Of a stretch of 64,000 nt of DNA, positions 1-64,000 are shown one piece after another. The DNA lies in the NCBI GenBank assembly GCA_041751215.1, contig JBGSXW010000002.1, forward strand, positions 350,591 to 414,590, read 5' to 3'. How positions within the stretch are numbered: position 1 is the first letter of the stretch; each line of letters starts with the position of its first letter. This stretch comes from Candidatus Saccharimonadales bacterium (lineage in GTDB: Bacteria; Patescibacteriota; Saccharimonadia; Saccharimonadales; JBGSXW01). Below the pieces are notes generated by a model. The model saw only the letters and a list, made by a program, of their open reading frames with translations, had not been told where the DNA came from and did no database searches. The position numbers and the translations under genes are program-made.

Positions 1-236
1 TCTTCTTCGACCGGAGCAACCGGAGTCTCATTTATAGCTATAAAGACCGAGTCCAGAGCATCGTAAACACGTTCGGCGCTATCGTTTAGCTCGTCGACCC
101 AGTCTTGGGTTACGGTAGTTGCACCGTCGGTTGCAACGATACCAAGGCCAGCAATCGCATCATGACTAGCTCGCTCAATGCGCTCGGCTAGCTCTGCAAA
201 TTCGGCTGAAATAGTAGCTGGATCAAAGTCTGGCAT
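1..236 (-). CDS. hypothetical protein, N-terminal 78 codons (gene runs off left edge)
   Basis: Uninterrupted minus-strand frame from ATG 236-234 to the window edge (MPDFDPATISAEFAELAERIERASHDAIAGL...). GGAGG (complement of 242-246) lies 5 nt upstream. It is absent from the ORF track because it is open-ended. Confidence 0.45.
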   Translation of the reverse strand, partial: MPDFDPATISAEFAELAERIERASHDAIAGLGIVATDGATTVTQDWVDELNDSAERVYDALDSVFIAINETPVAPVEE

Positions 237-286
237 AATAGCCTCCAGCATATCTGTCGACTTGATCTCAAGCAAGCATAAGCTAG

Positions 287-688
287 CTAGTCTATGTAGC
301 CGACCATTTTTAGCAGATCGTGTAAGTCGTGGATCAAATCCGATTTAGCGTAACACTCTTGTGGTGTTAGCCATTTGTAATCTGAGTGCGCCGAGTCTTC
401 AAGCCTTACTTCGTGGTGATCATCAATCTTGATTCTGTAAGTTACGTATTCATAAGGTGTGTCTGGAGCTGGTAAGAAATCAAAGACACCTAGTAGTTCC
501 AGCTGTGAGGCCCCGCCACTGTAACCGGTTTCTTCCTCGAGTTCACGAAGTACAGCCTGGTCGTCAGTCTCGCCGGGCTCTACCTTTCCGCCTGGCAGAC
601 CCCAGGTGTTTCCGTGGGGCTTGTGGCTGTGTCGCAGCAATACCAGAAACTTGCCGTCATATTCTAAAAAACAACCTACTATTCTCAT
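287..688 (-). CDS. NUDIX hydrolase
   Basis: Nudix box [23 protein letters not shown]. Confidence 0.85.
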
Positions 689-750
689 TAGATAATCTTA
701 GCAAAACCATGCTATAACGCACGCTGCTTGAATAAAGTATCAGCATAATC

Positions 751-756
751 GATTAT
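751..756 (+). promoter_or_regulatory. -10-like hexamer GATTAT exactly 6 nt before ATG 763 (leaderless geometry)
   Basis: GATTAT-GTAAGT-ATG with no SD. Five other genes in the window show the same spacing. Confidence 0.3.
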
Positions 757-762
757 GTAAGT

Positions 763-1746
763 ATGAATAACGAGCAGCAAAAGCTTGAGATTATGATAAA
801 ACTACCTCGGGGATTGAGTCTACCGGGTGGTCTGGTGGGGGCTGTCGCAAAAACTAAACTTTGCGACAAAGACACCTCTATATACACGCCCTCCTTTCGT
901 AAGATAAGGCGTAGGGATGAATTTAAGCCGATAGTCCCCGTTAAAACTGCTGCGAATTGGGAGCAGCACTTTAATAGTCCGCCACACGATACGCGAGCAC
1001 CCTGGGGGCGTGTGACTAGCCATCAAGAAGGCGAGGGCGGGCGTGGAATTCATTCTTTTTATGTAACTCGATTAATTGCTATTACCGACGAATCCGTCAC
1101 GCATAATACTGCGCAAAAAATTTATCACTCACTGGATGACTGGGCACAATTACTATGCGACTGGTATGAGGTCTACTTTCAAACAACCAGAGGAAATTCC
1201 TTAGAAGTAAAGCAGCACTCCAAGCATCATGAGGGGGTACAAGTTGATAGCAATGGAAAAATCGACAGCGAACTGAAGTGTAAGCATCCAATCGCAATTA
1301 CACTTGAGGTGGGCGACAAGCCTAATATACGACCGCAAGACTGGAGACGCATACTGGAACTTACTGGCATGGAGTCTGCGCCTCCTGAACCACATATTTT
1401 GTTACGAGATTCTCGAATTGAATATGGCAGAAAAAATTATCGGAGATGTGTGCTCGATGCAGCAACTGCAGCTGAAATGGCTTTGATTAAGTTGCAAGAT
1501 TCCACCCTTTTAAATACAGACTTGAAAATTGCTAAGTCAGTTAGGAAAAAGTACCGAGGAATTTACGAGCTTGTGGAATACCTCAAGACTACAGAAGTAG
1601 AATTTCCAAAAGACCAAATAAACAATGACGTCGCAAAGCCTAGGAACAAAGCCATACATGAGGGGGTTATGCCTAGCAAGGAACAAGCGGTGGCATGTTT
1701 AGAAAAAGCGACGGAGCTAGTAAACCGAGCTTTTCCTATTAATTAG
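763..1746 (+). CDS. HEPN-domain protein (RX4H motif), candidate RNase / abortive-infection-type effector
   Basis: The C-terminal ~110 aa are predicted helical, with AKPRNKAIHEG (R294-x4-H299, nt 1642-1659) in the position of the HEPN catalytic motif. I did not recognise the N-terminal 200 aa. Confidence 0.55.
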   Translation: MNNEQQKLEIMIKLPRGLSLPGGLVGAVAKTKLCDKDTSIYTPSFRKIRRRDEFKPIVPVKTAANWEQHFNSPPHDTRAPWGRVTSHQEGEGGRGIHSFYVTRLIAITDESVTHNTAQKIYHSLDDWAQLLCDWYEVYFQTTRGNSLEVKQHSKHHEGVQVDSNGKIDSELKCKHPIAITLEVGDKPNIRPQDWRRILELTGMESAPPEPHILLRDSRIEYGRKNYRRCVLDAATAAEMALIKLQDSTLLNTDLKIAKSVRKKYRGIYELVEYLKTTEVEFPKDQINNDVAKPRNKAIHEGVMPSKEQAVACLEKATELVNRAFPIN

Positions 1747-1775
1747 GGGTTCTCCCGCGCACAAACTTTGACGAC

Positions 1776-1805
1776 CGAACCTGGTGCTTTGCACCTTCAG
1801 GTTCG
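1776..1805 (-). other. tRNA-trailer hairpin module (T-arm mimic) downstream of tRNA-Arg
   Basis: In tRNA sense: CGAACCT-GAA-GGTGC-AAA-GCACC-AGGTTCG. The 3' strand CAGGTTCG equals the 5' half of the tRNA-Arg T-arm. The architecture matches the modules at 32114-32143 and 4145-4171. Confidence 0.55.
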
Positions 1806-1835
1806 ATGCTTGTCAGAACTACCACGAAAACAAAA

Positions 1836-1850
1836 CCACCCCTTGGGTGG
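1836..1850. terminator. bidirectional stem-loop terminator
   Basis: CCACCC-CTT-GGGTGG is followed by cattatttt on the plus strand and by TTTTGTTTTC on the minus strand. It sits between the HEPN gene end and the 3' end of tRNA-Arg. Confidence 0.5.
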
Positions 1851-1861
1851 CATTATTTTCG

Positions 1862-1938
1862 TGGTACCCCGGGCAGGAATCGAACCTGCGACACGTGGGA
1901 TAGAAGCCCACTGCTCTAATCCGCTGAGCTACCGGGGC
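1862..1938 (-). tRNA. tRNA-Arg (anticodon TCT)
   Basis: Hand-folded cloverleaf GCCCCGG/CCGGGGT, anticodon arm GTGGG-CTTCTAT-CCCAC, T-arm GCAGG-TTCGATT-CCTGC, encoded ACCA. Confidence 0.95.
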
Positions 1939-2073
1939 ATGTTTGTTGCCACTTCGGGGCCCCCGCAAAGTTCCTACTTTGTGGGGAAGAGGAGGAATGA
2001 CGGAAAACTTACATCGCATGGACAGCGACACTTGTTCTTGTTCATGCCAGTAAGTTTGTAGTCCATTCCGACG

Positions 2074-2148
2074 TGGTGCGGGATAACGGAGTCGAACCGA
2101 TGTCCTCAGTTTGGAAAACTGATATATTAACCGCTATACGAATCCCGC
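2074..2148 (-). tRNA. tRNA-Gly (anticodon TCC)
   Basis: Acceptor GCGGGAT/ATCCCGC, anticodon arm TCAGT-TTTCCAA-ACTGA (anticodon TCC, not CCA), T-loop GGTTCGACTCC, encoded CCA. It closely resembles E. coli tRNA-Gly(UCC). Confidence 0.93.
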
Positions 2149-2163
2149 GTCTTGCAAATTATA

Positions 2164-2814
2164 TCAGAGAGAGTTCAGTAGCGCAGCAGCAACCACCGGA
2201 ACAAACAAGTTATCAAAACCGCCAGCAAAGGCTCCTTCTACGCCAGTCAGGAACAAAGATCCTGCAATCACCGCTGCCAGCCTAAACTGCGTTACGTCTC
2301 CGACCAAAACAAATGTGCTCATCAAAACTAGGGTTACGATAAAGAACACTGTGCTCCCGTAGAAAGTTTTATATCCGCCCAATGCTCTATAACGGCGCTT
2401 CCCTCGCCACTTACCAAAAACTGCCGCCAGGCCATCAGATAGAGCCAGCACCAACACAGCAAACGAATAAACCACCGGGTCTTTAAATATAACGGTAACG
2501 GCAATAATTCCTATCGGGTACAAAAAATGCCCCAGTGTCCAACGCGGCACATCCTCAATCGATTTAAACAGGTGGAGTATTCCCGATAGCAGTATCAAAC
2601 CGATAAACAATGAGATGTTGATCAAAACAATCTCACGGCGATTCATATAGAGCGGCAGCGTAGCTAGAAATAACCCAACAGATATATGAATTAGCTTGCG
2701 AGCGTACTCACCGTGGACCAAACCAAATCGCTTCATCGCCTCGGCTACTAGCAGAATCACCCACATTACCAGGATGGCAAAAACCAGATCAATTATGTTT
2801 ACGTGGAATATCAT
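2164..2814 (-). CDS. polytopic membrane protein, CTP-dependent kinase / cytidylyltransferase family (dolichol/phytol-kinase-like)
   Basis: About seven hydrophobic helices. SDGLAAVFGKWRGK...YKTFYGS resembles the D..A..G...G / K(S/T).EG signature of the CdsA/dolichol-kinase superfamily. Confidence 0.45.
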   Translation of the reverse strand: MIFHVNIIDLVFAILVMWVILLVAEAMKRFGLVHGEYARKLIHISVGLFLATLPLYMNRREIVLINISLFIGLILLSGILHLFKSIEDVPRWTLGHFLYPIGIIAVTVIFKDPVVYSFAVLVLALSDGLAAVFGKWRGKRRYRALGGYKTFYGSTVFFIVTLVLMSTFVLVGDVTQFRLAAVIAGSLFLTGVEGAFAGGFDNLFVPVVAAALLNSL

Positions 2815-2863
2815 TAACGCTAATTATACGACGATCGCGTAAAAGCTTATCATTGATGCAACA

Positions 2864-3724
2864 GTGGTTTTAGGTTATAGTATGCAAATTATGTCTGTTG
2901 ACGTTTTTGACCCCATTCCCTGCTTGGACGAAGCTCGTGAACTAAAGGTTGGCTTCAGAGATCACCCGATTGATCCTGATCAGCCGCTTTTTGATGAACC
3001 GCTGGTTGCATTGGCCGATTACGGTGTTGAAGGTGTTAACTACTACAGTCAACCCAACAATGCCACCATCGATCCGGTTGAAGGCGTAACTCCCAACGTA
3101 TTTGTGCGTCGCACCGTAGCCGAGAAGTTAGCTGCCGCCGATGAGTTTCTTTTAGCCCACGACGGATTAGCGGCAATGTTTGATGGCCGTATTAAACTCT
3201 ACGTTCGCGACGGCTTTCGGTCTCCGGTTTTGCAGGAACACTTAAACAATACTGTGATCCCAAATCTGATCCGGACTCAGAATCCGCAGTGGTCCGAGCA
3301 GCAAGTAGCCCAGCGTGCTTCACAAGTTATGACTTCCGGTCTATGGAGTGAGTCCTCTATACCTCCGCACTTCACAGGTGGCGCCGCCGACGTAATACTG
3401 GTCAGAGCCGATGATGGATCGATTATTAACACCGGTTTTAAAATCGTTACTCTCGGCAGCGAAGCAATTCACACCGACCACCTAGAAGCCATTGATGTTG
3501 AAGAACATGAACTAGTGCTGGCTCGCTATGCTCGGCGCGCTTTGTATAATGTTTTAACTTCCAATGAAGTCGGCAATGTGGCGATGACTAACAATCCAAC
3601 TGAAACTTGGCATTTTTCTATTTACGATCAAATGTGGGCCCGACTCAGTAACCAGCCCGCAGCACTCTATGGAGTCCCGCCCGAAATACCAGAGGAATTA
3701 AATCTGGTGGAAATTAATAATTAG
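2864..3724 (+). CDS. D-alanyl-D-alanine dipeptidase family (peptidase M15, VanX/DdpX-like)
   Basis: PPHFTGGAADVILV and ETWHFS match the zinc-binding H..G.A.D and (E)WWHF motifs. The start is uncertain (GTG 2864, ATG 2881 or ATG 2890). Confidence 0.65.
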   Translation: MVLGYSMQIMSVDVFDPIPCLDEARELKVGFRDHPIDPDQPLFDEPLVALADYGVEGVNYYSQPNNATIDPVEGVTPNVFVRRTVAEKLAAADEFLLAHDGLAAMFDGRIKLYVRDGFRSPVLQEHLNNTVIPNLIRTQNPQWSEQQVAQRASQVMTSGLWSESSIPPHFTGGAADVILVRADDGSIINTGFKIVTLGSEAIHTDHLEAIDVEEHELVLARYARRALYNVLTSNEVGNVAMTNNPTETWHFSIYDQMWARLSNQPAALYGVPPEIPEELNLVEINN

Positions 3725-3727
3725 CTC

Positions 3728-3746
3728 TTGGTCGGGGTGAGAGGAC
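3728..3746 (-). repeat. exact 19-nt copy of the tRNA-Pro(CGG) 3' end (att-like direct repeat)
   Basis: TTGGTCGGGGTGAGAGGAC at 3728-3746 is identical to 3933-3951. It starts 4 nt after the stop of the upstream CDS. Confidence 0.85.
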
Positions 3747-3901
3747 AGCGCTCCGGCTTCGCGCGGGGCTAACCTCCGAATTATTTTGCTCGCTCGTAAA
3801 GTGCGCTTAACGCACCTCGCTCGGCCAAGCAAGGAAAACATAAAGCCAAGACTTTGGCTTTATGCCTATCGGTCGGAGGTTCAAGACCAACAATCAGCCA
3901 A
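3747..3901 (-). repeat. tRNA-trailer module E1 (GC-rich, hairpin-rich, built partly from tRNA-Pro T-arm pieces)
   Basis: AACCTCCGA (3771-3779) is a direct T-stem copy. GGTCGGAGGTTCAAGACC (3871-3888) is a 17/18 inverted copy of the tRNA T-arm. An 11-bp hairpin CATAAAGCCAA/TTGGCTTTATG is also present. There is no credible ORF. Confidence 0.6.
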
Positions 3902-3933
3902 CCAAAAAGGGCCACAAAGCGGCCCCCTTTGGT
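3902..3933 (-). terminator. intrinsic terminator after tRNA-Pro(CGG)
   Basis: Minus sense: GGGGCC-GCTTTGT-GGCCC followed by TTTTTGG. Confidence 0.6.
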
Positions 3934-4008
3934 TGGTCGGGGTGAGAGGACTTGAACCTCCGACCTCCGCGTCCCGAACGCGGCGCGCTACCACTGCGCC
4001 ACACCCCG
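3934..4008 (-). tRNA. tRNA-Pro (anticodon CGG)
   Basis: CGGGGTG/CACCCCG acceptor, CCGCG-TTCGGGA-CGCGG anticodon arm, GGAGG-TTCAAGT-CCTCT T-arm, encoded ACCA. Confidence 0.95.
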
Positions 4009-4040
4009 ATCAATAACTAAGTCTATCAAACGGTATTAGT

Positions 4041-4053
4041 GCGGTGAAAGGAC
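4041..4053 (-). repeat. degenerate copy of the tRNA-Pro(TGG) 3' end
   Basis: GCGGTGAAAGGAC versus GGGGTGAAAGGAC in the tRNA (4233-4245), 12/13 identical. Its position is analogous to the 3728-3746 copy. Confidence 0.45.
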
Positions 4054-4190
4054 ATCGCGCGGCTAAGAAGTGAGTGAAAGGGGCCGCCTTCGGCGCGTTT
4101 CCTCATGTGCTCGAAGTAAACTTCTGCGCGCATTCGTCACGAACGAACCTTCTGCTACGCAGTACAGGTTCTCGGGTCTATGCATCCGCA
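4054..4190 (-). repeat. tRNA-trailer module E2 (homolog of the module after tRNA-Lys)
   Basis: The reverse complement of 4110-4149 matches 32138-32177 at 33/40 positions without gaps (hand count). The hairpin GAACCT...AGGTTC (4145-4171) has a 3' strand, in tRNA sense, of GAAGGTTCG, which equals the tRNA-Pro(TGG) T-arm. Confidence 0.65.
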
Positions 4191-4227
4191 CCAAGCAAAA
4201 AGCCCTGCATTAGCAGGACTCTTTGCT
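4191..4227 (-). terminator. intrinsic terminator after tRNA-Pro(TGG)
   Basis: Minus sense: AGTCCTGC-TAAT-GCAGGGCT followed by TTTTTGCTTGG. Confidence 0.6.
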
Positions 4228-4304
4228 TGGTCGGGGTGAAAGGACTCGAACCTTCGACCCCCGCGTCCCAAACGCGGTGCGCTAGCCAACTGCGCTACAC
4301 CCCG
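4228..4304 (-). tRNA. tRNA-Pro (anticodon TGG)
   Basis: CGGGGTG/CACCCCG acceptor, CCGCG-TTTGGGA-CGCGG anticodon arm, GAAGG-TTCGAGT-CCTTT T-arm, encoded ACCA. Confidence 0.95.
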
Positions 4305-4318
4305 ACGAACAGAGGCGA

Positions 4319-4858
4319 TTATACCAACTCAAACCGATAAATACTACTGTTTTGTAGCTGCTTTACGGTACTCATTTCTTCTGGTTGACGATTCTCAGCT
4401 ATCACTTGTACCATTCTACCGGTGCCGTTGTGACTAACAACTAAGATGTTCTCAGCAGGCAAAGCCCGTAACTTATCTAAGCCTCGCTTAACTTTTTCGT
4501 ACATTTCTTGCTTAGAATCAGCACCGGTGATGGGAGGTCCATTTTTTTCACGTTCAAAATACTCGTCTCTTTTCATGCCGGTTGCTTCACCAACATTTCG
4601 TTCAGTCAGCTCTGGTATGATCACAATCTTGTCGGAATCATAACCGATAACATTGGCGATAATTTTAGCACTATCTAGTGCTCTAGATTTAGGAGAGCTA
4701 ACGACTAGGTCTATGCCCTTTGACCTCAGCTCTTCAGCAACACTCTTTGCTTGATCTCGGCCAATGTCAGTCAGCGGAGAGTCAATCCCATCGCCAGCAA
4801 TTACGCCGTCGCGATTAGCTTGACTCTCGCCGTGCCTAACAAAGTAAACAGTTTTCAC
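4319..4858 (-). CDS. histidine phosphatase family protein (phosphoglycerate-mutase-like)
   Basis: N-terminal VYFVRHGESQAN (RHG catalytic motif) and a later SH(N)G motif. Confidence 0.8.
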   Translation of the reverse strand: MKTVYFVRHGESQANRDGVIAGDGIDSPLTDIGRDQAKSVAEELRSKGIDLVVSSPKSRALDSAKIIANVIGYDSDKIVIIPELTERNVGEATGMKRDEYFEREKNGPPITGADSKQEMYEKVKRGLDKLRALPAENILVVSHNGTGRMVQVIAENRQPEEMSTVKQLQNSSIYRFELV

Positions 4859-4860
4859 TG

Positions 4861-6375
4861 CTACTTAGCGAACTCGATAGCGCGAGTTTCGCGAATTACA
4901 TTTACTTTTATTGTGCCCGGGTACTGCATTGTCGATTCAATCTTGTTGGCAATATCTCGGGCCAGCTTGATGGCGCTAAGGTCATCGATATCTTTGGGAC
5001 GAACAACCACACGGATTTCGCGACCGGCAGAAATAGCGTAGGCCTTGTCGATCCCTTGGAATCCAGTAGCAATATTTTCGAGTTCTCGCATGCGCTCAGC
5101 AAAGTTCTCGGCACTAACGTTACGAGCACCGGGGCGTGCCGCGCTAATTGCGTCTACGATACGCACCACCAAGGCCTCGGGAGTTGTAGCCTCGACATCA
5201 TCGTGGTGAGCCTCAATCGCGTGCGCAACTTCTTCTGGCAGACCGTACTTACGAGCCAGCTCGCCGCCAATGTGGTGGTGCTTGCCCTCAATCTTGTGCG
5301 TTAACGCCTTACCAAAGTCGTGTAGCAAAGCTGCAGTTTTGGCAACACGCACATCAGCACCGATTTCATCGGCAATCATGCCAGCTAGGTGTGACATTTC
5401 GGTTGAGTGCTTGAGCACATTCTGGCCGTAAGAAGTTCGGTATTTTAGCTCACCTAGGTAGCGCATGACTTCTTTTGGAATGCCCACTACGCCGACTTCG
5501 CGGCAAGCATCTTCGGCTGCAAGATCAATGTCTTTATCCATTTGTTTGTGCGCTTTTTGAACAACTTCTTCGATACGAGCTGGATGCACTCGGCCATCTT
5601 TGAGTAACATTTCGAGGGCAATTCTGGCAGTCTGGCGCCGAATCGGATCAAAACTAGAAAGAATAATCATGCCTGGCGTGTCGTCAACTAATATGTCGAC
5701 GCCGGTCTCTCGCTGCAAGGCCTGAATGTTTCGGCCTTCTTTACCGATAATGCGGCCCTTCATTTCTTCGTCGTCGAGTTTAACGGCGGTCACTGTTCGC
5801 TCGGCCGTAACCTCGGAAGACATACGCTCCATGGCGGTTAGCAGCACCAGTTGAGCCTGTTCTTCGGCGTCTTCTTTGGCGGTATTTTGCAACTTAGCGA
5901 CCAGGCCTTTTAGGTCCTCTTTAATGTCGCGCTCGGTCATTTTCATCAACTTATCAGCGGCCTCTTGCTTGGTAAGCTTGGCAACTTTTTCGAGCTTGTC
6001 TTGTTGTTTTGAGCGAATGGCTCTAATCTCATCTTTGAGTTTTTCCATCTCGCCTTCGCCAGTACGTAGCCGCTCGGCTCGCTTGTCGAGTTCGTCAAGT
6101 TTCTTGTCGAGATTTTCCTCGCGCGAGAGAATTCGCTCTTCGGTTTTCTTTAGCTCGTTGCGAGCTTGACGCTCAGCCTTGCGGGCTTCATCAGCAATCT
6201 GATCGGCCTCAGCTTTGGCTTTTCGGATCTCGTCTTGAGCCTTTTTTTCAGCATCACGAAGAGTCTTTTCGGCTTTTTTATCGACTTCGCCAAGTCGTTT
6301 TTTAGTTACAGCTGTCGACGCTCCGAATCCGGCAACAATTGCCACGGCGCCGACCACAAGAGTAATTGGGTCCAT
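4861..6375 (-). CDS. rny: ribonuclease Y
   Basis: N-terminal TM helix, long K/E-rich coiled coil, KH domain (GKEGRNIQALQRETGVDILVDD) and HD domain (LLHDFGKA...HH). The start was moved to ATG 6375 (MDPITLVV), which is preceded by AGAAAGGAAAA. Confidence 0.92.
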   Translation of the reverse strand: MDPITLVVGAVAIVAGFGASTAVTKKRLGEVDKKAEKTLRDAEKKAQDEIRKAKAEADQIADEARKAERQARNELKKTEERILSREENLDKKLDELDKRAERLRTGEGEMEKLKDEIRAIRSKQQDKLEKVAKLTKQEAADKLMKMTERDIKEDLKGLVAKLQNTAKEDAEEQAQLVLLTAMERMSSEVTAERTVTAVKLDDEEMKGRIIGKEGRNIQALQRETGVDILVDDTPGMIILSSFDPIRRQTARIALEMLLKDGRVHPARIEEVVQKAHKQMDKDIDLAAEDACREVGVVGIPKEVMRYLGELKYRTSYGQNVLKHSTEMSHLAGMIADEIGADVRVAKTAALLHDFGKALTHKIEGKHHHIGGELARKYGLPEEVAHAIEAHHDDVEATTPEALVVRIVDAISAARPGARNVSAENFAERMRELENIATGFQGIDKAYAISAGREIRVVVRPKDIDDLSAIKLARDIANKIESTMQYPGTIKVNVIRETRAIEFAK

Positions 6376-6560
6376 AGTTTTCCTTTCTGCACCTCTGTCC
6401 TGCGGGCCAAACTGTGCGTGTTTGGCTAGTTGTATCACCGCCCAACAAAGATGTATATCACTATCTAAATTTTTCTAACTGGACTTCCTCACACAATAAA
6501 GAAATCTGTACTTATAATACGCGTCTTAGTTTTGCTTGGTCAATGCCAATAGCTTTTAGG

Positions 6561-6953
6561 CTATTTACGAGGCTTAGTAATGTTTGCTTCGCCGCCGTAT
6601 TCGGGCATAGCAATTTGATCGCTCTCGCCGTTGTTTAATCGTTTAAGCCCTAGTTCAATCCAAGCCGCCTCGCTGGTTGCAACAACCGGCACATCGTTTG
6701 AATAAGCTAGGGTATTGGCTATAGTGTGTCCGATTCTCAGGCCCGTAAACGAACCTGGTCCCTTAAACACAATCACGCCAGTTATGTCACCGAGGGCTTT
6801 GCCCTGTTTAGCCAATAGTGCTTCGATTTGAGCAAGCAGATCATCCGATAATTCGCGTCCGGCGTTCCAGGTCTTTTGCTCAAGCGTTGAGCCCGAGTTA
6901 TCAATTAGTGAAATGGCTGCCTCAGGTTGGTCGGTTTTAAGAGTTAAGATCAT
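6561..6953 (-). CDS. tsaB: tRNA t6A biosynthesis protein TsaB (short, N-terminal domain only)
   Basis: GPGSFTGLRIG motif. The protein is 130 aa against the usual ~230 aa. It is translationally coupled to tsaE. Confidence 0.7.
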   Translation of the reverse strand: MILTLKTDQPEAAISLIDNSGSTLEQKTWNAGRELSDDLLAQIEALLAKQGKALGDITGVIVFKGPGSFTGLRIGHTIANTLAYSNDVPVVATSEAAWIELGLKRLNNGESDQIAMPEYGGEANITKPRK

Positions 6954-7420
6954 GCTAGATCCTTAGTTAAGTGTTTGTGAGCAGGGCCAATGATGAGTTC
7001 GAGCTTTCTGGTGTTTTCTGTCGGACTCGTAAACTTTATCTGTAGACGATCATCAGGCAGCACTGAGCTTATGACGTCAGACCACTCTACAACAACCGTT
7101 TCTTGAGCGTGCCCAATAATTTCCGCTATTTCGTTCTTCATAATTCCAGCATCAGCTAGCCGATAAAAATCAAAGTGGTTGATTCTTAGCTCGTCTTTGG
7201 CCTTATAAATTCTGCTAATTGTAAAGGTTGGGCTTGCCACCTGATCGCTACTACCCGCTCCACGAGCCAGACCTCGAACAAACTCAGTTTTACCAACACC
7301 AACATCACCGATAAGCTCTATTACCTCTTTGCCTCGGAGGTTTTTTCCAATCGCTTCACCGATCTGTTGCGTATTTGTAAAGCTTTTTGACTCCAGCAGT
7401 AAGGTTGTGTCGGTATTCAT
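6950..7420 (-). CDS. tsaE: tRNA t6A biosynthesis ATPase TsaE
   Basis: Walker A GDVGVGKTEFVRGLARG. Start chosen at ATG 7420 (MNTDTT). It still overlaps the upstream gene end by 65 nt. Confidence 0.8.
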   Translation of the reverse strand: MNTDTTLLLESKSFTNTQQIGEAIGKNLRGKEVIELIGDVGVGKTEFVRGLARGAGSSDQVASPTFTISRIYKAKDELRINHFDFYRLADAGIMKNEIAEIIGHAQETVVVEWSDVISSVLPDDRLQIKFTSPTENTRKLELIIGPAHKHLTKDLA

Positions 7421-8714
7421 AACAGCCATAGAGTACGCCAGCAACCACCAATCCCACAAGTACAGTCCTGCTCAAGACTGCCTTTGTCTCGTCGGTTTCG
7501 GCAGTATCATCCTCGGAGCTATCTGAGCCTGTGGTGTAAGCACTTAACACCTCTCCTCGGTCGGATAAGCTGGTTGAGCTGCCCGAGAGCTCTGTTTCTC
7601 CTTCTAATCCGGCTGGCAATTCACTGTCGGCAAAAACATTAGGCGCGCCTGGGGTCGGCGTCTCTGTCCATTGCCAACCCCCCGAATTATCCTTGGCCCA
7701 AGCTTCGTTTGGATCTGCAACTTCGTAAGGTTGAGTTTGGTCAATCGCCTGACCGACAGGACTCATTAGCCTAGCCACTCCTCCACTGTTAGAAAGTGTG
7801 AGATTACTATCAATTGAATACACAGCCAGATATGACTTAGGTTTCATGACCTGCGAGGGTAGCGTAAAGGAGTAAGAAAACGTGCTACCGGTCTGGATTG
7901 TATAGCCAGATAAGTTAACCGCTTGATTAGTTGGATTATAGATTTCAACAAACTCGTCTTCATCGTCCAGCAATGGTTTATCGGGATCGATGAACAGTTC
8001 TGTTAGCTGTAGCGGAGCATTGCTCAAGTTTGCAGCCGACCCTCCGGCCCCGGAGCCAGTTGTAGGCTTGGGGCTGGACGCTGGTGCTGGAGCTGGCTTA
8101 GGTTTTGTAACTGGTTTGGGCGTAGAAGTAGGCTGATTAGGCACAACTGCAACTTGGTCGCCGTGCGGAGTTGGCTGCGTGCTAACAAAAAAGTCTAAGC
8201 TGTTGTTGTCGGTATCAATAAAGTAGCCATCCTCATTAATCACACGCTTCAGTGACTCGCCATTATCCGGAGCGGTAGCTGGCAATTCCTCTGGTTCTAG
8301 TGCGTCACCCCAGCCAACACGGTCGTATTCCGTAACTTCACCGTTACTATTAACCACCGACACTCTCACGTGACCGCCACCGCCCGCCAAGCCGCTGCTC
8401 ATGACGTCATTGCTGGAGTCTTCTAGGTAGCCACTAGTTGCAACGAGGAACCGCCCACGCGGTTCAATTTTGCCGCTCAGCTCCGCCTTGCTAGTCCAAG
8501 TGCTGCCACTCGATGACAAATAGCCGATCGTCCAGCCAGTTAAATCTACTGTCGACCCGCCAAGATTGTGCAGCTCTACAAACTCCTCGCTCGATGAATT
8601 TGCCGAGCCGGTTTGTAACTCTGCAATGATTATTTCCGGTGTTGAGTTTGCGCCAGCTATCGATGCGAAAGCTACAACAACGAATCCGCTGAGCGCAATT
8701 AATAAGTATTTCAT
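7356..8714 (-). CDS. secreted, C-terminally anchored protein with two lamin-tail (LTD) domains
   Basis: Signal peptide, two E(E/D)FVE(L/I)xN LTD signatures, a P/T/K-rich linker and a C-terminal TM helix. Confidence 0.7.
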   Translation of the reverse strand: MKYLLIALSGFVVVAFASIAGANSTPEIIIAELQTGSANSSSEEFVELHNLGGSTVDLTGWTIGYLSSSGSTWTSKAELSGKIEPRGRFLVATSGYLEDSSNDVMSSGLAGGGGHVRVSVVNSNGEVTEYDRVGWGDALEPEELPATAPDNGESLKRVINEDGYFIDTDNNSLDFFVSTQPTPHGDQVAVVPNQPTSTPKPVTKPKPAPAPASSPKPTTGSGAGGSAANLSNAPLQLTELFIDPDKPLLDDEDEFVEIYNPTNQAVNLSGYTIQTGSTFSYSFTLPSQVMKPKSYLAVYSIDSNLTLSNSGGVARLMSPVGQAIDQTQPYEVADPNEAWAKDNSGGWQWTETPTPGAPNVFADSELPAGLEGETELSGSSTSLSDRGEVLSAYTTGSDSSEDDTAETDETKAVLSRTVLVGLVVAGVLYGCYEYRHNLTAGVKKLYKYATDR

Positions 8715-8776
8715 GCCGGTGAGTGTAGCTGTTCCTAGCTTAGAGTAGGATTAGAACCTGTTATTATGGTTATGCT

Positions 8777-9301
8777 ATGTTCCGATCATCTCTTCAGCGC
8801 GGATTTACCATCATCGAACTCTTGATAGTAATTGTAGTCATTGGAATTATTGCCGGCTTTGTCGTATTTATTGTTCCTAATTCGCGTGAGCGAAGTTTTT
8901 ATGCCCGAGGAGAGTCCGAACTCAGAACAATGGGCAACGCCGTTAAGTTTTATGTAGATAAATATGACGAGTACCCAGCCGATGTTAACCGCGGCCTGCC
9001 AGCTGGTATCGAGGAGTTTGTTCAGGCCGAAGACGAATGGCCAGACGCTCCGTGGCCAAACAGTGTTTACGACTACGACTACTACGATAATGACGGCGAG
9101 ACCGTTCAGATAAGTATTCGGTTTTGCCCGATTGGCGGACCTCTTTCTGCTTGTAACTTTCCTGATCAGCCGTGGGCTGCAGACTTTGAAGTAAACAGCA
9201 GCATGTACTACTGCATCAAGGGAAACTGTAAAGCCCACCCAGACTCGCCAGCCGACACACCTGGATATTGCATCAACTGCGGCCACAGCGAAGACGATTA
9301 G
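8777..9301 (+). CDS. type IV pilin-like protein (prepilin N-terminal methylation motif)
   Basis: QRG|FTIIELLIVIVVIGIIAG. Confidence 0.7.
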   Translation: MFRSSLQRGFTIIELLIVIVVIGIIAGFVVFIVPNSRERSFYARGESELRTMGNAVKFYVDKYDEYPADVNRGLPAGIEEFVQAEDEWPDAPWPNSVYDYDYYDNDGETVQISIRFCPIGGPLSACNFPDQPWAADFEVNSSMYYCIKGNCKAHPDSPADTPGYCINCGHSEDD

Positions 9302-9312
9302 ACTAAGTCGAG

Positions 9313-9318
9313 TACAAT
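9313..9318 (+). promoter_or_regulatory. -10-like hexamer TACAAT exactly 6 nt before ATG 9325 (leaderless geometry)
   Basis: TACAAT-ATAAGT-ATG with no SD. Confidence 0.35.
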
Positions 9319-9324
9319 ATAAGT

Positions 9325-9864
9325 ATGCTGCTTTTATCTGATCAGTTATTAAACCTCCCGATCAATAGCCTTCAGGTGGGTGGCCAGGTTGGAACTATTC
9401 TAAGACCGATAATTGATCCAAATAACCTGGAGTTGCCAGCTTTTTGGTGCTCTGGGGCAGTCGGCAATTCTGAGCTTATTTTGCACACGAACGACATTAG
9501 AGAACTAAATCAGTTTGGAGCTGTAATCGATGACGAAGATAAACTCACAAGCACCGAAGATCTAGTTCGACTCCAAAAAGTGATAAAACTAAACTTTAAT
9601 CTGCAGCGAACTTTGGTTGTCACAAACAACGGTTCCAAAATCGGCCGAATCGAGGAATACGTAATAAATACCGACGAATTTTTAGTACAAAAAATTCATG
9701 TATCTCAGCCGTTTTTTAAAAGCATCCTAATCGGCAGTCGCATCATTGATCGGCAACAAATTATTAGAGTCGAGGGCAAAAAGATCGTTGTGCAAGAGGC
9801 CGAGAATAAAGGGTCGAACCGCGCAAGCGCAATCGCGTTTACTCCTCCTCAAGGGCAGATTTAA
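9325..9864 (+). CDS. hypothetical protein (possibly tandem PRC-barrel-like)
   Basis: The call rests on ORF length and codon usage. A weak PRC-barrel-like pattern (L.G..V....G..(I/V)G.I....I) occurs twice. Confidence 0.35.
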   Translation: MLLLSDQLLNLPINSLQVGGQVGTILRPIIDPNNLELPAFWCSGAVGNSELILHTNDIRELNQFGAVIDDEDKLTSTEDLVRLQKVIKLNFNLQRTLVVTNNGSKIGRIEEYVINTDEFLVQKIHVSQPFFKSILIGSRIIDRQQIIRVEGKKIVVQEAENKGSNRASAIAFTPPQGQI

Positions 9865-10438
9865 TTTGATGATAGTTGAAGCCGCGGCGAGCTAAAAAGG
9901 CCATTAGTTTCTGATCATCCTCGTAGCGCGCAATCTTGCGCTTCTTTGCGACAAGCTCTTTAAGAGCGGCTTCTTCTGACTGTTCTGAGTCGCCCAGCAC
10001 TTGATCGATTACGTCTTTGCCTATTCGCTTTTTCATCAGTTCTGCTTGCAGTTGCCTATCGCTGCGCTGAGACAGTCTCCGTCGCTCATCCACCCAGACT
10101 TTGGCAAACTGTAAATCATCAAGATACTTAGTCTCAAAAAGACGTTCGATCACACGATCAATTAGCTCTGGTTCATAATCTTTGCGTTTTAGATAATCTC
10201 GTATCTCCCACTCGCTACGGCGGCGTCGAGCCAACAGATCATAGGAGCGCATAATTGCCTTGTCTTCTGCGGCCCGGTCTTGAAGTTCATCTAGCCCTGC
10301 CTCGGTGACTTCCTGCTCAAGCTTTAGCCCAGATTTTATCAACTCGGGTTCCGAGAGCGAAAAGCTGTACTTGCCATCAACAAAAATCGAATATCGCCCT
10401 TGGCGCTTAACTTGGGCTTTGATGTTAGTTATCTTCAT
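9839..10438 (-). CDS. recX: recombination regulator RecX
   Basis: Repeated three-helix modules, and its position directly downstream of recA. Confidence 0.8.
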   Translation of the reverse strand: MKITNIKAQVKRQGRYSIFVDGKYSFSLSEPELIKSGLKLEQEVTEAGLDELQDRAAEDKAIMRSYDLLARRRRSEWEIRDYLKRKDYEPELIDRVIERLFETKYLDDLQFAKVWVDERRRLSQRSDRQLQAELMKKRIGKDVIDQVLGDSEQSEEAALKELVAKKRKIARYEDDQKLMAFLARRGFNYHQIKSALEEE

Positions 10439-10507
10439 TTAGTCTCTTGGGCTGTGTGGGTTTTGCCTCTTCAGCATATCCTTTAAGAGTTGGCACACTG
10501 CTCGCTT

Positions 10508-11542
10508 TTAGTCGTGGCTGGCGGCTTCAATAACCAGAGCCCGAATCTTCTCGAGTAGCTTGGGGTCGTCTGTCAAAGTCTGCTTTGCGGCCTCTCGACC
10601 CTGACCGAGCTTAGCGCCTTCGTACTCAAACCAGGCACCAGCTTTGCCAACAATTTCATAGTTGACCGCTAGATCGAGTACGTCACCACTGGTTGAAATA
10701 CCATTGTTGTACATGATGTCGAACTCAGCCACTCTAAACGGCGGCGCAATCTTGTTTTTTACGACTTTTACGCGCACATGGTTACCAACAATTTTTTCAC
10801 CATTTTTTAATTGACCAATTCGGCGGATATCCAGTCGAACTGATGAGTAGAATTTTAAGGCATTACCGCCGGTAGTTGTTTCGGGGTTGCCAAACATCAC
10901 GCCGATCTTCATACGAATCTGGTTGATAAAGATGACCGTCGTACCAGTTTTACTAATAGTTCCGGTTAGTTTGCGGAGCGCCTGGCTCATTAAGCGAGCT
11001 TGCAGACCCATATGTGAATCGCCCATCTCGCCTTCAATCTCGGCCCGTGGAACTAACGCTGCCACCGAGTCGACAATAACGATGTCAACGGCGTTGGACC
11101 GAACTAGCGTCTCTACAATCTCGAGAGCTTGCTCACCGGCATCGGGTTGAGATATGAGCAGGTTATCAATGTCTACGCCGATTTTTTTGGCGTACTGTGG
11201 GTCAAGGGCGTGCTCGGCATCAACAAAGGCTGCAGTGCCCCCAGCCTTTTGGACTTCGGCCAGTATATGAAGCGTTAGAGTGGTTTTACCGCTTGATTCT
11301 GGGCCATAAACCTCAATGACTCGCCCTTTAGGGATTCCGCCACCAAGGGCTAGGTCTAGAGAAAGACTGCCAGTTGGTATGGTCTCGACTTCGACCTTCT
11401 GAGCTTCTCCCAGCTTCATGATTGAACCTTTGCCGAATTGCTTCTCGATTTGCTCGAGCGCAAGATCAAGTGCCTTGCTTTTACCGCTGTCGGCCCCTGT
11501 GTTCGTCTTGGCCACCCCTTTGGCTGCTTTCTTTGTAGCCAT
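10508..11542 (-). CDS. recA: recombinase RecA
   Basis: [10 protein letters not shown] Walker A and canonical RecA sequence throughout. TATAAT plus a GGGGG SD lie upstream. Confidence 0.98.
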
Positions 11543-11665
11543 TTTTACCCCCAGTTATTTGTGTTCATTATAGCGTTTGTGGTCAGCTTCTAAAAGGGGT
11601 GCCTCCCAGTCTCTAATAAAAATCTCATCTGCAACATACCTCTAGTTTTAGCACAAGCATTTAGT

Positions 11666-11671
11666 TATACT
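11666..11671 (+). promoter_or_regulatory. -10 hexamer TATACT exactly 6 nt before pilB ATG (leaderless geometry)
   Basis: TATACT-GGCCAT-ATG with no SD. Confidence 0.4.
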
Positions 11672-11677
11672 GGCCAT

Positions 11678-13432
11678 ATGCGCATATCTGATGCAGCGGT
11701 GGAGCAGATTTTGCTTGCCGCCGGCAAAATTAAGACTGAAGATATCAAAAAGCTTGAGGAACAGGTGAAAGCCGACAAAAAGCCTCTTCAGGACATTGTA
11801 TTAAAGGATAATTTAGTTAGCGAACAGGAGTGGACCAAGCTCTACGCTAAAGAATTTAACTACCCCTATCTTCAGATTGATCCAAAAAGCCTCAAGAAAG
11901 AAATTGTTCAACTCATCCCTGAAAAATTTGCCAGGCAGTACAACACGTTATTAATTGAGCTCAATAAAGACGGCTCATACGAGCTAGCCATGGAAGACCC
12001 CGACGATGTTCAGGCCATCGACTTCTTAAAAAAGCAGCTGGGCTCAAAAATTAACATTAGCGTTGCTTCAAAGTCCGACATTTTAGCCGGGCTAGATCAA
12101 TACCGCGAGAACATAACCACCGAGATTAGCGACGTTATTACTGAAGCTGATGAAACCGAGAACGCTAATGAAGAGGTCGACGAAGAAGACATCGCCGAAG
12201 ACTCACCAATCGCTCAAACCGTTAACCTGATTATCGAATATGCTGTTAAAACCGGCGCCTCAGACATCCACATTGAGCCACACGAAGGCAAGGTCATGGT
12301 TCGCTATCGACTCGATGGCGTGTTAAAAGAAGGCAATACGCTGCCTAAAAAGGTCCACGCGGCCCTAGTTTCTCGTATTAAAATCTTGGCTAATCTTAAA
12401 ATCGATGAACGCCGAGCGCCGCAAGACGGTCGCTTTAAAATCAACCTTAATGGTCGCATTTTTGCCTTTCGTGTTTCGGTCTTGCCGATTGTTGACGGCG
12501 AAAAGGTAGTGATGCGAGTGTTGGATGAGTCTAGTGAGCCAGCCAGTCTCGAGCAGCTGGGCCTTTGGGGGGCTTCGTTAGAAAAGCTCAACGGCGTTAT
12601 TCACGAACCGCACGGCATGGTATTGGTGACTGGGCCAACCGGTTCTGGTAAGTCCACTACTCTACACAGCGTGCTAAACATTCTGAACACGCCGGGGGTT
12701 AATATTTCTACCGTCGAGGATCCAGTTGAGTATCGATTGGACGGAACCAACCAGACTCAGGTTAACGATAAGGCTGGTATGACCTTTGCAAACGGCCTGC
12801 GCGCACTGCTGCGACAAGACCCTAATATCATCATGGTCGGTGAGGTTCGCGATACCGAAACCGGCTCTCTGTGTGTGCAGGCGGCGCTGACCGGTCACTT
12901 GGTGTTCTCTACGCTCCACACAAACAATGCCGCAACTTGTTTACCGCGCTTGCTCGACATGAAGATCGAGCCTTTCTTGATTGCTTCAACAGTACGAGCC
13001 GTTGTTGGACAGCGCCTGGTGCGCCGAGTCAATGAGGAAGAGTGCGAACAGTACACCCCAGATGAAAACGAGCTCAAAGAACTTGAAAAAACTTTCAACA
13101 TTCAAGGCGAAGAAGGCTGGAAAACTGTCTTCGGCTTAGTTAAACAAGCCAACGATAAAGTTGATATCAAATCTGTCAAAGACATCAAACTGTGGCGACC
13201 AAAATCAAAGCTAGAAAAGGGTCAGACTGGCTACAAAGGCCGGCAGGGAATCTACGAAGTTTTGGTAAACACCTCCGACATTCAAAAGATGATCATGGCC
13301 AACGCCACCAGTGAGGACATAAATAACCAGTCCATTAAAGAAGGAATGGTTACGATGTTTATGGATGGTTTGGTGCGAGCATTAATTGGTCAGACCAGTA
13401 TTGAAGAAGTGTTGCGAGTTACAAGAGACTAG
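11678..13432 (+). CDS. pilB: type IV pilus assembly ATPase PilB (GspE family)
   Basis: GPTGSGKST Walker A, Asp box, His box and an N-terminal GspII_E domain. Confidence 0.92.
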   Translation: MRISDAAVEQILLAAGKIKTEDIKKLEEQVKADKKPLQDIVLKDNLVSEQEWTKLYAKEFNYPYLQIDPKSLKKEIVQLIPEKFARQYNTLLIELNKDGSYELAMEDPDDVQAIDFLKKQLGSKINISVASKSDILAGLDQYRENITTEISDVITEADETENANEEVDEEDIAEDSPIAQTVNLIIEYAVKTGASDIHIEPHEGKVMVRYRLDGVLKEGNTLPKKVHAALVSRIKILANLKIDERRAPQDGRFKINLNGRIFAFRVSVLPIVDGEKVVMRVLDESSEPASLEQLGLWGASLEKLNGVIHEPHGMVLVTGPTGSGKSTTLHSVLNILNTPGVNISTVEDPVEYRLDGTNQTQVNDKAGMTFANGLRALLRQDPNIIMVGEVRDTETGSLCVQAALTGHLVFSTLHTNNAATCLPRLLDMKIEPFLIASTVRAVVGQRLVRRVNEEECEQYTPDENELKELEKTFNIQGEEGWKTVFGLVKQANDKVDIKSVKDIKLWRPKSKLEKGQTGYKGRQGIYEVLVNTSDIQKMIMANATSEDINNQSIKEGMVTMFMDGLVRALIGQTSIEEVLRVTRD

Positions 13433-13434
13433 TC

Positions 13435-14661
13435 ATGACAAAGTTTACTTACACAGCAAAAAATAAAGAAGGCAAGGCCGCTGGCGGAACCGTAGAAGCT
13501 TCCGATAAAGCTGCTGCGCTTAGTCTGCTAGAAAAACAATACCTAACCGCTGTTAGTTTGCATGAGGAAAAGACCGGTTTTGACCCAAATAACCTAAACA
13601 TTGGCTTTCTTAAATCAAAAAAAGTTAAAACCAAGGACATGGTCATTTTTTCTCGACAGCTATCGACCATGGTTAACGCTGGCGTTCCGCTCGTAAGATC
13701 TCTTAACACCTTAAAGTCTCAAACCAAGAGTTTGTATTTTCAAGAGGTAATTACTGGCGTTGCGAAAGATGTTGAAAGCGGCACGCCACTAGCCGACTCT
13801 CTGCAAAAGTACCCAAGAGTTTTTTCAGATGTGTACATAAATATGGTGAGAGCCGGTGAAGCTGCGGGTATCTTGGATGAAATCCTCAAACGCTTGGCGG
13901 TACAACAAGAAAAAGAAGCGACCATAAAAAAGAAGATTAAGAGCGCTTCCATGTATCCGATGGTTCTTTTGGTCATAACCACGGTGGCATTTTTTGCCTT
14001 AATGATCTTTATTGTCCCTAAGATCGGCGATATTGTGGTCGATCTGGCAGGAGAAGATACACAACTTCCTCCCTACACCCGCGCCATGCTGGCTTTAAGT
14101 GATTTTATGGTCAACCAATGGTACTTCTTTATGGCCATCATTTTTGGGGGCATTTTTAGCTTTAGGCGATACACCAGAACTAAAAATGGCAAGCGTCAGT
14201 GGCACAAACTACTACTAAAAATGCCGATCGTTAGCGGAATTTTAACTAAGATTGCTGTGGCTAGATTTGCTAGAACCTTCGCTTCGCTCCTTGGGGCTGG
14301 CGTTGGCGTGCTCGATTCTATCCACATCACCGGTCGCGCGGTTGGTAATGTGATTATAAAAGAAGAGTTAGATGCCGCTGCTGAGCAAGTAAAAAACGGT
14401 AAGCAACTCTCAGAGCCGTTATCAAATAGTCAGGTCTTTCCCCCAATTGTGGCGCAAATGCTCTCAATCGGTGAAGAGTCGGGTAAAACAGATGAAATCC
14501 TGCTTAAAGTGGCAGATTTTTACGAAGAAGAGGTTGATGCTGTTATTGACGGCCTCAGCTCTATAATTGAGCCTATTATGATTGTGATCCTCGGGGCAAT
14601 GGTCGGACTGATTGCCGCCAGTGTTATGGGCCCAATTAGCGAGCTGTCTCAGAATATTTAG
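13435..14661 (+). CDS. pilC: type IV pilus platform protein PilC (GspF family)
   Basis: Two GspF repeats and three TM segments. It is coupled to pilB. Confidence 0.9.
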   Translation: MTKFTYTAKNKEGKAAGGTVEASDKAAALSLLEKQYLTAVSLHEEKTGFDPNNLNIGFLKSKKVKTKDMVIFSRQLSTMVNAGVPLVRSLNTLKSQTKSLYFQEVITGVAKDVESGTPLADSLQKYPRVFSDVYINMVRAGEAAGILDEILKRLAVQQEKEATIKKKIKSASMYPMVLLVITTVAFFALMIFIVPKIGDIVVDLAGEDTQLPPYTRAMLALSDFMVNQWYFFMAIIFGGIFSFRRYTRTKNGKRQWHKLLLKMPIVSGILTKIAVARFARTFASLLGAGVGVLDSIHITGRAVGNVIIKEELDAAAEQVKNGKQLSEPLSNSQVFPPIVAQMLSIGEESGKTDEILLKVADFYEEEVDAVIDGLSSIIEPIMIVILGAMVGLIAASVMGPISELSQNI

Positions 14662-14705
14662 TCCGCTGTTTCGGTTTGTGCTGTGTCCTCTCTCTTAGAA
14701 TGGCA

Positions 14706-14733
14706 TTGACTTCATTAGGCTAGTGCTTATAAT
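14706..14733 (+). promoter_or_regulatory. sigma70-type promoter of the major pilin gene
   Basis: TTGACT (14706-14711), 16-nt spacer, TATAAT (14728-14733). A 5'UTR hairpin and an AGGAGGG SD follow. Confidence 0.6.
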
Positions 14734-14809
14734 TGTGTTCAGGTACTCGTCTTAAAAGATGACGAGCCATAGTATAAGTAACAGTAAAAAAATTAGGAGG
14801 GTGGGCTAA

Positions 14810-15256
14810 ATGACCTCACGCATTAACAAACAATCAGGTTTCACCATTGTGGAACTTTTGATCGTAATAGTCGTTATCGGTATCTTGGCCGGTCTCGTCT
14901 TGAATACATTTAACGGTATCCAAGCCCGAGCACGTGACGACGAAAGAAAAACTGACATTAACGCTGTGCAGGGTCACCTTGAGGCCTACCACGCAGATAA
15001 TGGTAGCTATCCAACAACTGCCAACATCGCAGACACAGCATGGGTTAGCTCAAACCTACAGGGCCTCGACCCAGAAGCTTTGATCGACCCAAGTAGCGGT
15101 AACTACAGCTATGTTGCAGAACCAGCAGATTGTGATAACGCAACTGATGACTGTACGGACTTCACGCTATCCGCCGATCTTGAAGAAGACGGTCGCGGTT
15201 CAGCTGACGCCGACGACGACACGGCTGATTACGTAAAGAGTGGTCTAAACAACTAA
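14810..15256 (+). CDS. pilA: major type IV pilin
   Basis: KQSG|FTIVELLIVIVVIGILAGL. It has its own strong promoter, SD and terminator. Confidence 0.8.
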   Translation: MTSRINKQSGFTIVELLIVIVVIGILAGLVLNTFNGIQARARDDERKTDINAVQGHLEAYHADNGSYPTTANIADTAWVSSNLQGLDPEALIDPSSGNYSYVAEPADCDNATDDCTDFTLSADLEEDGRGSADADDDTADYVKSGLNN

Positions 15257-15279
15257 CTCTAGCTAGTCTAGCTAAGTTT

Positions 15280-15316
15280 ATCCCCGGTTTAGTTATCTGA
15301 ACCGGGGATTTGTCTT
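15280..15316 (+). terminator. intrinsic terminator/attenuator after pilA
   Basis: ATCCCCGGTT-N10-AACCGGGGAT followed by TTGTCTT. Confidence 0.65.
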
Positions 15317-15332
15317 ATACTTAAACGTAAGC

Positions 15333-15752
15333 ATGAAGAACTGTCATAAAAACGAGTCGGGTTTCACTATTGTTGAGCTGCTTATAACGCTCACGATTTT
15401 AGCGACCGCTTACATATCCTTTAACAGTTTGTTCGTGAGTGTTCTGCGCATTTCGGACAGGAGTAGCGAATTCGTTCTAGCTAACTCTTCAACTGCCCAA
15501 AAGATGCAGGCTTACGAGAACACCAATTTTGACAACATCGGTACGGGCGGCGTACTAGAAGAAGTAGAGATTGAAGACTTTGAATCAGATCTTCCTAGCG
15601 AACTAAACGAGCCACGCTCTGCTAAAGTCTACGCGACTATGCTATCCCCGACTTTAAAGCGCGTAAGAGTCACCGTAATGTATCAAGATTTTTCTGATGG
15701 TGAAGAAGTTACTTATGTCAGCCTAATTCACGAAAGCGGGCTAGGCAGATGA
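15333..15752 (+). CDS. minor pilin / pseudopilin
   Basis: NESG|FTIVELLITL. Confidence 0.7.
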   Translation: MKNCHKNESGFTIVELLITLTILATAYISFNSLFVSVLRISDRSSEFVLANSSTAQKMQAYENTNFDNIGTGGVLEEVEIEDFESDLPSELNEPRSAKVYATMLSPTLKRVRVTVMYQDFSDGEEVTYVSLIHESGLGR

Positions 15753-16483
15753 GGCAACGCGGATTTACTCTGGTTGAAATTGTTATCATTGCCCCCTTAT
15801 TTATTGTTACCGCGCTCGTAATCCTAAGTTACTTAGTCAACCATTACGGCGACTTGATTCAGAAGTCGGCTAGAACCAATCTTAAGATAGAGGGTCAAAG
15901 CATCCTGTTTGTTTTGCAAGACCAGCTGACTTTTGCTGGAGGTTTTGATGAGACCCTATCTGACCACGTCGAAAGCCAACTCAGTGATGACTTTCAGCCA
16001 GCCGGCGGTTGGACTTTTAATACCGATCCGGACACCTTAATTCTAAAAGAGCTAGCTACTACCGCTTCTCACCGTGACCCGGACCGTGAGTTCGTTTATC
16101 GCAACCTGACAGGCTGCAACGACGACTTATCACAAAACCCCGTAGTTCTTAACAACATAATTTACTTTGTTGAAGGCCAAACTCTTTATAAGCGCACAGT
16201 GACTCCTGGTGACAATTCAACACTTTGCAACGACAATTATAAAACTCAATCCTGCCCAGAATCCGAAGTTACTGAGGACTGTATCGCCGACGTAGTGATG
16301 AGCGACAAAATTGCCGACTTCGACATTGTTTACTACGCAGAGAATAACGTTTTAGTTAACGATGAGGCTGGCGATACACCAACGGCCGCAACCCGAGCCG
16401 ATATCTCTATTACACTTACCGACACTGCCTTTGGCGAAACCATTGAAGAAACCGTAATTATAGCGATTAAGCGCCTTAATTAA
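15749..16483 (+). CDS. minor pilin (PilW-like)
   Basis: QRG|FTLVEIVIIAPLF. A 4-nt overlap couples it to the previous gene. Confidence 0.65.
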   Translation: MRQRGFTLVEIVIIAPLFIVTALVILSYLVNHYGDLIQKSARTNLKIEGQSILFVLQDQLTFAGGFDETLSDHVESQLSDDFQPAGGWTFNTDPDTLILKELATTASHRDPDREFVYRNLTGCNDDLSQNPVVLNNIIYFVEGQTLYKRTVTPGDNSTLCNDNYKTQSCPESEVTEDCIADVVMSDKIADFDIVYYAENNVLVNDEAGDTPTAATRADISITLTDTAFGETIEETVIIAIKRLN

Positions 16484-16487
16484 TGCT

Positions 16488-18230
16488 ATGAAAAAGATAC
16501 TTTCAACTTACAAGATCCGCCAACAGTCAGGGTTCATTATGCCCTCGGTTATCATAATGATGCTGACAATGATGGTGCTCTCGGCTGTCACCATGCAGGT
16601 CGTTATCGGAAACTTCAGTCTGGCTAAGCGCCAGGCCTATTTACAGATCGCACAGGTTGCCTCCAAGTCAGCCATTGACTACGCCAAGGAGCAATTTGAA
16701 GCCGACCCTAACTACAACGGAACGCCAGAAACAGAGTTGGTCAACGTTGGAAAATATCGAGTGACATTTCAGGTTAACGTTGTTGACACTTCAGATGATG
16801 GGCTAGAAAAAAACATCCAAGGGTTTGGCAACGTTTATGTACCTGAAACCTCAGAAACAGCTAGGTTTGTAAGAGACATTAAAGCTCAAATTATTAGACG
16901 TGGAACTGTTAGTGGCGATCCTACCGACTACAGCCCCAGCCTATGGCTAGATGCCAGCGATGAGAGCACCTTGCTAACCAACACGGTCAGCTCGATTACA
17001 CGAATCGCGAGCAGCACTAAGGAAGAAAAAACCAGTGGCTGGCATTCTATATTCTCTTGGCTTAGCAACGATCTAGAGTTTTTTGATGGATTTATTTTGG
17101 GGCTGCAAAGACTTGGGGTTAGATTTGCAAATGTTGCCATCCCACCAGGAGCCAACATTACCCAAGCATACTTACAGTTCCAGGTTGATGAAACCGGAAG
17201 CGCCCAGGGTATTACTGCAAACATTCGCGGAATCGATACAGACAATAAAGGCAACTTTTTAGCTCCACTGTCGTCAGACGAACTCAAGGACGCTTCGCTT
17301 ACAAATGCTTCCACTCTCTGGCCAATACCAACCTGGAACGTTGTTGGCCAGAGCAGTTTAGCGCAGCGTACACCTGATTTATCGGGGATTGTTCAGGAAA
17401 TTGTAGATCGAGGCGGATGGAGCAGCGGCAATGGTCTAGCCTTTAGGCTTAATAAACAAGGTGGCGGCAGTGGGCTACGGGTAGCAGAAAAGAATCCAGT
17501 GTCGCTTTACGTAGAATGGGGCGGCGGTGGAACCGACGAAGCCGATGATGGCGAGGCGGTTGTTCAGTGGAATGATAAGTCCGGCAACGGCAATAATGCA
17601 TTTGTAGAGTACGGCAACGCTCCGATTAAGCGCAGTGATGAGCAGAACAACCAGTCGGTGGTCGAGTTTAACGGCGACGGGGCGATGCGCAGTGGCCTCT
17701 CTGCTGATATTAATTCGGAGTCTCTGACTGCCTTTTTAGTAACTCGTCCCAAGACTACAAGCTATGGCAATGGACGTTTTCTTAGCGCAATGAACTCTGA
17801 CCAAGACCATGACTGGAACACCACCAGCGGAGCTGCATTGTTTAGGCGCGTAAACAGCTCTGCAAATATTGACGGCTACCACAACTCACAAACCGGACCA
17901 GCGGCAATAGCTGCCATCAACGACAGCTATGGTGTGTTTTCGAATCTGTTGTCTGATCCAGAAACTGATGTTATTCGCCATAACGGCGTAGAGGCAGAGT
18001 TAAATATTACGAATGATTTTGAAGACCTAGAAGAAATTTTTATTGGCGGCAGACGATGCAGCTCATCTGGTTGCGACTACGTTGATGCGTATATAGCCGA
18101 GGTAATTGTCTACGACTACGCGCTCAACTGCGATCAGATTCAGGCCATCGAAAACTACTTAGCAGATAAGTGGAGTATCAACCAGACAGAATACACATGT
18201 CCAGCCACTCCAACAGAACCAGTTCTTTAA
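16488..18230 (+). CDS. large pilus-associated protein (PilX-like N-terminus, LamG/jelly-roll-like C-terminal region)
   Basis: QQSG|FIMPSVIIMMLTMMVL hydrophobic N-terminus lacking Glu5. The 580 aa include a C-terminal ...DEVIVYDYALN-type LamG-like ending. Confidence 0.5.
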   Translation: MKKILSTYKIRQQSGFIMPSVIIMMLTMMVLSAVTMQVVIGNFSLAKRQAYLQIAQVASKSAIDYAKEQFEADPNYNGTPETELVNVGKYRVTFQVNVVDTSDDGLEKNIQGFGNVYVPETSETARFVRDIKAQIIRRGTVSGDPTDYSPSLWLDASDESTLLTNTVSSITRIASSTKEEKTSGWHSIFSWLSNDLEFFDGFILGLQRLGVRFANVAIPPGANITQAYLQFQVDETGSAQGITANIRGIDTDNKGNFLAPLSSDELKDASLTNASTLWPIPTWNVVGQSSLAQRTPDLSGIVQEIVDRGGWSSGNGLAFRLNKQGGGSGLRVAEKNPVSLYVEWGGGGTDEADDGEAVVQWNDKSGNGNNAFVEYGNAPIKRSDEQNNQSVVEFNGDGAMRSGLSADINSESLTAFLVTRPKTTSYGNGRFLSAMNSDQDHDWNTTSGAALFRRVNSSANIDGYHNSQTGPAAIAAINDSYGVFSNLLSDPETDVIRHNGVEAELNITNDFEDLEEIFIGGRRCSSSGCDYVDAYIAEVIVYDYALNCDQIQAIENYLADKWSINQTEYTCPATPTEPVL

Positions 18231-18286
18231 TAGGCATTACCTCTAAGAATTGATATAATTTAGCCAAGTAGCGCTAATGCTTAACT

Positions 18287-19354
18287 ATGATTAATACTCC
18301 ACTATTTTACCGCGACGAACCAATCTTTGGCTTTGACCTGGGCTATAACAGCTTGAAGGTCATGGAGATCAATACTGCCAGACAGCCCAACAAAGTTGTA
18401 GGTTATGGTTTTGCTAGTTTTGATCCAAAATTTGTCCAAAAAGGAGTAATTAAAGATCCTGAGGGTGTCGCCAAAGCCGCCCATGATTTGTTTACCCATA
18501 ACCTAGTGGGGCAGATCGACACTAAGCGCGTTGTGACCGCCCTGCCCGTTGCCCAAACTTTTGTGCGAGTCTTGACCATGCCTAAAGTTTCTAAAGAAAA
18601 CCTCGAAAGCGCAGTAATGGCCGAAGCCGAGCAGTACTTGCCGGTTGCCACAGGTGAACTTTACTTTGATTTTGAGGTTAGTGACTCAGAAGAAAAAGAA
18701 ACTCAAGAGGTTTTAGTGGTGGCAGCTCCCAAGAAAATTGTTGATTCTTACTTAACATTATTTAGCTTACTCGGTCTTGAGTTAGCTGCACTTGAAACTA
18801 CTATTAGCGCCTCGACTCGCTTGGTACGGCACGCCGAAGGTACCGACATGCCAACCCTAATGATCGATTTTGGCAGCATTTCGACCGACCTAGCCATATT
18901 CGATAAAACGCTGCGCGTTACTGGTGCTGTAGCTGATGGTGGAGACACTATCACTGCTACGATTGCGAGTAAATTAGGACTCTCAGCTAAGCAAGCTCAT
19001 ATCGTCAAAACCCGACATGGACTGAGCGCCGGCAAACATCAGCAGCACATAACCAAAGCTATTGAGCCAATGCTAGCTAACCTCGTTAACGAGATTAAGC
19101 GCATGGTACGCTTTTATCAAGAACGCTCAGGGACAAGCAGCAAGTTAGAGCAAGTAATTATTGTTGGCGGCGGGGCAAACATGCCCGGACTTGCTGATTT
19201 TTTGACCGATCGTCTGCGTATGGCAACTCGAACCGTTGACCCTTGGCTACACCTTGATTTTGGACGACTGCAACCACCACATCAGCTTGAAAAAACTTTA
19301 TATGCAACTGTAGCCGGTCTGGCACTGCTTGACCCAAGGAGTATTCACAAATGA
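18287..19354 (+). CDS. pilM: type IV pilus assembly protein PilM (actin-like ATPase)
   Basis: FGFDLGYNSLKVMEI phosphate-1 motif and ...IIVGGGANMPGL. Confidence 0.85.
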   Translation: MINTPLFYRDEPIFGFDLGYNSLKVMEINTARQPNKVVGYGFASFDPKFVQKGVIKDPEGVAKAAHDLFTHNLVGQIDTKRVVTALPVAQTFVRVLTMPKVSKENLESAVMAEAEQYLPVATGELYFDFEVSDSEEKETQEVLVVAAPKKIVDSYLTLFSLLGLELAALETTISASTRLVRHAEGTDMPTLMIDFGSISTDLAIFDKTLRVTGAVADGGDTITATIASKLGLSAKQAHIVKTRHGLSAGKHQQHITKAIEPMLANLVNEIKRMVRFYQERSGTSSKLEQVIIVGGGANMPGLADFLTDRLRMATRTVDPWLHLDFGRLQPPHQLEKTLYATVAGLALLDPRSIHK

Positions 19355-19962
19355 TCAGTTTGCTTCCCCCAGAGTCTAAGAATGCAACTAAATACGCACG
19401 CCTAAATGTGACTCTAATTGAATACTGCGTGTTGGTCATAATAATTAGCGCTGGACTACTTGGCATCGTCTTTTTTGGGATGGTAATTGTTAGTCGTGAA
19501 GAAAAAAATCTAAAAGCGTCGATTGCCGCCGACGAAGCGCAGGTCCGCGAGCTTGCTTCAATAAGCAGCGAGGCTAAGGAACTGTCTAGCACAGTTGACA
19601 CTATCTCTACCCTGCTTGAGCGTGAAGTTAAATTCTCTGAACTACTAGATGAAATTGGCTCAATTTTGCCACGAGGCTCTGTGTTGACCGGTCTTACTTT
19701 GTCTACTCAACAAGATCAGCCGTTAACGCTTGATGCGCTGGTAGTAGACGAGGAGGCGGCGGCGGTTTTACGAGAAAACCTAGCTGACTCGGATCTGTTT
19801 GAAGCCGCCGATATTGTTAGCATCTCTTCTGGCGAAACCGACAGCGGCAATCAATCATATAGCTATACCGCCCAGTACCGCGCCTACTTTACCGGCTCAG
19901 CTGACGCCACAAAGAAGAAAGCCGCTGATCAAAACAAGCCAAGCGAGGAGTCTGAAGAATGA
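19351..19962 (+). CDS. pilN: PilN-like pilus assembly protein
   Basis: N-terminal SLLP motif, a single TM helix and a coiled coil. It is coupled to pilM. Confidence 0.6.
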   Translation: MISLLPPESKNATKYARLNVTLIEYCVLVIIISAGLLGIVFFGMVIVSREEKNLKASIAADEAQVRELASISSEAKELSSTVDTISTLLEREVKFSELLDEIGSILPRGSVLTGLTLSTQQDQPLTLDALVVDEEAAAVLRENLADSDLFEAADIVSISSGETDSGNQSYSYTAQYRAYFTGSADATKKKAADQNKPSEESEE

Positions 19963-20534
19963 GACAAAAACGCGCCTACTTAGTCATGCTTGGTGTTTTA
20001 GCGGCTACGGTATTGATCGGGCTGGCTGGCTTTTACCTGGGCGAGCAAAGACTAGCAAAAAGAGCAGCCTCGATTGCTGATTTAAAGGCTGATCAACAAA
20101 TTGCTCAGCAGCAAATAGAAATCTATAAAGAAACTGAAGCCAAGGTTGAAGAACTATCGTTTGTAAAAGAACTAGCTGATGATGTGCTGCCTCAAGAAAA
20201 GGCGCAGGCGGCTGCTGTCGCTCAACTTCAAGTGTTAGCCCGCGAATCAGGCGTGGGCGTCCAGACTATTAGTTTTGGCGGCAGCAGTGATCCTAAGTCG
20301 CCGGAACTATCTCAAACAAATGCGGTCGACGGCGTAACCGGAGTTAGAACATTTCAGGTAACCCTTAGTTTAGAAACTGGATCAACCTACAAAGAATTCC
20401 TCAACTTTTTGCAAAAACTCGAGCGGAACAGACGAAAGATGCAAGTTACTAGCCTCGCAATTACACCGGATTCTAATAACCGAAATATTCTCTCATCGGC
20501 CAACTTATCAATTAATGTTTACTTGAGAGGCTAG
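19959..20534 (+). CDS. pilO: PilO-like pilus assembly protein
   Basis: Single TM helix followed by a coiled coil, plus operon position. Confidence 0.55.
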   Translation: MRQKRAYLVMLGVLAATVLIGLAGFYLGEQRLAKRAASIADLKADQQIAQQQIEIYKETEAKVEELSFVKELADDVLPQEKAQAAAVAQLQVLARESGVGVQTISFGGSSDPKSPELSQTNAVDGVTGVRTFQVTLSLETGSTYKEFLNFLQKLERNRRKMQVTSLAITPDSNNRNILSSANLSINVYLRG

Positions 20535-20535
20535 T

Positions 20536-20841
20536 ATGAAGCTATTTGGACTTGAGCTTGAAACCAAAAAGTACATAACTCAGGCTAAGAACTATGCCAG
20601 TAAATACCGAGTAACACTTACGAGTATTGCAATCTTGCTGGTGTTTTCAACAGCAATCATTCGCATTGACCGTTTAGCTAGCCCGGACATGAATCAAGAT
20701 CGATACGATGAGCAATTAGAAACCATCCAACGTGTGGATTTTGATGAAGACGCGATCAAAGAGATTAGAGCACTGAGAGATGTCGATGTCGATGTTGACT
20801 CACGCTTTAATGACCGCCGCGAAAATCCATTTAGCGAATAG
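20536..20841 (+). CDS. hypothetical single-TM protein, last gene of the pilus operon
   Basis: An ORF coupled to pilO with one TM helix. Confidence 0.4.
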   Translation: MKLFGLELETKKYITQAKNYASKYRVTLTSIAILLVFSTAIIRIDRLASPDMNQDRYDEQLETIQRVDFDEDAIKEIRALRDVDVDVDSRFNDRRENPFSE

Positions 20842-20843
20842 TC

Positions 20844-21407
20844 TTAGATACCAGCACCAGACGGCGACTGAGGGCCTTGTCGGTTATGAACATATTGTTC
20901 GTGGGCTTCGATAATTTGCTTTGATAATCGATCTGGATTGCGTGCATACGTAAAACGAAAGTTAGCAGCCTCTCCTGCGGTCTCTATCTCAACCGTTCCA
21001 TAGCTGAACATGCTTGCTAGAATCCCTACTTTATCAGCCGATACATCTTGAATCTTGGCCAGATTAAGTTGTGATATTTGACGGTTAAACAAGCCAAATT
21101 GAAGAATCTGCAGAATGTTTTCGTTGGTTAATACTAGCTGGTTTGTCCGATAAATCTTGATGGCAATTGCTGCTATCGCAAAGATAAAGACAATAACGGC
21201 ACCGAACACCAGCATTATTATGCCGTTGCCAAAATCTTCCAAGCCAACATCAGCTTTTTTATTAATCACAAAGTACATGGCGCCGAGCAACATAGCGATG
21301 GCTGCAAAGGCTCCGAGAAAAATTTCGATCATTCCGATTGGATGACGCTTTTCGTTAAAAATGATTTTTTCGTTAGGATCGATGTCTAGAATATCTTGTA
21401 ATGACAT
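20844..21407 (-). CDS. membrane protein with bacterial PH domain (YdbS/YdbT-like)
   Basis: Two TM helices followed by a ~80-aa bPH-like domain (LTNENILQI...GTVEIETAG). Confidence 0.55.
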   Translation of the reverse strand: MSLQDILDIDPNEKIIFNEKRHPIGMIEIFLGAFAAIAMLLGAMYFVINKKADVGLEDFGNGIIMLVFGAVIVFIFAIAAIAIKIYRTNQLVLTNENILQILQFGLFNRQISQLNLAKIQDVSADKVGILASMFSYGTVEIETAGEAANFRFTYARNPDRLSKQIIEAHEQYVHNRQGPQSPSGAGI

Positions 21408-21432
21408 GGTGTTCTCTTTCTTGTTATTAAGA

Positions 21433-22467
21433 TTATAACAGCTTGGCTTGATCTTTATTGTCAGTGTTTTTTGGACCTGCTATGCCCAGATGCCTGTAGG
21501 CTTTGGGTGTAGCTTTTCTACCCCTCGGTGTCCGTTCTAGTAGTCCGATTTGCAATAGGTACGGTTCATAAAAATCTTCGATAGTGGATCGTTCCTCGGA
21601 AGTTAGGGCAGCAATCGTTTCGACACCAACAGGACCACCACTGTGGTTAACGATGATTGCTTCAAGCAAGCGTCGGTCACCGTGGTCTAAGCCAATCTCA
21701 TCAATTTCTAACATCTCGAGTGCTTTTAGCCCTGTAGGGTGATCAATAATTCCATCGCCGTTAACGTCAGCGTAGTCGCGGGCGCGTTTTAGCAAGCGGT
21801 TAGCGATTCTTGGGGTTAGACGCGAGCGCTTAGCAATTTCGTGACCAGCCGGTTTATCGAGTTTTACGCCAAGTATCCGCGAAGATCGACTCAGAATCTT
21901 TTCAATTTCTTCAGGTGTGTAAAATTCCAGTCGCTGCAAAATCCCAAAACGGTCACGCAGCGGTGCGGCCAGGTTTCCGGTTCTGGTAGTCGCACCGATG
22001 ATCGTAAACTTGGGTAAATCTAGTCGCAGACTACGCGCTGAGGGGCCTTTGCCGAGCATGATATCGAGCTGGTAATCCTCCATGGCCGAGTAGAGTACTT
22101 CCTCTACTTGCCGACTTAGGCGGTGAATCTCATCAATAAACAAGATCTGGTTATCTTCTAGGTTGGTAAGCAGTGAGGCTAGATCACCTGCGCGTTCAAT
22201 GGCCGGACCTGAAGTAACTCGCATATCCACGCCCATTTCATGAGCAATCACACCGGCCATGGTCGTTTTGCCCAGTCCTGGCGGACCGTGCAGCAAGATA
22301 TGATCGATTGGCTCACCCCGCTTTTTGGCCGCATCGATCGCCAACTTGACGGTTTTCTTTAATCGCTCCTGACCAATGTAGTTCTCAAAGTCTTTAGGCC
22401 GCAGAGTTTCTTCTACCTGCTCCTCTTCTTTATCTTCTGGCTCGTCTTTGGCGATTCTCTCGATCAT
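21433..22467 (-). CDS. ruvB: Holliday junction helicase RuvB
   Basis: [19 protein letters not shown] and canonical RuvB sequence throughout. Confidence 0.97.
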
Positions 22468-22955
22468 GCCGTAACCTCTCGGGTTGCTAGTTCAATAACT
22501 TCTCTGAAGTCATGCGTGCTAGCACGTTTAAGGCCACTAACTTTCTCAAGCGGAACCCATTCAGGCATTCCCATATAATCCTTCTCGGCTTCTTCTATAC
22601 CATCGATACTAAACTCTCCGCCCACATACTCGCAGAGGTAGTAGATAAGGATCGAGTGATAGTTATATTGTTTTTCAGGATCGGGCCAAACAAAGAAACT
22701 TTCAGCGACATCAAGTAGCTTCATTGGCCTTGTTTCGATGCCGGTTTCTTCTCGGACTTCTCTAACCACGGCTTCAGTCATCTGCTCACCCAGCTCAATA
22801 CCGCCACCAGGCAGATCATACTTGTCTCCAAATTGGTGCGACATCAATAACTTGCCGTCTTTTATAACTAGCCCGTAAATACTGGGGCGCCACTCTAAAT
22901 CACCAGCCTCAATCTTATAGGTTTTACCGAAGACATCTCGACCACTAACAATCAT
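22464..22955 (-). CDS. NUDIX hydrolase (embedded between ruvA and ruvB)
   Basis: Nudix box [23 protein letters not shown]. Confidence 0.85.
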
Positions 22956-23521
22956 CAGTTAAGTCCCTTCAGGGCTTGCTTTACGCGCTCCTCGGTTTTA
23001 AGCGCGCGGTCAACGCCAGCTAGTGCGGCAGCGGCTTCGTTGGCGGGGTAGCCAAGCGCAACTAACGCAGCTTGCGCATCGTCTCCCGCTGCCACTACTC
23101 CAACTCCCGAACTCACGCCAGCTAAGCCGACCTTATCTTTAAGGTCAACGCAGATTCGATCAGCAATCTTTTTGCCAACACCGGGAGCACTAGATATGTA
23201 AGCCGAGTCTTGGTTGGCAATCGCGTTCTGGAGCGCCGAGGCATCACCCAGACCGATAATCGATAAAGCGGCCTTTGGACCCACACCGTTAACTCCAATT
23301 AGCTGCGTAAAAAGTCTTTCGGCAGTAGCAGACATAAAGCCGTAGAGTTCTTCTGCTTGTTCGCGAACATGGTGGTAAGTGTGCAAATCAACCTTGTCGC
23401 CAAGCTTGTTTTTATCGATATCGTGCCCACTCATTAAAATTTCGTAGCCAATACCAGAAACTTCCACCACCAGACTCTGTGGCAAGATATCTATCACCTC
23501 TCCCCTAATTCGCGCAATCAT
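22955..23521 (-). CDS. ruvA: Holliday junction binding protein RuvA
   Basis: MIARIRGEV... OB fold and tandem HhH motifs (GVGPKAAL, GVGKKIADR). Confidence 0.92.
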   Translation of the reverse strand: MIARIRGEVIDILPQSLVVEVSGIGYEILMSGHDIDKNKLGDKVDLHTYHHVREQAEELYGFMSATAERLFTQLIGVNGVGPKAALSIIGLGDASALQNAIANQDSAYISSAPGVGKKIADRICVDLKDKVGLAGVSSGVGVVAAGDDAQAALVALGYPANEAAAALAGVDRALKTEERVKQALKGLN

Positions 23522-23543
23522 GTCCTAATTATAGCAACCGGCA

Positions 23544-24011
23544 TCAGATAGACATAGCGCAACAGATAGCAGCTGCTAGCGCATCGGCACAATCATCGGG
23601 TTTGGGAACTTCTTTGAGTTTTAGCAACACCTTAACCATCTCTTGAACCTGCTGTTTGTCGGCTTTACCGTAGCCGGTAATGGCTTGTTTGATCTGCAGG
23701 GGAGTGTATTCGTAAATTGGCAGCTTGTTTTGGCGAGCAACCAACATAACAACACCGCGAGCTTGTGATACGGACATCGCCGTTGAAACATTGGTCTGAA
23801 AGAATAGCTTTTCAATTGAGACGACTTCTGGCTTGTTGGTCTTGATGATGTCTGCGACTGAATCGCAAATTATCTCTAATCGCTCGTCATCTGGCGTGTG
23901 CGGCTTGGTCCGAATCACTCCAGCATCAACCATCTTGTACTTTTGCCCATCAACATCAATCACGCCAAAACCAGTTATACCGGTGCCGGGATCAATGCCG
24001 AGTATTCTCAT
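23544..24011 (-). CDS. ruvC: Holliday junction resolvase RuvC
   Basis: MRILGIDPGTGITGFGVI and the C-terminal DDCADALA catalytic Asp. Confidence 0.92.
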   Translation of the reverse strand: MRILGIDPGTGITGFGVIDVDGQKYKMVDAGVIRTKPHTPDDERLEIICDSVADIIKTNKPEVVSIEKLFFQTNVSTAMSVSQARGVVMLVARQNKLPIYEYTPLQIKQAITGYGKADKQQVQEMVKVLLKLKEVPKPDDCADALAAAICCAMSI

Positions 24012-24322
24012 TTTTTGGTTCTGTTAAAAACCGTAATTGCACCAAATGAGACTGTCGTCCAAAAGAGCATATTAAGTGCAAATGCCCCAGCGTTAAGTTC
24101 GGTTTTAGGAGGATTATAAACTGGGTTACCCCCCTCGCTCTGCATTATGAAGGAAGCTGGCCAGCCTCTCTCTTCATAACGACCCCGCTCGTCCACAACA
24201 TCAGGGCAGAAACCGCTCGTCCTGCATCGTTCCGCTAAGCTACTGTGCTTATCAACCTTTAAGACCGCGCTAGCTAAGCAAGCGACAAGTCCAATCGCTA
24301 TGGCTATTAATAAAAGTTTCAA
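24008..24322 (-). CDS. hypothetical small exported/membrane protein
   Basis: N-terminal signal/TM and C-terminal TM helix. It is coupled between yebC and ruvC. Confidence 0.4.
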   Translation of the reverse strand: MKLLLIAIAIGLVACLASAVLKVDKHSSLAERCRTSGFCPDVVDERGRYEERGWPASFIMQSEGGNPVYNPPKTELNAGAFALNMLFWTTVSFGAITVFNRTKK

Positions 24323-25053
24323 ATCTCTATTCCTTCAGCTATCTCGAAATTTGAGTAGGTATTCGTAACGTCATCTATATCATCAATTGCCTCAAGTAGC
24401 CGCACCAGTTTTTGCGCGGTAGACTGGTCGCCAACTTCTACGGTGTTCTTCGGAATGTAGGCCAGTTCAGCTTCGATCACTTCGATTCCGCCCTCTTTGA
24501 GCTTGTTGCGAACTGCCGCTAGGTCTTTCATCTCTGTGTAGACAATAATTTCATCGCCCTCTTCACTTGCATCTTGGGCGCCGGCGTCTAGAACTTCAAG
24601 GAGAGTGGTTTCAGGATCGTCCCCAGCCTTAACTCGAATTACACCTCTTCGATCAAACTGATAGGCCACCGCTCCTGTTTCGGCAAGGTTACCGCCGTGT
24701 TTAGAGAAGGCAGTTTTAACTTCGGTTGATATGCGGTTCTTGTTGTCAGAAGCCGCTTCAACAATGATCGCAGTTCCGCCTGGTCCATAACCTTCGTAGG
24801 TATATTCGGTGATTTGATCACCGCCGAGTTCGCCGGTTCCGCGTTTAATAGAACGCTCGATGTTAGCGTTTGGCATGTTGGCAGCTTTGGCTTTTTCGAT
24901 CGCCAGGGCAAGAGTTGGATTCATGGTGGGGTCGCCGCCCGATTTAGCTGCTACCGCGACGGTATTTCCGAGCTTGGTAAACAACTGCCCGCGCTTGGCG
25001 TCGTTTGCACCTTTTTGTCGTTTAATTGTTGCCCATTTTGAATGACCAGACAT
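24319..25053 (-). CDS. yebC: YebC/PmpR family DNA-binding regulator
   Basis: MSGHSKWATIKRQKGANDAKRG... Confidence 0.92.
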   Translation of the reverse strand: MSGHSKWATIKRQKGANDAKRGQLFTKLGNTVAVAAKSGGDPTMNPTLALAIEKAKAANMPNANIERSIKRGTGELGGDQITEYTYEGYGPGGTAIIVEAASDNKNRISTEVKTAFSKHGGNLAETGAVAYQFDRRGVIRVKAGDDPETTLLEVLDAGAQDASEEGDEIIVYTEMKDLAAVRNKLKEGGIEVIEAELAYIPKNTVEVGDQSTAQKLVRLLEAIDDIDDVTNTYSNFEIAEGIEI

Positions 25054-25063
25054 AAAGCTCCTT

Positions 25064-26467
25064 TTATTGTCTCTTTAAGTATAGCTTACGGTGATAATGG
25101 AGTGCCAGAGCAAACGCTCCAACCAGACAATAGATTACGCCGAGTTGATACCAGGTCATTGTTACCTCAACTAGTGCTCCAGGAATAACTGCCAGCAAGT
25201 CTACTATCTTGATGATTAGCCCTAAAACAAGAGTGGCTGGCAAACTAAGAAGCGGGCTAGCAAACGAGCCGATCAATGCGATGGTCGTCATCAGCATTGC
25301 TAGTGGTACCAGGGGCACAACCAGAGCGTTGGCTAGAAACGAAATGACCGAGAGTTCGCCGAAGATTACCATTATCAACGGCAACGCCATAATTTGAGCA
25401 CTAAACGTTTCTATTAAAACACTCGGCAACAAGCCGGGTGTTCTTTTCTTGTAAAATCGATCGGTAAGCAAGGGCGCTACAATTAATATCCCACTAAATG
25501 CTAAGAATGAAAGCCACCAGCCCAGATCCGACCACAAGTAAAGTGGACTGATGGTTGCAGTGACGGCCGCAGGCAACATGATTACAACAAGCGGCGAAAC
25601 GGCCCTGCCAAAATAAGCGGCGGCAAGCGCCACACCAGAAACCGCCGATGCCCGAACTATTGAAGGGCTTAGGCCGGTAATACCTAAAAAAGCAATAATC
25701 AGAGCTATCGAACCAAACAAGGCCAGCCGATGCGAAAAACGGCCAACCGTGCGCTGCGATACTCTAACTAAAATTGTTAGATTATAGCCCGAAGCTACCA
25801 CAATATGCGTGAGGCCTACGACTGCCAGATTTTCCTCTAGGTTCGCGGGCAAAAAGCTTTTTATGCCAACCAGAAAACCCAAGCCGAGTGATGCGTGCGG
25901 CTCAGGCAAAATAGTGTAGGTCTTAGTTATTGCCTCGGTTCTTAGTCGCTCGAGCTGGCTGTTCGACTCTTCCAGCACCTCAGTCTCAGCAAAACTCACG
26001 CTACCCTGCCAGCTGCCAAAGCCTGGATAAAGTTTGCCTTCGCTTGAAACAATGTCGCCGCGATTAATGTTGCCAGTGCCAAACGAGCGTACCCGAACTC
26101 GACCAATTAGCTGCTCGTTATTAATCTGTGGCGATCCAATATGAAATTGAGTTTGGCCACGGTCATCATACGAGGGGTCATCGATAACTCTTCCGATTAC
26201 TGTTACTTGTTGTTCGATATATCGATCGTATTTACTTAGATCGCCTAAAGCCGCCTGGCCACGCCAACACCCAATCCAAAGCGTGGCAACAAACAAAACA
26301 ATCAGCAGCTTTAAGCCTTTGCGCATTAAAATCCAGCCAATTGTGGCCGCAATTAGAGCTAATTCCAGGGGAAAGTCTGTAATAAAACGAGCCAAAACCA
26401 AGCCAGCAATTAAACCACTGCAGCCAACCAAGATCAGTGCGCGATTATCCAAATGCATGAAATTCAA
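25064..26467 (-). CDS. comEC: DNA internalisation channel ComEC/Rec2 (competence domain only)
   Basis: Polytopic membrane protein with an N-terminal OB-like segment and a GLTHIVVASGYNLTIL competence-domain motif. There is no C-terminal beta-lactamase domain. Confidence 0.78.
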   Translation of the reverse strand: MNFMHLDNRALILVGCSGLIAGLVLARFITDFPLELALIAATIGWILMRKGLKLLIVLFVATLWIGCWRGQAALGDLSKYDRYIEQQVTVIGRVIDDPSYDDRGQTQFHIGSPQINNEQLIGRVRVRSFGTGNINRGDIVSSEGKLYPGFGSWQGSVSFAETEVLEESNSQLERLRTEAITKTYTILPEPHASLGLGFLVGIKSFLPANLEENLAVVGLTHIVVASGYNLTILVRVSQRTVGRFSHRLALFGSIALIIAFLGITGLSPSIVRASAVSGVALAAAYFGRAVSPLVVIMLPAAVTATISPLYLWSDLGWWLSFLAFSGILIVAPLLTDRFYKKRTPGLLPSVLIETFSAQIMALPLIMVIFGELSVISFLANALVVPLVPLAMLMTTIALIGSFASPLLSLPATLVLGLIIKIVDLLAVIPGALVEVTMTWYQLGVIYCLVGAFALALHYHRKLYLKRQ

Positions 26468-26526
26468 GCTATCAGAATAGAGACAGACTTAAATAGCTTC
26501 TGAACTATTAATTCACAAACTTTTAA

Positions 26527-27447
26527 CTATTGATTTGCAGCTGGAGCGTCGCCGTAGCTAGCAACTACTCCCTTTTCGTCTAAGAACAAGCAGCCCTGTC
26601 CGCCCTTTAGAGTTGCGGCCGCAACCAGTGGAGCGCCGGTTACAACTTTTACTTGTCTGCCCAGGCATGGGACGCTACTACCACTTGGAAAGGCAAATAC
26701 TTCACCGTTTTTACCGAGCAGAGCATAGCCAAACTCGCCTTTGTCTTCGACTAAAATCATATCCACAATTTGCTCGTCGCTCGACAATCCAGCAACCCGG
26801 CCTAAGTCTCCGAGGTGCTCTGCGTCGCCGTAAGCATAAACAACGCCCATATTGTCGACTATCCAAAAGCCGCTACCATCGGGCAGGCCGACTGCCGACA
26901 CCGCTCGACTGTTATCGCGAGCTATTTGGTTCACTGGGTCGGGAGTTGCTAAGGGCCGCTGTTGTTCGATGTTAAAATCGTAAACTCGACCATCGGCACC
27001 AACTAAGCGATACCCTCCGGTCTGTGCGGGCACAATGTCAACAATGGGTGCTGGCGGAAAACTGCCATCAAGGCCGCCGTAGTACTCAGCCCCACCATAA
27101 CCATATACTCCACCGGTTGATGAGACTGCCCAAAAGCCCCCGGCGGATCTCGGGCTAGCCGCTACAACATCGCTAAGGGGTAGCTCGTCTGGAAAAGTTT
27201 GATCAAGTGGTGCGCCTTCTTCTGCCTGAACCTGTCCGTCTAGCGACAGCAACCAATAACCATCGTTGCTAGATGAAACTAAAACTGTAACTGGTGACGC
27301 AGGAGAGTTTGTTAAGCCAACAAAAACTAAAAAAGCCGCCAGTATAAATAAAATCGCTGCGATGGTTCGATCACGAAATCGCATTCCGTGACTTATAAAA
27401 GACATCCCCTTGCGATTGTTGCTTTGAGCTGTTTTAGTTTTGGCCAT
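26527..27447 (-). CDS. membrane-anchored exported protein with six G(Y/F)W-type repeats (probable beta-propeller)
   Basis: Signal anchor followed by six repeats: GYWLLSLDGQV, GFWAVSSTGGVYGYGGA, GYRLVGADGRVYDF, GFWIVDNMGVVYAYGDA, GYALLGKNGEVFAF, GCLFLDEKGVVASYGDA. Confidence 0.5.
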   Translation of the reverse strand: MAKTKTAQSNNRKGMSFISHGMRFRDRTIAAILFILAAFLVFVGLTNSPASPVTVLVSSSNDGYWLLSLDGQVQAEEGAPLDQTFPDELPLSDVVAASPRSAGGFWAVSSTGGVYGYGGAEYYGGLDGSFPPAPIVDIVPAQTGGYRLVGADGRVYDFNIEQQRPLATPDPVNQIARDNSRAVSAVGLPDGSGFWIVDNMGVVYAYGDAEHLGDLGRVAGLSSDEQIVDMILVEDKGEFGYALLGKNGEVFAFPSGSSVPCLGRQVKVVTGAPLVAAATLKGGQGCLFLDEKGVVASYGDAPAANQ

Positions 27448-27603
27448 TTTTGTTGTTGCCTTTATGCCTTAAGCATATGCGTAAAACCATAGCATGTCAA
27501 AGAAGAAGAGGCTGTTGTCCGATTGATAATGAACTTGAATTACTGCCGCTGGGCTCGGTAGATTCGCAGTAGTTGCGGAAGTGAGAAGTCTACGGGTTCA
27601 TAC

Positions 27604-27773
27604 TAAGACCAAAATCTGGGCGTCTACGACAAGGAAGGTGCGAGCAGCGGAAGGGTTGCTGTGCTTATTAGCACTGCGCCCTGAGCAGCGGAGCACCTGA
27701 CGCAGAGTCACAGGTGCCAGCAGCTGGGCTGCTGGGCAGTGGGACGATCGTAGCGTTCAGACTTTTGGTCTTA
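27604..27773 (-). repeat. GC-rich structured intergenic element, copy A
   Basis: A 25-bp closing helix (27604-27629 with 27748-27773) encloses at least three hairpins. The core 27630-27707 is homologous to copies B and C. There is no ORF. Confidence 0.65.
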
Positions 27774-27774
27774 C

Positions 27775-28971
27775 TTAGCGTTCGGAGGTTACGAAGGTGA
27801 GCGCGTAACCAATCCGGCCAGCTCGTCCCGCTCGTCCAATACGGTGAACATAGTCATCGTAGGTGTTGGGCTGAGAGTAGTTAACAACGTGAGTAATGTC
27901 GGCAACATCAATACCTCGAGCTGCAACGTCAGTAGCAACTAGAATCGTAATCTCGTTGGTACGGAATCGATTTAGTGCTCGCTGACGAGCTCCCTGGGTT
28001 TTTCCGCCGTGAATAGCGTCGGCTGCAAAGCCACGTGATTGTAGCTCTTTGCTAAGTCGTTCAACGCTACGCTGGGTGTCGTCAAAAACTAGAACTTTAG
28101 CAACTTTTTCGTCAATCAAGACGTCGTGGAGCTTATCGATCTTAGTCATGTTGCCCTGGTATTGGATGACGCTTTGTTCAATATTCTCGCCGGTGTCTCC
28201 GGTTCGGACCGAAACGTGCACAGGATCATTCAAGAAAGTGCGCATTAGGGCCTCGACCTTGTTGTCGATTGTGGCAGAGAAAAAGAATGACTGTCTAGGA
28301 GTTGCGAGTTCACCGAGCAGTTGACGGATATCATTAATGAATCCCATGTCTACCATACGGTCAACTTCGTCCAGAACAACAATGTTGAACTTAGAAAGAT
28401 TTAAGGTGCCGCGCTCAACGTGATCTTTGATGCGTCCTGGAGTTCCGATAACAATATCGGGGCGAGCCTTAAGGTCTCGTAACTGAGGACCCATTGGTGC
28501 TCCACCAATTAGCATGGCGCCGCGCAAGCCACTGCCAACGGCAAATGACTTACATTCATCTTGAATCTGAATAGCTAGCTCACGGGTTGGTGCAAGCACC
28601 AAAGCGTTTGAGTTGCGATCATTCATCAATTTGTTTAGCACTGGAATTGCAAATGCTGCAGTCTTACCGGTACCGGTGTTTGCGATACCAATAATATCGC
28701 GACCTTCTAGGCCGGCAGGAATCGATTGATCCTGAATTGGTGAAGGTGTTTCGTAACCTTTAGAAATAACATTGCGCTTAATAAGGTCGTTAATTTCAAA
28801 GTTGTCAAACGAGTGAGTAGCGTTATAAACGACTTCCTCAACTGGCTTAGCAGTCTTGATGAACTTACTAGGGTGGATGTATTGCTTGCCGGGACGTGAT
28901 GGTCGTCGGCTGTTAAAGCTTGATCGTCCGTTACGGGGGCGAGAGCTATATATAGTTTTTGGTCTAGGCAT
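27775..28971 (-). CDS. DEAD-box ATP-dependent RNA helicase
   Basis: Q motif, AxTGTGKTAAF, VLDEVD, SAT and HRIGRAGRAG. Confidence 0.93.
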   Translation of the reverse strand: MPRPKTIYSSRPRNGRSSFNSRRPSRPGKQYIHPSKFIKTAKPVEEVVYNATHSFDNFEINDLIKRNVISKGYETPSPIQDQSIPAGLEGRDIIGIANTGTGKTAAFAIPVLNKLMNDRNSNALVLAPTRELAIQIQDECKSFAVGSGLRGAMLIGGAPMGPQLRDLKARPDIVIGTPGRIKDHVERGTLNLSKFNIVVLDEVDRMVDMGFINDIRQLLGELATPRQSFFFSATIDNKVEALMRTFLNDPVHVSVRTGDTGENIEQSVIQYQGNMTKIDKLHDVLIDEKVAKVLVFDDTQRSVERLSKELQSRGFAADAIHGGKTQGARQRALNRFRTNEITILVATDVAARGIDVADITHVVNYSQPNTYDDYVHRIGRAGRAGRIGYALTFVTSER

Positions 28972-29149
28972 AAAAAAAGAATCCTTTACATTCGTTATTG
29001 TTTATACTCGATTGTCGGCAATGAAATCGAGTAATAGGTGTAACGAACCCGGATTCACTGAAACAATACCGCAATTATAGCACTTATACGATTAACTTAC
29101 AAGACCATAATCACAAGCGCTATGCTGCATAGAAGCTACTGGTGATATT

Positions 29150-29647
29150 ATGTATTTAATTATGACACCCTACCTAATAATCGCTGGTTTGCTCGCTTTG
29201 CCACTGTTGCTTGGCCTCTTGTTTAGAGTGGGCGCGCCGCATATCTTTTTTAGCGTGATGGCCGGCGAACTTCTGGGCCGATATTTTAGTCACGACGGAG
29301 AAGAGCTGTTGCTCGAAGCCGCAAATGACCCTCAGCTTGCCGAGTACATAGAAGTCGCAATCATCATTCTACCCCTGTTGCTTACCAGCTTCTTTTTGCG
29401 CGGATCGCTTAGTAAAAGCAAGCTTGTGCTGCACGTCTTTCCGTTTGTCATCACTGGTTTAGTGTTAGCAGCCTTTGTGCTGCCAGTATTGCCCGAATCT
29501 TTGATCGCCGAAATCAAGCAACTGCCTGTTGGAATGTATCTGTTGGAACTTAGCAATGTGATCATTGGAACAGTCATTGTGTTTCAACTTATTGCACTAT
29601 GGCTACTTAACCGCGGTAATGACAAAAAGCGCGGAAAAAAAGATTAG
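29150..29647 (+). CDS. hypothetical polytopic membrane protein
   Basis: Four to five hydrophobic helices and a basic C-terminus. Confidence 0.5.
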   Translation: MYLIMTPYLIIAGLLALPLLLGLLFRVGAPHIFFSVMAGELLGRYFSHDGEELLLEAANDPQLAEYIEVAIIILPLLLTSFFLRGSLSKSKLVLHVFPFVITGLVLAAFVLPVLPESLIAEIKQLPVGMYLLELSNVIIGTVIVFQLIALWLLNRGNDKKRGKKD

Positions 29648-29756
29648 TTTATTTAGTCCTCACCAAGTCTCATAAATCTTTATGAAGCTTGGTGAGAGAC
29701 AGAGCTTACTCGGAGTGAGTAGACATTCGGTCTCCCATATTCAGTTGTGGTGAGGG

Positions 29757-30533
29757 CTAGCAGGCGCCAGCCGTCACATGTTGGGTTGACCAGAGGCCGT
29801 TCTCGAAGGGCACGAGGCCGACGTCCTGCATGGACTCGAGTTCCATGATCGGGTCGTCGCTGACGCGGTTGTAAGCCGGCCAGGCATTGATCTCGTCTCC
29901 ACTCATGTAGACATGGGCCGAGATCGACTCGATGGTGTCCGTGACGAGGGCCTCACCGAATGCGTTGTGCACGCAGACCTCCATGCCGGTTTCCAGGTCC
30001 GCGAGAGACAAGGCTTCCGGATAGGTCGGATGCACGAGGTTGGCGGGAACACCCAGCAGTTCGATCGGCAACTCGATGCTCAACTCCCCTTCGGGAATGT
30101 TCACCAAGTTGGGATCGATCGGCGTGGCCGTCCACTTGTCGCTCTCGGCGCCCTGGAAGTACCAGCCCCAGTGGTCCGTCTCACAGTCGTAGTTGAAGAA
30201 CGCACCGTCCTCGCGCACTCGTGGATCATCGGGGAAACCGAGGAACTCGTAGTGATCGACGGTGACGCACTCCTCCTGCGGCAGCTCGCCGAGCATCTCG
30301 GCGCGGAGGCCGTAGTCGGGCAGGACGAACTCCTCCGGAACGCTGGTGGTCACCTCGAGCGGAGTCGGCGTGACCTCCACCACGTCCTCGTTGACCGGGA
30401 TTGTGACTTCTGGCGACGACTTGTCGCCATCATTCTCCGTCCAGTTCGCAATGAACAGGCCGATGCAAACTGACCACGCGACTGCGCCGAGGATGATGAG
30501 CCCCGCGGATTGACCGTTATCGTTACTTGGCAT
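29757..30533 (-). CDS. hypothetical membrane-anchored acidic protein on a high-GC cassette
   Basis: A 258-aa ORF with an N-terminal TM helix and GGAG 5 nt before the ATG. The other frames also stay open, which is typical of high-GC coding DNA. Confidence 0.6.
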   Translation of the reverse strand: MPSNDNGQSAGLIILGAVAWSVCIGLFIANWTENDGDKSSPEVTIPVNEDVVEVTPTPLEVTTSVPEEFVLPDYGLRAEMLGELPQEECVTVDHYEFLGFPDDPRVREDGAFFNYDCETDHWGWYFQGAESDKWTATPIDPNLVNIPEGELSIELPIELLGVPANLVHPTYPEALSLADLETGMEVCVHNAFGEALVTDTIESISAHVYMSGDEINAWPAYNRVSDDPIMELESMQDVGLVPFENGLWSTQHVTAGAC

Positions 30534-30711
30534 GTCTACTCCCTGTTTGTCGGATTATTACGTGAATGTGACCCTTTACCGACAGTTGTCGACAAGGGGC
30601 CACATTCAGGCTCCAACAGATGTGTAAGCTCTGTCAAAGTTCAAAAGTTAGAAAACTCCTAACTTGAAGTATATTGTAACACATCTGTACAAAAAACACA
30701 AGGGTTAGCGC

Positions 30712-31869
30712 CTACCTGTTATGTGGGGTGTCGCCAGCTTTATGGAAGGGATCAATTGCTGTATAAACAGTCTGCCTAATCATCTCGTTGTAGTAGGCAA
30801 TGTCTTGGGTTGAATTTGTATCCAAAAACAGTCGGCTTTTATTGGGATCAGGTGGTCGATAAACGTGATCGTGCAGATCCTCTAAAGGCACTTTTTCGGC
30901 CTCTTCCCTGCAATATGTGCGCCCGTACCACAACTGTTGTGTCGCCTCAACCATCTCGTCGGGCTTAATGCCGTATGCTCTCAGCACGTACGCAACATCG
31001 GGGTTCGCGGTTCCATAAAACTGATAATAACTTCCATGAAAAATCCGGTTAACTAAATCTAGTGGGTTTGACATCTCCATGTTCAGCCGATAGTCTCTGT
31101 AATCTTTGAACTCTTGCTCGGGAGCTCGATTTACTTCCAGCTCTCGCCTGCTCTGCACATAAAAGCTCGACAGGACTTCGGCGATCCCAACAAGCACCCG
31201 AAAACGATGTTCTTCTGGCAACGGCAAGTCTGTTTCTGGCACCCCCGCTATGTTTGCTGAGACAGCTAACGACAACAGGTCCCAGTCAACCCGAGGTAAA
31301 AGATGATCACCTGTGCGCCAGGCCATTCGTTTTGGCTCTCCCGCTTCGGTTTCATCCACAAACCCCTCTAGGAATCCGGTAATCGCCCGCTTTCCAACTA
31401 GCAAAACGGTAGGCTGGGTAATTTCGCGAAGAAATACATCCGGACAAGCCGATCCAAGTTCTCGTGCTTTGTTCTGATCTTTAACCACGCTCATAGGTTC
31501 GGAGGGCTCAATCAAGTCGGCTTCTGGAGGGTGAAAGCCAGCTAGGTGCCCGGAGCGATACATGTTTGCTGGCAGCAACTCCCATATATCAGAACGGTAA
31601 CTGACGCCAACACTAGTAATAACAAATGGATGTTGCGGCAGGCTTGGCTCTACGTCTTCTTGGGCCTCAGATTGCATACCAAAGTCAACTGGAGGAAACG
31701 CAGCTATTCGATAATCTCGGTAGGTAATATAACCGGCTTCGTAATTGCCAGGCTCTGCTGAGCGCATCGGGTTTTGTATTTGTTCTCCCAGGTCGTAAAT
31801 ACCGAGCACTGGCTCTTGCTCAAAGTCCGATAAGTACTCCGGTCTCTCGGCGGGAACGAATTCTCTCAT
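30712..31869 (-). CDS. hypothetical protein (385 aa, no recognised domain)
   Basis: A long ORF with no competing frame. Confidence 0.55.
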   Translation of the reverse strand: MREFVPAERPEYLSDFEQEPVLGIYDLGEQIQNPMRSAEPGNYEAGYITYRDYRIAAFPPVDFGMQSEAQEDVEPSLPQHPFVITSVGVSYRSDIWELLPANMYRSGHLAGFHPPEADLIEPSEPMSVVKDQNKARELGSACPDVFLREITQPTVLLVGKRAITGFLEGFVDETEAGEPKRMAWRTGDHLLPRVDWDLLSLAVSANIAGVPETDLPLPEEHRFRVLVGIAEVLSSFYVQSRRELEVNRAPEQEFKDYRDYRLNMEMSNPLDLVNRIFHGSYYQFYGTANPDVAYVLRAYGIKPDEMVEATQQLWYGRTYCREEAEKVPLEDLHDHVYRPPDPNKSRLFLDTNSTQDIAYYNEMIRQTVYTAIDPFHKAGDTPHNR

Positions 31870-31981
31870 CTAGCAAGTATATCTCCTGGGCCATAGGATA
31901 AACATGAGCCTGATAAAACTTGTCAGGAATAGCCAGTCAGGTTGCAAAAACAGAGGTGAAATAGTAAACTACTGCAGTTAA

Positions 31982-32058
31982 GGGCCCATAGCTCAGCCGG
32001 TTAGAGCACCTGCCTTTTAAGCAGGGTGTCCTGGGTTCGAGTCCCAGTGGGCCCTCCA
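31982..32058 (+). tRNA. tRNA-Lys (anticodon TTT)
   Basis: GGGCCCA/TGGGCCC acceptor, CCTGC-CTTTTAA-GCAGG anticodon arm, CTGGG-TTCGAGT-CCCAG T-arm, encoded CCA. Confidence 0.95.
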
Positions 32059-32095
32059 ATCTAAGAACCTGCCGTATGGCGGGTTTTTAGATTGG
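32056..32095 (+). terminator. intrinsic terminator after tRNA-Lys
   Basis: CCAATCTAA...AACCTGCC-GTAT-GGCGGGTT-TTT...TTAGATTGG, a nested stem ending in a T-run. Confidence 0.6.
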
Positions 32096-32096
32096 A

Positions 32097-32282
32097 GAGA
32101 TTTATTGCGTACTCGAACCCATGACGGCGTAGCCGTGGGTTCGTTCGTGAGGAGCTCTCGCAGAAGCTTGCTTCGAGAAAGTGACGAAACGGCGAACGTA
32201 AGTGAGCGCCCCCGGTGGGCCAATTTCAATCGCGAGCTGAGAGGGCGAGCGTAGATGCAAATTGCCCCCAGTGGGTTTTCAC
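32097..32282 (+). repeat. tRNA-trailer module D (homolog of E2) with degenerate tRNA-Lys 3'-end copies
   Basis: Hairpin CGAACCC-ATG-ACGGC-GTA-GCCGT-GGGTTCG (32114-32143). 32138-32177 matches E2 at 33/40. CCCCCGGTGGGCC (32209-32221) and CCCCCAGTGGG (32265-32275) echo the tRNA segment CCCAGTGGGCC. Confidence 0.6.
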
Positions 32283-32359
32283 TAGCTAGTGGCTCTGATC
32301 GAATGCCATGCCTCCTTCTGATATAGTAAGCTCAACTAATAATTACAAGGAATTACTAC

Positions 32360-32599
32360 ATGTTGAACTTCGGCTGGATCGATGAAAACACAGGATCTAT
32401 TCTGCTGTTAGCCTTTATTTTAGTAGTCGTATTGCCGCTTTTTCTATTGTTTGTATCAGCCAGCAAGTACGTGAGCGCGCGTAAAGCTGGCGACGTAGTC
32501 AATCAAAAGAAACATCGCACTCGACTTATTATCATTGTCTGCATAGTTTTGGCCTTAATAATTTTGAGGTCTGTGAGTATGAGATCAGCAAGTTTTTAG
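32360..32599 (+). CDS. small two-TM membrane protein
   Basis: A 79-aa ORF with an AAGGAA SD and two hydrophobic helices. Confidence 0.4.
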   Translation: MLNFGWIDENTGSILLLAFILVVVLPLFLLFVSASKYVSARKAGDVVNQKKHRTRLIIIVCIVLALIILRSVSMRSASF

Positions 32600-32655
32600 A
32601 TCCAGACTATCTAGTTACAAAACGAGCGCAATATTTGTGGTTTAATTAGACAATT

Positions 32656-33180
32656 ATGGCAGTCGACAACCAACCAACACCCGAAGCTACGGCTTCAACC
32701 GAAATAGAGCGCAAGTTTGTTATCGATGCTCTTCCTGAAGAACTAGATCTCGAGGGTTTTAAAGCCAAGAAGATTCGCCAAGGCTACCTCTCGAGCACAC
32801 CGAGTGAAGCCGTTAGGATCAGGCAAAAAGGCGATAGCTATTTTTGGACTTACAAGGCCGCTCCAACTAGCCACGCAGCCGAGCGAGTAGAGTTAGAATG
32901 CGAGATTTCCAAAGATCAGTTTGATGCTATGTGGCCAGGAACAGCCGGGCGACGTCTAGAGAAAACTCGCTACGAAATCCCCTTAGGCAAACATGGAGAA
33001 CACACTGTCGAGCTAGATATTTTTGAAGGCGATAACGATGGTCATATGTTGGCCGAAGTTGAGTTTAGCTCCACTCAAGGAGCGGATTTGTTTGAAGCGC
33101 CAGATTGGTTTGGACAAGACGTTACCGCCGATAAATCTTACGGCAACGCAAACATAGCCGAGCACGGATTTCCGAACTAG
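32656..33180 (+). CDS. CYTH-domain protein (triphosphate tunnel metalloenzyme)
   Basis: N-terminal EIERKF (ExExK) signature and size. Confidence 0.8.
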   Translation: MAVDNQPTPEATASTEIERKFVIDALPEELDLEGFKAKKIRQGYLSSTPSEAVRIRQKGDSYFWTYKAAPTSHAAERVELECEISKDQFDAMWPGTAGRRLEKTRYEIPLGKHGEHTVELDIFEGDNDGHMLAEVEFSSTQGADLFEAPDWFGQDVTADKSYGNANIAEHGFPN

Positions 33181-33320
33181 GAAGCTTAGCCTTCGGGGAA
33201 ATTTTTTGAGCCCGGATCATTCTTTAGTGCAATGGGCGATTATGAGCCGCTTATGTTTAGTGTTAAAATAAGCAAGAACTTTAAAGACTCTAAAGAGACT
33301 AAAATCAAAAGGATTAAAAA

Positions 33321-34325
33321 GTGGAAGCCTGCGAGCGTCTAGTTGACACCGGCCTAAGTCAAATTACTCTGTTATCTGTTGGTGTTTTAGTTATTAGTGC
33401 TGCCCTGGCTCTAATCTTTTTTGGTAATCGATACTCGATCAAAACTTTGGTTTTGGTAGTTGGAGTGCTCTTTAGTCTTACGTTTATATCTAGCCCAGCA
33501 ATTAGCTTCGCCCAAGCTGTTGAAGACGACTGCCCGACGGAAGTCGATAACGATGAAGGAACGGCCGTACTTTCTTTGGTTGATGACCAAGGCGTAATAC
33601 AACTCCCCGACGAAGATAGCAGCACTACCACTATATACATGGCGATCCTTAACAATGATCAGCATGAAGCCGGCGATCCAATAGACTGGGAAACCGTCGA
33701 CCTAGACCCAGATACTCCTGGGATCCAAAGCTCCATAGCTCTAATGCACCCAGACGATGAGGTTGACGACTACTACTGCGGCTCAATTACGGTCGAGAGT
33801 TTTGGCATTTTATCTGTATCATTATCCTTTAACTGCTTCGACGGAGAATTTGATGCATCATTAGAAATACCACTTGATTACACAATCGCACCGTTTGCCT
33901 ACACCGCCCAGACACTTGGGGGCACCCCTGCCACCGCTCCAGCCACCGTGACAGTTATTGTTGAAGCCGACATCGAAGCAAGTATTGTACTAGCAGAAAA
34001 TGACCACGCTTCCGAATTTGGCGATTGCGGTGTTTTTGAAAGCTTTTCATTCAATGTCTTAACAAACGACAGCACATCCGAAGGCAGTCTGGTGGCCTCG
34101 ACTGTGGACCTAAATCCATCGCGCGCAGGCGTGCAAAGCAGTGTCAATATAGTTGTTGATGGCACCGTCTTTACGGCAAGCGTAAATGGAGCTGGCCTAG
34201 TCACTGTGACAAATGTTAGTGAAAACGGCGAAGCTCCTCCGGTTTTCTTCTACACAGTCGAGAACTCAAACGGGGGTGTGTCTAACGTTGCCGCCATAAC
34301 TTGGTCTTGTGAAGGTATTTTTTGA
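33321..34325 (+). CDS. exported protein with cadherin/Ig-like repeats
   Basis: GTG start with an AAAGGA SD, an N-terminal TM/signal, and two (I/V)LxND..(E/S)G motifs typical of cadherin-like repeats. Confidence 0.4.
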   Translation: MEACERLVDTGLSQITLLSVGVLVISAALALIFFGNRYSIKTLVLVVGVLFSLTFISSPAISFAQAVEDDCPTEVDNDEGTAVLSLVDDQGVIQLPDEDSSTTTIYMAILNNDQHEAGDPIDWETVDLDPDTPGIQSSIALMHPDDEVDDYYCGSITVESFGILSVSLSFNCFDGEFDASLEIPLDYTIAPFAYTAQTLGGTPATAPATVTVIVEADIEASIVLAENDHASEFGDCGVFESFSFNVLTNDSTSEGSLVASTVDLNPSRAGVQSSVNIVVDGTVFTASVNGAGLVTVTNVSENGEAPPVFFYTVENSNGGVSNVAAITWSCEGIF

Positions 34326-34335
34326 GTAAACCAGC

Positions 34336-34833
34336 TTAGAGCTTAAAGCTAACAGGCTGCCCGACTTCGACGTTTAGCGACTCGGCTTCGCCGCCGTTGA
34401 TCTCTAACACGTAAATTATTGGCGCTGATGGTTTAAACGACTCCGGATACGTATCTGGGCTAATATTTGCATCGATATCAGCAACTTCTTTAGCCTCATT
34501 TATCCAAATAATGTCTAGGGGAAATTGCATGTCCTTCATCCAGAATCCAGGCTGGGCCGGAGATTCGTAAATAAAGAGCATACCCGTGCGCGGTTCTAGC
34601 GACGGTCGACCACTTAGTCCGGTGGCACGTTTTTCTGGAGTATCGGCAACTTCAAGATTTATGCGCTGATCATTAATTGTTAGATACGGCTGTTCGGTCT
34701 CTTTACTCAAACCAAAAAAAGCGGCAAAGCCAATGCAGAGTAAAACAGCAACAATACTAATTATTACTGCTAATTTATTATGGAAGATCAAAGGTATTTT
34801 TGATCGCTGCAATGGTGTCTCGGCCTTTGGCAT
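34336..34833 (-). CDS. DUF192-family exported protein
   Basis: GMLFIY...MKDMQFPLDIIWI matches the DUF192 core. It has an N-terminal TM helix. Confidence 0.65.
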   Translation of the reverse strand: MPKAETPLQRSKIPLIFHNKLAVIISIVAVLLCIGFAAFFGLSKETEQPYLTINDQRINLEVADTPEKRATGLSGRPSLEPRTGMLFIYESPAQPGFWMKDMQFPLDIIWINEAKEVADIDANISPDTYPESFKPSAPIIYVLEINGGEAESLNVEVGQPVSFKL

Positions 34834-36145
34834 TTAGGTCTCCGTTTTTAGACATGGTCTTACCATACTTCATAACCTTTAGAATACGCTTGCCGGTATC
34901 AACAGAGTCGCCCTGAGCGTGGCGAGACATGATCAGCATTTTGTCATCACCTCTTAGTGCTTGCAGTGAAAAGGCGTCTTTTACAAACTCAACCTTGTTG
35001 CCAACTTGGCGATAAACTCCAGGCTTGATGTGATGTTTCATAACTAGTGGCTCTTCGAGCGGATTACTCATAACTAATAGCGATGCCTGTTTTTTGTAGC
35101 GCCCGGTGCTAGGAAGAGCGGTTACGTCTGTGACGTCATAATCAAAATTTCCTAGCTCTAATGCGTGTAGTAGCATGAACGGGATTTTGCCGTTTTGCAT
35201 TTGTAGATCGCTAATAACATGCGAGTAACCGGTTAAGCGAGCGTTGATCTCAATGACATAAACTTCGTTGTCAGGAGTAATAATAAAGTCGACACCAAAG
35301 ATGCCTTTGTATCCGTGGCTCGCCAACTCAGAACCAATGATCGAAGCAACTTCTTGAGTTTGGTGGTGAACAATGTCTGGATACTCGACTCCAACTTCAC
35401 CGCCGCACCATTTGCTTTGATCGTCGAGCTTGCTGTTGCAAAGCCAGGCGCTGTTCATTAGCTGGCGTTGGATTCCACCGTTAAAAATTCCGTGCTTAGT
35501 AATACAAACCTGAATGCTGGTGGATTCGCCCGGGATATACTTAGAAACTACGATGTTGCGTCCACGGGAGTACTTTTTTAGAGCTCGGATTGCTTCTAGG
35601 TAATCGTCTGAATTTTCGATTCTATATGTGCCCTTTGAGCCCGAGGAGTCTTCGTCCTGCAGCATAAACCAACCATACTTTTCCTTGAGTTCTTTATAGG
35701 CGGCTGCTCGATCCAGCTCACTCATGTACATAATTTCGTACTCGGGCATCCTAATTAGATCGGCAAACTCATCACGGAAATAGCGCTTGTTTTCGTAAGC
35801 GTGGGCAATGGTTGGTGAATTCATTAAGTACGCTAACGGGTTGATCTTATAGGGTGGGTCGATTGGCGCATACATTACAAACTTGCGCTTAGAGTCTTGC
35901 TTGAACTTCTCCATGAATTGCTTGGAGCTTAGAACTTTAGGCAAGTTGTTGCCATACTGCTTTGTGCGGCCCAACCATGCCAAAGAGCCCTTGAGCGGAA
36001 GCTCGGTAAGCCAGTCTTGTTTTACTTCGGTGATAATCTTAAAGTCATCAAATAGATTATCAAAAATCAGATAATTATAAGGATCAGAACTAACCACACC
36101 AAGTGGCAGAGAACGCTTGTAATCAATTGCCTTTTGCCAAGTCAT
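34778..36145 (-). CDS. ATP-grasp domain ligase (substrate unknown)
   Basis: GYKGIFGVDFIITPDNEVYVIEINARLTG ATP-grasp C-terminal motif. Confidence 0.75.
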   Translation of the reverse strand: MTWQKAIDYKRSLPLGVVSSDPYNYLIFDNLFDDFKIITEVKQDWLTELPLKGSLAWLGRTKQYGNNLPKVLSSKQFMEKFKQDSKRKFVMYAPIDPPYKINPLAYLMNSPTIAHAYENKRYFRDEFADLIRMPEYEIMYMSELDRAAAYKELKEKYGWFMLQDEDSSGSKGTYRIENSDDYLEAIRALKKYSRGRNIVVSKYIPGESTSIQVCITKHGIFNGGIQRQLMNSAWLCNSKLDDQSKWCGGEVGVEYPDIVHHQTQEVASIIGSELASHGYKGIFGVDFIITPDNEVYVIEINARLTGYSHVISDLQMQNGKIPFMLLHALELGNFDYDVTDVTALPSTGRYKKQASLLVMSNPLEEPLVMKHHIKPGVYRQVGNKVEFVKDAFSLQALRGDDKMLIMSRHAQGDSVDTGKRILKVMKYGKTMSKNGDLNAKGRDTIAAIKNTFDLP

Positions 36146-36314
36146 ACTGATCCTTTCTAGTCTTAATTATTACATCTGTTCGGATTCGATGTACTGTACC
36201 ATAAAACACTAGTTTTATCAATACCTAAGTTGCAGCTGTCCACGGCTTCTGTCGCCATTTGTATCATACGACCTGAACTTCAAATCAGCAAAGCGCTTAT
36301 GCTAACTAATTAAA

Positions 36315-36905
36315 CTAACTACTAAGAACGGCTTCTATCACCACTCGCCCATCGGCTGCACCACCTAAAGTACAGGTGTATAGAGTCATTTTAGCCTCCT
36401 GTGACGGATCTTCTATTTCCACTGCATCTGGCTTGACGGTGTACTTATCAACCACCTTATACTGAAACCACTCGCCCTCGTAAAAGACTTTTATTTGATC
36501 GTTAACCTCAACTTCTTCGAGTCGATAAAACGGCGATTTAGCTAAAGTTCTACTAGGAGTTAGCCCTAAGTAGAATCGATGAGCGCTAAGAATAAAGTTG
36601 CCACCTTTAATTGGATTACCTCGTTCTGGATAGCGCCACCACGCTCCTTTATCTAGCTGCTCCTCACCACCAGCCCCATACGTCACCTCTAGGTTGATCT
36701 TTTCTATCTGAATTCGGTTACGAAGATCTGTAGCATCATTGCTGGTGTTGAGCGTGTTTGGGGTTCTAATAATAAACGAGGCCTGCGGCGACAATACTAA
36801 TATCAATAAATACGCACCGCTAGCCAGCATCAGCGCACCGATTGATAGCAATATTCTCCGCCTAAGGCTAGCCTTGTTTGAATTCTTACGCTTTTTAAAC
36901 CCCAT
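36315..36905 (-). CDS. sortase family transpeptidase
   Basis: N-terminal anchor, ILSAHR (His), TLYTC (catalytic Cys) and a downstream conserved Arg. Confidence 0.8.
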   Translation of the reverse strand: MGFKKRKNSNKASLRRRILLSIGALMLASGAYLLILVLSPQASFIIRTPNTLNTSNDATDLRNRIQIEKINLEVTYGAGGEEQLDKGAWWRYPERGNPIKGGNFILSAHRFYLGLTPSRTLAKSPFYRLEEVEVNDQIKVFYEGEWFQYKVVDKYTVKPDAVEIEDPSQEAKMTLYTCTLGGAADGRVVIEAVLSS

Positions 36906-36950
36906 GTCTGTATTGATTCTACTAGATCCGGCACCCTAAAGCTTTAGTGC

Positions 36951-37697
36951 TTAGTTAATAAGGAGATTGATGGCCAAGAGTGCGCTTGTAATCGCAAACA
37001 GGTTAATCACAAATTTGTTGCCTTTTTTGACTGCAATATGCGCTCCGATGTAACCACCGATCAGTGACGTCACAAAACTAACGACTGCAAAATCGTAATC
37101 AATCAAGCCGGCGATAATCAGAACCAACAAACTCACTACTGCTACTGTTAGCTGCATAAATCGCCTGGTGGCGTTAGCGGTAATAGCCGTCATGCCAAAA
37201 CAACCCATCATGACAACTAGCTGCAAGCTGCCGATCCCCGCACTCAGAGCAGCTTGGAGTAAAACGCTAAGAGTTAACAGAACAAAACCAATAATTTCTA
37301 GGTAGCGAGGCTGCTTTTTTGTTTCTAGTCCGAGGTTTCTTAAATAAAGCAGCGGTATTCCAACCGCTAGAATAATTATGCCCATCAAGTTTTCTAGCAA
37401 CTCAGTTTGCGTGCTAATCTGCGTAAGAATTAAGCTGCCTGCCAGTGCCCCAGCCGCCGCAAAGATCGAAAAAATTACGACGGTTCGTTTATCAGTTGCG
37501 TTTTCCTTGTAAAATCTGGCGCTCGTACCCATTGATATGCCGAGGCCGCCGAACTTTGCGGTTGCAATGGCCGTAGCTGGCGAAAGTCCAAGAAACACCA
37601 TAAAAGGAGTAGAAATAAGACCGCCGCCACCTCCGGTAACTCCGCTAAGTGCAGAGGCCAAAAGATTCACAACTGCAAACAAGACCAAGTTTTCCAT
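36951..37697 (-). CDS. TauE/SafE family anion exporter
   Basis: Eight-TM glycine-rich protein of typical size and pattern. Confidence 0.65.
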   Translation of the reverse strand: MENLVLFAVVNLLASALSGVTGGGGGLISTPFMVFLGLSPATAIATAKFGGLGISMGTSARFYKENATDKRTVVIFSIFAAAGALAGSLILTQISTQTELLENLMGIIILAVGIPLLYLRNLGLETKKQPRYLEIIGFVLLTLSVLLQAALSAGIGSLQLVVMMGCFGMTAITANATRRFMQLTVAVVSLLVLIIAGLIDYDFAVVSFVTSLIGGYIGAHIAVKKGNKFVINLFAITSALLAINLLIN

Positions 37698-37745
37698 TTT
37701 TGTCTCTGCCTTAAGTACTTTTAGCTTATCACGCTAAAACTTGAG

Positions 37746-38840
37746 CTACCAACGTTTGGTCTTGGCTTTTTGCAACTTCTCGAGCAAGGCTTTTTGCTCT
37801 TTGGATAGCTTTTTCGGGACTTCAACTTTAATCTGAACAATGTGATCTCCGCGACCACGTCCATTAAGATGCGGTACGCCTAAGTCTCGTAGTCTGAAGT
37901 CGGTGCCAGGCTGAGTGCCAGCCGGGATCTTGAGAGTTTTAGGGCCCTCGACGGTCTCGACCTTAATTTGAGTACCTAACGCAGCGTCAATCATAGAGAT
38001 AGTCTCGGTTGAAAGAATTAAATCACCCTCGCGGGTAAAGTGCTTGTGGGCTTTGACGTTCACGACAACGTAAAGATCGCCCTGTTCGCCGTCGGCTAGG
38101 GCTTCGCCCTTGGCACGAATGCGAATAGTCGCACCGTCGCTAATGCCAGCTGGGATCTTAACCTTAACTTCTTGGCGCTGACGAGTTACACCTTTGCCGT
38201 TACAAACCGTGCAAGCTTTTTCGGGAATTTTGCCCTTGCCTTTACAGGCTGGGCAACGAGCTGCTTGCTGAATATTTCCAAAGACCGTGCGATGAACTTG
38301 AGTCACCTGCCCGCTTCCACTACAGGTTGCACAGGTCTTGAGCTCGTGTCCTGGTTCGGCCGTAGTGCCTTTACAGTGCGTGCATTTTGCATCGAGGTTC
38401 AGACCAAGCTTTTGCTCAATACCAAAGATGGCCTCTTCAAAAGTTAACGTGACTTCAGTTTGTACGTCGCGCCCGCGCTGCGGCCCGCGTTGTCGGGCTG
38501 AACCACCAAAGAAGCTAGAAAAAACATCACCAAAGTCAAAGTCGACGTTCTGTCCGCCAAAAATATCTTCGTAGTTGAAGCCGCCGGCTCCTCCAGGTCC
38601 ACCACCACTGGCTGCGCTTGTTCCAACTCCGGCGTGACCAAACTGATCGTAGCGCTGACGCTTGGTGGTGTCTTTTAAAACCTCGTAGGCTTCGTTGATT
38701 TCTTTGAACTTGGCCTCATCGCCCCCCTCTTTGTCTGGATGGTGCTTGACCGCAAGTTTACGAAAAGCCTTCTTGATCTCGTCCTCAGAGGCCGATTTAG
38801 GAATTCCTAGAACTTCGTAGTAATCTCGTTTTTCAGCCAT
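37746..38840 (-). CDS. dnaJ: chaperone DnaJ
   Basis: J domain (HPD), G/F region and four CxxCxGxG zinc motifs. Confidence 0.97.
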
Positions 38841-39487
38841 TATTTGCTCGAGCTCAAAGCTACTTTAATTCCTAGAGCAATCAACACTACTCCGAAGACG
38901 TGCTCGAAGTGATGTTTCACTCGACTAAATACACTGTTTACGTGACGCTGGGTAAGCACTACGGAAACAAAGGCGAACCACGCAAAAGTCGCGATAGACA
39001 TTTCTAATCCATACAAAACTTTTATACCGATTGCTGTGTCTGGATTAATTACCTGCGTAAACAACGCGAGGAAGAACAAAGTAGCTTTAGGGTTTAATGC
39101 GTTAGTAAGAAAACCAACCTGAATTGCCTTAGCAGTGCTGAGATCTTTCTTGGCTGGTTCGTTGTTAAACTCTGACTTCAGCTCTGCCTCGATCTCTTTT
39201 TTTGACTCTCGCTTTGATAGCAAGGACTTAACGCCGATGTAAATTAGATAAGCTGCCCCTAAAAATTTGATCGCATTAAACAACATGACTGACTGAGAAA
39301 TAATCAGTCCAATACCGAGCAAACTATAAGTTACATGGAGCAGTATGCCCAAACCGAGGCCAACAGCAGCAAGTAGGCCGGTTCGGCGCGAATACACCAA
39401 CGAGTTGCGCACAACCATAGCAAAGTCGGGACCAGGGCTCATAACAGCTAGCAAGTGAATGCCAGCTACCAATAAAAACTCGTTCAT
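38840..39487 (-). CDS. LysE/RhtB family amino-acid exporter
   Basis: N-terminal ...[12 protein letters not shown]... motif and six TM helices. Confidence 0.78.
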
Positions 39488-39533
39488 ATCTTTGCCTCTC
39501 CTTTTTTTGCTGCTAAGCTGCTACGCTTCTGGC

Positions 39534-40346
39534 TCATTGCTTTATTCCTTCAACAACAGTTTCCATGTCATCCAGTGCGACACGGCTGGTGGCAATGCAA
39601 ACTCCGTGAATACAGAGTTCGGCTGCTAGATCGTCGAATACAGGTAGCAGCTCCTTCTGGTCTTGCATGGCTCTGTATTCTTCCGGAGTTACCCAACGCA
39701 TATCACTGTAGTCTCTAGTTTGGGTTGGAAACAAGTCTTTTTGAGACGGATCTACTTTAAGCAATACATTCAGCATCGCTACTTTTTCGATAATGTCTCG
39801 ACCATCTTCTGTAACCCCGGCCCGACTATCGCCGAGCGTCAGCGAGTGTATCGCGTAATTATACTTAAGAGCTGTGTGCCAGCCATAGCCCGGCGGGATC
39901 CCTAGTTTAGCTTCAAGCAATCCGTCGATGTCCATTTGTCCTAGTCGAGACTTGTTGTAGTGATCGTGACCAGGCCATCGCCACCCACCCTGGTATATCT
40001 CAAACAGGTGAGAGTTCGCGGTTTGTTCCAAGAGTTTAGGTCGCGAAGCTATTTCCACAAACCCTTCTGGATCAATGCGCTTGGTAGGTGTGCTGACAAC
40101 ATTTGGGTGAATGACATTGGATCGCGGATCGCGCACCCCGACCAAAATTTCATTAACACCGTCCCTGTCGGCAGTGAATACGGTCAACGCTAGGACTGGA
40201 GCATAGTGTTGCTCCCCGGTAAATAGCTCTGCGTACTCTTGAGTCCTGTCTCTGTCGATGTCGCCGACTTCAAGCGTTGGCAAGCTATGGTCCGAGCCTT
40301 CTACAACAAACTGCGGGCCCTCTAATTCTGTAGCGACAGCAGTCAC
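39534..40346 (-). CDS. hypothetical protein (270 aa) inside the chaperone operon
   Basis: A long ORF with a 4-nt overlap to the upstream ORF. Confidence 0.5.
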   Translation of the reverse strand: MTAVATELEGPQFVVEGSDHSLPTLEVGDIDRDRTQEYAELFTGEQHYAPVLALTVFTADRDGVNEILVGVRDPRSNVIHPNVVSTPTKRIDPEGFVEIASRPKLLEQTANSHLFEIYQGGWRWPGHDHYNKSRLGQMDIDGLLEAKLGIPPGYGWHTALKYNYAIHSLTLGDSRAGVTEDGRDIIEKVAMLNVLLKVDPSQKDLFPTQTRDYSDMRWVTPEEYRAMQDQKELLPVFDDLAAELCIHGVCIATSRVALDDMETVVEGIKQ

Positions 40347-40681
40347 GATGCTAAGCCTCCGGTTTCTGTTGGGTAGTCTGCTATTTGGCCGTCCTGATCT
40401 GGAAGCTGCAAGATAACTCCATTTATGTCATCGGTGTTAAATCTAAGCAGCTGCGCTACCAAACCGTCTGGGTCGTCTTGTTTATTGACTTCACCAACAA
40501 ACAATATGCCCTGTTCATACTCAAAGTCTGTTAGCTCGCCTGCTAGATACGCCAAGTCAACCCGTGCCTCTAAGTCAGCGACAGTCTCTGGGAAGTCATC
40601 CGAAAACAACGGTATGTGAAGAACGTCCATTCCTAATACACAATCATCAACCAGTTGTAGCTCTTCTTGTGAATCAGGCAT
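40343..40681 (-). CDS. hypothetical acidic protein (112 aa)
   Basis: The ORF lies 8 nt downstream of dnaK and is coupled to the next ORF. Confidence 0.45.
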   Translation of the reverse strand: MPDSQEELQLVDDCVLGMDVLHIPLFSDDFPETVADLEARVDLAYLAGELTDFEYEQGILFVGEVNKQDDPDGLVAQLLRFNTDDINGVILQLPDQDGQIADYPTETGGLAS

Positions 40682-40689
40682 CGTAGACC

Positions 40690-42594
40690 TTATTTCTTCT
40701 TTTCCTCGGTCTCTGGCGGATCAACGATTTCGCCTTCAACCGGTTCATCCTTTTTGTCGCCGTCTTTAGCTTCTTCTTCGGCTTTGGCAGCCTCTTCGTA
40801 AAGCTTGGTGGCGATTGGCTGGATCTTCTCGTTCATTTCGCTTAGAGCTTTTTCGATCTCTTCTTTGTCATCTGAGCTCTCGTGCTTTTTAGCTTCGGCT
40901 ATAGCGTCTTCCATAGCTTTCTTGTCTTCTTCAGCTAGCTTGTCGCCAGCTTCTTTAAGCGACTTTTCGGCTGAGTAGATACTGGTAGAAAGTGTGTTCT
41001 TCATTTCTACAACTTCACGCTTTTTCTTGTCTTCGTCGGCGTGGGCTTCAGCCTCTTTTTGAGCTTTTTCGATATCCTCTTTACTCAAGTTGCCCGAGTC
41101 TTTGATGGTGATCGACTGCTCTTTGCCAGTGCCTTTGTCTTTAGCGGTAACATTTAAAATACCGTTGGCATCGATGTTAAAGGTAACTTCAACTTGTGGC
41201 ACACCGCGCGGAGCTGGTGCAATACCATCAAGCACAAAGCGTCCGAGAGTTTTGTTGTCATTAGCCATTTCGCGCTCACCTTGCAGAACATGGATTTCAA
41301 CTTGTGGCTGATTATCGGCCGCGGTTGAGAATACTTCGCTCTTGCTGGTTGGCACCGTAGTGTTGCGCTCAATCAGCTTGGTCATGACGCCGCCCATGGT
41401 TTCGACACCAAGAGACAGGGGAGTAACATCGAGTAACAGAACGTCTTTGACGTCTCCGGCTAGCACACCAGCTTGAATAGCAGCACCGATCGCTACTACT
41501 TCGTCGGGGTTTACACCTTGCAGCGGATCTTTACCAAATATTTTCTTAACGCTCTCGACAACTGCTGGCATTCGGGTCATACCACCAACTAAGATCACCT
41601 CATCGATGTCTTTTGGCTCTAACTTTGCGTCCTTAAGTGCAGCACGAACCGGAGCTTCGGTTTTAGCAACCAGATCCGCAACCAATGATTCAAGCGTAGC
41701 TCGGCTAAGTTTCATCTCGAAGTGCTTTGGACCATCGGCATCAGCGGTCAAGAACGGAAGATTGATGTCGGTTTCGTTGGTAGTCGAGAGTTCTTTCTTG
41801 GCTTTTTCGGCTTCTTCTTTAAGACGCTGCATGGCTGCTTTGTCGCCCTTAATGTCGGTGCCGTGTTCTTTCTTAAATTCTTCTAGCAGGTGGTTAACGA
41901 TTACCATGTCAAAGTCTTCGCCGCCGAGGTGAGTATCACCGTTGGTAGACTTAACTTCAAACACTCCGTCGCCAAGTTCCAGGATAGAGATATCAAACGT
42001 ACCGCCGCCGAGGTCAAAGACGGCAATATTTTCTTCGGTCTTAGCTTTTTTGTCTAAACCGTAAGCAAGGGCAGCCGCAGTTGGCTCGTTGATGATGCGT
42101 TTTACTTCAAGTCCGGCAATCTTACCGGCGTCTTTAGTCGCCTGACGCTGAGCGTCGTTAAAGTAGGCTGGAACCGTGATAACAGCTTCGGATACTTCTT
42201 GGCCCAAGAACTTTTCGGCGTCGGCTTTAAGCTTAGAAAGAATCATAGCTGAGACTTCCTCTGAGCTGTAGTCTTTGTCGCCCATCTTAACTTTTACGGC
42301 CGTGCCCGACTTAACAATCTCGTAAGGCATTAGCTCAAGATCTTTTTGAACTTCTTTATCGTTAAAGTTGCGGCCAATCAGTCGCTTAACGCCGAAGATA
42401 GTGTTTGTAGCGTTAGTGACCCGTTGGCGACTAGCCACCTGGCCAACTAAACGTTCGCTGTTTTTGTTAACCGCCACAACACTTGGCGTGGTTCGGTTGC
42501 CTTCTGAGTTGGCAATAATTTCTGGCTTGCCACCTTCCATCACAGCCATAGCTGAGTTGGTGGTGCCTAAGTCGATTCCGATGATTTTTCCCAT
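40690..42594 (-). CDS. dnaK: chaperone DnaK (Hsp70)
   Basis: [17 protein letters not shown] and canonical Hsp70 sequence throughout. Confidence 0.98.
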
Positions 42595-42607
42595 AATTTG
42601 TTCTCCT

Positions 42608-42790
42608 TTATTCGTTTGCGTAAAATTCTATATCTAGGCCGAGTTCCCCTGCAGCTGCCCATGCATCCTTCACGTGGTCTAGTGTTGCGGTTGGCGCTTT
42701 GGTGACATCGTCGGTGATGTGTTCCACGAGTTGGGCCGCTTCGTCTGGGGTTAGGCCGTCTCGCCAGCTGGCTTCAAATGTTTCGCTCAT
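42608..42790 (-). CDS. hypothetical small acidic protein (60 aa)
   Basis: An ORF with a 4-nt overlap to the upstream ORF. It ends 13 nt before dnaK. Confidence 0.35.
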
Positions 42791-43092
42791 GTCGTTGCTC
42801 CTTTCAAGTTGCCTGGTAGGCCAGCGAAGAGTTTCGCTTTGTTGTGTTCAGAGCTGAACTCAAGGCTAGAAATTAAAACCGGTATTGCAACCTCTCTGGT
42901 GCCAAAACGAGCCTCGGCATGAACGTCTAGTAAGGCTCCGGCAATTGCTAGCTTCTCAAGATCGCCCTCCTCGACTATTCCAGCTAGCGTATCGCCGGTT
43001 AGTTCGCCGGCTCTTGCAGTCTCAAACAGTTGCGCTAACTGCTCTTGATCAAATTCAGCACCTTCTCTAATTGGATCGTGGTCTATAGTCAT
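42787..43092 (-). CDS. hypothetical acidic protein (101 aa)
   Basis: An ORF whose start overlaps the grpE stop by 1 nt. Confidence 0.4.
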   Translation of the reverse strand: MTIDHDPIREGAEFDQEQLAQLFETARAGELTGDTLAGIVEEGDLEKLAIAGALLDVHAEARFGTREVAIPVLISSLEFSSEHNKAKLFAGLPGNLKGATT

Positions 43093-43556
43093 TATTTACT
43101 CCTTTTAACTTTAACTATTGCGTGTCTAATAACTTGCTCGCCTAATATGTAGCCGGCTTGCAATTCATCGGTGATTACTTCGCGGTCGCCGTCGCCATCT
43201 TCCATTTGTACAGCTTCGTGAAAGTTAGGGTCGAATTCTTCGCCGACAGTTACGATCCGCCTGACGTCTAGCTGCTCGAGTTGGCCGGTTACCTGCTTGG
43301 CTACTTGGCTAACCCCTTTGGCCCAATCGTTTCTTTCTAGTTCTTTGGGCATATGAGAAAGCGCGCGTTCTAAGTTGTCGATTACCGGGAGAATCTGAGT
43401 CAAAACCTCTTGCTTGGCAAAGGTTACAACCTGAGATCTTTCGTCTTCGATGCGCCGCTTGTAGTTAACGAAGTCAGCCTGAAGACGCTGCAAATCTTCG
43501 GTTAAAGCTGCTAGCTCATCTGGTTTCTTAGCTTTGGACTGTTTTTTTTCACTCAC
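43092..43556 (-). CDS. grpE: nucleotide exchange factor GrpE
   Basis: Coiled-coil N-terminus, ADFVNYKRR motif and a C-terminal beta domain. Confidence 0.92.
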   Translation of the reverse strand: MSEKKQSKAKKPDELAALTEDLQRLQADFVNYKRRIEDERSQVVTFAKQEVLTQILPVIDNLERALSHMPKELERNDWAKGVSQVAKQVTGQLEQLDVRRIVTVGEEFDPNFHEAVQMEDGDGDREVITDELQAGYILGEQVIRHAIVKVKRSK

Positions 43557-43568
43557 TGCTTTGTTCTC

Positions 43569-44282
43569 CTATAAAACTGCTTCTAATTGTCGTCCGGCTT
43601 GTCGAACTAGATTCATAACTTCTCGGTAGTTTTGCCGCGTTGGACCGAGCACGCCGATGTAGCTTCGGTCGCTGTAAGGCGAGCTAAACCGAGCAATTAT
43701 CAGCGAACAGCCACTGGCTTTGCCGATTGGGTTTTCGCGGCCAATATAAACGCTGAGTGGTTCACTTGGGGCTGCTTCTTGTAGCCAAGGCTCAAGATTA
43801 TCAAGCAAACTTGCTACTTCTTGAACTGTGTCTCCGCGCAAAAATTCTGGCTGACCAAAGAGGTTTGTAAGTCCGCTGATATAAAGTTGATCGCCAATCG
43901 TAGCTAACCCAAGATTGTGCGTGAGCTCAACTAGTGAATCGACGGCGCTCTTTATTGCAAATCCAGAACCTCCGGCGCTTTGAACTCTCGTTTCCATCGC
44001 TCTTGTGCTGCGAGGAAGTTGTCCAACCCGTGACTCTTGCTCGCCTAGGCTGTTTACGTAGAACCGATAGCCTTTGTCGCTTGGCACCCTACCAGCAGAA
44101 GTGTGTGGCTGTTTGATGTAGCCTAACTGTTCTAAGATAGCCATTTCGTTGCGAATGGTAGCTGGTGAAACGTTAAAGAGCCTCGCAAGTGTCACTGAAC
44201 CAACCGGACTGGCTACTTCGGCGTATTGCTCTACGATTGAGCATAAAATGCTGGCTTGTCGACTCGTAATGTTGTTGGTCAT
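43569..44282 (-). CDS. hrcA: heat-inducible repressor HrcA (short form)
   Basis: N-terminal winged helix ([13 protein letters not shown]...VGS.TLA) and operon position. The start was moved to ATG 44282 so that the CIRCE element lies upstream. Confidence 0.8.
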
Positions 44283-44320
44283 GCTTATCACTCGCGTGTT
44301 TGTACTGCTAATTATAGCAG

Positions 44321-44347
44321 TTAGCACTCACGGGTCAAGAGTGCTAA
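44321..44347. promoter_or_regulatory. CIRCE operator (HrcA binding site)
   Basis: TTAGCACTC-ACGGGTCAA-GAGTGCTAA, a perfect match to the consensus TTAGCACTC-N9-GAGTGCTAA, 39 nt upstream of hrcA. Confidence 0.92.
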
Positions 44348-44375
44348 TCAGAGTTTTAGTTGAGTTTGCTTGGGG

Positions 44376-45134
44376 CTAGTGGCTCTCTAGGTAGTCGTTA
44401 AGGTCTTCGAGCAATTGTTCTGTGGTTTCTTGAGCGATCTTAACTTCGGTCAGATCCCTCGCACCTCTTAAAATATAGTCGTCAATGGCATTTACGCACT
44501 TTTTAATGTCGTCGTTAACCATCAATGTAAAGTATTGATGTGTTAAGCCAAACTCAAGAATGGCCTGAGCGGATTTTAGTCGCCTAGTTTTCTCAATTGG
44601 ACTCATTTTTCCGCGCTTTTCCATTCTTTTCATCCAGGTGTCAAAAGTTGGAGGCACCAGCAGAATTACTAACGAATCGTATTTAACCTCGTGGATAAAC
44701 TTTGCGCCGAGCAGATCCATGTCAGTAATTGCAATTTTGTTCTCATCTGCAGCTTTTTTGAGTTCATTTAAGCTAACTCCAGAAACTTGTTGCTGATGAA
44801 TAATTTCGGCTTCTAAAAAGTCTCCTCGCTTAAGCTCCTCCAAAACTTCTTTCTCGGTACGAAAATTATACTCAACACCGTCTTGCTCGAGGACGCCGTC
44901 GTTAACCCGTGGCTTGCGAGTAGTATCAGAAATAATAAATCGATAATGACCAGTTTTAATTAACTGCTTTATTACCGTATTGCGGCCACTCGATGATGGC
45001 GCCAACAGCGCTACGAACTTTAGTTTTTTAAGTAATTTTTGGCCCTCGTCGCTAATCTTGTAATTGCCAATTACTTCTTCAAACTCTTGCTTATAAACTA
45101 GTTCGTTGTCACTCATGTCCTTATATACTATCAA
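44376..45134 (-). CDS. guanylate-kinase-like P-loop kinase
   Basis: A degenerate P-loop (APSSSGRNT) plus SDTTRKPR...DGVEYNF...F(L)E matches the guanylate kinase core pattern. Confidence 0.5.
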   Translation of the reverse strand: MIVYKDMSDNELVYKQEFEEVIGNYKISDEGQKLLKKLKFVALLAPSSSGRNTVIKQLIKTGHYRFIISDTTRKPRVNDGVLEQDGVEYNFRTEKEVLEELKRGDFLEAEIIHQQQVSGVSLNELKKAADENKIAITDMDLLGAKFIHEVKYDSLVILLVPPTFDTWMKRMEKRGKMSPIEKTRRLKSAQAILEFGLTHQYFTLMVNDDIKKCVNAIDDYILRGARDLTEVKIAQETTEQLLEDLNDYLESH

Positions 45135-45136
45135 CT

Positions 45137-47059
45137 TTAGTCGCGTCTTAGTAATGTCGTGAAGGCTTCGGGCGGAATATCAACCTTCCCAAACTTCTTC
45201 ATTCGCTCTTTGCCTTTTTTCTGTTTGGCTAGAACTTTCTTCTTCCGCGAGACATCTCCACCGTACAAACCTTTGGTCACATCTTTACGAAAAGCCGACA
45301 AGTCCTCGCGGGCAATAAACTTTGACCCGATAGCTGCCTGGAGGCTAACTTTAAACTGTTGCCGCGGGATAATGTCTTTGAGTTTTTTGACAGTTTCGCG
45401 CCCAAGACGATCAGCTTCGCTGCGATGAGCCATCAAACTTAGGCTGTCTACCATCTCGCCAGCCACTAAAAAGTCGACTCGGACTAGTTCTTCGGTTCGG
45501 TAATCATCGAGTTCGTAGTTAAAAGACCCGTAGCCACTTGTGGAGCTTTTGAGTTGATCGTAAAAATCGGTTAAAACGTTTGCCAACGGAGCTTCAAAGG
45601 TAATTAGTGCGGTTTTATCGTCAATAAAGTCTAGGCCTTTTTGCAGACCGCGTAGTCCAACCACTAACTGAATGACTGTCCCGACATAATCTTTGGGGAC
45701 AATTATCTCGCCCTTGATCCAAGGTTCTCTGATTTCAACAATGCGACTAACGTCCGGAAGTTCTCCGGCATTTTTAATTTCTATGTCTTCGCCATCGGTC
45801 AGGCTAACTTCGTATCTGGTTGAGGGGTTGGTGATGATCAAATCTAAGTCATAGCCGCGTTCTAGCCGTTCTTTAACAATCTCGAGATGCAGCAACCCTA
45901 AGAATCCCACTCTAAATCCAAAGCCTAGAACCTGCGAAGTTTCTGGCTCGTAGCTCAACGAAGCGTCGTTAAGCGAAAGTTTAGATAGCGCATCCTTGAC
46001 CCGGTTATAGTCGTCGGATGAAGCAGGGAATAGACCAGCATAAACAAATGGTTTGACTTGCTTATATCCTGGCAGCGCTTCTGAGGCAGGATTTAATTGC
46101 AAAGTAACAGTGTCGCCAACTCGAGCATCGGCAACCGTTTTAAGATCAGTTACGATGTAGCCAATCTCGCCAGTTTGCAGAAACTTTGTGGCTTGCCGCT
46201 TAGGAGTCGTGAAGCCAACTTCATTGGCAATTGCGCCTGCACTTGTAGCCATCATTTTAAGCTTGGCTTCTTTATCAATTGCGCCGTCAACAACTCGAAC
46301 CGATAAAATAACTCCTCGATAATCGTCGTACATGGAGTCAAAAATTAGAGCACGAGTCGGAGCGTCTTTATCGCCGGTCGGCGGTGGAACCTGTTCAACT
46401 ACCGAACTTAATACGCGGTCGACGCCCTCACCGGTTTTAGCCGAAATCGGGATAATGTCTTCTTTGCCGCAACCTAACAGGTTAATAATTTCCTGGCTAA
46501 CTCGGTTAACATCTGAGGCCGGCAGATCAATCTTGTTAATGACTGGGATTATCTTTAGGTCAGCCTCGATTGCTAAATAAACATTGGCAAGTGTTTGCGC
46601 TTGAATCCCTTGAGTAGCGTCAACTACTAGCAAGGCGCCCTCGCAGGCTACTAGGCTACGAGAAACTTCGTAGCTGAAATCAACATGACCTGGTGTATCA
46701 ATTAAATTTAGTTGGTGGCCTTGATAATCCATCCGTACGGGCTGCAACTTAATCGTTATGCCCTTTTCGCGCTCGAGATCCATTTGGTCAAGCAGTTGAG
46801 CCTTCATTTCTCGCCGCTCCACTGTATTGGTCAATTCGAGCAAGCGATCAGCTAGCGTAGATTTGCCGTGATCTATATGCGCAATAATACAAAAGTTCCT
46901 GATCGCCTGCTGACCGACCGCATTCACCTGCCTACCGGCAGAGCCGGCTGCACCGTGAATGCTCTTGGCGGACTGCTTTGTCTGTGACTCCGGTACTCGC
47001 TCGTCGTATGTCATATACGGCGTGCTCCGTTCCTCGTCACATCCTTGCATTCCATCCAA
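45137..47059 (-). CDS. lepA: translation elongation factor 4 (LepA)
   Basis: IIAHIDHGKST, DTPGH, NKID and the LepA C-terminal domain. The N-terminal extension is uncertain (alternative start ATG 47014). Confidence 0.95.
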   Translation of the reverse strand: MDGMQGCDEERSTPYMTYDERVPESQTKQSAKSIHGAAGSAGRQVNAVGQQAIRNFCIIAHIDHGKSTLADRLLELTNTVERREMKAQLLDQMDLEREKGITIKLQPVRMDYQGHQLNLIDTPGHVDFSYEVSRSLVACEGALLVVDATQGIQAQTLANVYLAIEADLKIIPVINKIDLPASDVNRVSQEIINLLGCGKEDIIPISAKTGEGVDRVLSSVVEQVPPPTGDKDAPTRALIFDSMYDDYRGVILSVRVVDGAIDKEAKLKMMATSAGAIANEVGFTTPKRQATKFLQTGEIGYIVTDLKTVADARVGDTVTLQLNPASEALPGYKQVKPFVYAGLFPASSDDYNRVKDALSKLSLNDASLSYEPETSQVLGFGFRVGFLGLLHLEIVKERLERGYDLDLIITNPSTRYEVSLTDGEDIEIKNAGELPDVSRIVEIREPWIKGEIIVPKDYVGTVIQLVVGLRGLQKGLDFIDDKTALITFEAPLANVLTDFYDQLKSSTSGYGSFNYELDDYRTEELVRVDFLVAGEMVDSLSLMAHRSEADRLGRETVKKLKDIIPRQQFKVSLQAAIGSKFIAREDLSAFRKDVTKGLYGGDVSRKKKVLAKQKKGKERMKKFGKVDIPPEAFTTLLRRD

Positions 47060-47189
47060 GTCGGCAACAGCGATTTTTTATAGAAGCGGGTCATTAGGTT
47101 AATAGTATAAGATCTTGAGCTAAAAGCACAAAGCGAAATCTATAAAATTATATAACTTCCTGACCTTCTTTTCAGCAATCAAGCACAAG

Positions 47190-47394
47190 GAAGCCTAGAT
47201 TCCTGCTTCCGCAGGAATGACAAGGTTTTGGTCTAAGTTCTTTTCGCGGATGAAATGCAAGGAAGATGTGAAGCACAGAGGCGGGCTGTGCAAGTGGCAC
47301 TGCCCCCGAGTACTGGAGCGTCTGACGCAGAGCCGGCAGAGCTGTTGGCTCTGCCAACAGGCAGGCCGGCGACAGTTCGCCGTGAGAGGTTAGG
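47190..47394 (-). repeat. GC-rich structured intergenic element, copy B
   Basis: The core 47258-47332 aligns to copy C at 53/75 without gaps (hand count) and to copy A with small indels. Hairpins lie at 47199-47218, 47335-47355 and 47367-47382. It abuts the murJ stop. Confidence 0.6.
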
Positions 47395-48987
47395 CTATTG
47401 AATACGAACTGGCTTAAACACAAAGTCAGTAATCTTGCGCACAACTGGGATCGACTCCTTTAGCTGAAGGGCATAGGAGAAACAGAGGTAAACCACCAGA
47501 GTTAGCGCAACCGATAGCACAAACTTAGGCACCAGCGAGAAGAACCCAACATCAGTAATTCTAAGTGGCAGAACTCGTATCAGGAAGTACATGGTGGCTG
47601 AGGTAAATATCGCGGCAATTACCATCCTTAGCAAACCACGGAAAAACTCAGGCTCAAACAAACCGGGGAATCGTCGACTCAAAATGTATATCAAAGTCAA
47701 AACCTCAAAGACGGCCACAATTGATTGCGCCACAGCCAAGCCGTAAATACCTAGATTGGCACCCCACGGAAGCACCAAATAAACCGCCAAGGCAATGTTT
47801 AATAGAATCGCAAACACTGAAACAAAGAATGGTGTTTTGGTATCTTGCTGAGCATAAAAGCTACGTGACACCAGGTGAAAAATACCTCGGAAGAAGATAG
47901 CCATGACCAATAGTCCAAGCAAATCGGCAATGATTGCGTTTCCATCCGCCACTAACAGGCGCACGATATATCCACGCCCAAAGTAGGCAACAATTATGAC
48001 CGGCAGGCTGATCCAGATTAAAACTCGCAAAATGCTGGTGAATTCTTTTTTAAACAAATCCGGCCGACCTTGGTTTAAGCGCTCGCTCATTTGTGGAAAC
48101 GCGGCAGTTGAAATAGCCACGCCAATTAGGTTGATCGGTACCCAGTGCAGCGTAAACGCAACTTCCCAAACGTTAATGAACCCGCGGCCAATACGAGAAG
48201 CCAAGTGAATCTCAACAATACTGTTAAAGTAATCGATTCCCTGGTCGACCGATCGCCAAGGCAGTAAGCTAAGCACCTGTTTAAAGCCACGGCTCCGCCA
48301 GTTAATTCGGTTGTGATACTCAAAACCAATACCAATCATTCCAATAGCAGCAATAGCTAGCTGGGCAAACGACCCCAGCAGCACACCGTAAGCCACACCA
48401 ATAATCCCTAGTTGTGGAGCCAAAAAGACAATCCCAAAAATTATGCCCAGGTTGTAAATGGCTGGAGCCATAGCAAAAAAGAAGAACCTACCCATGGCTT
48501 GCTGAACACTAGTTAAGACACTGGAAATCGCAAACAAAAACGGGTTGAAGGCGATTATTCGCATCATAATTGTAGACAATTCTTTACTGGTTGCCGACAT
48601 TTCATCGGACACAACCAAATCCACAATCTGCCCAGCAAAAATAATGATAAAGATGCTGGCTGCAAAAATAATTATCGCTAAAAAGTTAAGCAAACTAGAC
48701 GACATATCCCAGGCGGACTTCTTATTTCCGTTGGCTAGTCGCTCGTTTAAAACCGGGATGAAGGTGACGCTAAGAGCGCCTGAAACCAAAATGATAAACA
48801 TGAAGTCGGGGAACTTAAAGGCCACGCGGTAAGCATCGAGTTCTTCACTGAAAACCCCAAACTGGGTAATGAGCAGTCGCTCCCTGAAAAGGCTCAAAAT
48901 CATGCCAAAAAAGCTCATGCCGGCCAGCAAGGCTGCTGCCCATCCAATCGATAACTTGGAATTAGCTTTGTTTAGCCATTTTCTCAT
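47395..48987 (-). CDS. murJ: lipid II flippase MurJ (MviN family)
   Basis: A 14-TM MOP-superfamily pattern with the conserved N-terminal segment ...SRLLGFIR-like (FRERLLITQFG). Confidence 0.85.
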   Translation of the reverse strand: MRKWLNKANSKLSIGWAAALLAGMSFFGMILSLFRERLLITQFGVFSEELDAYRVAFKFPDFMFIILVSGALSVTFIPVLNERLANGNKKSAWDMSSSLLNFLAIIIFAASIFIIIFAGQIVDLVVSDEMSATSKELSTIMMRIIAFNPFLFAISSVLTSVQQAMGRFFFFAMAPAIYNLGIIFGIVFLAPQLGIIGVAYGVLLGSFAQLAIAAIGMIGIGFEYHNRINWRSRGFKQVLSLLPWRSVDQGIDYFNSIVEIHLASRIGRGFINVWEVAFTLHWVPINLIGVAISTAAFPQMSERLNQGRPDLFKKEFTSILRVLIWISLPVIIVAYFGRGYIVRLLVADGNAIIADLLGLLVMAIFFRGIFHLVSRSFYAQQDTKTPFFVSVFAILLNIALAVYLVLPWGANLGIYGLAVAQSIVAVFEVLTLIYILSRRFPGLFEPEFFRGLLRMVIAAIFTSATMYFLIRVLPLRITDVGFFSLVPKFVLSVALTLVVYLCFSYALQLKESIPVVRKITDFVFKPVRIQ

Positions 48988-49047
48988 CTTGAACTTAGTA
49001 TAGACCCTGCGCCACTTTTCATGACATCAATTTTTTCATCGATCGGT

Positions 49048-50253
49048 CTATAAATCACGGGCAAACACCTCAAAGACAGCATTGGTCCAAGCAAATCCAT
49101 GCTGAATTGGATAAACACCTTCGGCCGCTCCAGCATCTGGATCTACCACGTTGTACTTTTCGTAAAACCGCCCTGTCTTAGCGTAAGCTCTTAGGTTAGT
49201 GGACAGCCACTTTTTACGGATTCGCTTTGCTTCATCGTGATAGCCGTATCGCTTTAAGCCCTCGACCACAAAATAATGTAGTGGCGCCCAGCCGTTTGGT
49301 GAAGCCCATTGTTTTAGCGAGTAGTCTCCATCCTCTGGTGGTGTGGTGGCGAGCCCGTAAGGTGTTTCAAAAAGATCAAGCTTGCTCACTAGCTGGGCAG
49401 CCCGCTTGCTGCTAACCATTCCGACGAACATCGGTACATAAGCGGCAAGTGAATAAACTTTACCGGAGACATCGCCAATAAAATCGTAGTCAAAGTAAAA
49501 CTCTCGGGATTCCTGCCAAAGGTTGGCATCAACTACACCCGAGCGCGTCTCGGCTCGATCGTGCCACTCTGCTGCAGCCAATCTATCTCCAGCTTGCTCA
49601 TAGTATGTCGCCAGATCTTTTTCATACTTCCAAAGAAAAGCGTTTAAATCGATTGGGATGAAGTTAAGACAACGACCATCAAAGCGCGGCGTGTAATCCC
49701 AACCACTCTCGGCTTCGGCCAGCTCGTTTAACATATTGATATCGTAGTAACGCGACAAGCCTTTAAAGATACGGCGGTTGTGCGGGTGCAAATTCGCCAT
49801 CCAAACATTGTGATATTCGGCTTCGGCAGCCTTCATTGCCTCACTAAGAAAATCATGGTCACCGGTTTTCTCGTAGACCATCATGGCCTGAGTCGTTAAG
49901 GTCGGCGGTTGAGACCTTCCTAGCATGTAGTAACGACTGGCATTTGGAACCATGCCGAATCGACTTATCAACTCAACCTCATTTTCTACTATGCCTTTGG
50001 CTAAATCAGTGCGATCAGAAGCCAAGAGGCCCGTGATTATAAAAAGATTATCCCAGTAGTACATTTCATCAAACACAAACCCAGATGTATCGTCGGCCGA
50101 GGGAACAATGTATGGATGTGGGAGCCCAATCAATGTTTGTTGATCGTGAGAATTCTTTCGCTCTAGCTCCTCCCAATAACTATCGGCATACGACAGCGCG
50201 GTTTGGAGGAGAGCATCATCAATACTGGTGTGTAGGTTAGTGTTTGTTTGCAT
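49048..50253 (-). CDS. trehalase-like glycoside hydrolase (GH37)
   Basis: F.EMYYWD and QWASPNGWAPLH resemble GH37 signatures 1 and 2. Confidence 0.7.
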   Translation of the reverse strand: MQTNTNLHTSIDDALLQTALSYADSYWEELERKNSHDQQTLIGLPHPYIVPSADDTSGFVFDEMYYWDNLFIITGLLASDRTDLAKGIVENEVELISRFGMVPNASRYYMLGRSQPPTLTTQAMMVYEKTGDHDFLSEAMKAAEAEYHNVWMANLHPHNRRIFKGLSRYYDINMLNELAEAESGWDYTPRFDGRCLNFIPIDLNAFLWKYEKDLATYYEQAGDRLAAAEWHDRAETRSGVVDANLWQESREFYFDYDFIGDVSGKVYSLAAYVPMFVGMVSSKRAAQLVSKLDLFETPYGLATTPPEDGDYSLKQWASPNGWAPLHYFVVEGLKRYGYHDEAKRIRKKWLSTNLRAYAKTGRFYEKYNVVDPDAGAAEGVYPIQHGFAWTNAVFEVFARDL

Positions 50254-50320
50254 AAGAGCTTACGCAAATTATAACGTTACCAAGCAGTTTATACGAGGGC
50301 TATTTCGATAAACTTTTTAT

Positions 50321-52174
50321 CTAGTAAAGCGAAGCTTCTTTGGGCATTTTTGTACCCTTTAAGATTTTTTCGACTTCTTCGGCTTCGACTGTTTCTTTGT
50401 CGATTAGCTCGTCTTTGAGTTTATCTAGGAAAGATCGGTTGGCTTTAATTACCACCTCGGCCCGACGCGCAGCCTCTTCGATTAGTTGTTCGACTTCTTT
50501 ATCAATTAGCTTGGCTGTTTCTTCAGAATACGGACGCTCGTGCACAATTTTATCGATCATCATTCCACCTTCATCCTGATGAAAAACCTTGTTGCGAGTA
50601 GTTTTACCCATGCCTTGCTCGATAACCATCTCGCGCGCTAATTCGGTTGCCTTTTGCAGGTCGTTTCCAGCACCGGTCGTAACGTGTTCTGCTCCAAGCA
50701 CAACTTTCTCGGCCACTCGCCCACCAAGCATTCGCGCCAAAACATCTTTGTACTCAATGATCGAGTGATAGCTTTTGTCTTCTGGAGGAATAAACCAGGT
50801 GACTCCGCCGGTAGCTCCGCGCGGAATGATTGTAACTTTATGAACCATGTCAGAATCTGGCAAAACCTGCCCAACTACAGCATGGCCTGCTTCGTGATAA
50901 GCGGTTATCTGCTTTTCCTTTTCGCTCATAATCTTGCCCTTGCGCTCTGGACCGATGGCCACCTTTTCAAAAGCATTCGTTACGTCTTGGCTGATAATGG
51001 TTTTTCGGTTATGTCTGGCTGCTAGAATTGCAGCTTCGTTAGCAATATTAGCCAAGTCAGCACCTGAAGATCCGGCGGTTTTAGCGGCCAGCGCATCGAG
51101 GTTTACATTTTTTTCTAGCGGCTTGTTCTCAAAATGAAGCTTCAAAATTGCTTCTCGGTCTTTACGGTCTGGCAAAGCCATACCAACTCGACGGTCAAAG
51201 CGACCAGGACGAAGCAGCGCCGGGTCAAGTACGTCGGCTCGGTTGGTAGCAGCTAGGACGATTACGTTGGTTCCTTGCTCGAACCCATCCATCTCAACCA
51301 GGATTTGGTTAAGGGTTTGTTCGCGCTCATCGTGACCACCACCCATTCCGCTGCCACGGCGACGGCCAACGGCATCAATCTCATCTACAAATATAATGCA
51401 CGGTGCGTTTTTCTTAGCTTTAGTAAAGAGATCGCGCACACGACTAGCACCCACACCAACAAACATCTCTACGAATTCAGAACCAGAAATGCTAAAGAAT
51501 GGAACGTTGGCTTCACCGGCTACGGCTCGAGCCACCATCGTTTTACCAGTTCCCGGAGGGCCCACTAGCAGCACCCCCTTTGGAATCTTAGCGCCAACAT
51601 CGCGGAACTTCTTAGGAAACTTTAAAAACTCTACAACTTCTTGCAAATCTTGCTTGGCTTCTTCGTTTCCGGCAACATCGTTGAATAGAATTTTTTCTTT
51701 GTCATTGCCGTAAAGCTTGGCTTTAGACTTTCCGAAATTGAGGGCTTGGCTACCCTGTCCTTGAGCTTGGCGCATCATAAAGTAAAAGAATCCGATGATA
51801 ATCGCGATCGGCAAAATCGTTAGTCCGATGCTTAGCCAGGCTTGGTTATCGGCGGCCGGCTTAACTGAAAGTGAAAACTTGGTTTCGTCAAAACCTTGCT
51901 CGGTCAAACTCGAAGATGGGTCCTTACGCGACTCTATAGTTGGGTTTTCTTCGCCGGCAGGTGTAATTATTAGAGTGTCGCCCTCTTGGACGATTAAGTC
52001 TATCTCGCCAGCATTGGCCTTGGTTCGAGCTTCAGAAAGCGGAACTTCAGTTAGTTGTGTGGTGTCGGAAAAAGCGGCCACAACTGTAAGTCCTAACACT
52101 AGTAAAATGGCTACAAAGCCGATGTTCTTCATTGATTTGTTTGGTTTCTTTGACAACTGTTTTACCACGTACAC
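50321..52174 (-). CDS. ftsH: ATP-dependent zinc metalloprotease FtsH
   Basis: GPPGTGKT, the SRH region and the HEAGHA zinc motif. Confidence 0.98.
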
Positions 52175-52204
52175 TCCTATTCGTTGCTGGGATTCAGTCT
52201 CATA

Positions 52205-53113
52205 TTATACCAGTCTCTTGAGTTCTAAGTTGTTTCTTCCTGAAGTTAAGGCCAATCCGCCGCCCACCTGATAGGTTTTTCCGGCCTTGGCTGTCTTGGC
52301 AAAATGAACAACCTTTTCAACAGTTTTAGTCGAGAGCTTTCCGTGTTCGGGCTCGTGCCGCAGCAACTGAGCAGCAACCTCTTTGGCCACAGCGTGTGGC
52401 AGCTGAGCAAAGCGACTACGATTTAGGTCCTCGCCTAGCCACTCGTTTAGGTTTGCGAGCTCTGAATCAATGCCAGATTCTTGCTTGATAAGTTGATCTC
52501 TAATTTCAAGCAGGCTCGTTCTAAACTCAGGGTCGGTTTTTTCGAGCCGCGGCAAAACAACGTGACGAAAGTGATTCCGTAAGTAGTTGGTGTCTTGGTT
52601 GGTTGGATCCTCACGCCAATCAATGTTTTGGTCCTGAGCGTACTCCACAAGTTGCTTTTTTGAGTAATCTAACAAGGGGCGAATACGATTTGGAGCGCTT
52701 TTAAGTGAGGTCAAGCCGCGCCAGGAAGTTCCGCGCCATAAGTTAATTAGCATAGTCTCGACTACATCGTCTTGATGATGGGCGGTAACAATTGCGGTGC
52801 ATTTGTTGTCTTTGCTCGTCTTTTCTAAGAATTCATAACGAGCAGCGCGCGCAGATGCCTCGTTTTTTAGCAGGCCTGGCTTGGCCTTTTCTGTAACAAA
52901 CTTGAAACCGTAACTCGCAGCCGCATCAGATACAAAATTACAATCACGATCCGAATTCAAGCGCATCGAATGGTCAAAGTGAGCCACAATCAACTCGATT
53001 TGTTTTTGCTTGGCCAGCAATTCTAAGAGCACCATCGAATCAACGCCGCCAGAAACAGCAATTACATACTTACCTGCTTTGATGTCATCTATTCTCATGT
53101 CTTTAACCAGCAT
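52205..53113 (-). CDS. tilS: tRNA(Ile)-lysidine synthase TilS
   Basis: SGGVDSMVLL PP-loop. Confidence 0.87.
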   Translation of the reverse strand: MLVKDMRIDDIKAGKYVIAVSGGVDSMVLLELLAKQKQIELIVAHFDHSMRLNSDRDCNFVSDAAASYGFKFVTEKAKPGLLKNEASARAARYEFLEKTSKDNKCTAIVTAHHQDDVVETMLINLWRGTSWRGLTSLKSAPNRIRPLLDYSKKQLVEYAQDQNIDWREDPTNQDTNYLRNHFRHVVLPRLEKTDPEFRTSLLEIRDQLIKQESGIDSELANLNEWLGEDLNRSRFAQLPHAVAKEVAAQLLRHEPEHGKLSTKTVEKVVHFAKTAKAGKTYQVGGGLALTSGRNNLELKRLV

Positions 53114-53120
53114 ACTCTTG

Positions 53121-54497
53121 TTAGTCTGAGACTTCGACTGCTCGGCTCATGTCCTGATAAAGCTTAAGAAAGTCTTGCCAGTCAGCCAACGCAGCAATTT
53201 TATTCACGTCCCCGGTTTCTACTCGGTCTCCGTCACGGTAATGAAAGCTGACTCCCGCCAGCCCAAAGGCTGTTAGCTTTCCTGGTGCATCAATTCTAAA
53301 TAGCTCTTGTTTCTCCTGAATACCAGACCTACACTGCGCAACTCTATAAGTTGATTCGCCCAGATTAAATGTTTGTGGTGACAGCGCTGCGGCTAAATAA
53401 TTTGCTGCTGGTGATACAGCCACTCGAACTCTGTCCCCGATTATGCCTGGGCCATCTCGGAGCGTATCAATCCGTTGGCGAATTGCTCTAAGGCGGTGCC
53501 TCTCCCACTCAAAAGGCTTTACTGGTTTTTGTTCTAGATCGGCCTGCAAGACATTTGATACAACAACGACACTACCTAACAGAGCGTAATTTGAGCGTTG
53601 CAGTAGGGCCTCTTCTCGATTTGCTAACAGTTCTTCGATGTCTGATTCAACGAGCTTAAGCGCGCCCTCAACCAGCTCCACACTAACTGGCGAACTATTT
53701 AGTGGGCCTCTTGCAAACTCTGCAGTTTCGACAGGCGCCTGGTAAAAGGTTCTGCGGGATTTTGCTACGACCTCTTCAATGCGGGCTAATGCAAGTTCAT
53801 CAAGTTCTTTCTTTTCGCCCGATTGGTCTTTTTTCTTCTTTTTGGGATCTTCGGATTGGATCTTGGCTCTAGTTTTTGCCAACGCATCATCAAAACATGG
53901 ATTGGCTAATACATTTTTAATGTCGCAGACAGCACCTGCGCGCTCATCGGAGTCGGTCAGAAGCCGGCGCTGTATCCGACCTTGGTCAAATTTGCCAACT
54001 TTGCTCTCAGCTATGTCTGTCTGGTCAGGAGATGCCAAAAGCTCAATCTCTCGCCGGGCGTGTGTCTTGCAGTCGGTTTCGGTAAGCACCCACTTAAACA
54101 AGGCATCGTCCTGCTTGGCCATGGTAAGAGTTACCAAGCTTAGGCCGTCAACTCCGAGTCGAGCTTTGGTATCGGCTTTAGTCTGTTCATTAACATTTGC
54201 CAGAGCAAACTCACCCGAAGCTCCGCGGAAAAACTGTACCGATACCTCTGATAGATCGTCATCTTCACTAGTTAGAATGTTTGGCCACATGCGCTCGATA
54301 TCTTCAAAGCTACCAAGCGATCCCTCGCCTATTGTTTGCTGATTAGAATAAAGTAAGACGCTCTGTTCTGGACTGATGAGCCCCGGTTCAGGCCAGTGCC
54401 AGCCGTTTTTTCGTGCCTGCAAATCAATGGTTTCAAGTTCAAAAAAAGCACCCTGTTCGGGTGCCACCGGTTCAGCATGTGAGTCTATTACAGTCAT
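53121..54497 (-). CDS. hypothetical protein (458 aa, no recognised domain)
   Basis: A long ORF with an internal K/E-rich linker (DPKKKKKDQSGEKKE). Confidence 0.5.
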   Translation of the reverse strand: MTVIDSHAEPVAPEQGAFFELETIDLQARKNGWHWPEPGLISPEQSVLLYSNQQTIGEGSLGSFEDIERMWPNILTSEDDDLSEVSVQFFRGASGEFALANVNEQTKADTKARLGVDGLSLVTLTMAKQDDALFKWVLTETDCKTHARREIELLASPDQTDIAESKVGKFDQGRIQRRLLTDSDERAGAVCDIKNVLANPCFDDALAKTRAKIQSEDPKKKKKDQSGEKKELDELALARIEEVVAKSRRTFYQAPVETAEFARGPLNSSPVSVELVEGALKLVESDIEELLANREEALLQRSNYALLGSVVVVSNVLQADLEQKPVKPFEWERHRLRAIRQRIDTLRDGPGIIGDRVRVAVSPAANYLAAALSPQTFNLGESTYRVAQCRSGIQEKQELFRIDAPGKLTAFGLAGVSFHYRDGDRVETGDVNKIAALADWQDFLKLYQDMSRAVEVSD

Positions 54498-54572
54498 ACT
54501 GAGGTTTAATTATAGCTCATTTTGAGCCTACAACATATAACTAATGATGATGCCTGTATAATAAACGCCAGC

Positions 54573-55496
54573 ATGAATCATTTAGTTTCACTCGATCAAC
54601 TGCTCGACACAGAATTATTGGCAAAACTATTTGACCGAGCAGCTGAGTTCAAACTCTTAAGCAGCCGCGATTACCCTCAGGTACTGCAAGGAAAAACCGT
54701 GGCAACGTTGTTTTACGAACCCAGCACTCGCACGCGCTTGTCTTTTGAAGCAGCGGCGCAAAATTTGGGTGCACGTCTAATTAGCACTGAAAACGCCGGT
54801 CAATTCTCGTCTGCTGCAAAAGGGGAGTCGCTAGAAGACAGTATTTGCACTGTTGGCTGTTACGCTGATTGCATCATTCTTAGGCATCCAGAAAAAGGCG
54901 CATCCCACGCCGCTGCCGAAGTTTCTAAAGTGCCGATTATCAACGCTGGCGATGGCGCCGGTGAACATCCAACCCAGGCCATGCTAGATTTATTTACGGT
55001 TCTTGAATCCAAGCCAAATGCTAGTGATTTATCAATTGGCCTAGTGGGCGACTTACTGTACGGTCGCACCATTCACTCGCTTTGCCAATTGCTAGCTCTC
55101 TACAAGCCCAAAACCGTTTACGCGGTTGCTCCGTCTGGCTTAGAGTTGCCAGCTCAGTATGCAAAAACCCTAAAGGAGTCGGGAGTTGATCTAAAGCAGG
55201 TTGATAACTGGGACGAGGCCATCACGAAAATTGACGTACTTTATATGACAAGAATTCAGCGTGAGCGCTTTGCGACAGAATCGCAATATCTAAAACTCAA
55301 GGACTCGTTTGTTCTAACGCCTGACGAAGTTAAGAAAATGAAAAGCGATGCTATGATCCTTCATCCATTGCCAAGAGTAAACGAAATCGACCCGCTTGTA
55401 GATGCCGATCTTCGTGCCCTCTACCTTGAACAAGCGCGCAATGGATTGTTTGTTCGAATGGCGTTGCTTGAGTATGCAATAAACAGACCTTCATAG
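54573..55496 (+). CDS. pyrB: aspartate carbamoyltransferase catalytic subunit
   Basis: STRTR, HPTQ, GRTIHS, TRIQRERF and HPLPR are all present. Start chosen at ATG 54573 (MNHLVSLDQL), 10 nt after TATAAT. Confidence 0.9.
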   Translation: MNHLVSLDQLLDTELLAKLFDRAAEFKLLSSRDYPQVLQGKTVATLFYEPSTRTRLSFEAAAQNLGARLISTENAGQFSSAAKGESLEDSICTVGCYADCIILRHPEKGASHAAAEVSKVPIINAGDGAGEHPTQAMLDLFTVLESKPNASDLSIGLVGDLLYGRTIHSLCQLLALYKPKTVYAVAPSGLELPAQYAKTLKESGVDLKQVDNWDEAITKIDVLYMTRIQRERFATESQYLKLKDSFVLTPDEVKKMKSDAMILHPLPRVNEIDPLVDADLRALYLEQARNGLFVRMALLEYAINRPS

Positions 55497-55499
55497 TGT

Positions 55500-55505
55500 T
55501 ATATT
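55500..55505 (+). promoter_or_regulatory. -10 hexamer TATATT (with TGn) exactly 6 nt before ATG 55512
   Basis: TGT-TATATT-AGATTA-ATG. Confidence 0.35.
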
Positions 55506-55511
55506 AGATTA

Positions 55512-56600
55512 ATGAGCGCTCGGGCATTCTACGATCCAGCAAAAACTTACGATGATAACTTTGATTCTGGTCCTTTTCTAACCAGTGACAACGACAAGCC
55601 ACTGGCAACAAAGACCGAGCCCAGCAAGAGCTATACCTTTCTCGGAAAAAAAGTAGGATTACCATTTGGAATCCCAGCCGGCCCGTTGCTGCATAGCGGG
55701 CACATAAAGTACGCCTTTGAGCGCGGCTTTGATATCAACTGCTATAAAACTCAACGAAGCGTTCCGTTTGGAGTAAATGAATTCCCGAATGTGCTGTATC
55801 TGGATATTGACGGTGATTTAACTTTAGAAAAAGCCGCAAATCCACAGCTTGGACTAACGTCTACCAAAAAAGGCCCGACAGAACTATCTATTACTAATTC
55901 GTTTGGTAATCCGTCTAAGGGTCCAGAGTTTTGGGTAGACGACCTCAAAAAAGCTTTGAGCTATCAGGGCGAAAACCAACTCTTGATCATGAGTGTGGTC
56001 GGGACAATTCAAGACGGATTTTCGGAAGAAGACTACTGGGACGATTTTGCTAAAGCCGCCGGATTGGCTGCCGATGCCGGAGTGGAAGCCATCGAACTTA
56101 ACTTGTCTTGTCCGAACGTCGCCAATGAGGGCGTTCTTTGCTACACCCATGACGCAGTCGTCGAAATCTGTAAACGAGTAAAAAACCGCGTCGGCAATAC
56201 GCCAGTTGTGGCCAAATTTGGCTACTTCTCGGCCGAGCAGCAAGAACTTCTTGAGAGCATCGTCAAAGATAGCTCACCATTCTTGGCTGCATATTCTTCG
56301 ATCAACACCATAGCAGCGCCAGTTGTAGACGAAAACGGGGACCAAGCTTTGCCAGGAGCAAATCGACTTAAAAGCGGGGTTTGCGGAGCTAGCATTAAGT
56401 GGGCTGGACTCGATATGGTTAAGCGACTCTCGGCCATCCGTGAAGCTAACAACTTAGACTACGAAATTATTGGAGTTGGAGGAGTAATGACGCCAGAGGA
56501 CTTTAACGACTACATAAGCGCCGGAGCAGATTCGGTGCAATCGGCTACGGGAGCAATGTGGAATCCAGGTTTAGCTGCCGAGATTAAAGCGAGCCTATAA
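55512..56600 (+). CDS. pyrD: dihydroorotate dehydrogenase-like flavoenzyme
   Basis: ELNLSCPNV active-site loop, a TIM-barrel pattern (GVGGV...) and its position beside pyrB/pyrC. Confidence 0.72.
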   Translation: MSARAFYDPAKTYDDNFDSGPFLTSDNDKPLATKTEPSKSYTFLGKKVGLPFGIPAGPLLHSGHIKYAFERGFDINCYKTQRSVPFGVNEFPNVLYLDIDGDLTLEKAANPQLGLTSTKKGPTELSITNSFGNPSKGPEFWVDDLKKALSYQGENQLLIMSVVGTIQDGFSEEDYWDDFAKAAGLAADAGVEAIELNLSCPNVANEGVLCYTHDAVVEICKRVKNRVGNTPVVAKFGYFSAEQQELLESIVKDSSPFLAAYSSINTIAAPVVDENGDQALPGANRLKSGVCGASIKWAGLDMVKRLSAIREANNLDYEIIGVGGVMTPEDFNDYISAGADSVQSATGAMWNPGLAAEIKASL

Positions 56601-57642
56601 CCCGGCCGCTGCCTGGCGCTACTAAAACTTTTCCCTCAGAAAAAACTAACTCGCCGCGCAAAAATGTTTGTTTAACTTGACCAGCTACCTTGCGTCCGGC
56701 AAAAGGACTCCAGCCGCACTTGGTAAGTAGTTTTTCATTCTCGATCGCAAACTCACCTAACTCGACTTCAACCTTTGAGCTCTCGTCTGTCTTGAGTTTA
56801 AAAATTCGTTGAGGGGAGCCGTGCAGAAGATCAATAAGCTTGGCTTGGCTAATCTTTCCTTCTTGCTGAGCAGTTAGCATTAAAGGTAGCGTGGTCTCGA
56901 GCCCAGGAACTCCAAAAGGTGGCTCGGCACTATCTTTCTCAGCCTTAGTATGCGGAGCATGATCGGATTCTATGATGTCTACGGCATCGATGTGGTTCCA
57001 CAAAAAGTCTAGGTCTTTTTGAGTCTTAAGATAAGGCTTCATGTGTCCGTAAGCACCAAGTCGATCGGCATCCTTGTTGGTCAAAAATAAGTGATGAGGC
57101 GTTACGCCGCACGAAATCGGAAGACCCTCCTCTTTAGCTTTCATTACAAACTCAAGCTCCGCTTGGCTCGAAACGTGACAAATGTGAGTTTGGCGCTTGG
57201 TTTTTCTGATGGCGTTAAGGACAATGTCGGATACGTCTTCTTCGGCGTGGAGTAAAATTGGCTTGCTAGCTGGCCAAGCTTCGTAAATCGAGAGCAACTT
57301 GGTTTTATCGATTATAAAGTTCCCGGTCGTGACGTTGAGATATATTTTAAGTCCGCAAACTTGATCGATTACTTTGCTAAATTCATCAAAATTATCGCCT
57401 AAGGTTCCAAAATGAAATCCGATGTCGCTGACTGTTTGTTTGGAGGCACTATCAATCTTAGTCTGCAGTTTTTTGCTAGTAGTTATTGGATCGGCGTTGT
57501 TTGGCATGTCGAGTACCGTGGTGTAGCCCCCAGCTAGCGCTGCCGAAGTGCCGGTGAAAAAATCTTCTTTGTGAGTCTGTCCTGGATCTCGAAGATGCAC
57601 GTGCGGATCAATTAAACCTGGCAGCGTGATGATCTTATTCAT
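56584..57642 (-). CDS. pyrC: dihydroorotase
   Basis: LIDPHVHLRDPG metal-binding motif and the amidohydrolase pattern. Confidence 0.8.
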   Translation of the reverse strand: MNKIITLPGLIDPHVHLRDPGQTHKEDFFTGTSAALAGGYTTVLDMPNNADPITTSKKLQTKIDSASKQTVSDIGFHFGTLGDNFDEFSKVIDQVCGLKIYLNVTTGNFIIDKTKLLSIYEAWPASKPILLHAEEDVSDIVLNAIRKTKRQTHICHVSSQAELEFVMKAKEEGLPISCGVTPHHLFLTNKDADRLGAYGHMKPYLKTQKDLDFLWNHIDAVDIIESDHAPHTKAEKDSAEPPFGVPGLETTLPLMLTAQQEGKISQAKLIDLLHGSPQRIFKLKTDESSKVEVELGEFAIENEKLLTKCGWSPFAGRKVAGQVKQTFLRGELVFSEGKVLVAPGSGRVIGSL

Positions 57643-57662
57643 TCTGCTATTTTAGCAGCTGC

Positions 57663-57668
57663 TATAGT
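57663..57668 (+). promoter_or_regulatory. extended -10 (TGc-TATAGT) exactly 6 nt before ATG 57675
   Basis: TGCTATAGT-ATTTTT-ATG with no SD. Confidence 0.4.
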
Positions 57669-57674
57669 ATTTTT

Positions 57675-58283
57675 ATGACAAAAGTAAGCTTTGATGACCT
57701 GCGCAAACTCTACCTAGAGGCGATCATCCCCTTTCATGAAATTAAGCGGGATATTTGTTTACCGCTTGATGAACATCGACCAGACAACGATGCCGAGCAT
57801 TCATGGTCATTGGCTTTAATGGCCTGCGCCTTAGCAGCAGAAGTAGACAAAGAGCTCGATGTTGGCCAAGTAACAATTTTTGCGGTTGTTCACGACCTGG
57901 TAGAAATCTACGCCGGCGACACTTCGGTTTGGAGCGATCCAGATCAGCTTGCAAACAAGAATGATCGCGAGGCCAAGGCTTTGAAAAAGATTGCCCAAAA
58001 TTTTAGTGCGTTTCCTGGCTTGGTTAAGCATGTTCAAAATTACGAGTCCAAGGAAAGCGCAGAAGCTAAGTTTGTTTATGCCCTAGATAAGTTTTTGAAC
58101 CTACTTAATCTGCTCGAAGATAAAGGTCACTTTTATCGAGATCTGCGCAAAATTACAAAAGCTCAGGTTGATGAGCAGCTCAAAGAGCACCGAGAAAAAG
58201 GCATGAGCGATCCAAATGTAGCCCCATATTACAAAAAGCTACGCGAAGCCTTTGATGCCCATCCAGAGTATTTTTATAAGTAG
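57675..58283 (+). CDS. HD-domain phosphohydrolase (YfbR-like 5'-nucleotidase)
   Basis: EHSWSLALMA...VHDLVEIYAGD (the H...HD...D pattern). Confidence 0.75.
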   Translation: MTKVSFDDLRKLYLEAIIPFHEIKRDICLPLDEHRPDNDAEHSWSLALMACALAAEVDKELDVGQVTIFAVVHDLVEIYAGDTSVWSDPDQLANKNDREAKALKKIAQNFSAFPGLVKHVQNYESKESAEAKFVYALDKFLNLLNLLEDKGHFYRDLRKITKAQVDEQLKEHREKGMSDPNVAPYYKKLREAFDAHPEYFYK

Positions 58284-58319
58284 GCTTCTGGTCGGAATGA
58301 ATCTCAGAAATTACAAAAA

Positions 58320-58868
58320 CTAAATAAGTTCTAGAATTTCGCAGTTACCAATGCGAGCTACTTCATGAGTGTATTCGTGATGATGTGGTCGCTCCTCAAC
58401 TACTAGTCTGAATGCGCGGCCGAATGATCCGTGACTAACAACCAGAATCACGTTTTCTGGGCGCGTTTTTAAGTATTGCAATGCTTCGGCTGCTCGCTCA
58501 TGCATAGCCTCAAAAGTTTCTGCACCATTTACTTTGTCCATCTCCTTGTAGTGATGAACTTTTATAAAATCTGGGGCAGACTTTCCCTCTTGATCTCCGA
58601 AGTTGCGCTCAACAAACCGATCGTCCGTAACGATTTTGTCTGCTGGGTAATCGATCTGCTCGGCAATTAGTTTAGCCGTATTGTGAGCTCTAGATAACGG
58701 AGAGCAGATTATTAAATCAATCTTTGGATGTTTTTCATGAATAACTGCACCAGCTGCACGAGCTTGCTCTTTGCCTTCTTCGGTTAACTTAGCGTCAGTC
58801 AAACCAGCAAACTGCTCCAACACGTTCATGTCGGTTTGACCGTGGCGCACAAAGAAAAGTTTTTTCAT
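58320..58868 (-). CDS. histidine phosphatase family protein
   Basis: MKKLFFVRHGQTDMN (RHG) and ...SHG. Start moved to ATG 58868. Confidence 0.8.
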   Translation of the reverse strand: MKKLFFVRHGQTDMNVLEQFAGLTDAKLTEEGKEQARAAGAVIHEKHPKIDLIICSPLSRAHNTAKLIAEQIDYPADKIVTDDRFVERNFGDQEGKSAPDFIKVHHYKEMDKVNGAETFEAMHERAAEALQYLKTRPENVILVVSHGSFGRAFRLVVEERPHHHEYTHEVARIGNCEILELI

Positions 58869-58892
58869 AACAGATACAACTATACCAGATGG

Positions 58893-58898
58893 TATAAT
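58893..58898 (+). promoter_or_regulatory. extended -10 (TGg-TATAAT) exactly 6 nt before ATG 58905
   Basis: TGGTATAAT-TCCTGC-ATG. Confidence 0.4.
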
Positions 58899-58904
58899 TC
58901 CTGC

Positions 58905-59210
58905 ATGCTTAACCTTTTTGCCCATGCCGGTGAGGTTCACGATGACGTGTTAGATAGCACCGCGCACTTACTAGATTTATGGTACGTTACGTTACCAATT
59001 TACGTCTTGGCTATCGCTGCCATAACGATTGTCTCTTACTACGCCACTAAAAAATCAGTTAATGCTGCATTTTTAGTTTTAAACACCGCCTTGCTAGTTG
59101 GTGGGCTAGTGATGTATCAACTTTCACCAACTGTCAGCGCGGTTTCTCTTAGTCTTGGCTTTACAATGGCCTTAATTTCGGTGTTAGGTGGACTAAAGGT
59201 AGGAAAATAA
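58905..59210 (+). CDS. small three-TM membrane protein
   Basis: MLNLFAHAGEVHDD followed by hydrophobic helices. The start was chosen to avoid overlap with the divergent gene. Confidence 0.4.
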   Translation: MLNLFAHAGEVHDDVLDSTAHLLDLWYVTLPIYVLAIAAITIVSYYATKKSVNAAFLVLNTALLVGGLVMYQLSPTVSAVSLSLGFTMALISVLGGLKVGK

Positions 59211-59737
59211 TGCCCCATATCCACACCGAGCCCGGGCATCACGACCAAACTGCAAGCGCCATAATCGTACGTACCGATGGCTCAGAGCCACGAGTCATGC
59301 TGCATCGTCACAAAAAACTAGGGCTCTATTTGCAGTTTGGCGGACACATTGAGTTGGATGAAACACCTTGGCAGGCGATTGCCCACGAACTTGAAGAAGA
59401 GTCCGGCTACACGCTCGGACAATTGAACATACTGCAACCACCAGATCGTCTAAAGGATCTACCGTCGAACGACCTTCACCCATATCCCATCTGCCAAATT
59501 ACTCATCGTTTTAGTGATATTCACAACCATACCGACACGATGTACGGTTTTATAACCGATCAAGAACCCTCAAAAACAATCGCCGAAGGTGAGTCAACCG
59601 ACATAAAGCTTTTTAGCAAAGCTGAGTTAAAGGATTTTCAGGCTAACGACATTCAACCCGACATTGCTGCCACGGCCTTATTTGTACTCGACGTGGCGTT
59701 GAGCAAATGGGATATTCTAAAAACTAAAGATCTTTAG
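59210..59737 (+). CDS. NUDIX hydrolase
   Basis: Nudix box GGHIELDETPWQAIAHELEEESGY. Confidence 0.8.
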   Translation: MPHIHTEPGHHDQTASAIIVRTDGSEPRVMLHRHKKLGLYLQFGGHIELDETPWQAIAHELEEESGYTLGQLNILQPPDRLKDLPSNDLHPYPICQITHRFSDIHNHTDTMYGFITDQEPSKTIAEGESTDIKLFSKAELKDFQANDIQPDIAATALFVLDVALSKWDILKTKDL

Positions 59738-60039
59738 GCTGGTCTAGCCGAACAACAACCACAACCGCAAGGTCCAGTTGGTTCGGCAGCAATTGTTACC
59801 CCGCCTATTTTGATTTCGTTAAAGCTAGTGTCAAACAGCTGATGTGTTGGATTAACTGATCTAACCACAGCCGTGCGCTCCGATTTTGCTGGAGTTAAAC
59901 CAAGAACAGTTTTGCTAACCTGAACTGTCATCAAGTACGCTATCGTAAACGCTGAGGTTACAATGATTAAACTTGATGCAACAACTTTTGATTTATTCAT
60001 TCTAAGCGCAAGTATAGTATCCTTCGTCCTCAAGCTCAA
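59734..60039 (-). CDS. hypothetical anchored protein with C-terminal CGCGCC motif
   Basis: An ORF with a TM helix and the C-terminus ...EPTGPCGCGCCSARPA. Confidence 0.4.
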   Translation of the reverse strand: MSLRTKDTILALRMNKSKVVASSLIIVTSAFTIAYLMTVQVSKTVLGLTPAKSERTAVVRSVNPTHQLFDTSFNEIKIGGVTIAAEPTGPCGCGCCSARPA

Positions 60040-60042
60040 GCG

Positions 60043-60525
60043 CTATCTAGCAAGTGCGCGTAGAGTAAGTAAATCGACTTCTGATTTGTTGTGTCTATCA
60101 TCGTTGACCCACGCAGCTTCAATGGTTGCAACGTAGATTCTCAGCGGGCTTTCATCAAGAAAATCCTCGACTGGTGGCACGGTCTTGCCCCGAAAACGAA
60201 CTTCCAGTAAGCGCTTGAGCTCATTCGTATCAACCACTTCATGCGCTACGGCCTTGGTGTAAAAACCAAAGTCGCCCACGTCTTCTGTTTCACTGAAAAC
60301 GGTAATAGATACCTGAGGATTTTTCTTAATATGCTCTGAGTGCTGCGTATCTTTTAAAGATTTCCAGATGATATTCACGTCTGAGTCATAGCTCAAGTTC
60401 AAGCAAACACACCACGGCGCTCCCTCCGAATCGACAGTCGCCAAAGCAAACTGCTTGTGACGCGGCAAGTTATCGAGCACAAAGGACGCAACAGATTTTG
60501 GATCGTTTTCGTTAAAGTTGCTCAT
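60043..60525 (-). CDS. pyridoxamine 5'-phosphate oxidase-like FMN-binding protein
   Basis: The size and split-barrel pattern fit (...ATVDSEGAPWCVCLN...). This is a weak motif-level call. Confidence 0.5.
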   Translation of the reverse strand: MSNFNENDPKSVASFVLDNLPRHKQFALATVDSEGAPWCVCLNLSYDSDVNIIWKSLKDTQHSEHIKKNPQVSITVFSETEDVGDFGFYTKAVAHEVVDTNELKRLLEVRFRGKTVPPVEDFLDESPLRIYVATIEAAWVNDDRHNKSEVDLLTLRALAR

Positions 60526-60540
60526 AAGGGTAATTATACA

Positions 60541-60729
60541 CGTCGAGAAGTGGCGGCCTTGTTAACAGAACCGCAGTGCTTGATTTGGTTTCTGGCCAGG
60601 AAGAACTGAAACACAGACCGATGCTGTGTAACTGACACCGCTCGGGAGTATTGGAGGCTCTGACGCCGCCAGAAAGCAAAAGGCCGGCAGCGCAGTGAGC
60701 TATGCTCGCTGGCAGGCCGGCCGATCAAG
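60541..60729 (-). repeat. GC-rich structured intergenic element, copy C
   Basis: The core 60596-60670 aligns to copy B at 53/75 without gaps. The hairpin GCTGTGT/ACACCGC covaries with GCTGTGC/GCACTGC of A and B. An 8-bp hairpin CAGTGAGC-TAT-GCTCGCTG is present. Confidence 0.6.
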
Positions 60730-60734
60730 TTCTG

Positions 60735-60781
60735 TGGTAGCGGCGACTGGATTTGAACCAGTGACCCCAGGCTTATGAGTC
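60735..60781 (-). pseudogene. truncated tRNA(CAT): 3' half only (anticodon loop to CCA)
   Basis: GACTCATAAGCCTGGGGTCACTGGTTCAAATCCAGTCGCCGCTACCA is 40/47 identical to the 3' half of the intact tRNA at 60949-61025, with compensatory T-stem changes. There is no matching 5' acceptor strand upstream. Confidence 0.8.
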
Positions 60782-60948
60782 TTGCCTTTGACGCTAATGC
60801 TAACGACTTCACCAAGGTGTACGAACGAGCATCACTGCGTTTTCGTCAGCACATGATTGGTGCTATTGCCGTCAACTCTAGCCGTCAGAATGATTAACAC
60901 GAGCAGGGATTAAGTTGTTATTTGTATAACTTTTTTAATAAAGTCAAA

Positions 60949-61025
60949 TGGTAGCACCGACAGGAATTGAACCTGTGACCTTAGGCTTATGAGTCCTACG
61001 CTCTAACCAACTGAGCTACGGTGCC
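60949..61025 (-). tRNA. tRNA with CAT anticodon (elongator Met or lysidine-dependent Ile2)
   Basis: GGCACCG/CGGTGCT acceptor, loop CTCATAA, T-arm ACAGG-TTCAATT-CCTGT, encoded ACCA. It is not initiator-like. There is an A31-G39 mismatch. Confidence 0.9.
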
Positions 61026-61154
61026 ACATTAAGCTAATATATCATAATACGCCCCTGTTGGCTACTGTAAAAGCTAGGTGCTAGATACTTTGGCTTATTA
61101 AGTCAAATGCCCTACGAACTACCGACCCACCATGCCTACCTATATAGTTGCCGA

Positions 61155-62066
61155 CTATAATAGGAAATGCTTAACGATAGCCATACGCATGTATAAGCCT
61201 AATTCATTTTGAATAAAGTAGTAGGCTTTCGGGGATTTATCAACTTCTGTGTCTATCTCGTCAATTCTTGGCAATGGGTTCATGATTATACAGTCCTCAG
61301 CTAATAAAGCTTCAATCTTACTATCTATAATGTACTGTCGGACTATTTTCTGGCTAAAAGTTCCCGATGGATTTATGGGCGGAAAGCCAGCACTATAAAC
61401 TACCTGTTCATTACCAAGCTCTTGTTTGGTAATTTGCTTTAATGAATTGCTCTTCTTGAAGTCATCAGTATATTTATCTGGTAAGCTCAACTCTTTTGGT
61501 GTTATCTCATTCACTGTATTACCCGAAAACTTGGCAAGTAAAAGCATTAGCGAATGTACCGAGCGAGAATAACGGGTATCGCCGATAAAAGTAATGGTTA
61601 GATTATCTAGCCTTCCAAACCTAACCCATATTGCGTATGCGTCAATCAGTGCTTGTGATGGGTGTTCATCATAGCCATTTCCGCAGTTGATAATCGGGTA
61701 GTCAGTAAAGGGCGTGACTTCTTTAAAAACCCTTTCATCATGATGACGAATAAAATATGCGTTCACATACGCATTCAAAGTCCTGATGGTATCAGGCATA
61801 CTTTCAGCCCACCCCTCTGATACGCTAGGCTTTGCTTCATCAAGTAGCACAGATTTATATCCAAGCTTCCAAGAAGCCGTTTCAAAACCAATTCTAGTAC
61901 GGGTTGAGGGCTGGAAAAAGAGCAAGCCAAATAACTTAGAATTATCTATACCGTTACTGTTAATGGGCTTTAAGCGGAAATCATTAGCTGTCGCAAAAAG
62001 GCTGAGAATATCTTCTCGTTTTAAGTCTTTAATGGATAGCAAGTTCATTACTTGATAATAACCCAA
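61155..62066 (-). CDS. divergent aspartate/ornithine transcarbamylase-family paralog (substrate unknown)
   Basis: The carbamoyl-phosphate site is conserved (STRTR, HPSQ, GDTRYSRSVHS, NPLPR), but the ATCase TR(V/I)QKER aspartate-binding motif is absent. Confidence 0.7.
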   Translation of the reverse strand: MGYYQVMNLLSIKDLKREDILSLFATANDFRLKPINSNGIDNSKLFGLLFFQPSTRTRIGFETASWKLGYKSVLLDEAKPSVSEGWAESMPDTIRTLNAYVNAYFIRHHDERVFKEVTPFTDYPIINCGNGYDEHPSQALIDAYAIWVRFGRLDNLTITFIGDTRYSRSVHSLMLLLAKFSGNTVNEITPKELSLPDKYTDDFKKSNSLKQITKQELGNEQVVYSAGFPPINPSGTFSQKIVRQYIIDSKIEALLAEDCIIMNPLPRIDEIDTEVDKSPKAYYFIQNELGLYMRMAIVKHFLL

Positions 62067-62193
62067 AATAATTTTTTACAATAGTACTTCCAGGGTGTAA
62101 TATTATATATAGAACAATAATTGGACTTTCCACATGTGATAGCTTAAAAATCGCTAGCTGGTATTGGAAAAAATAAGAGGGTAAACAAATTAT

Positions 62194-62898
62194 ATGACAG
62201 AACGCTTACCAGAAAGTATTGAACGAACCGAGGAGCCCACACGTGAGATTGGCAGGCTAGTCCTTGACGTTATTCAGACAAGACGAAGTATCCGTGAGGG
62301 ATTTATGGATATACCAGTCTCAAACGATGTCATTAACGGAATTATTCAGAGTGGCTTAACAGCACCATCAAGTAAAAATGCACAGCCCTGGCGGGTTCAT
62401 GTGGTTCATAGAGGAGAGATGCTTGATGACATTGCCGACTATGTGCAAAGTGCTAAGGATGCAAGTCGATATGCGCCAATAGACCCTGCAACAGAAGAAA
62501 TACGAGAATGGCCTTCCACTGTAGCTGAATCTGCTCAAACTCTAAGAGGTGTAAGCGTTGGTTTATTTGTTGAAAATACAGTTCCTTTTAGTGAAGGCAA
62601 GAACTATTTATCCAAGTATATAAGACAAAATGAAGGGGTACTTTTGGATGGCTATGCTTTGGAAATGATGAGCCTTGGTGCAATGATACAAAATATGTGG
62701 TTAAGTGCCCACGCACAAGGCCTTTCTGGTGTATTTATGGGTGATGTAATGGTCGCTGAAGATGATATACGAGAACGACTAGAAATTGACGGTGATTTAA
62801 CAGGCGTTCTTGCACTTGGTTATGCAGACCAGAACACATTTGATAAGAAGCTAAGGGGTGATAAAGTAGTCTTTCACACGATGGGTGAGGAGGTATAG
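62194..62898 (+). CDS. nitroreductase-family flavoprotein
   Basis: TRRSIREGF...APSSKNAQPWRVHVV. Confidence 0.8.
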   Translation: MTERLPESIERTEEPTREIGRLVLDVIQTRRSIREGFMDIPVSNDVINGIIQSGLTAPSSKNAQPWRVHVVHRGEMLDDIADYVQSAKDASRYAPIDPATEEIREWPSTVAESAQTLRGVSVGLFVENTVPFSEGKNYLSKYIRQNEGVLLDGYALEMMSLGAMIQNMWLSAHAQGLSGVFMGDVMVAEDDIRERLEIDGDLTGVLALGYADQNTFDKKLRGDKVVFHTMGEEV

Positions 62899-62900
62899 TT

Positions 62901-64000
62901 ATGTCGTACGGAATTGAACAGAGTGGGTTCTCTCCTATCACTGATCCAGAGGCCGCACAGCGACTAAAAATTGATTTAATTACCGATGGCTTATCAGTTA
63001 GTCCTGAAACAAAGGCAGCCTTAGTAGAATCAGAGGATATACCGCTTACGCTTGCTGACTACGCTTCTACGTCTGGTGTAACATTGAAACTACCCAATGA
63101 TACTTGGGTTAATGCTCCTTTTAGTGAGTTCAACCCTAATTTTGTAGATACACCAGCTAACAGCTTGTCAGTAGAAGACGGAAAATTATATGTAGTAAAC
63201 GGTGATGACGCATACGAAGCAGAGTTTATCCCCGTTCCTGCTTATCACGACAAGACATTAGAAGATGGTAGCCCAGTAAAATGGATTGCAATTACTCACT
63301 CCGATAGAGTACGCTTATCGCCTATCAAAGGTTGTGCAATTCAATGTGATTTCTGTGACATACCATTTGATAAAGCTCCTGACGAACCAGCATACCGTGG
63401 ACAAAAAATCATCGGTAATATTCTTGAAGCAACTGGTGTAGCCTTGCAAGACCCCATATTGCCTGCTCAACACGCATTAATATCTGGTGGTACACCGAGA
63501 AAGAGTGATTACGGCTATGAGAATGAAGTGTACGAACGCATGGTTATTGAGAACCCAGATATTGATGTAGATATTATGATGGTGCCAATGCCTGGTCTGC
63601 TTAATATCAAGCGATTAGGTGAAATCGGCATACATGGTTTAAGTATCAATATAGAGCTATGGAACAAAGACATTGCAAAAGCTACTATGCGTAGTAAAGC
63701 AAAGGCTTCAAGGGAACTGTACTTAGACTTTATTGAAAAGGCTGCAGAGGAATTTGGTGCTGGCAGAGTTCGTTCATTACTAATGGTCGGAATTGAGCCA
63801 ATAGAAGATACGCTTCGGGGCGTGGAAGCTCTAGCTGAACGTGGTTGCGACCCAGTGCTTAGTCCGTTCCGCCCAGACCCCATCACTCCTATGAGAGATG
63901 TTAAACCATCAACAGCAGACGAACTATTAGAGGTATGGCAACGCAGCCAAGAGATTGTTGGTAAATACGAAGGCGTTAAACTAGGTCCACGCTGTATCCC
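62901..64000 (+). CDS. radical SAM enzyme with ~140-aa N-terminal extension (partial; runs off right edge)
   Basis: The frame is open from ATG 62901 (GAGGAGG SD) to the window end. The CAIQCDFC CX3CX2C motif lies at 63333-63356, with a downstream ISGGTP glycine-rich SAM motif. It is absent from the ORF track because it is open-ended. Confidence 0.75.
   Translation, partial: MSYGIEQSGFSPITDPEAAQRLKIDLITDGLSVSPETKAALVESEDIPLTLADYASTSGVTLKLPNDTWVNAPFSEFNPNFVDTPANSLSVEDGKLYVVNGDDAYEAEFIPVPAYHDKTLEDGSPVKWIAITHSDRVRLSPIKGCAIQCDFCDIPFDKAPDEPAYRGQKIIGNILEATGVALQDPILPAQHALISGGTPRKSDYGYENEVYERMVIENPDIDVDIMMVPMPGLLNIKRLGEIGIHGLSINIELWNKDIAKATMRSKAKASRELYLDFIEKAAEEFGAGRVRSLLMVGIEPIEDTLRGVEALAERGCDPVLSPFRPDPITPMRDVKPSTADELLEVWQRSQEIVGKYEGVKLGPRCI

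Follow-up and report, generated by a model that had tools for sequence, protein, structure and literature searches.

Positions 763-1746 of the window, the 64,000-nucleotide stretch of Candidatus Saccharimonadales DNA analysed here, encode a two-domain HEPN protein that is best read as a stand-alone HEPN RNase that is coupled to a sensor and serves in abortive infection, a reading which we favour with guarded confidence and in which the RNase activity is predicted. The two-domain HEPN proteins of this kind are a previously unnamed family of considerable size, for which an exhaustive HMMER search at E <= 1e-3 recovers 559 cluster representatives (clusters at 50% identity), mostly 320-345 aa long and aligned end to end. 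Judged from the family alignment and the predicted structure, the case that the last ~120 residues form a HEPN domain whose active-site signature is complete (E238; R294, N295, H299) is strong, and that for a defence role of the family is circumstantial. The gene and its surroundings comprise the following features:

287-688, minus strand: NUDIX gene, divergent from the HEPN gene (Pfam E = 1.3e-21)
689-762, no strand assigned: divergent intergenic region of 74 nt, common to the HEPN and NUDIX genes (from the sequence)
763-1746, plus strand: complete ORF with an ATG start, 327 aa and a stop codon (ORF listing)
763-1371, plus strand: N-terminal alpha/beta domain, residues 1 to about 203 (AlphaFold model)
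1381-1743, plus strand: C-terminal HEPN domain, residues about 207-327 (model and homologue profile matches)
1474-1476, plus strand: codon of E238, the conserved acidic residue of HEPN helix 2 (family alignment and model)
1642-1659, plus strand: R294-N295-K-A-I-H299, the R-x4-H catalytic motif with a polar residue after R (alignment and model)
1836-1860, no strand assigned: intrinsic-terminator-like hairpin CCACCC-CTT-GGGTGG (hairpin 1836-1850), bidirectional, with T-runs on both strands (terminator scan)
1862-1938, minus strand: tRNA-Arg(tct), 3′ of the HEPN gene
2074-2148, minus strand: tRNA-Gly(tcc), 3′ of the HEPN gene, beyond tRNA-Arg

The open reading frame and the C-terminal sequence quoted from it in the sequence-only reading are real, a single plus-strand ORF of 327 aa, and the R-x4-H dyad was placed correctly at R294 and H299, the codons of which lie at 1642-1644 (agg) and 1657-1659 (cat), with N295 at 1645-1647. 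HEPN domains are defined by an Rx4-6H motif at the end of helix 3, a polar residue (N, D or H) right after the arginine and an acidic residue in helix 2 (PMC3710099). Across 104 diverse members of the family with a mean column identity of 22%, E238, R294 and H299 are invariant and N295 is present in at least 90%, which points to selection on the active site; E238 is likewise invariant across 52 C-terminal halves of members. The R-x4-H motif is found in 150 of the 153 representatives, the three exceptions being explained by truncation or C-terminal extensions, and thus is no chance match; asparagine directly follows the motif arginine in 140 of these 150. An AlphaFold model built with the 104-sequence alignment has a pLDDT of 92.5 and a pTM of 0.87 and replaces a discarded run with only 4 sequences (pLDDT 43.5). 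The predicted helices of the C-terminal domain are:

residues 209-222: helix 1
residues 226-248: helix 2
residues 254-275: insert helices
residues 286-300: helix 3
residues 306-323: helix 4

E238 falls within helix 226-248 of the model, and the R-N-x3-H motif is located at the C-terminal end of helix 286-300, followed by a loop (301-305) and the helix 306-323. The order of the predicted helices is that expected of HEPN domains and the motif is conserved, so the HEPN call holds on both of the points on which it could have failed. One departure from the pattern is that the basic residue after E238 is spaced as E-x4-K, as opposed to the E-x3-[KR] typical of HEPN domains.

Profile searches link the family to the HEPN superfamily through its other members. 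The window protein itself has nothing at threshold in Pfam (none at E <= 10), NCBIfam, PADLOC, PHROGs or the PDB sequences, its sole weak library match being a PHROG of unknown function (E = 0.11), whereas the C-terminal halves of its homologues show recurrent, weak matches to HEPN-clan models. PF05168 HEPN is matched by 14 of the 52 C-terminal halves (best 4.2e-6) and DUF4145 by nine, others matching the Swt1, Ymh and LA2681 HEPN models, and HEPN-clan models predominate among the weak matches of family members. The PF05168 alignment spans profile positions 8-113 of 117 over the last ~112 residues of the actinobacterial homologues, at scores of 12.7-16.1 bits against a gathering score of 22 bits in the loci checked, and most single Pfam matches are below that score. 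The PADLOC Csx1/Csm6 CARF+HEPN model is matched by 4 of the 104 members at 3e-7, matches that we attribute to the HEPN part. The predicted HEPN assignment of the window protein is consequently a transitive one, through homologues. Searches of the PDB with the whole-family and N-domain profiles gave no matches, and with the C-domain only non-significant ones, including Ec2ApeA at E = 0.53; Foldseek of the model against the PDB and BFVD returned only spurious matches (gyrase and others, TM about 0.1). No model in Pfam-A (2025), NCBIfam 20.0 or PADLOC-DB 2.0.0 (2023), the library versions used, covers the family; its members are labelled 'hypothetical protein' in RefSeq, and none has a full-length match to a known defence HMM.

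The first ~200 residues, which the sequence-only reading did not recognise and for which no library tried has yielded a relative, form a beta-rich, well-folded alpha/beta domain in the predicted structure (pLDDT mostly > 90):

residues 9-21: strand region
residues 28-57: strand region
residues 82-108: strand region
residues 114-139: long helix
residues 146-182: strand region

Conserved residues of this domain are E9, P43, W66, G82, W127, W134, E136 and W194. No recurrent Pfam match appears among the N-domains of 31 members and no PDB sequence match was obtained, nor did Foldseek against the PDB and BFVD find a meaningful relative of the fold. The domain is always joined to the HEPN domain (140 of 153 representatives, the remainder being fragments), and its role would presumably be sensory or regulatory, or one in oligomerisation.

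The likeness to known HEPN proteins is confined to certain features. In common with the HEPN superfamily (Pfam clan CL0291; nearest models PF05168 HEPN and PF13643 DUF4145), the protein has Rx4H with N after R ending helix 3, an acidic helix-2 residue and, in the predicted structure, a core of four helices, the second and third of which are separated by an insert. It differs from the listed HEPN families in its fixed N-terminal alpha/beta domain of its own kind, and from PF05168 and DUF4145 proteins in lacking MNT, R-M or helicase fusions. ApeA is a single-protein HEPN anti-phage tRNA anticodon nuclease triggered by 5′-phosphorylated deoxydinucleotides (bioRxiv 10.64898/2026.01.26.701840), and shares with the window protein the one-gene layout, a C-terminal HEPN domain behind N-terminal domains that in ApeA are non-catalytic and signal-sensing, and a similar local motif, RN..(I/V)H.G..PS. 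However, ApeA proteins are 470-590 aa long and consist almost wholly of helices; they carry ApeA_NTD1 and Mid domains, and their HEPN_Apea domain is split, whereas the window protein has 327 aa, an N-domain rich in beta strands and a HEPN domain that is compact. As a family assignment, the suggestion that it is ApeA-like did not hold: no match to ApeA_NTD1 (PF18862), HEPN_Apea (PF18739) or the PADLOC ApeA model was found for the window protein or among the families reported for 104 members, and hhalign against a bona fide ApeA (from locus L026) gave E = 0.15 for the HEPN domain and 0.57 for the N-domain. Nor could an Abi-type affiliation be sustained, the AbiD/F (Abi_2), AbiJ, AbiU2 and AbiV families having no match to the window protein and no place among the members' top families.

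DARNA, a HEPN tRNase made of one protein and switched on by ssDNA bound to phage SSB (bioRxiv 10.64898/2026.02.22.705581), likewise combines HEPN and sensor domains in a single polypeptide, the sensor role being a putative one in the present family, and serves as a precedent both for activation by a nucleic-acid cue that arises from infection and for active sites formed by HEPN dimers. In DARNA the HEPN domain is N-terminal, followed by a 300-aa helical C-terminal domain, and the protein forms dodecamers, whereas the window protein has the reversed domain order and a different predicted fold of the putative sensor; no sequence relation between the two was detected. The HepT/MntA type VII toxin–antitoxin systems share the compact HEPN domain of canonical size with Rx4H and the PF05168-type profile similarity, but the window protein carries an extra N-domain of 200 aa and has no adjacent MNT gene, either in the window or in 45 related loci. 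Csm6/Csx1 follow the same logic of an N-terminal sensor (again putative here) and a C-terminal HEPN domain; the predicted N-domain, however, does not have their Rossmann-like alternation of strands and helices, no CARF Pfam match occurs among 31 N-terminal domains, and no cas or cyclase family is found among the window genes scanned or 140 actinobacterial neighbours.

The gene was described as stand-alone and monocistronic, and both descriptions agree with the present data. No conserved partner gene is found in the 45 related loci, and in the window it has no co-oriented partner, being flanked, as previously noted, by the divergent NUDIX gene on one side and by tRNA genes beyond the terminator on the other. 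The hairpin at 1836-1860, located between the stop codon and tRNA-Arg, is predicted to end transcription arriving from either side, from the HEPN gene and from the convergent tRNA-Arg gene, and fits a monocistronic unit; the 3′ UTR (1744-1862) has an RNA fold z of -3.9. One subclade has a specific adjacent ORF, which is convergent to the HEPN gene and so does not belong to the same operon.

The evidence for mobility and for defence comes from the relatives. Family members are found on Mycolicibacterium, Kocuria and Rhodococcus plasmids, a Pycsar system lying 5.5 kb from the member on a Rhodococcus plasmid. One relative is flanked by ApeA and AbiEii genes, with ApeA two genes away, another by a type II R-M system, Vsr and a serine recombinase, and a third is carried in an element with an integrase, an excisionase-type HTH protein and AAA_25; integrases are located within 3 kb in all three of the closest relatives. 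By raw count, about 9 of the 12 annotated contexts have defence or mobile-element genes close to the relative, and the 140 neighbours in 14 actinobacterial genomes, also a raw count, are mostly housekeeping genes with sporadic defence or mobile-element matches. In all 14 actinobacterial loci the GC content of the gene is below that of the locus. WP_290468046.1 and WP_097388329.1 are two of the actinobacterial homologues. The gene is rare among Saccharibacteria and its distribution is extremely patchy: only three or four clusters exist at an identity of 50% or more, whereas for RNase Y related Saccharibacteria supply at least 120 clusters at 73% or more. A related but more distant Saccharibacteria genome has no copy of the gene at its RNase Y locus, and its gene order downstream of RNase Y is different. 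Of the other comparisons aimed at an empty insertion site, the contig with the closest RNase Y ends before the region, and the neighbouring 216-aa protein had no relative in the metagenomes scanned with it. The family has no match in a phage database or among viral contigs, which indicates that it is not phage-borne. To judge from the plasmids, the patchiness and the low GC relative to the actinobacterial hosts, the gene is accessory and horizontally mobile. The earlier assignment to defence or toxicity thus draws circumstantial support from the neighbourhoods of relatives, plasmid carriage and patchiness, but not from the window, where the neighbours (tRNA-Arg, tRNA-Gly, tRNA-Pro, RNase Y, a TsaB-like protein, NUDIX and a histidine phosphatase) are housekeeping genes and no defence or mobile-element neighbour was found among the genes scanned.

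In the favoured mechanism, two HEPN domains would dimerise, their joint RNase site being composite and independent of metal (PMC3710099; ApeA and DARNA preprints above), and the N-terminal domain would hold this site inactive until an infection cue such as a ligand, a nucleic acid or a phage protein appears, activation possibly proceeding via higher-order assembly. In DARNA, Csm6 and HepT, such dimers are reported to have their two catalytic histidines about 8 Å apart. The activated enzyme would then cleave RNA of the cell, with tRNA anticodon loops or other abundant RNA as the most likely targets, would leave the 2′,3′-cyclic phosphate ends expected of HEPN RNases, and would stop the growth of the infected cell, as in abortive infection. 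The gene itself is taken to be accessory and mobile, and in the small Saccharibacteria (CPR) genome it stands alone among housekeeping and tRNA genes. A wider version, in which this is a new one-gene abortive-infection family with a new sensor domain that has passed from Actinomycetota plasmids and integrative elements to Saccharibacteria epibionts possibly exposed to the same phages, is a tentative proposal and considerably less probable; a host prophage has been reported to bind and infect TM7x (PMC13578794).

Several other explanations have to be weighed against abortive infection. The protein could be the toxin of a toxin–antitoxin or addiction module that stabilises mobile elements and does not sense phages, with a small ORF, an RNA or the fused N-domain as the antitoxin. 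Type VII systems (HepT/MntA) with HEPN toxins are common, and MNT and HEPN also occur fused to each other (PMC13000451); carriage on plasmids and integrative elements would also agree with such a role, as would the degraded look of several copies (L005, split into 83 + 243 aa; L015, likewise split; and a truncated Mycolicibacterium CDS), as toxic genes often appear. However, the 45 loci contain neither an MNT gene nor any other constant neighbour, the window gene has no co-oriented partner and the subclade-specific neighbour is convergent, and the N-domain matches no nucleotidyltransferase or antitoxin family, which makes this explanation an unlikely one. An inactive HEPN domain serving as a binding or regulatory module would have precedents in the many HEPN domains that have lost catalysis, for example those fused to nucleotidyltransferases (PMC3710099), but such families lack Rx4-6H, whereas in the present family all four active-site residues (E, R, N and H) are invariant or almost invariant, and we give this possibility very little weight.

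A housekeeping nuclease for RNA processing or quality control, acting for instance on tRNA or rRNA precursors, would be in keeping with the window neighbours, which include tRNA genes, RNase Y, the TsaB-like protein (tRNA modification), NUDIX and the histidine phosphatase, with the mostly housekeeping neighbours of locus L021, and with the processing of cellular RNA by some HEPN proteins, namely Swt1, RNase L and the Ire1 KEN domains (PMC3710099). The patchy occurrence in Saccharibacteria, the variable neighbourhoods, the plasmid and mobile-element carriage, the atypical GC in actinobacterial hosts and the related RNase Y locus that lacks the gene all speak against a housekeeping function, which appears improbable. 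Finally, since Saccharibacteria live on Actinomycetota hosts and can kill them (PMC13578794), and HEPN domains serve as C-terminal toxin tips in conflict systems (PMC3710099), a secreted or contact-delivered polymorphic-type toxin directed by the epibiont against its bacterial host or competitors may be conceived. Yet the N-terminus has no evident signal peptide or trafficking domain, an adjacent immunity gene is absent, and free-living Actinomycetota and their plasmids have the same fixed architecture, so that a weapon specific to epibionts is hard to reconcile with the distribution and a delivered toxin is highly improbable.

Should the abortive-infection reading be true, the 559 clusters would represent an uncharacterised family of sensor-coupled HEPN RNases, and the N-domain a new module for recognising triggers, the step of HEPN defence that is understood least, ApeA and DARNA having been solved only recently. 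Saccharibacteria, the phage interactions of which have only just become accessible to experiment, would gain a defence candidate that is neither CRISPR nor R-M, and the gene would provide a concrete case for asking whether epibionts borrow the immunity genes of their Actinomycetota hosts. If the version with a new sensor and transfer to epibionts were correct as well, the defence gene would be common to both sides of the host–epibiont boundary, whereas just another HEPN toxin would amount to routine annotation.

Some further observations concern the region around the gene. The tRNA trailers had been described as resembling recombination scars, and partial tRNA copies do exist there, clearly at four of the six window tRNAs and weakly at a fifth, but they are inverted, not direct, and centred on terminators, and so lend no support to recombination. 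No direct repeats of the tRNA-Arg 3′ end surround the HEPN gene, and the tyrosine integrases from the loci of the closest relatives L001 and L005, both of which were tested, have no tblastn match in the window; the idea of a tRNA-targeted island was accordingly rejected. A possible pseudo-tRNA at 1748-1827 on the plus strand was rejected, being missed by ARAGORN and by the Rfam tRNA model at E <= 10. Upstream of the gene (689-762) there is no Shine-Dalgarno sequence, and a consensus promoter scan gave no plus-strand site; a candidate -10 box, CATAAT, is located at 744-749, 13 nt 5′ of the ATG. Shine-Dalgarno sequences are absent from 46 of the 67 window ORFs, and many have TATAAT 6-9 nt 5′ of the ATG; a leaderless-type start of the HEPN gene is plausible from this arrangement. 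A protein identical to the product of the window ORF is also present on a 419-kb NCBI contig.

The window gene encodes a protein of a HEPN family that has no name yet and whose N-terminal domain is novel. Its single long ATG-initiated ORF and the codons of its conserved dyad lie as follows:

763-1746, plus strand: ORF of 327 aa
1642-1644, plus strand: codon of R294, by sequence and alignment numbering
1657-1659, plus strand: codon of H299, by sequence and alignment numbering

The residue numbers and the C-terminal sequence quoted in the sequence-only reading are correct by these codon positions and the alignment numbering, and the HEPN assignment proposed there is now well supported, to a degree that leaves little room for doubt. 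Across 104 diverse aligned members (mean column identity 22%), only E238, R294 and H299 are invariant, while N295, R227, T235, A236, W127 and P43 are at least 90% conserved. The R-x4-H motif falls within the last 70 residues in 150 of 153 representatives, with an asparagine after the arginine in 140; the other three are truncated at the motif or carry C-terminal extensions. The nearest sequence models, PF05168 and DUF4145, belong to the HEPN clan, and the recurrent Pfam matches of individually scanned members are to HEPN-clan models only (PF05168 in 11 of 104, besides DUF4145, HEPN_Swt1, Hypoth_Ymh, HEPN_LA2681 and RiboL-PSP). C-terminal halves alone match PF05168 in 14 of 52 cases (best 4.2e-6) and DUF4145 in 9 of 52 (best 3.3e-4); positions 8-113 of the 117 in PF05168 align to the last ~112 residues of actinobacterial homologues, at scores below the 22-bit cut-off, and four members match the PADLOC Csx1/Csm6 CARF+HEPN model at 3e-7. 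An AlphaFold2 model built from the 104-sequence alignment (pLDDT 92.5, pTM 0.87) predicts C-terminal helices at 209-222, 226-248, 286-300 and 306-323, with two short insert helices at 254-275. Anantharaman et al. (PMC3710099) define HEPN domains by an Rx4-6H motif at the close of helix 3, running into the loop before helix 4, by a polar residue after the arginine, by an acidic position within helix 2 and by a variable insert separating helix 2 from helix 3; the motif, helix order and conserved residues of the window protein agree with this definition. Computationally, the domain carries a HEPN active-site signature that is complete and strongly conserved, and neither of the refuting outcomes named in the sequence-only reading, no predicted HEPN fold or a dyad unconserved in homologues, was encountered.

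The window protein itself has no match, even at E <= 10, in Pfam, PADLOC, NCBIfam or PDB sequences, and a word-indexed search returned just four close relatives at 50-100% identity. An exhaustive HMMER search of 1.84 billion cluster representatives yielded 559 proteins at E <= 1e-3 of which 140 reach E <= 1e-10. Almost all are 310-350 aa long and align over their whole length, which makes the window gene part of a sizeable family of fixed length. Degraded-looking copies also occur: in the locus of one of the closest relatives (L005, 1492-2471) the gene is split into ORFs of 83 and 243 aa, in another relative's locus (L015, 9725-10926) into two overlapping ORFs, and on Mycolicibacterium plasmids (L056, 7001-7723) the match covers 228 codons although the annotated CDS is only 170 aa long.

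Residues 1 to ~203 are predicted by AlphaFold2 with high confidence to form an alpha/beta domain. The model gives it long strands at 9-21 and 96-108, four short ones, a number of hairpins and a helix of 26 residues (114-139); the positions conserved within it are E9, P43, W66, G82, W127, W134, E136 and W194. No family recurred when 31 N-terminal halves were scanned against Pfam, and the domain has no match among PDB sequences. By domain HMMs, it always accompanies the family HEPN domain: both are present in 140 of 153 representatives, the rest being fragments, and all longer representatives retain the two. The searches thus define computationally a fixed N-terminal domain without a recognised relative.

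In working logic, with sensor and HEPN effector in one polypeptide, the closest systems are ApeA (bioRxiv 10.64898/2026.01.26.701840) and DARNA (bioRxiv 10.64898/2026.02.22.705581), although the window protein belongs to neither family. ApeA proteins are 470-590 aa long and nearly all-helical, with ApeA_NTD1, Mid and split HEPN_Apea domains, and ApeA models in Pfam and PADLOC match neither the window protein nor appear among the families reported for members. An hhalign comparison with a genuine ApeA brings the RN-x3-H motifs into register at E = 0.15 and finds nothing between the N-domains, so that the label ApeA-like does not stand as a statement of membership. In DARNA the domain order is reversed and the sensor is helical. 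A HepT/MntA system needs an MNT gene next to the toxin gene, and the window gene has none. Csm6/Csx1 proteins need a CARF domain and a CRISPR setting; 31 N-terminal domains gave no CARF match, and no cas family turned up among the scanned window genes and the 140 actinobacterial neighbours.

The accessory status of the gene follows from its phyletic pattern rather than from its local context. In a collection of 5.8 billion proteins, RNase Y forms at least 120 clusters at >= 73% identity whereas the HEPN protein forms only three or four at >= 50%, which suggests a patchy distribution in Saccharibacteria. The loci of the three closest relatives (~41% GC) each carry a tyrosine integrase 1-3 kb from the gene. 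A conserved block lies 3′ of it (L001 1468-4280, L004 1781-3538, L005 2483-6006), comprising an opposite-strand uncharacterised gene of 296-301 aa (missing from L004), a PH_gly_zipper-like gene, DUF488 and an overlapping tyrosine integrase; the L001 and L005 block genes, their tyrosine integrases included, gave no tblastn match within the 64-kb window. Among GTDB species representatives, all 14 matches are in Actinomycetota, whose carriers include Solirubrobacterales MAGs, Allokutzneria, Streptosporangium, Plantactinospora and Micromonospora. In all 14 genomes (L007-L020, near 10001-10990) the gene is poorer in GC than its 20-kb locus (0.53-0.66 versus 0.63-0.71), with GC3 down to 0.49 in Allokutzneria, which fits recent horizontal acquisition. 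Members annotated 'hypothetical protein' are also found on four Actinomycetota plasmids: in Kocuria near integrases, in Mycolicibacterium near IS200/IS605 TnpA/TnpB and a recombinase, and in Rhodococcus at a distance of 5.5 kb from a Pycsar system. Phage genomes and viral contigs yielded no member, and clustering of neighbours across 45 loci revealed no universal partner gene. Computationally, the family thus behaves as stand-alone, mobile and accessory. In one Solirubrobacterales subclade a conserved, uncharacterised ORF of 138-191 aa lies convergently 3-10 nt past the family gene's stop codon, in these loci:

L009 10907-11434, minus strand
L011 and L013 10957-11370, minus strand
L036 8961-9374, minus strand
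L043 8957-9529, minus strand

A defence or toxin role, as put forward in the sequence-only reading, is the most likely function, held on circumstantial grounds with slightly more belief than doubt. In its favour are the neighbours of some relatives, and the defence association of the family is suggestive. One distant relative is flanked by an ApeA gene and an AbiEii gene, a second has a serine recombinase/Replic_Relax module on one side and a type II R-M system with Vsr on the other, a third sits inside an integrase/HTH_17/AAA_25 element, a fourth adjoins a UvrD-like helicase and a fifth TerB. The metagenomic contig with ApeA (L026, 1051-6837), whose family member is 34% identical, looks like a defence island and reads ApeA (ApeA_NTD1 + HEPN_Apea), an uncharacterised 294-aa gene, the family member, an uncharacterised 220-aa gene and AbiEii. 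Of the 140 neighbours in actinobacterial genomes, most are housekeeping genes; matches to Fic/SoFic, integrase, HTH, methyltransferase and PDC families are scattered among them. Against the role stands the window locus, which by Pfam scan is housekeeping (NUDIX, membrane protein, M15-like peptidase, histidine phosphatase, RNase Y). By analogy with established HEPN biology and with ApeA and DARNA, two single-protein HEPN defence systems solved only recently, a pair of HEPN domains would dimerise and so build one composite RNase site that works without metal, the non-catalytic domain would sense an infection-derived cue and free the RNase activity, possibly via higher-order assembly, and the enzyme would then cleave tRNA or other cellular RNA, arresting the infected cell.

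In a midpoint-rooted NJ tree of 33 members, drawn without support values from identities of ~30-35% and a sampling biased by the search pattern, the window clade groups with other low-GC members as sister to a large Solirubrobacterales clade, and the deeper branches are high-GC genomes. It may be speculated that the family arose in Actinomycetota and passed at a later time to low-GC lineages, Saccharibacteria among them; cultured Saccharibacteria live on Actinomycetota (PMC13578794).

The window gene has the following surroundings:

287-688, minus strand: divergent NUDIX gene, left of the HEPN gene (Pfam E = 1.3e-21)
1798-1841, plus strand: 77% copy of the tRNA-Arg T-arm, acceptor, CCA and trailer
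1836-1850, both strands: hairpin with T-runs on both strands (terminator scan)
1862-1938, minus strand: tRNA-Arg(tct), right of the HEPN gene
2074-2148, minus strand: tRNA-Gly(tcc), right of the HEPN gene
4861-6438, minus strand: RNase Y, 74-79% identical to Candidatus Saccharibacteria/Saccharimonadales RNase Y proteins (NCBI names)
1798-1888, 4172-4249, 3871-3965 and 32028-32125: tRNA-trailer palindromes
2011-2103: weak tRNA-trailer palindrome

The hairpin is plausibly a bidirectional terminator common to the HEPN ORF and tRNA-Arg, and the gene looks monocistronic, since it lies between the divergent NUDIX gene and this hairpin with the minus-strand tRNAs. The recombination scar read earlier into the tRNA trailers is not supported. 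The trailers do hold partial tRNA copies, but these are inverted and centred on the terminator hairpins: four of the six window tRNA genes (Arg, both Pro, Lys) are followed by a long, imperfect palindrome with the terminator loop at its centre, tRNA-Gly by a weak one only and tRNA-Met by none. Just past the terminator, such a palindrome leaves the T-arm, acceptor 3′ strand and CCA as a degenerate copy in inverted orientation. The HEPN gene has no flanking direct repeats of the tRNA-Arg 3′ end, and the inverted copies are a general trait of tRNA terminators in this genome rather than a scar peculiar to the HEPN gene. The 3′ UTR of the HEPN mRNA would end in a tRNA-Arg 3′-end look-alike. Separately, the tRNA-Pro 3′ end has a third, isolated direct copy of 20 nt (3727-3746; the others at 3932-3951 and 4226-4245), which directly follows the stop codon of the ORF 2864-3724, 185 nt from tRNA-Pro(cgg), and resembles an att-type remnant, with no element between the copies.

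No Shine-Dalgarno sequence precedes the ATG of the HEPN gene, and CATAAT lies 13 nt 5′ of it (744-749). The Shine-Dalgarno sequence is missing in 46 of the 67 window ORFs and many have TATAAT 6-9 nt ahead of the start codon, which suggests that leaderless transcription is widespread in this Saccharibacteria genome; a leaderless or very-short-leader start of the HEPN gene would fit that habit. TATAAT-like boxes without Shine-Dalgarno sequences are seen, for example, at the gene starts 2814, 23521, 54497, 54522, 55512 and 60525. The gene order RecA-RecX-LTD-TsaE-TsaB-RNase Y is common to the window and Saccharibacteria contigs; with the RNase Y identities, this assigns the window to a Saccharibacteria genome, a CPR genome as presumed in the sequence-only reading. 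The RNase Y ORF is mechanically called as 525 aa from a GTG, compared with 504 aa in all close homologues, and its true start is probably ~21 codons further downstream. The interior of the HEPN gene (1358-1371, AACTTACTGGCATG) and the tRNA-Arg/tRNA-Gly spacer (2043-2056, CATGCCAGTAAGTT) share a perfect inverted repeat of 14 nt; the estimated chance expectation is ~0.07 such pairs in 6 kb.

What the first reader, a model, noticed from the sequence alone, without database searches (positions are those of the whole stretch)
3728..4304. Two tandem tRNA-Pro units, each followed by terminator, GC-rich module and a copy of the tRNA 3' end
Unit 1, read in tRNA sense on the minus strand, has four parts. 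They are tRNA-Pro(CGG) 4008-3934, a terminator, module E1, and an exact 19-nt copy of the tRNA 3' end (3728-3746 = 3933-3951). In that copy region the tRNA T-loop appears split. TCGGAGGTT and GTCCTCTCACCCCGACCA are separated by 24 nt (complement of 3747-3770) instead of the 3-nt CAA. E1 also holds a 17/18 inverted copy of the T-arm (3871-3888) that could base-pair with the genuine T-arm in a precursor transcript. Unit 2 repeats the plan: tRNA-Pro(TGG) 4304-4228, a terminator, module E2, and a degenerate 3'-end copy at 4041-4053. Breakpoints inside the T-loop plus a direct repeat of the 3' end match what T-loop-class integrases leave behind. However, the 'islands' are only about 150-190 bp and non-coding.
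Basis: partly seen in the sequence, partly recalled or inferred. Interest (0 to 1): 0.62.

Follow-up and report, generated by a model that had tools for sequence, protein, structure and literature searches.

The report
Tiny structured insertions behind tRNA genes
Each of the two proline tRNA genes is followed by a small non-coding insertion that rebuilds the tRNA's tail and leaves the old tail behind; these insertions belong to a large, apparently undescribed family found behind many tRNA genes in Saccharibacteria and in unclassified metagenome contigs.

Summary
tRNA-Pro(CGG) and tRNA-Pro(TGG), both on the minus strand, are each followed by a terminator hairpin, a GC-rich folded module and a copy of the tRNA's last 18 nt.

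It is not a one-off. In 80 Saccharibacteria loci and more than 120 metagenome contigs the same plan follows tRNAs of more than 20 identities:
- tRNA with CCA;
- a terminator whose stem includes the CCA;
- a palindromic hairpin CGAACC…GGTTCG (P2);
- a structured insert (X);
- an exact copy of the upstream tRNA from T-loop position 58/59 to the final CCA (B').

The main helix of X shows strong compensatory change. X is homologous across unrelated tRNAs. Occupancy varies between species, empty sites exist, and up to three diverged modules stack behind one tRNA. No enzyme gene is linked, no Rfam family matches, and the two X motifs searched gave no viral-contig hit. Large serine-recombinase islands use the same tRNA ends but cross over elsewhere, so they are a separate class.

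Best reading (about 0.45): these are miniature, non-autonomous insertion elements that target the tRNA T-loop/3' end, regenerate the tRNA and carry a strand-specific folded domain. The mobilising enzyme is unknown.

The parts
4228..4304 (-). tRNA-Pro(TGG), CCA encoded
   Evidence: ARAGORN; Rfam RF00005, 66.4 bits
4191..4230 (-). Unit 2 terminator-type hairpin. Its stem starts with the tRNA's CCA (CCAAGCAAAGAGTCCTGC-TAAT-GCAGGGCTTTTTGCTTGG).
   Evidence: (I1); the same CCA…TGG design is seen behind tRNAs in relatives
4144..4174 (-). Unit 2 hairpin P2: GAGAACCT – small hairpin (CTGC GTA GCAG) – AAGGTTCG. The 3' arm repeats the tRNA's T-stem/T-loop 5' side.
   Evidence: the homologous hairpins behind tRNA-Lys and tRNA-Arg in this window use their own tRNA's T-stem bases
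4084..4143 (-). Unit 2 structured insert X (beta flavour). It contains the conserved hairpin CGCAGAAGTTTACTTCGAG at 4110-4128.
   Evidence: the flanking helix covaries across 79 distinct copies
4039..4083 (-). Two decayed copies of the tRNA-Pro(TGG) 3' end (4070-4083 CCCCTTTCACTCAC; 4039-4053 GTCCTTTCACCGCAC). They are separated by TTCTTAGCCGCGCGAT, which looks like a shortened X1-type hairpin.
   Evidence: (D3); the X1 resemblance is my own reading of the sequence
3934..4008 (-). tRNA-Pro(CGG), CCA encoded
   Evidence: ARAGORN; Rfam, 68.8 bits
3898..3936 (-). Unit 1 terminator hairpin, whose stem includes the CCA
   Evidence: 18 pairs, T-run; I4
3871..3888 (-). Inverted copy of the tRNA T-arm (17/18). 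It is the 5' arm of the unit 1 P2 helix and pairs with 3771-3780.
   Evidence: I2; fold
3839..3864 (-). Hairpin CATAAAGCCAAAGTCTTGGCTTTATG inside the P2 loop. 25 of its 26 nt (3838-3862) are identical to the hairpin that directly follows the tRNA-His 3'-end copy in species L017.
   Evidence: blastn 25/25, window 3838-3862
3786..3832 (-). Folded core TTGCTTGGCC-GAGCGAG-hairpin-GAGCGAGCAA. Its 5' part is shared with the module behind tRNA-Pro(CGG) of L023; the searched 14-mer TTCCTTGCTTGGCC matches exactly, and two more preceding T match in the printed sequences.
3771..3779 (-). Direct copy of the 5' side of the T-arm (TCGGAGGTT, ends at T55)
3747..3770 (-). X1: a 24-nt closed hairpin that replaces C56-A58 of the T-loop. 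The same hairpin type sits at the same place behind both Pro tRNAs of L017, with compensatory changes (CCCG/CGGA to TTGG/CCAA).
3728..3746 (-). B': an exact copy of tRNA positions 59-76 (GTCCTCTCACCCCGACCA) plus one base. It abuts the stop codon of the convergent dipeptidase-like gene (2864-3724).
   Evidence: (D2)

Best explanation
**What they are.** E1 and E2 are members of a family of miniature, non-coding, non-autonomous insertion modules, typically 136-175 bp. They target the 3' part of tRNA genes in Saccharibacteria; metagenome copies come from unclassified contigs.

**What each insertion does (inferred from anatomy).**
- It places a new terminator, a palindromic hairpin (CGAACC…GGTTCG, 'P2') and a folded domain ('X') next to the tRNA.
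- Its footprint is a direct repeat of tRNA positions 58/59-76.
- The gene therefore stays intact, with a fresh terminator, and the displaced original 3' end (B') is left behind X, in front of the tRNA's native flank.
- Because the intact tRNA is regenerated, the site can be hit again. This gives arrays with the newest module nearest the tRNA.

**What X is (inferred).** X is a domain folded on the tRNA-sense strand. I take it to be the cis-acting structure of the element: it would bring GGTTCG and B' together as a T-arm-like site, or be bound by the mobilising factor.

**How the two units here fit.**
- Unit 1 is young: its repeats are exact.
- Unit 2 is older: its repeats have decayed, and it probably records two successive events.

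**Shown versus inferred.**
- Shown: the anatomy, the precise repeat boundaries, homology of X across tRNA identities, covariation, variable occupancy, an empty site, arrays, and the absence of a linked gene.
- Inferred: that the modules move, how they move, and that an enzyme acts in trans.
For: **Repeat boundaries and spacing.**
- Copies of a tRNA's last 16-17 nt outside tRNA genes lie only downstream on the same strand, never on the opposite strand. 38 of 50 lie 77-224 nt away, most of them 136-175 nt.
- In 54 tRNA-linked modules, 29 carry an exact copy of at least 12 nt. It starts 18 nt (15 cases) or 19 nt (9 cases) from the tRNA's 3' end.
- In 21 modules with an exact 17-nt copy, identity stops within 0-2 nt after CCA in 18.
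- The copy always matches the tRNA just upstream, across more than 20 identities.
- Swapped-tRNA controls give 0.7 inverted copies against 5 observed, and 2.1 3'-end copies against 8 observed.

**X is one homologous family.**
- Flanks of the conserved hairpin are up to 39/48 identical between modules on tRNAs of different identity.
- The window's Pro(TGG) and Lys modules share a rare flavour.

**Insertion history.**
- L112 carries three diverged modules in series behind one tRNA-Arg. Each ends in the same 3'-end copy, and the first two start with their own terminator.
- L103 carries three and L027 carries two.
- Empty arrangements exist: L070 and L077 have Pro(TGG), then 50 nt, then Pro(CGG).
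- In L010 the tRNA's CCA is followed directly by the flank that in L017 follows B'.
- An orthologous locus (L088) has a module of the E2 type behind tRNA-Pro(GGG), followed by a second terminator that reads as the tRNA's native one.

**X is folded, on the tRNA-sense strand.**
- 92.8% of cells are paired against 80.5% in shuffles, and 10 pairs change on both sides.
- 0 of 500 shuffles reach the observed values, and slid controls give 32-44%.
- 79 distinct stems keep Watson-Crick pairing with all four pair types around a conserved C·A mismatch.
- G·T outnumbers A·C 28 to 12, and C-GNA-G hairpin caps lie on the tRNA-sense strand.

**No linked gene.** The downstream neighbours of 76 modules fall into 96 Pfam families, none present more than 3 times.
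Against: - No mobilising enzyme, circular form or within-species presence/absence polymorphism was found. Movement is inferred from between-species comparison only.
- A classical site-specific element would have to carry a 3' end that fits each target tRNA. One X family sits on more than 20 tRNA identities, which is hard to reconcile with a fixed attP and may point to a target-duplicating or guided mechanism instead.
- The modules have no terminal inverted repeats (my reading of the ends).
- Some modules have no tRNA nearby (L131). Some variants close X with a generic stem rather than a T-arm (L096, L122).
- The metagenome set was selected on the 19-nt core, so conservation of that core is partly ascertainment.
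- The covariation would equally fit a host RNA.
Confidence: 0.45

Rival explanations
1. **Host-encoded cis RNA.** The module is part of the tRNA transcription unit: a structured 3' trailer that helps termination, 3'-end maturation or protection, or acts as a decoy for enzymes that recognise the T-arm/acceptor end. The tRNA-matching segments are kept by selection for pairing or by gene conversion. The module spreads between tRNA loci by occasional duplication.
For: - The module is always co-oriented with the tRNA and immediately downstream of it.
- There is strong covariation and a sense-strand bias of G·T pairs.
- Folds are much better than shuffles.
- In this window, four of six tRNAs carry such a module: Pro, Pro, Lys and Arg.
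Against: - A strong intrinsic terminator lies between the tRNA and the module in most copies, so little read-through is expected.
- Most tRNA-Pro(TGG) genes of related species lack a module.
- The 3'-end copy decays freely, as in unit 2 here and in 25 of 54 metagenome copies.
- The T-stem usually cannot form in the module, because the left copy is mostly just GGTTCG.
- Arrays of three diverged modules are hard to explain by function.
Confidence: 0.2
2. **Scaffold-plus-guide RNA, or an IS200/IS605-like miniature element.** X is the end of a single-strand transposon inserted 3' of the T-loop motif GGTTCG(A). Read out into the flank, it would give a structured RNA with an 18-19-nt 3' guide (B') that matches the tRNA gene next to a TAM-like motif, as in TnpB omega/reRNAs. 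A variant is a mechanism with a fixed-length target duplication, as in casposons or CRISPR repeats.
For: - X always lies between GGTTCG and position 58/59, and the matching segment has a constant 18-19 nt.
- Folding is strand-specific, with many C-GNA-G caps. From my own knowledge, such caps are very stable in single-stranded DNA.
- Arrays grow next to the intact target, as CRISPR repeats do.
- From my own knowledge, casposons insert at tRNA 3' ends with a 14-15-bp duplication.
Against: - No TnpA, TnpB, Cas1 or reverse-transcriptase gene was seen near 76 modules, and none appears in the top-25 family list for the window (list truncated).
- No Rfam family matched, including the IS605-associated RNA families I recall being in Rfam.
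- The two hairpins of X are unlike each other, and there are no terminal inverted repeats.
- Insertion of X alone does not explain the intact tRNA with a new terminator upstream.
- A guide against the cell's own tRNA gene would be self-targeting.
Confidence: 0.15
3. **Decayed scars of ordinary genomic islands.** Larger integrated elements, such as the serine-recombinase islands seen at the same tRNA ends, lost their cargo by deletion. Only the two ends and the att repeats remain.
For: - Large serine-recombinase islands sit at tRNA-Pro or tRNA-Glu 3' ends in L016, L019, L024, L030, L047, L053, L084, L179, L191 and L208. The recombinase stop codon often lies inside the tRNA.
- tRNA-Met in the window has a diverged anticodon-loop-to-CCA copy about 170 nt downstream.
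Against: - The module length distribution is tight, mostly 136-175 nt.
- The internal architecture is conserved and covaries.
- In L179, L191 and L208 the island has its own, different junction: a diverged copy in which only the last 6-8 nt match the tRNA. There the island sits between the tRNA and an already complete module.
- So the islands and the modules are separate entities with different breakpoints.
Confidence: 0.12
4. **Simple tandem duplication.** The tRNA unit, or its 3' half with the terminator, was duplicated and the second copy then decayed.
For: - The two Pro tRNAs are 85% identical over 73 nt (D1).
- In a few modules the repeat runs on into the terminator: L110, L160 and L165. 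L115 and L037 look similar by eye.
Against: - No trace of the tRNA 5' two-thirds lies upstream of the copies.
- The repeat stops exactly at CCA in 18 of 21 cases.
- Homologous X occurs behind unrelated tRNAs.
- TGG and CGG are adjacent without modules in relatives.
Confidence: 0.03

Closest known systems
Integrative elements at tRNA genes with T-loop sublocation (attL/attR repeats of the tRNA 3' part; Williams 2002 classification, from my own knowledge)
   Same: - There is a direct repeat of the tRNA from the T-loop to the 3' end.
- The tRNA is regenerated.
- The displaced native end is kept in front of the native flank.
- Tandem accumulation occurs and occupancy is variable.
   Different: - There is no integrase and no cargo, and the size is only ~150 bp.
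- One homologous family sits on more than 20 tRNA identities.
- A conserved folded insert sits exactly at the breakpoint.
- The repeat ends exactly at CCA.
Large serine recombinase islands (found here in related genomes: L084, L179, L191, L208 and others)
   Same: They use the same hot spot, the tRNA 3' end. They keep the tRNA intact by carrying a replacement end, with the recombinase stop codon inside the tRNA.
   Different: - They are 2-6 kb with cargo (for example PvuII-type restriction-modification in L179).
- Their junction copy shares only the last 6-8 nt with the tRNA.
- They are inserted beside, not around, the modules.
Casposons and CRISPR repeat duplication (Cas1-type integration; from my own knowledge)
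   Same: - A fixed-length duplication of the target.
- In casposons, that target is the 3' end of a tRNA gene.
- The target is regenerated, so arrays grow at one end.
   Different: No Cas1 gene and no terminal inverted repeats were seen. The duplication is 18-19 bp. The inserted unit is a conserved folded element, not a spacer or a 10-kb transposon.
IS200/IS605 miniature derivatives (PATEs) and TnpB reRNA/omega RNA (from my own knowledge)
   Same: - A strand-specific hairpin-rich element inserted 3' of a short conserved motif.
- A scaffold followed by a ~18-nt segment identical to a nearby target.
   Different: - No TnpA or TnpB gene was found.
- No Rfam hit was found.
- The hairpins of X are unlike each other.
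- An intact target copy with a new terminator is always present upstream.
REP/BIME/REPIN and other intergenic hairpin repeats
   Same: They are small, non-coding and hairpin-rich, lie near terminators, and are non-autonomous.
   Different: Those repeats are not tied to tRNA genes and do not duplicate the neighbouring gene's 3' end.

Membership tests
tRNA-integrating element with T-loop crossover (tyrosine integrase att scar) | Direct repeat of the tRNA 3' part beginning in the T-loop, flanking the inserted DNA | tested here: met
tRNA-integrating element with T-loop crossover (tyrosine integrase att scar) | Integrase gene within the inserted DNA, or at least in full-length family members | tested here: not met
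   The modules are non-coding. The downstream neighbours of 76 modules show no recurrent recombinase among the 25 most frequent families listed. The only islands found carry serine recombinases and have other breakpoints.
tRNA-integrating element with T-loop crossover (tyrosine integrase att scar) | Presence/absence variation with an empty site that equals tRNA plus native flank | tested here: met
   (between species only)
Large serine recombinase island | Large serine recombinase gene (Resolvase, Recombinase and zinc-ribbon domains) at one end | tested here: not met
   tblastn found no homologue in the window. Such genes are present only in other loci.
IS200/IS605 PATE / TnpB guide RNA | Family members encode Y1 TnpA and/or TnpB, and the element inserts 3' of a fixed 4-5-nt motif without target duplication | tested here: inconclusive
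   The left flank of X is always GGTTCG. However, no such genes were seen and an 18-19-nt repeat is present.
Any Rfam RNA family (ribozymes, IS605-associated RNAs, tRNA-like RNAs) | Covariance-model match at or near the gathering score | tested here: not met
   Only tRNA (and one group I intron in L115) reached threshold. Weak miRNA/sRNA matches are chance-level.
Casposon / Cas1-type insertion | Terminal inverted repeats and a Cas1 gene in autonomous members, with a fixed-length target duplication | tested here: inconclusive
   A fixed 18-19-nt duplication is met. I saw no terminal inverted repeats when reading the module ends. Cas1 was not searched for specifically.
Integron cassette / attC | Imperfect palindrome with inverse core and core sites (RYYYAAC…GTTRRRY), recombined by IntI as folded single strand | tested here: inconclusive
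   P2 is a palindrome ..GAACC…GGTTC.. with a variable centre. No IntI was seen, and the core is GTTCGA, not GTTRRRY.
tRNA pseudogene from tandem duplication | Remnants of the tRNA 5' part upstream of the 3' copy | tested here: not met
   ARAGORN and Rfam find nothing there

The most novel reading that the evidence does not exclude
The modules are a new class of non-coding mobile element moved by a 'programmable' mechanism rather than a fixed att site. Two forms are possible:
- an integrase that measures and duplicates the 18-19 bp from T-loop position 58/59 to the CCA end (casposon/CRISPR-like logic applied to any tRNA gene);
- a ribonucleoprotein in which X is the scaffold and the adjoining tRNA 3'-end copy is the guide, with the universal T-loop motif GGTTCGA serving as the adjacent motif.

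Either would explain how one X family sits precisely at the same position of more than 20 different tRNAs while always restoring the gene.
Probability: 0.2. Interest if true: 0.9.

Novelty: new variant of a known kind. Interest (0 to 1): 0.72.

Why it matters
- **Mobile DNA in tiny genomes.** If the modules are mobile, they are among the smallest site-specific elements known, and they thrive in ultra-small, streamlined genomes.
- **A general trick for harmless insertion.** They show how to insert into essential tRNA genes of any identity without harm.
- **A lead to new machinery.** The folded domain X, with its invariant hairpin, conserved C·A mismatch and strongly covarying helix, is a new structured nucleic-acid motif with no Rfam family. 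The unknown factor that recognises it could be a new recombinase or guided system.
- **Practical effects.** The repeats may break assemblies: the one short-read contig of this organism that I retrieved ends inside tRNA-Pro(TGG). They also create tRNA-like fragments that can mislead tRNA, prophage and island annotation in Patescibacteria.

Tried and rejected
- **Rfam.** Scans at gathering and at permissive thresholds, on the window and on 8 metagenome loci, gave nothing but tRNAs and one group I intron.
- **Viral contigs.** Exact-pattern scans for the E2 core and for X1 gave 0 hits.
- **Exact-protein look-up of the flanking genes.**
  - It gave one short contig that ends in the tRNA.
  - For my start-codon choice of the dipeptidase gene it gave nothing.
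- **Dipeptidase homologues (62-64% identical, L082-L087).**
  - Most have no tRNA next to them, so they were of limited use.
  - L084 revealed a serine-recombinase island.
  - The more distant homologue in L088 (55%) revealed a module.
- **Serine-recombinase islands as parents of the modules.** I considered this and rejected it after reading the junctions.
- **Hammerhead-like reading of the beta flavour (UGAGGAG…CGAAAC).** Rejected because no hammerhead model scored.
- **X as a T-loop intron of a real tRNA.** Rejected because no tRNA 5' part precedes it.
- **Single-sequence DNA folds.** They did not discriminate between strands.
- **Pfam scan of the window's ORFs.** It returned only a truncated top-25 list with no mobile-element enzyme.
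- **Literature.** Five full-text searches found no description of these modules. The closest paper concerns anticodon-loop group I introns in Patescibacteria tRNAs (PMC13011429).
Full report
**1. The observation**

The window comes from a Saccharibacteria genome. Its RNase Y is 69-79% identical to those of 80 Saccharimonadales/Saccharibacteria assemblies.

ARAGORN and Rfam place tRNA-Pro(CGG) at 3934-4008 and tRNA-Pro(TGG) at 4228-4304, both on the minus strand and both with CCA encoded.

- The 18-nt 3' end of the CGG tRNA recurs exactly at 3729-3746. With the next base this makes 19 nt. Chance expectation is 0.02.
- TCGGAGGTT at 3771-3779 lies 24 nt upstream of the copy. The 24-mer between them is unique in the window.
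- A 17/18 inverted copy of the T-arm lies at 3871-3888.
- Terminator hairpins lie at 3898-3936 and 4191-4230.
- A degenerate copy of the TGG tRNA end lies at 4039-4053, and a second remnant at 4070-4083.
- Both spacers fold much better than shuffled sequence, with z = -6.0 and -4.2.

**2. It is a family, not a local accident**

I fetched 80 Saccharibacteria loci through RNase Y and examined all 105 tRNAs in those loci plus the window.

- Copies of a tRNA's last 16 nt outside tRNA genes occur only 100-350 nt downstream of that same tRNA, on the same strand.
- This holds for Pro, His and Arg tRNAs of six other species.
- Controls with swapped tRNAs give far fewer matches.

The downstream sequences show one recurring plan:

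- tRNA with CCA;
- a terminator hairpin whose stem includes the CCA;
- often a small hairpin;
- a hairpin P2 whose arms are ..GAACC.. and ..GGTTCG, sometimes extended by the tRNA's own T-stem bases;
- an insert X;
- a copy B' of the tRNA's T-stem 3' strand, acceptor 3' strand and CCA.

In this window, tRNA-Lys (module 32056-32275, plus strand) and tRNA-Arg (1776-1864, minus strand) carry the same kind of module as tRNA-Pro(TGG).

Unit 1's 24-nt X1 hairpin recurs behind both Pro tRNAs of species L017. There it is flanked by that species' own T-stem bases, and one copy has the compensatory change CCCG/CGGA to TTGG/CCAA.

Other pieces of E1 recur elsewhere.

- The searched 14-mer TTCCTTGCTTGGCC matches the L023 module exactly, and the two T before it also match in the printed sequences.
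- 25 of the 26 nt of the hairpin CATAAAGCCAAAGTCTTGGCTTTATG recur in L017.

**3. The wider family**

The 19-nt hairpin of E2 (CGCAGAAGYTTRCTTCGAG) is identical in the window and in L088. L088 is an orthologous locus where the same dipeptidase-like gene (55% identical) converges on tRNA-Pro(GGG), a module, an exact 18-nt B' and a second terminator.

- Of 127 instances, 54 have an ARAGORN tRNA within 330 nt upstream on the same strand, covering more than 20 identities. The median distance from the tRNA end to the hairpin is 103 nt.
- Some apparent orphans are explained:
  - a tRNA with a group I intron that ARAGORN misses (L115);
  - contig ends that cut off the upstream sequence;
  - an older module or island lying upstream.
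- A few seem truly detached from any tRNA (L131).
- About 25 instances belong to a different, tRNA-free element that shares only the apical hairpin.

**4. Precision of the repeat**

- In 29 of 54 tRNA-linked modules there is an exact copy of at least 12 nt of the upstream tRNA.
- It begins 18 nt (15 cases) or 19 nt (9 cases) from the 3' end, which is T-loop position 59 or 58.
- In 18 of 21 modules with an exact 17-nt copy, identity stops within 0-2 nt after CCA.
- The sequence left of X is always ..GGTTCG (positions 52-57), usually with only 0-2 further tRNA-specific bases.

**5. X is a folded, homologous domain**

- RNAalifold on 14 alpha-type copies predicts a helix below the invariant hairpin, with 5-7 double changes per pair.
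- Counted with controls, 92.8% of cells pair against 80.5% in shuffles. No shuffle of 500 reaches any of the measures, and slid partners give 32-44%.
- In 79 distinct copies, positions 1, 3 and 4 below the hairpin are 86-94% Watson-Crick with all four pair types.
- Position 2 is a conserved C·A (60 of 79).
- G·T outnumbers A·C 28 to 12 at positions 4-7, so it is the tRNA-sense strand that folds.
- Hairpin caps are mostly triloops of the C-GNA-G type. From my own knowledge these are exceptionally stable in single-stranded DNA, although GNRA tetraloops also occur.
- The flanks of the hairpin are up to 39/48 identical between modules attached to tRNAs of different identity, for example Glu/Val, Arg/Gln and Ser/Met. 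X has therefore moved between tRNA identities on an evolutionary time scale.

**6. Evidence for insertion**

- Related species have the two Pro tRNAs 50 nt apart with no modules (L070, L077). Most tRNA-Pro(TGG) genes in the 80 loci carry none.
- In L010 the tRNA's CCA is followed directly by a flank with its terminator. In L017 the homologous flank follows B'.
- The inserted segment therefore runs from the start of the first repeat to the start of the second, and it brings its own terminator.
- L112 has three diverged modules in series behind one tRNA-Arg. Each ends in ATCCTACCCGGTGTA(CCA). The first two have their own terminators and the native terminator comes last.
- L103 has three modules and L027 two near-identical ones.
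- Independent, diverged modules at one tRNA mean repeated hits on a target that is regenerated each time.
- In the window, unit 1 has exact repeats and looks young. Unit 2 has two decayed copies separated by what looks like a shortened X1 hairpin, so it probably records two older events.

**7. What moves them?**

Nothing is linked. The largest ORF within about 2 kb downstream of each of 76 modules falls into 96 Pfam families, none seen more than three times. The window's ORFs look like housekeeping genes (truncated list).

Six tRNAs had their 3'-end copy 0.8-6.3 kb away. I examined two of them.

- In L179 and L191 the intervening DNA is an island with a large serine recombinase next to the tRNA.
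- In L179 the stop codon of that gene lies inside the tRNA, and the island carries a PvuII-type restriction-modification system.
- Homologous recombinases abut tRNA-Pro(TGG) in L016, L019, L024, L030, L047 and L053.
- One also abuts the tRNA in L084, the locus orthologous to the window's.

Reading the junctions shows that these islands are a separate class.

- Their far end carries a diverged copy (GTTCCA…) that shares only the last 6-8 nt with the tRNA.
- That copy is followed by the module's own terminator, P2, X and B'.
- So the island entered between the tRNA and a module that was already there, and it uses a different crossover point.

**8. Interpretation**

The best-supported reading is that E1 and E2 are miniature non-autonomous insertion modules that target the T-loop/3' end of tRNA genes, regenerate the gene and leave the native 3' end behind X.

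It does not capture the nature of the thing: there is no integrase, no decay from a larger island, and the 'interruptions' are the conserved, folded heart of the element.

The mechanism is open.

- A fixed attP carrying a tRNA-specific 3' end fits poorly with one X family on more than 20 tRNA identities.
- A mechanism that duplicates the local 18-19 bp, or one guided by the adjoining copy, would fit better. Neither has support from a linked gene.
- A purely host-functional RNA is weakened by four observations:
  - a terminator lies in front of the module;
  - occupancy is patchy;
  - B' decays freely;
  - diverged modules stack in arrays.

**9. Comparison with known systems and novelty**

The modules work like tRNA-targeting integrative elements, and they resemble casposon/CRISPR logic in regenerating and duplicating a fixed target. 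They fail the membership tests I could run:

- no recombinase;
- no terminal inverted repeats;
- no Rfam family;
- no transposase.

I found no description in five full-text literature searches. The nearest paper concerns anticodon-loop group I introns of Patescibacteria tRNAs (PMC13011429). I file the modules as a new variant of a known kind. I give a 0.2 chance that the mechanism is of a new kind.

Noticed in passing
window 32056-32275 (+), behind tRNA-Lys(TTT) 31982-32058: A module of the same rare 'beta' flavour as unit 2. It has a terminator including the CCA, P2 built from the Lys T-stem bases (CTCGAACCCA…TGGGTTCG), the X hairpin CGCAGAAGCTTGCTTCGAG, and two decayed copies of the Lys 3' end.
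   Followed up: partly
window 1776-1864 (-), behind tRNA-Arg(TCT) 1862-1938: A terminator including the CCA, then P2 with Arg-specific bases (ATCGAACCTG-hairpin-CAGGTTCG). The rest looks decayed, with no core hairpin and no clear 3'-end copy.
   Followed up: partly
window 60735-60783 (-), about 170 nt downstream of tRNA-Met 60949-61025: A diverged copy of a tRNA-Met from the anticodon loop to CCA. It shares an exact 13 nt (GACTCATAAGCCT), then has compensated differences in the T-stem and acceptor. This is the signature of an anticodon-loop-type integration scar, a different class from the Pro modules.
   Followed up: no
L084 3634-5250, L179 1268-2809, L191 2709-3977, L208, L016, L019, L024, L030, L047, L053: Large serine recombinase genes abut the 3' end of tRNA-Pro(TGG), tRNA-Glu or tRNA-Gln in many Saccharibacteria. 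The stop codon often lies inside the tRNA on the opposite strand. Cargo includes a PvuII-type restriction-modification pair (L179) and DUF5681 (L084).
   Followed up: partly
L089, L090, L091 (3500-3640), L119, L128, L164, L168, L198 and about 15 more metagenome loci: A different, tRNA-free, roughly 130-nt folded element carries the same apical hairpin CGCAGAAGCTTGCTTCGAG on a long stem (…CCCGGCGGATAAGGCCGGGCCTTT[hairpin]GAAAGG…GGCC…GCCAAAGCYGGC). It is followed by short AATCNGCGT-like repeats. It has no Rfam match and its host is unknown.
   Followed up: no
tRNA 3' flanks in the window and in L009, L017, L037, L071, L088: Terminator hairpins behind Saccharibacteria tRNAs regularly begin with the tRNA's own CCA and end in …TGG. 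The 3' end of the mature tRNA is therefore part of the terminator stem.
   Followed up: no
L115 472-700 (-): A group I intron (Rfam RF00028, 101.8 bits) interrupts the tRNA upstream of a module, which is why ARAGORN missed that tRNA.
   Followed up: no
L001 (Logan SRR28170463 contig, 8680 nt): The only short-read contig found with this organism's histidine-phosphatase gene ends inside tRNA-Pro(TGG). This would be expected if the repeated tRNA ends break the assembly.
   Followed up: no
L131 456 and 2805 (+): Two modules lie in one 10-kb contig with no tRNA gene at all. The first still has a T-stem that can pair (GTGGG/CCCAC). These are orphan modules of unknown origin.
   Followed up: partly

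What the first reader, a model, noticed from the sequence alone, without database searches (positions are those of the whole stretch)
27604..27773. Element A: 170-nt GC-rich multi-hairpin element closed by a 25-bp helix, founding copy of a three-member family
27604-27629 (TAAGACCAAAATCTGGGCGTCTACGA) pairs with 27748-27773 (TCGTAGCGTTCAGACTTTTGGTCTTA). The pairing is 11+4+4+6 bp with two single-nt bulges and two G-T pairs. The enclosed 118 nt hold three further hairpins: GCACCTG-N11-CAGGTGC (27693-27717), CCAGCAGC-TGG-GCTGCTGG (27717-27735) and GCTGTGC-N6-GCACTGC (27658-27677). My hand count of 27661-27720 gives 62% GC, against 45-48% in sampled neighbouring genes. There is no ORF, and the element begins 1 nt after the DEAD-box helicase stop codon. 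Its core (27630-27707) is clearly homologous to 47258-47332 and 60596-60670. All three copies lie between two minus-strand genes in the same orientation. That arrangement fits an RNA-level role (3'UTR/5'UTR structure, processing or stability element, sRNA) or a MITE-like repeat, since the closing helix also looks like 16-bp terminal inverted repeats. 27540-27603 appears to carry a partial second copy of the 3' part (shared GCTGGGCT).
Basis: seen in the sequence. Interest (0 to 1): 0.72.

Follow-up and report, generated by a model that had tools for sequence, protein, structure and literature searches.

The report
Structured palindromic repeat element of Saccharibacteria
The 170-base element is a real copy of a widespread, undescribed family of folded repeat elements in Saccharibacteria that sit between genes, sometimes land in frame inside genes, and keep an RNA-like fold on one strand.

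Summary
The element at 27604-27773 is real.

The conserved unit is a ~100-nt irregular hairpin ("rod"). In Saccharibacteria it also carries a second hairpin and a copy-specific closing helix. It is absent from Rfam 15.

Pattern and covariance-model searches found it in 55 genome loci, 41 labelled Saccharibacteria, and in at least 120 metagenome stretches. Covariation is very strong: 26-29 of 32 pairs show compensatory changes. G:U outnumbers A·C 132:37, which places the fold on the purine-rich strand. For A-C that strand is antisense to the flanking genes.

The family behaves like Rickettsia palindromic elements or ERIC:
- Orthologous sites are empty in relatives.
- Two identical copies sit at different loci in one MAG.
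- Some copies have TA-flanked ends.
- In-frame insertions split FolD, MsrA, Dus and MnmA and supply a new LepA N-terminus.

One locus (alaS-ftsA) keeps the element across diverged lineages, and there it is better conserved than the flanking genes.

Copy A is a derived, truncated variant, not the founder. The mobility mechanism and any host role remain unknown.

The parts
27604..27773 (+). Copy A, whole element. It is a derived variant that lacks the base of the conserved hairpin. It is bounded by TA at 27604-27605 and 27772-27773.
   Evidence: Fold. R1 124 bits. R2 57 bits. Ends and TA flanks.
27604..27629 (+). A: 5' strand of the closing helix P0. It pairs with 27748-27773 over 25 bp, with two 1-nt bulges and G-T pairs.
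   Evidence: dot-bracket. The sequence is not conserved in B, C or D.
27748..27773 (+). A: 3' strand of the closing helix P0. It ends 1 nt before the helicase stop codon at 27775-27777.
27633..27701 (+). A: conserved core of the rod.
- G27633:C27701
- tandem G.A at 27634-35 / 27699-700
- P1: 27636-41 / 27693-98
- GA/GGA loop: 27642-43 / 27690-92
- 5-bp helix with an A.A mismatch: 27644-48 / 27685-89
- GGA/GA loop: 27649-51 / 27683-84
- apical hairpin: 27652-27682
27707..27745 (+). A: second hairpin. P3 is 27707-12 / 27740-45. The internal loop is GGTG/GCAG. P4 is 27717-24 / 27728-35, with loop TGG.
   Evidence: compensatory changes in P3 and P4 across copies.
47232..47394 (+). Copy B.
- P0: 47240-49 / 47380-89, with three G:U pairs; extension 47232-36 / 47390-94
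- core: 47258-47326
- second hairpin: 47332-47370
TA is present at 47234-35 and 47391-92. The right end lies next to the murJ stop codon at 47395-97.
   Evidence: P0 pairing was read by hand from the sequence.
60570..60738 (+). Copy C, canonical Y shape.
- P0: 60570-84 / 60724-38
- rod including its base: 60583-60684
- second hairpin: 60682-60722
It abuts a tRNA-Met 3'-half-like sequence on the opposite strand.
   Evidence: R2 64 bits. P0 pairing was read by hand from the sequence.
46905..47074 (-). Copy D, canonical and on the opposite strand.
- P0: 47074-62 / 46919-05
- rod: 47061-46960
- second hairpin: about 46959-46921
It replaces the first codons of lepA and supplies that gene's present start region.
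   Evidence: R2 102.9 bits. lepA comparison.

Best explanation
Element A is one copy of a dispersed, non-coding, palindromic repeat family. The closest comparisons are Rickettsia palindromic elements, ERIC and Correia elements. The family has multiplied in this Saccharibacteria genome, with 4 copies in 64 kb.

Shown:
- The conserved unit is a ~100-nt irregular hairpin on the purine-rich strand. Watson-Crick helices alternate with conserved G.A/A.G mismatch pairs and one-base G bulges.
- In Saccharibacteria the unit also has a second hairpin (internal loop with GCAG on its 3' side) and a closing helix. The outer sequence of that helix differs from copy to copy.
- The helices are kept by compensatory substitutions.
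- G:U pairs greatly outnumber A.C, so the selected fold belongs to one strand only.
- Copies are present or absent at orthologous sites.
- Two identical copies sit at unrelated loci in one MAG.
- Some well-preserved copies are bounded by TA, or CTA...TAG.
- Copies fill intergenic gaps up to the neighbouring stop or start codons.
- Several copies lie in frame inside unrelated housekeeping genes.

Inferred:
- The element spreads, or spread, by insertion. The folded single strand, RNA or single-stranded DNA, is what the unknown mobilising machinery or a binding protein recognises, rather than conserved terminal repeats.
- Host selection then filters insertions. The antisense strand is pyrimidine-rich and almost free of stop codons. 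Only one sense frame is open. This fits both the 2:1 excess of antisense orientation and the tolerated in-frame insertions.
- Some old copies, such as the one between alaS and ftsA, are kept under purifying selection in place and probably acquired a local role. That role is not identified.
For: Structure:
- Copy A folds at z -6.2.
- 17 of 36 pairs are compensatory among A, B and C alone.
- Genome set A4 (54 sequences): 91.9% of cells paired, 26 of 32 pairs compensatory, covariation 0.633 against 0.07-0.12 for slid controls, 0 of 500 shuffles reach it.
- Independent metagenome set A6: 95.2% paired, 29 of 32 compensatory, 0.605 against at most 0.10.
- Strand: G:U 132 against A.C 37, including U:G in 38 of 54 sequences at one pair and G:U in 22 of 54 at another.

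Not a known RNA family: no Rfam hit at gathering or E-value thresholds.

Distribution:
- 55 genome loci, 41 labelled Saccharibacteria or Saccharimonadales. The rest are Parcubacteria, Peribacteria, Dormiibacterota and a few others.
- At least 120 metagenome stretches.
- None in viral contigs, plasmids or phages.

Mobility:
- In L060, murJ and lepA are 3 nt apart, and the helicase is followed by the next gene after 26 nt. The window has 335 and 327 nt at these sites, holding B+D and A.
- The closest relative has no element before lepA.
- No copies in 63 kb from four other Saccharibacteria, against 4 in the window.
- L005 and L042 share a 165-nt unit at 100% identity with unrelated flanks.
- The Dormiibacterota repeat unit is bounded by CTAGG...CCTAG.
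- TA flanks occur in A and about 8 other independent copies.

Coding insertions: Pfam domains are split around the element in FolD, MsrA, Dus, MnmA (two species) and an amine-oxidase-like protein. N-terminal fusions occur in LepA, a hydrolase and RuvA.

Frame bias: antisense frames are open in 36, 32 and 39 of 54 copies against 14.7 expected. Sense frames are open in 3, 17 and 7.

Orientation among co-directional neighbours: 55 antisense against 26 sense.

Analogy: RPEs are about 150 bp and frequently sit in frame in unrelated genes. Correia elements are cut by RNase III at their inverted repeats (PMC10969869).
Against: - No transposase, reverse transcriptase or other recurrent mobile-element gene appears next to copies in about 135 loci.
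- Terminal sequences are not conserved between copies, and TA flanks are present in only about a quarter of copies with well-defined ends. The classical MITE mechanism is therefore not demonstrated.
- The identical pair L005/L042 shows no target duplication.
- The core is conserved across phyla. The alaS-ftsA copy is retained in four diverged lineages at 74% identity, against 41-51% for flanking coding DNA. Both argue for function beyond selfish spread.
- Part of the apparent invariance of the G.A positions was imposed by the search patterns. Where they were left free they are conserved but not invariant, for example GGA in 39 of 69.
- No expression data were available. Whether RNA or single-stranded DNA carries the fold is unknown.
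- Gene calls used for orientation are crude ORF calls.
Confidence: 0.55

Rival explanations
1. The family is a host-functional structured RNA. It would be either a multi-copy trans-acting small RNA or protein-binding RNA, or a cis-acting element that shapes transcript ends or insulates neighbouring transcription units. Copy gains would come from duplication, and the coding insertions would be accidents.
For: - The core is conserved across phyla with RNA-type covariation, conserved G:U pairs and G.A motifs.
- The alaS-ftsA copy is retained in four lineages, is better conserved than the flanking genes, and shows compensatory changes in its closing helix.
- mnmA-upstream copies occur in three loci.
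- In several sense-upstream copies the Shine-Dalgarno sequence or start codon lies in the 3' strand of the closing helix: rpmA in L006 and L008, rpsC in L014, and L029.
- A sits exactly between the helicase stop codon and the promoter-like site of the next gene.
Against: - Neighbouring genes are heterogeneous.
- About 21% of copies lie between divergent genes, where no 3' end needs forming.
- Most copies are antisense to the genes around them, and no plus-strand promoter-like site was found for A, B or C.
- No U-tract follows the element, and terminator-like sites are not enriched in the window.
- Copy number varies from 0 in 63 kb to 4 in 64 kb between related genomes.
- A true sRNA gene would not be expected inside FolD, MsrA, Dus or MnmA.
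Confidence: 0.25
2. The element acts as single-stranded DNA, like REP/REPIN sequences or the end hairpins of IS200/IS605. A tyrosine HUH transposase encoded elsewhere would recognise the folded strand. G.T and G.A pairs would be features of a DNA hairpin.
For: - The fold is strand-specific, with G:T tolerated and conserved purine-purine mismatches.
- There are no conserved terminal inverted repeats, and the identical pair shows no target duplication.
- Orientation is biased relative to co-directional genes.
- No adjacent transposase is found, as expected for elements mobilised in trans.
Against: - No conserved 4-5-nt target motif appears at the left boundary.
- If genes follow replication, the folded strand of most copies would be the leading-strand template. 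That is the opposite of what IS200/IS605 biology predicts. This is an inference from orientation, not a test.
- A 100-nt rod with several conserved non-canonical motifs is far larger than known HUH recognition hairpins (own knowledge).
- No RAYT or TnpA gene was seen, but whole genomes were not searched.
Confidence: 0.1
3. The element is the scaffold of a guide or bridge RNA left behind by a transposon-encoded nuclease or recombinase (TnpB/IscB omega-RNA or IS110 bridge RNA). The flanking sequence would serve as the guide.
For: - Its size is about 100-170 nt.
- It has a conserved scaffold with variable ends that abut unrelated flanks.
- It is multi-copy and non-autonomous.
Against: - No TnpB, IscB or IS110 gene lies next to any copy in about 135 loci.
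- The internal loops are the conserved parts and the helices are the variable parts. This is the reverse of a programmable bridge RNA.
- No Rfam hit to the families covering such RNAs.
Confidence: 0.03
4. The element is an ordinary cis-regulatory leader such as a riboswitch, ribosomal-protein leader or RNA thermometer, or an ordinary intrinsic terminator of the adjacent gene.
For: - D lies directly upstream of lepA on the same strand, and its 3' hairpin covers a candidate start codon.
- Some copies sequester a Shine-Dalgarno sequence.
Against: - LepA in relatives has no such leader, and D replaces its original start.
- Downstream genes are unrelated.
- A, B and C have no downstream gene on their own strand.
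- There is no U-tract.
Confidence: 0.03

Closest known systems
Rickettsia palindromic elements (RPE)
   Same: - Both are short (about 100-170 bp) palindromic repeats in a reduced genome.
- Both are found between genes and repeatedly in frame inside unrelated housekeeping genes, adding a peptide without destroying the protein.
- For both, the mobilising mechanism is unknown.
RPE facts come from PMC10969869.
   Different: - The host clade is different: Saccharibacteria and other Patescibacteria, with some copies in Dormiibacterota.
- The core is conserved across phyla.
- A strand-specific RNA-type fold with conserved G.A motifs and G:U pairs is demonstrated here by covariation.
- Most copies are intergenic.
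- Sequence homology to RPE families was not tested.
ERIC (enterobacterial repetitive intergenic consensus) elements
   Same: - Both are imperfect palindromes of about 130 bp in intergenic regions, in either orientation.
- Copy number varies strongly between related genomes.
- Intragenic cases occur occasionally.
- Effects depend on the RNA fold.
ERIC facts come from PMC10969869.
   Different: - There is no relation in host.
- Here the two arms are not simple inverted repeats. Conserved purine-purine mismatches make the two strands inequivalent.
- Many copies carry an extra second hairpin and a closing helix.
Correia / RUP-type MITEs (TA target duplication, RNase III-cleaved inverted repeats)
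   Same: - Both are non-autonomous, about 100-200 bp, and carry long complementary ends that would form an RNase III-type duplex in a transcript.
- TA bounds several well-preserved copies here, including A.
   Different: - The terminal sequences are not conserved between copies or lineages.
- TA flanks are seen in only a minority of copies.
- No matching insertion sequence was found.
- The conserved part is internal, not terminal.
REP / REPIN elements with RAYT transposases
   Same: - Both are extragenic hairpin-forming repeats at gene ends.
- Both are inherited over long periods and would be mobilised in trans.
- In both, structure matters more than terminal repeats.
This comparison rests on my own knowledge.
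   Different: - The element has no GTAG-type conserved head.
- The element is much longer and more elaborate.
- No RAYT gene was identified.
- In-frame coding insertions are not typical of REPs.

Membership tests
MITE (miniature inverted-repeat transposable element) | Short, non-coding, multi-copy element | tested here: met
   The element is 120-185 nt. There are 4 copies in 64 kb, and several loci or MAGs hold 2-5 copies.
MITE (miniature inverted-repeat transposable element) | Terminal inverted repeats shared by family members and by a parent insertion sequence | tested here: not met
   The ends are complementary within each copy, but their sequences differ between copies and lineages. No parent element was found in about 135 loci.
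MITE (miniature inverted-repeat transposable element) | Target-site duplication | tested here: inconclusive
   TA bounds both ends in A, probably B, L003, L007, L023/26/48 (as CTA...TAG), L041, L017, L039, L139 and L120. It is absent in at least 20 other copies and in the identical pair L005/L042.
MITE (miniature inverted-repeat transposable element) | Presence/absence polymorphism at orthologous sites | tested here: met
   The murJ-lepA gap is 3 nt in L060 and 335 nt with B+D in the window. The helicase-next gene gap is 26 nt against 327 nt with A. The alaS-ftsA site is filled in four lineages and empty in L001.
Rickettsia palindromic element-like repeats | In-frame insertion into unrelated protein-coding genes with the protein domains preserved on both sides | tested here: met
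   Pfam domains are split in two stretches around the element in FolD, MsrA, Dus and MnmA (two species). N-terminal fusions occur in LepA, a hydrolase and RuvA.
Rickettsia palindromic element-like repeats | Sequence homology to a described RPE family | not tested
Any Rfam 15 RNA family | Score at or above the family gathering threshold | tested here: not met
   Only tRNAs reach threshold in the window and in 18 related loci. E-value scans of copies A and D give nothing better than E = 9.5.
Kink-turn | Three-nucleotide bulge followed by tandem sheared G.A pairs | tested here: not met
   Tandem G.A positions are present, but the asymmetric loops are GA opposite GGA, a one-base bulge. The 3-D geometry is not testable here.
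Intrinsic terminator | GC-rich hairpin followed by a U-tract on the transcribed strand | tested here: not met
   No terminator-like site covers the ends of A, B, C or D on either strand. The one hit inside A is an internal hairpin on the + strand.
Riboswitch or ribosomal-protein leader | Consistent position upstream of functionally related genes on the same strand | tested here: not met
   Only about a third of copies have a sense gene downstream, and those genes are unrelated: lepA, mnmA, rpsC, ileS-like, ftsA, rpmA.
Transposon guide RNAs (TnpB/IscB omega-RNA, IS110 bridge RNA) | Adjacent nuclease or recombinase gene | tested here: not met
   Clustering of all ORFs in about 135 loci shows only housekeeping neighbours.
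REP/REPIN-RAYT system | Cognate RAYT (IS200-like) gene in the genome | not testable with these tools
   Whole carrier genomes could not be scanned. No such gene was seen next to any copy.

The most novel reading that the evidence does not exclude
The conserved purine-rich rod, with helices spaced by G.A pairs and pseudo-symmetric GA/GGA loops, may be the recognition or catalytic core of a previously unknown way of moving DNA or RNA in ultra-small bacteria. That mechanism would read a folded single strand instead of terminal repeats. It would seed both new intergenic structures and new peptide segments in essential proteins. Alternatively, the rod may be a widespread protein-binding RNA module that Patescibacteria use to mark or insulate transcription units.
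Probability: 0.2. Interest if true: 0.85.

Novelty: new variant of a known kind. Interest (0 to 1): 0.7.

Why it matters
Patescibacteria have tiny genomes with very little non-coding DNA. This family nevertheless occupies about 1% of the window.

It has had three visible effects:
- It has rewritten gene ends, including the start of lepA.
- It has added roughly 35-50-residue segments inside conserved enzymes.
- It breaks short-read assemblies at its copies.

It is a strongly covarying structured motif that is absent from Rfam. It is also a second, independent example of "protein-coding palindromes" outside Rickettsia. Its abundance of diverged copies makes the fold, its partner and its mode of spread experimentally approachable in the cultivated Saccharibacteria.

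On the practical side, it explains mis-annotated start codons and N-terminal extensions in these genomes.

Tried and rejected
- **Rfam.** I scanned the whole window and 18 related loci at gathering threshold, and copies A and D at E-value threshold. Nothing matched except tRNAs.
- **tRNA or tmRNA.** ARAGORN finds only six ordinary tRNAs.
- **Known ribozyme or riboswitch cores.** I compared the sequence by eye with hammerhead CUGANGA/GAAA, TPP, SRP domain IV and T-box stem I. All were rejected on sequence and because Rfam found none of them.
- **Kink-turn.** The bulge is one base, not three.
- **Intrinsic terminator and plus-strand promoter scans around all four copies.** There is no terminator. 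Only minus-strand promoter-like sites were found.
- **lepA leader for copy D.** Relatives lack it, and D replaces the original start.
- **Partial extra copies at 27448-27603, 47075-47235 and 60740-60948.** No alignment reached z > 3 against shuffles, and there was no covariance-model hit.
- **A linked transposase or reverse transcriptase.** All-against-all clustering of ORFs in about 135 loci gave only housekeeping families.
- **Phage or plasmid origin.** No hits in viral contigs, phage or plasmid collections.
- **Automatic definition of element ends by folding with long flanks.** This gave many spurious outer helices. Only copies with plausible lengths were used for the TA count.
- **Literature.** Searches for a description in Saccharibacteria, CPR or MITE papers found none.

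Full report
**1. The observation**

The sequence at 27604-27773 is as described. As RNA, the plus strand folds at -87.3 kcal/mol against -60.6 ± 4.3 for shuffles (z -6.2). The minus strand gives -72.6 (z -5.8).

The ends form a 25-bp helix. The region lies in the 327-nt gap between a 306-aa gene of unknown family and a DEAD-box helicase, both on the minus strand. The right end is 1 nt from the helicase stop codon.

The two proposed homologues are real. In a three-way alignment, 17 of 36 consensus pairs already show compensatory changes.

Rfam 15 has no match at gathering threshold for the window, nor at E ≤ 10 for the region.

GC enrichment is modest: 58% against 41-58% nearby.

**2. A fourth copy and the true shape**

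I built a covariance model from A, B and C and ran it without filters. It found a fourth copy, D, on the minus strand at 46920-47049 (65.7 bits).

A pattern shared by the four copies matched 55 loci among GTDB species genomes. Of these, 41 are labelled Saccharibacteria or Saccharimonadales. The rest are Parcubacteria, Peribacteria, Dormiibacterota and a few bins with other labels.

The unit is a single long irregular hairpin of about 100 nt. From base to tip it runs as follows:
- UUGG/CCAA
- a bulged A
- UGCA/UGCG, with a conserved U:G
- a G·A pair
- 3 bp
- an AA/GCC loop
- a G:C pair
- tandem G·A/A·G
- a 6-bp helix
- a GA/GGA loop
- a 5-bp helix with a central N·A mismatch
- a GGA/GA loop
- 2 bp
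- usually another tandem G·A
- an apical stem-loop

In most Saccharibacteria copies the rod is one arm of a Y. The other parts are a second hairpin, whose internal loop carries GCAG on its 3' side, and a closing helix. The inner 7 bp of that helix are conserved and the outer part is copy-specific. C and D have this canonical form. A and B have lost the 3' strand of the rod base, so they are derived copies.

**3. Is the fold real, and on which strand?**

On the 54-sequence genome alignment, 91.9% of cells pair. 26 of 32 pairs have double changes. The covariation score is 0.633, against 0.07-0.12 when partners are slid by 1-3 columns, and no shuffle out of 500 reaches it.

An independent metagenome sample (78 distinct sequences, though aligned to the model) gives 95.2% paired, 29 of 32 pairs compensatory, and 0.605 against at most 0.10.

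G:U pairs outnumber A·C 132 to 37. Two positions are predominantly wobble pairs. The strand is 63.5% purine. The selected fold therefore belongs to the purine-rich strand. That is the plus strand for A, B and C, antisense to all their neighbours, and the minus strand for D.

One caveat applies. The search patterns fixed many of the G·A positions. Where the second pattern left them free they are conserved but not invariant: loop GGA in 39 of 69 (GNA in 58 of 69), its partner GA in 61 of 69, and the apical tandem GA in 42 and 54 of 69. A sub-family replaces GGAAG/CUGAC by GGCG/CAAC.

**4. Behaviour in genomes**

*(a) Gains.*
- In a related Saccharibacteria contig (L060), murJ and lepA are 3 nt apart, and the helicase is followed by the next gene after 26 nt. 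The window has 335 nt (B, an AT-rich spacer, D) and 327 nt (A) at these sites.
- The closest LepA relative (81% identity) has no element.
- The rod model finds no copy in 63 kb from four other Saccharibacteria, and four in the window.

*(b) Recent copying.*
- L005 and L042, from one MAG, share a 165-nt unit at 100% identity with unrelated flanks.
- Three Dormiibacterota copies share a unit bounded exactly by CTAGG...CCTAG.

*(c) Ends.*
- A is bounded by TA on both sides, and B probably is too.
- About eight other independent, well-preserved copies also have TA (or CTA...TAG) at both ends.
- At least 20 copies do not, and terminal sequences are not shared between copies.

*(d) Position.*
- Pooling both samples, copies lie between co-directional genes (81), divergent genes (25) and convergent genes (13).
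- Among the co-directional cases, 55 are antisense and 26 sense (crude ORF-based gene calls).
- Copies often reach the neighbouring stop or start codon.

*(e) Coding insertions.*
- D removes the original start of lepA. Relatives begin M-(T/K)-Q-(D/E)-(K/N)-IRNF. NCBI annotates the window protein as 625 aa, starting inside the rod.
- Elsewhere the element lies in frame inside FolD, MsrA (twice), Dus, an amine-oxidase-like protein and MnmA (two species, antisense). It also sits at the N-termini of a hydrolase and of RuvA.
- Pfam domains are split around it.
- The antisense frames are almost stop-free: 36, 32 and 39 of 54 open, against 14.7 expected. Only one sense frame is commonly open.

*(f) No partner seen.*
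- ORFs around about 135 copies cluster only into housekeeping families.
- There are no hits in viral, phage or plasmid collections.

**5. Evidence for selection in place**

An element in the same orientation, with a recognisably homologous closing helix, sits between alaS and ftsA in four lineages whose AlaRS proteins are 66-72% identical. It is followed by a conserved TGgTATAAT box and an ATG 7-8 nt later.

The element is 74% identical on average. The last 68 columns of alaS are 41% identical and the first 100 nt of ftsA are 51% identical. The closing helix and second hairpin show compensatory changes. One lineage (L001) has a 94-nt alaS-ftsA gap without the element.

Antisense copies also sit just upstream of mnmA in three loci. 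These copies are either maintained by selection or refreshed by conversion.

**6. Interpretation**

The best fit is a dispersed, non-autonomous, structured palindromic element of the RPE/ERIC/Correia kind (PMC10969869). It differs from these in three ways:
- The conserved part is an internal single-strand fold, not the termini.
- The fold is strand-specific.
- The family spans several phyla.

How it moves is not shown. TA flanks hint at a TA-duplicating transposase. The lack of shared termini, and of any linked enzyme, argues that a folded RNA or single-stranded DNA is what gets recognised.

A host role for some copies is likely but unidentified. I could not support a terminator, leader, riboswitch or guide-RNA reading.

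**7.

The corrections are:
- There are four copies in the window, and the family is large.
- A is a truncated derivative.
- One proposed hairpin is not conserved.
- The proposed partial copy is not supported.
- The folded strand is antisense to the neighbouring genes.
- The elements also enter coding sequences.

Noticed in passing
window 60736-60795 (-): A sequence 79% identical to the 3' half (anticodon loop to CCA) of the tRNA-Met gene at 60949-61025 lies 214 nt from that gene, directly beside copy C. Neither ARAGORN nor Rfam calls it a tRNA, and no matching 5' half was seen. It looks like the leftover of an integration or rearrangement at the tRNA gene.
   Followed up: partly
window 46905-47059 (-): The lepA reading frame runs stop-free through copy D. 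The public annotation (625 aa) starts at an ATG that sits in the apical loop of the rod (47014). A GTG at 46927 is the alternative start. Relatives are 590-594 aa.
   Followed up: yes
window 47075-47239: An AT-rich 165-nt spacer lies between the divergent copies D and B. It carries the only promoter-like site in the region (47175-47147, minus strand, TATAAT). In a relative, murJ and lepA are 3 nt apart, so the origin of this spacer is unexplained.
   Followed up: partly
window 60526-60545 (-); L025, L084, L134, L137 upstream of ftsA: TATAAT boxes lie about 7 nt upstream of ATG start codons with no Shine-Dalgarno sequence between them. This suggests leaderless mRNAs are common in these organisms.
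   Followed up: no
window 32054-32097 (+): A 20-bp near-perfect hairpin begins at the last bases of tRNA-Lys (31982-32058). It is unrelated to the element family.
   Followed up: no
window 3727-3746 and 4736-4756: Extra copies of the sequence at the ends of the two tRNA-Pro genes (3934-4008, 4228-4304) lie outside any called tRNA. They may be tRNA fragments.
   Followed up: no
L056 (Logan contig SRR28170463_1292014): The only other assembly carrying the identical helicase ends 84 nt past its stop codon, inside copy A. The element therefore breaks short-read assemblies.
   Followed up: no
L088:341-441 and 690-791: Two copies of the element lie within one MsrA gene, both in the sense frame. One is near the N-terminus and one splits the PMSR domain.
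   Followed up: partly
L128:6285-6387, L116:6335-6437, L085:4061-4165: A sub-family replaces the conserved AGGAAG...CUGAC closure by AGGCG...CAAC. This changes one G.A/A.G pair set to G.A/C.A plus a G:C pair.
   Followed up: no
L006:2524-2625 and L008:234-335: In two genomes a hairpin-type copy sits directly upstream of rpmA (L27). The Shine-Dalgarno sequence (AAAGGA) lies inside the 3' strand of the closing helix, and the two copies differ by compensatory changes.
   Followed up: partly
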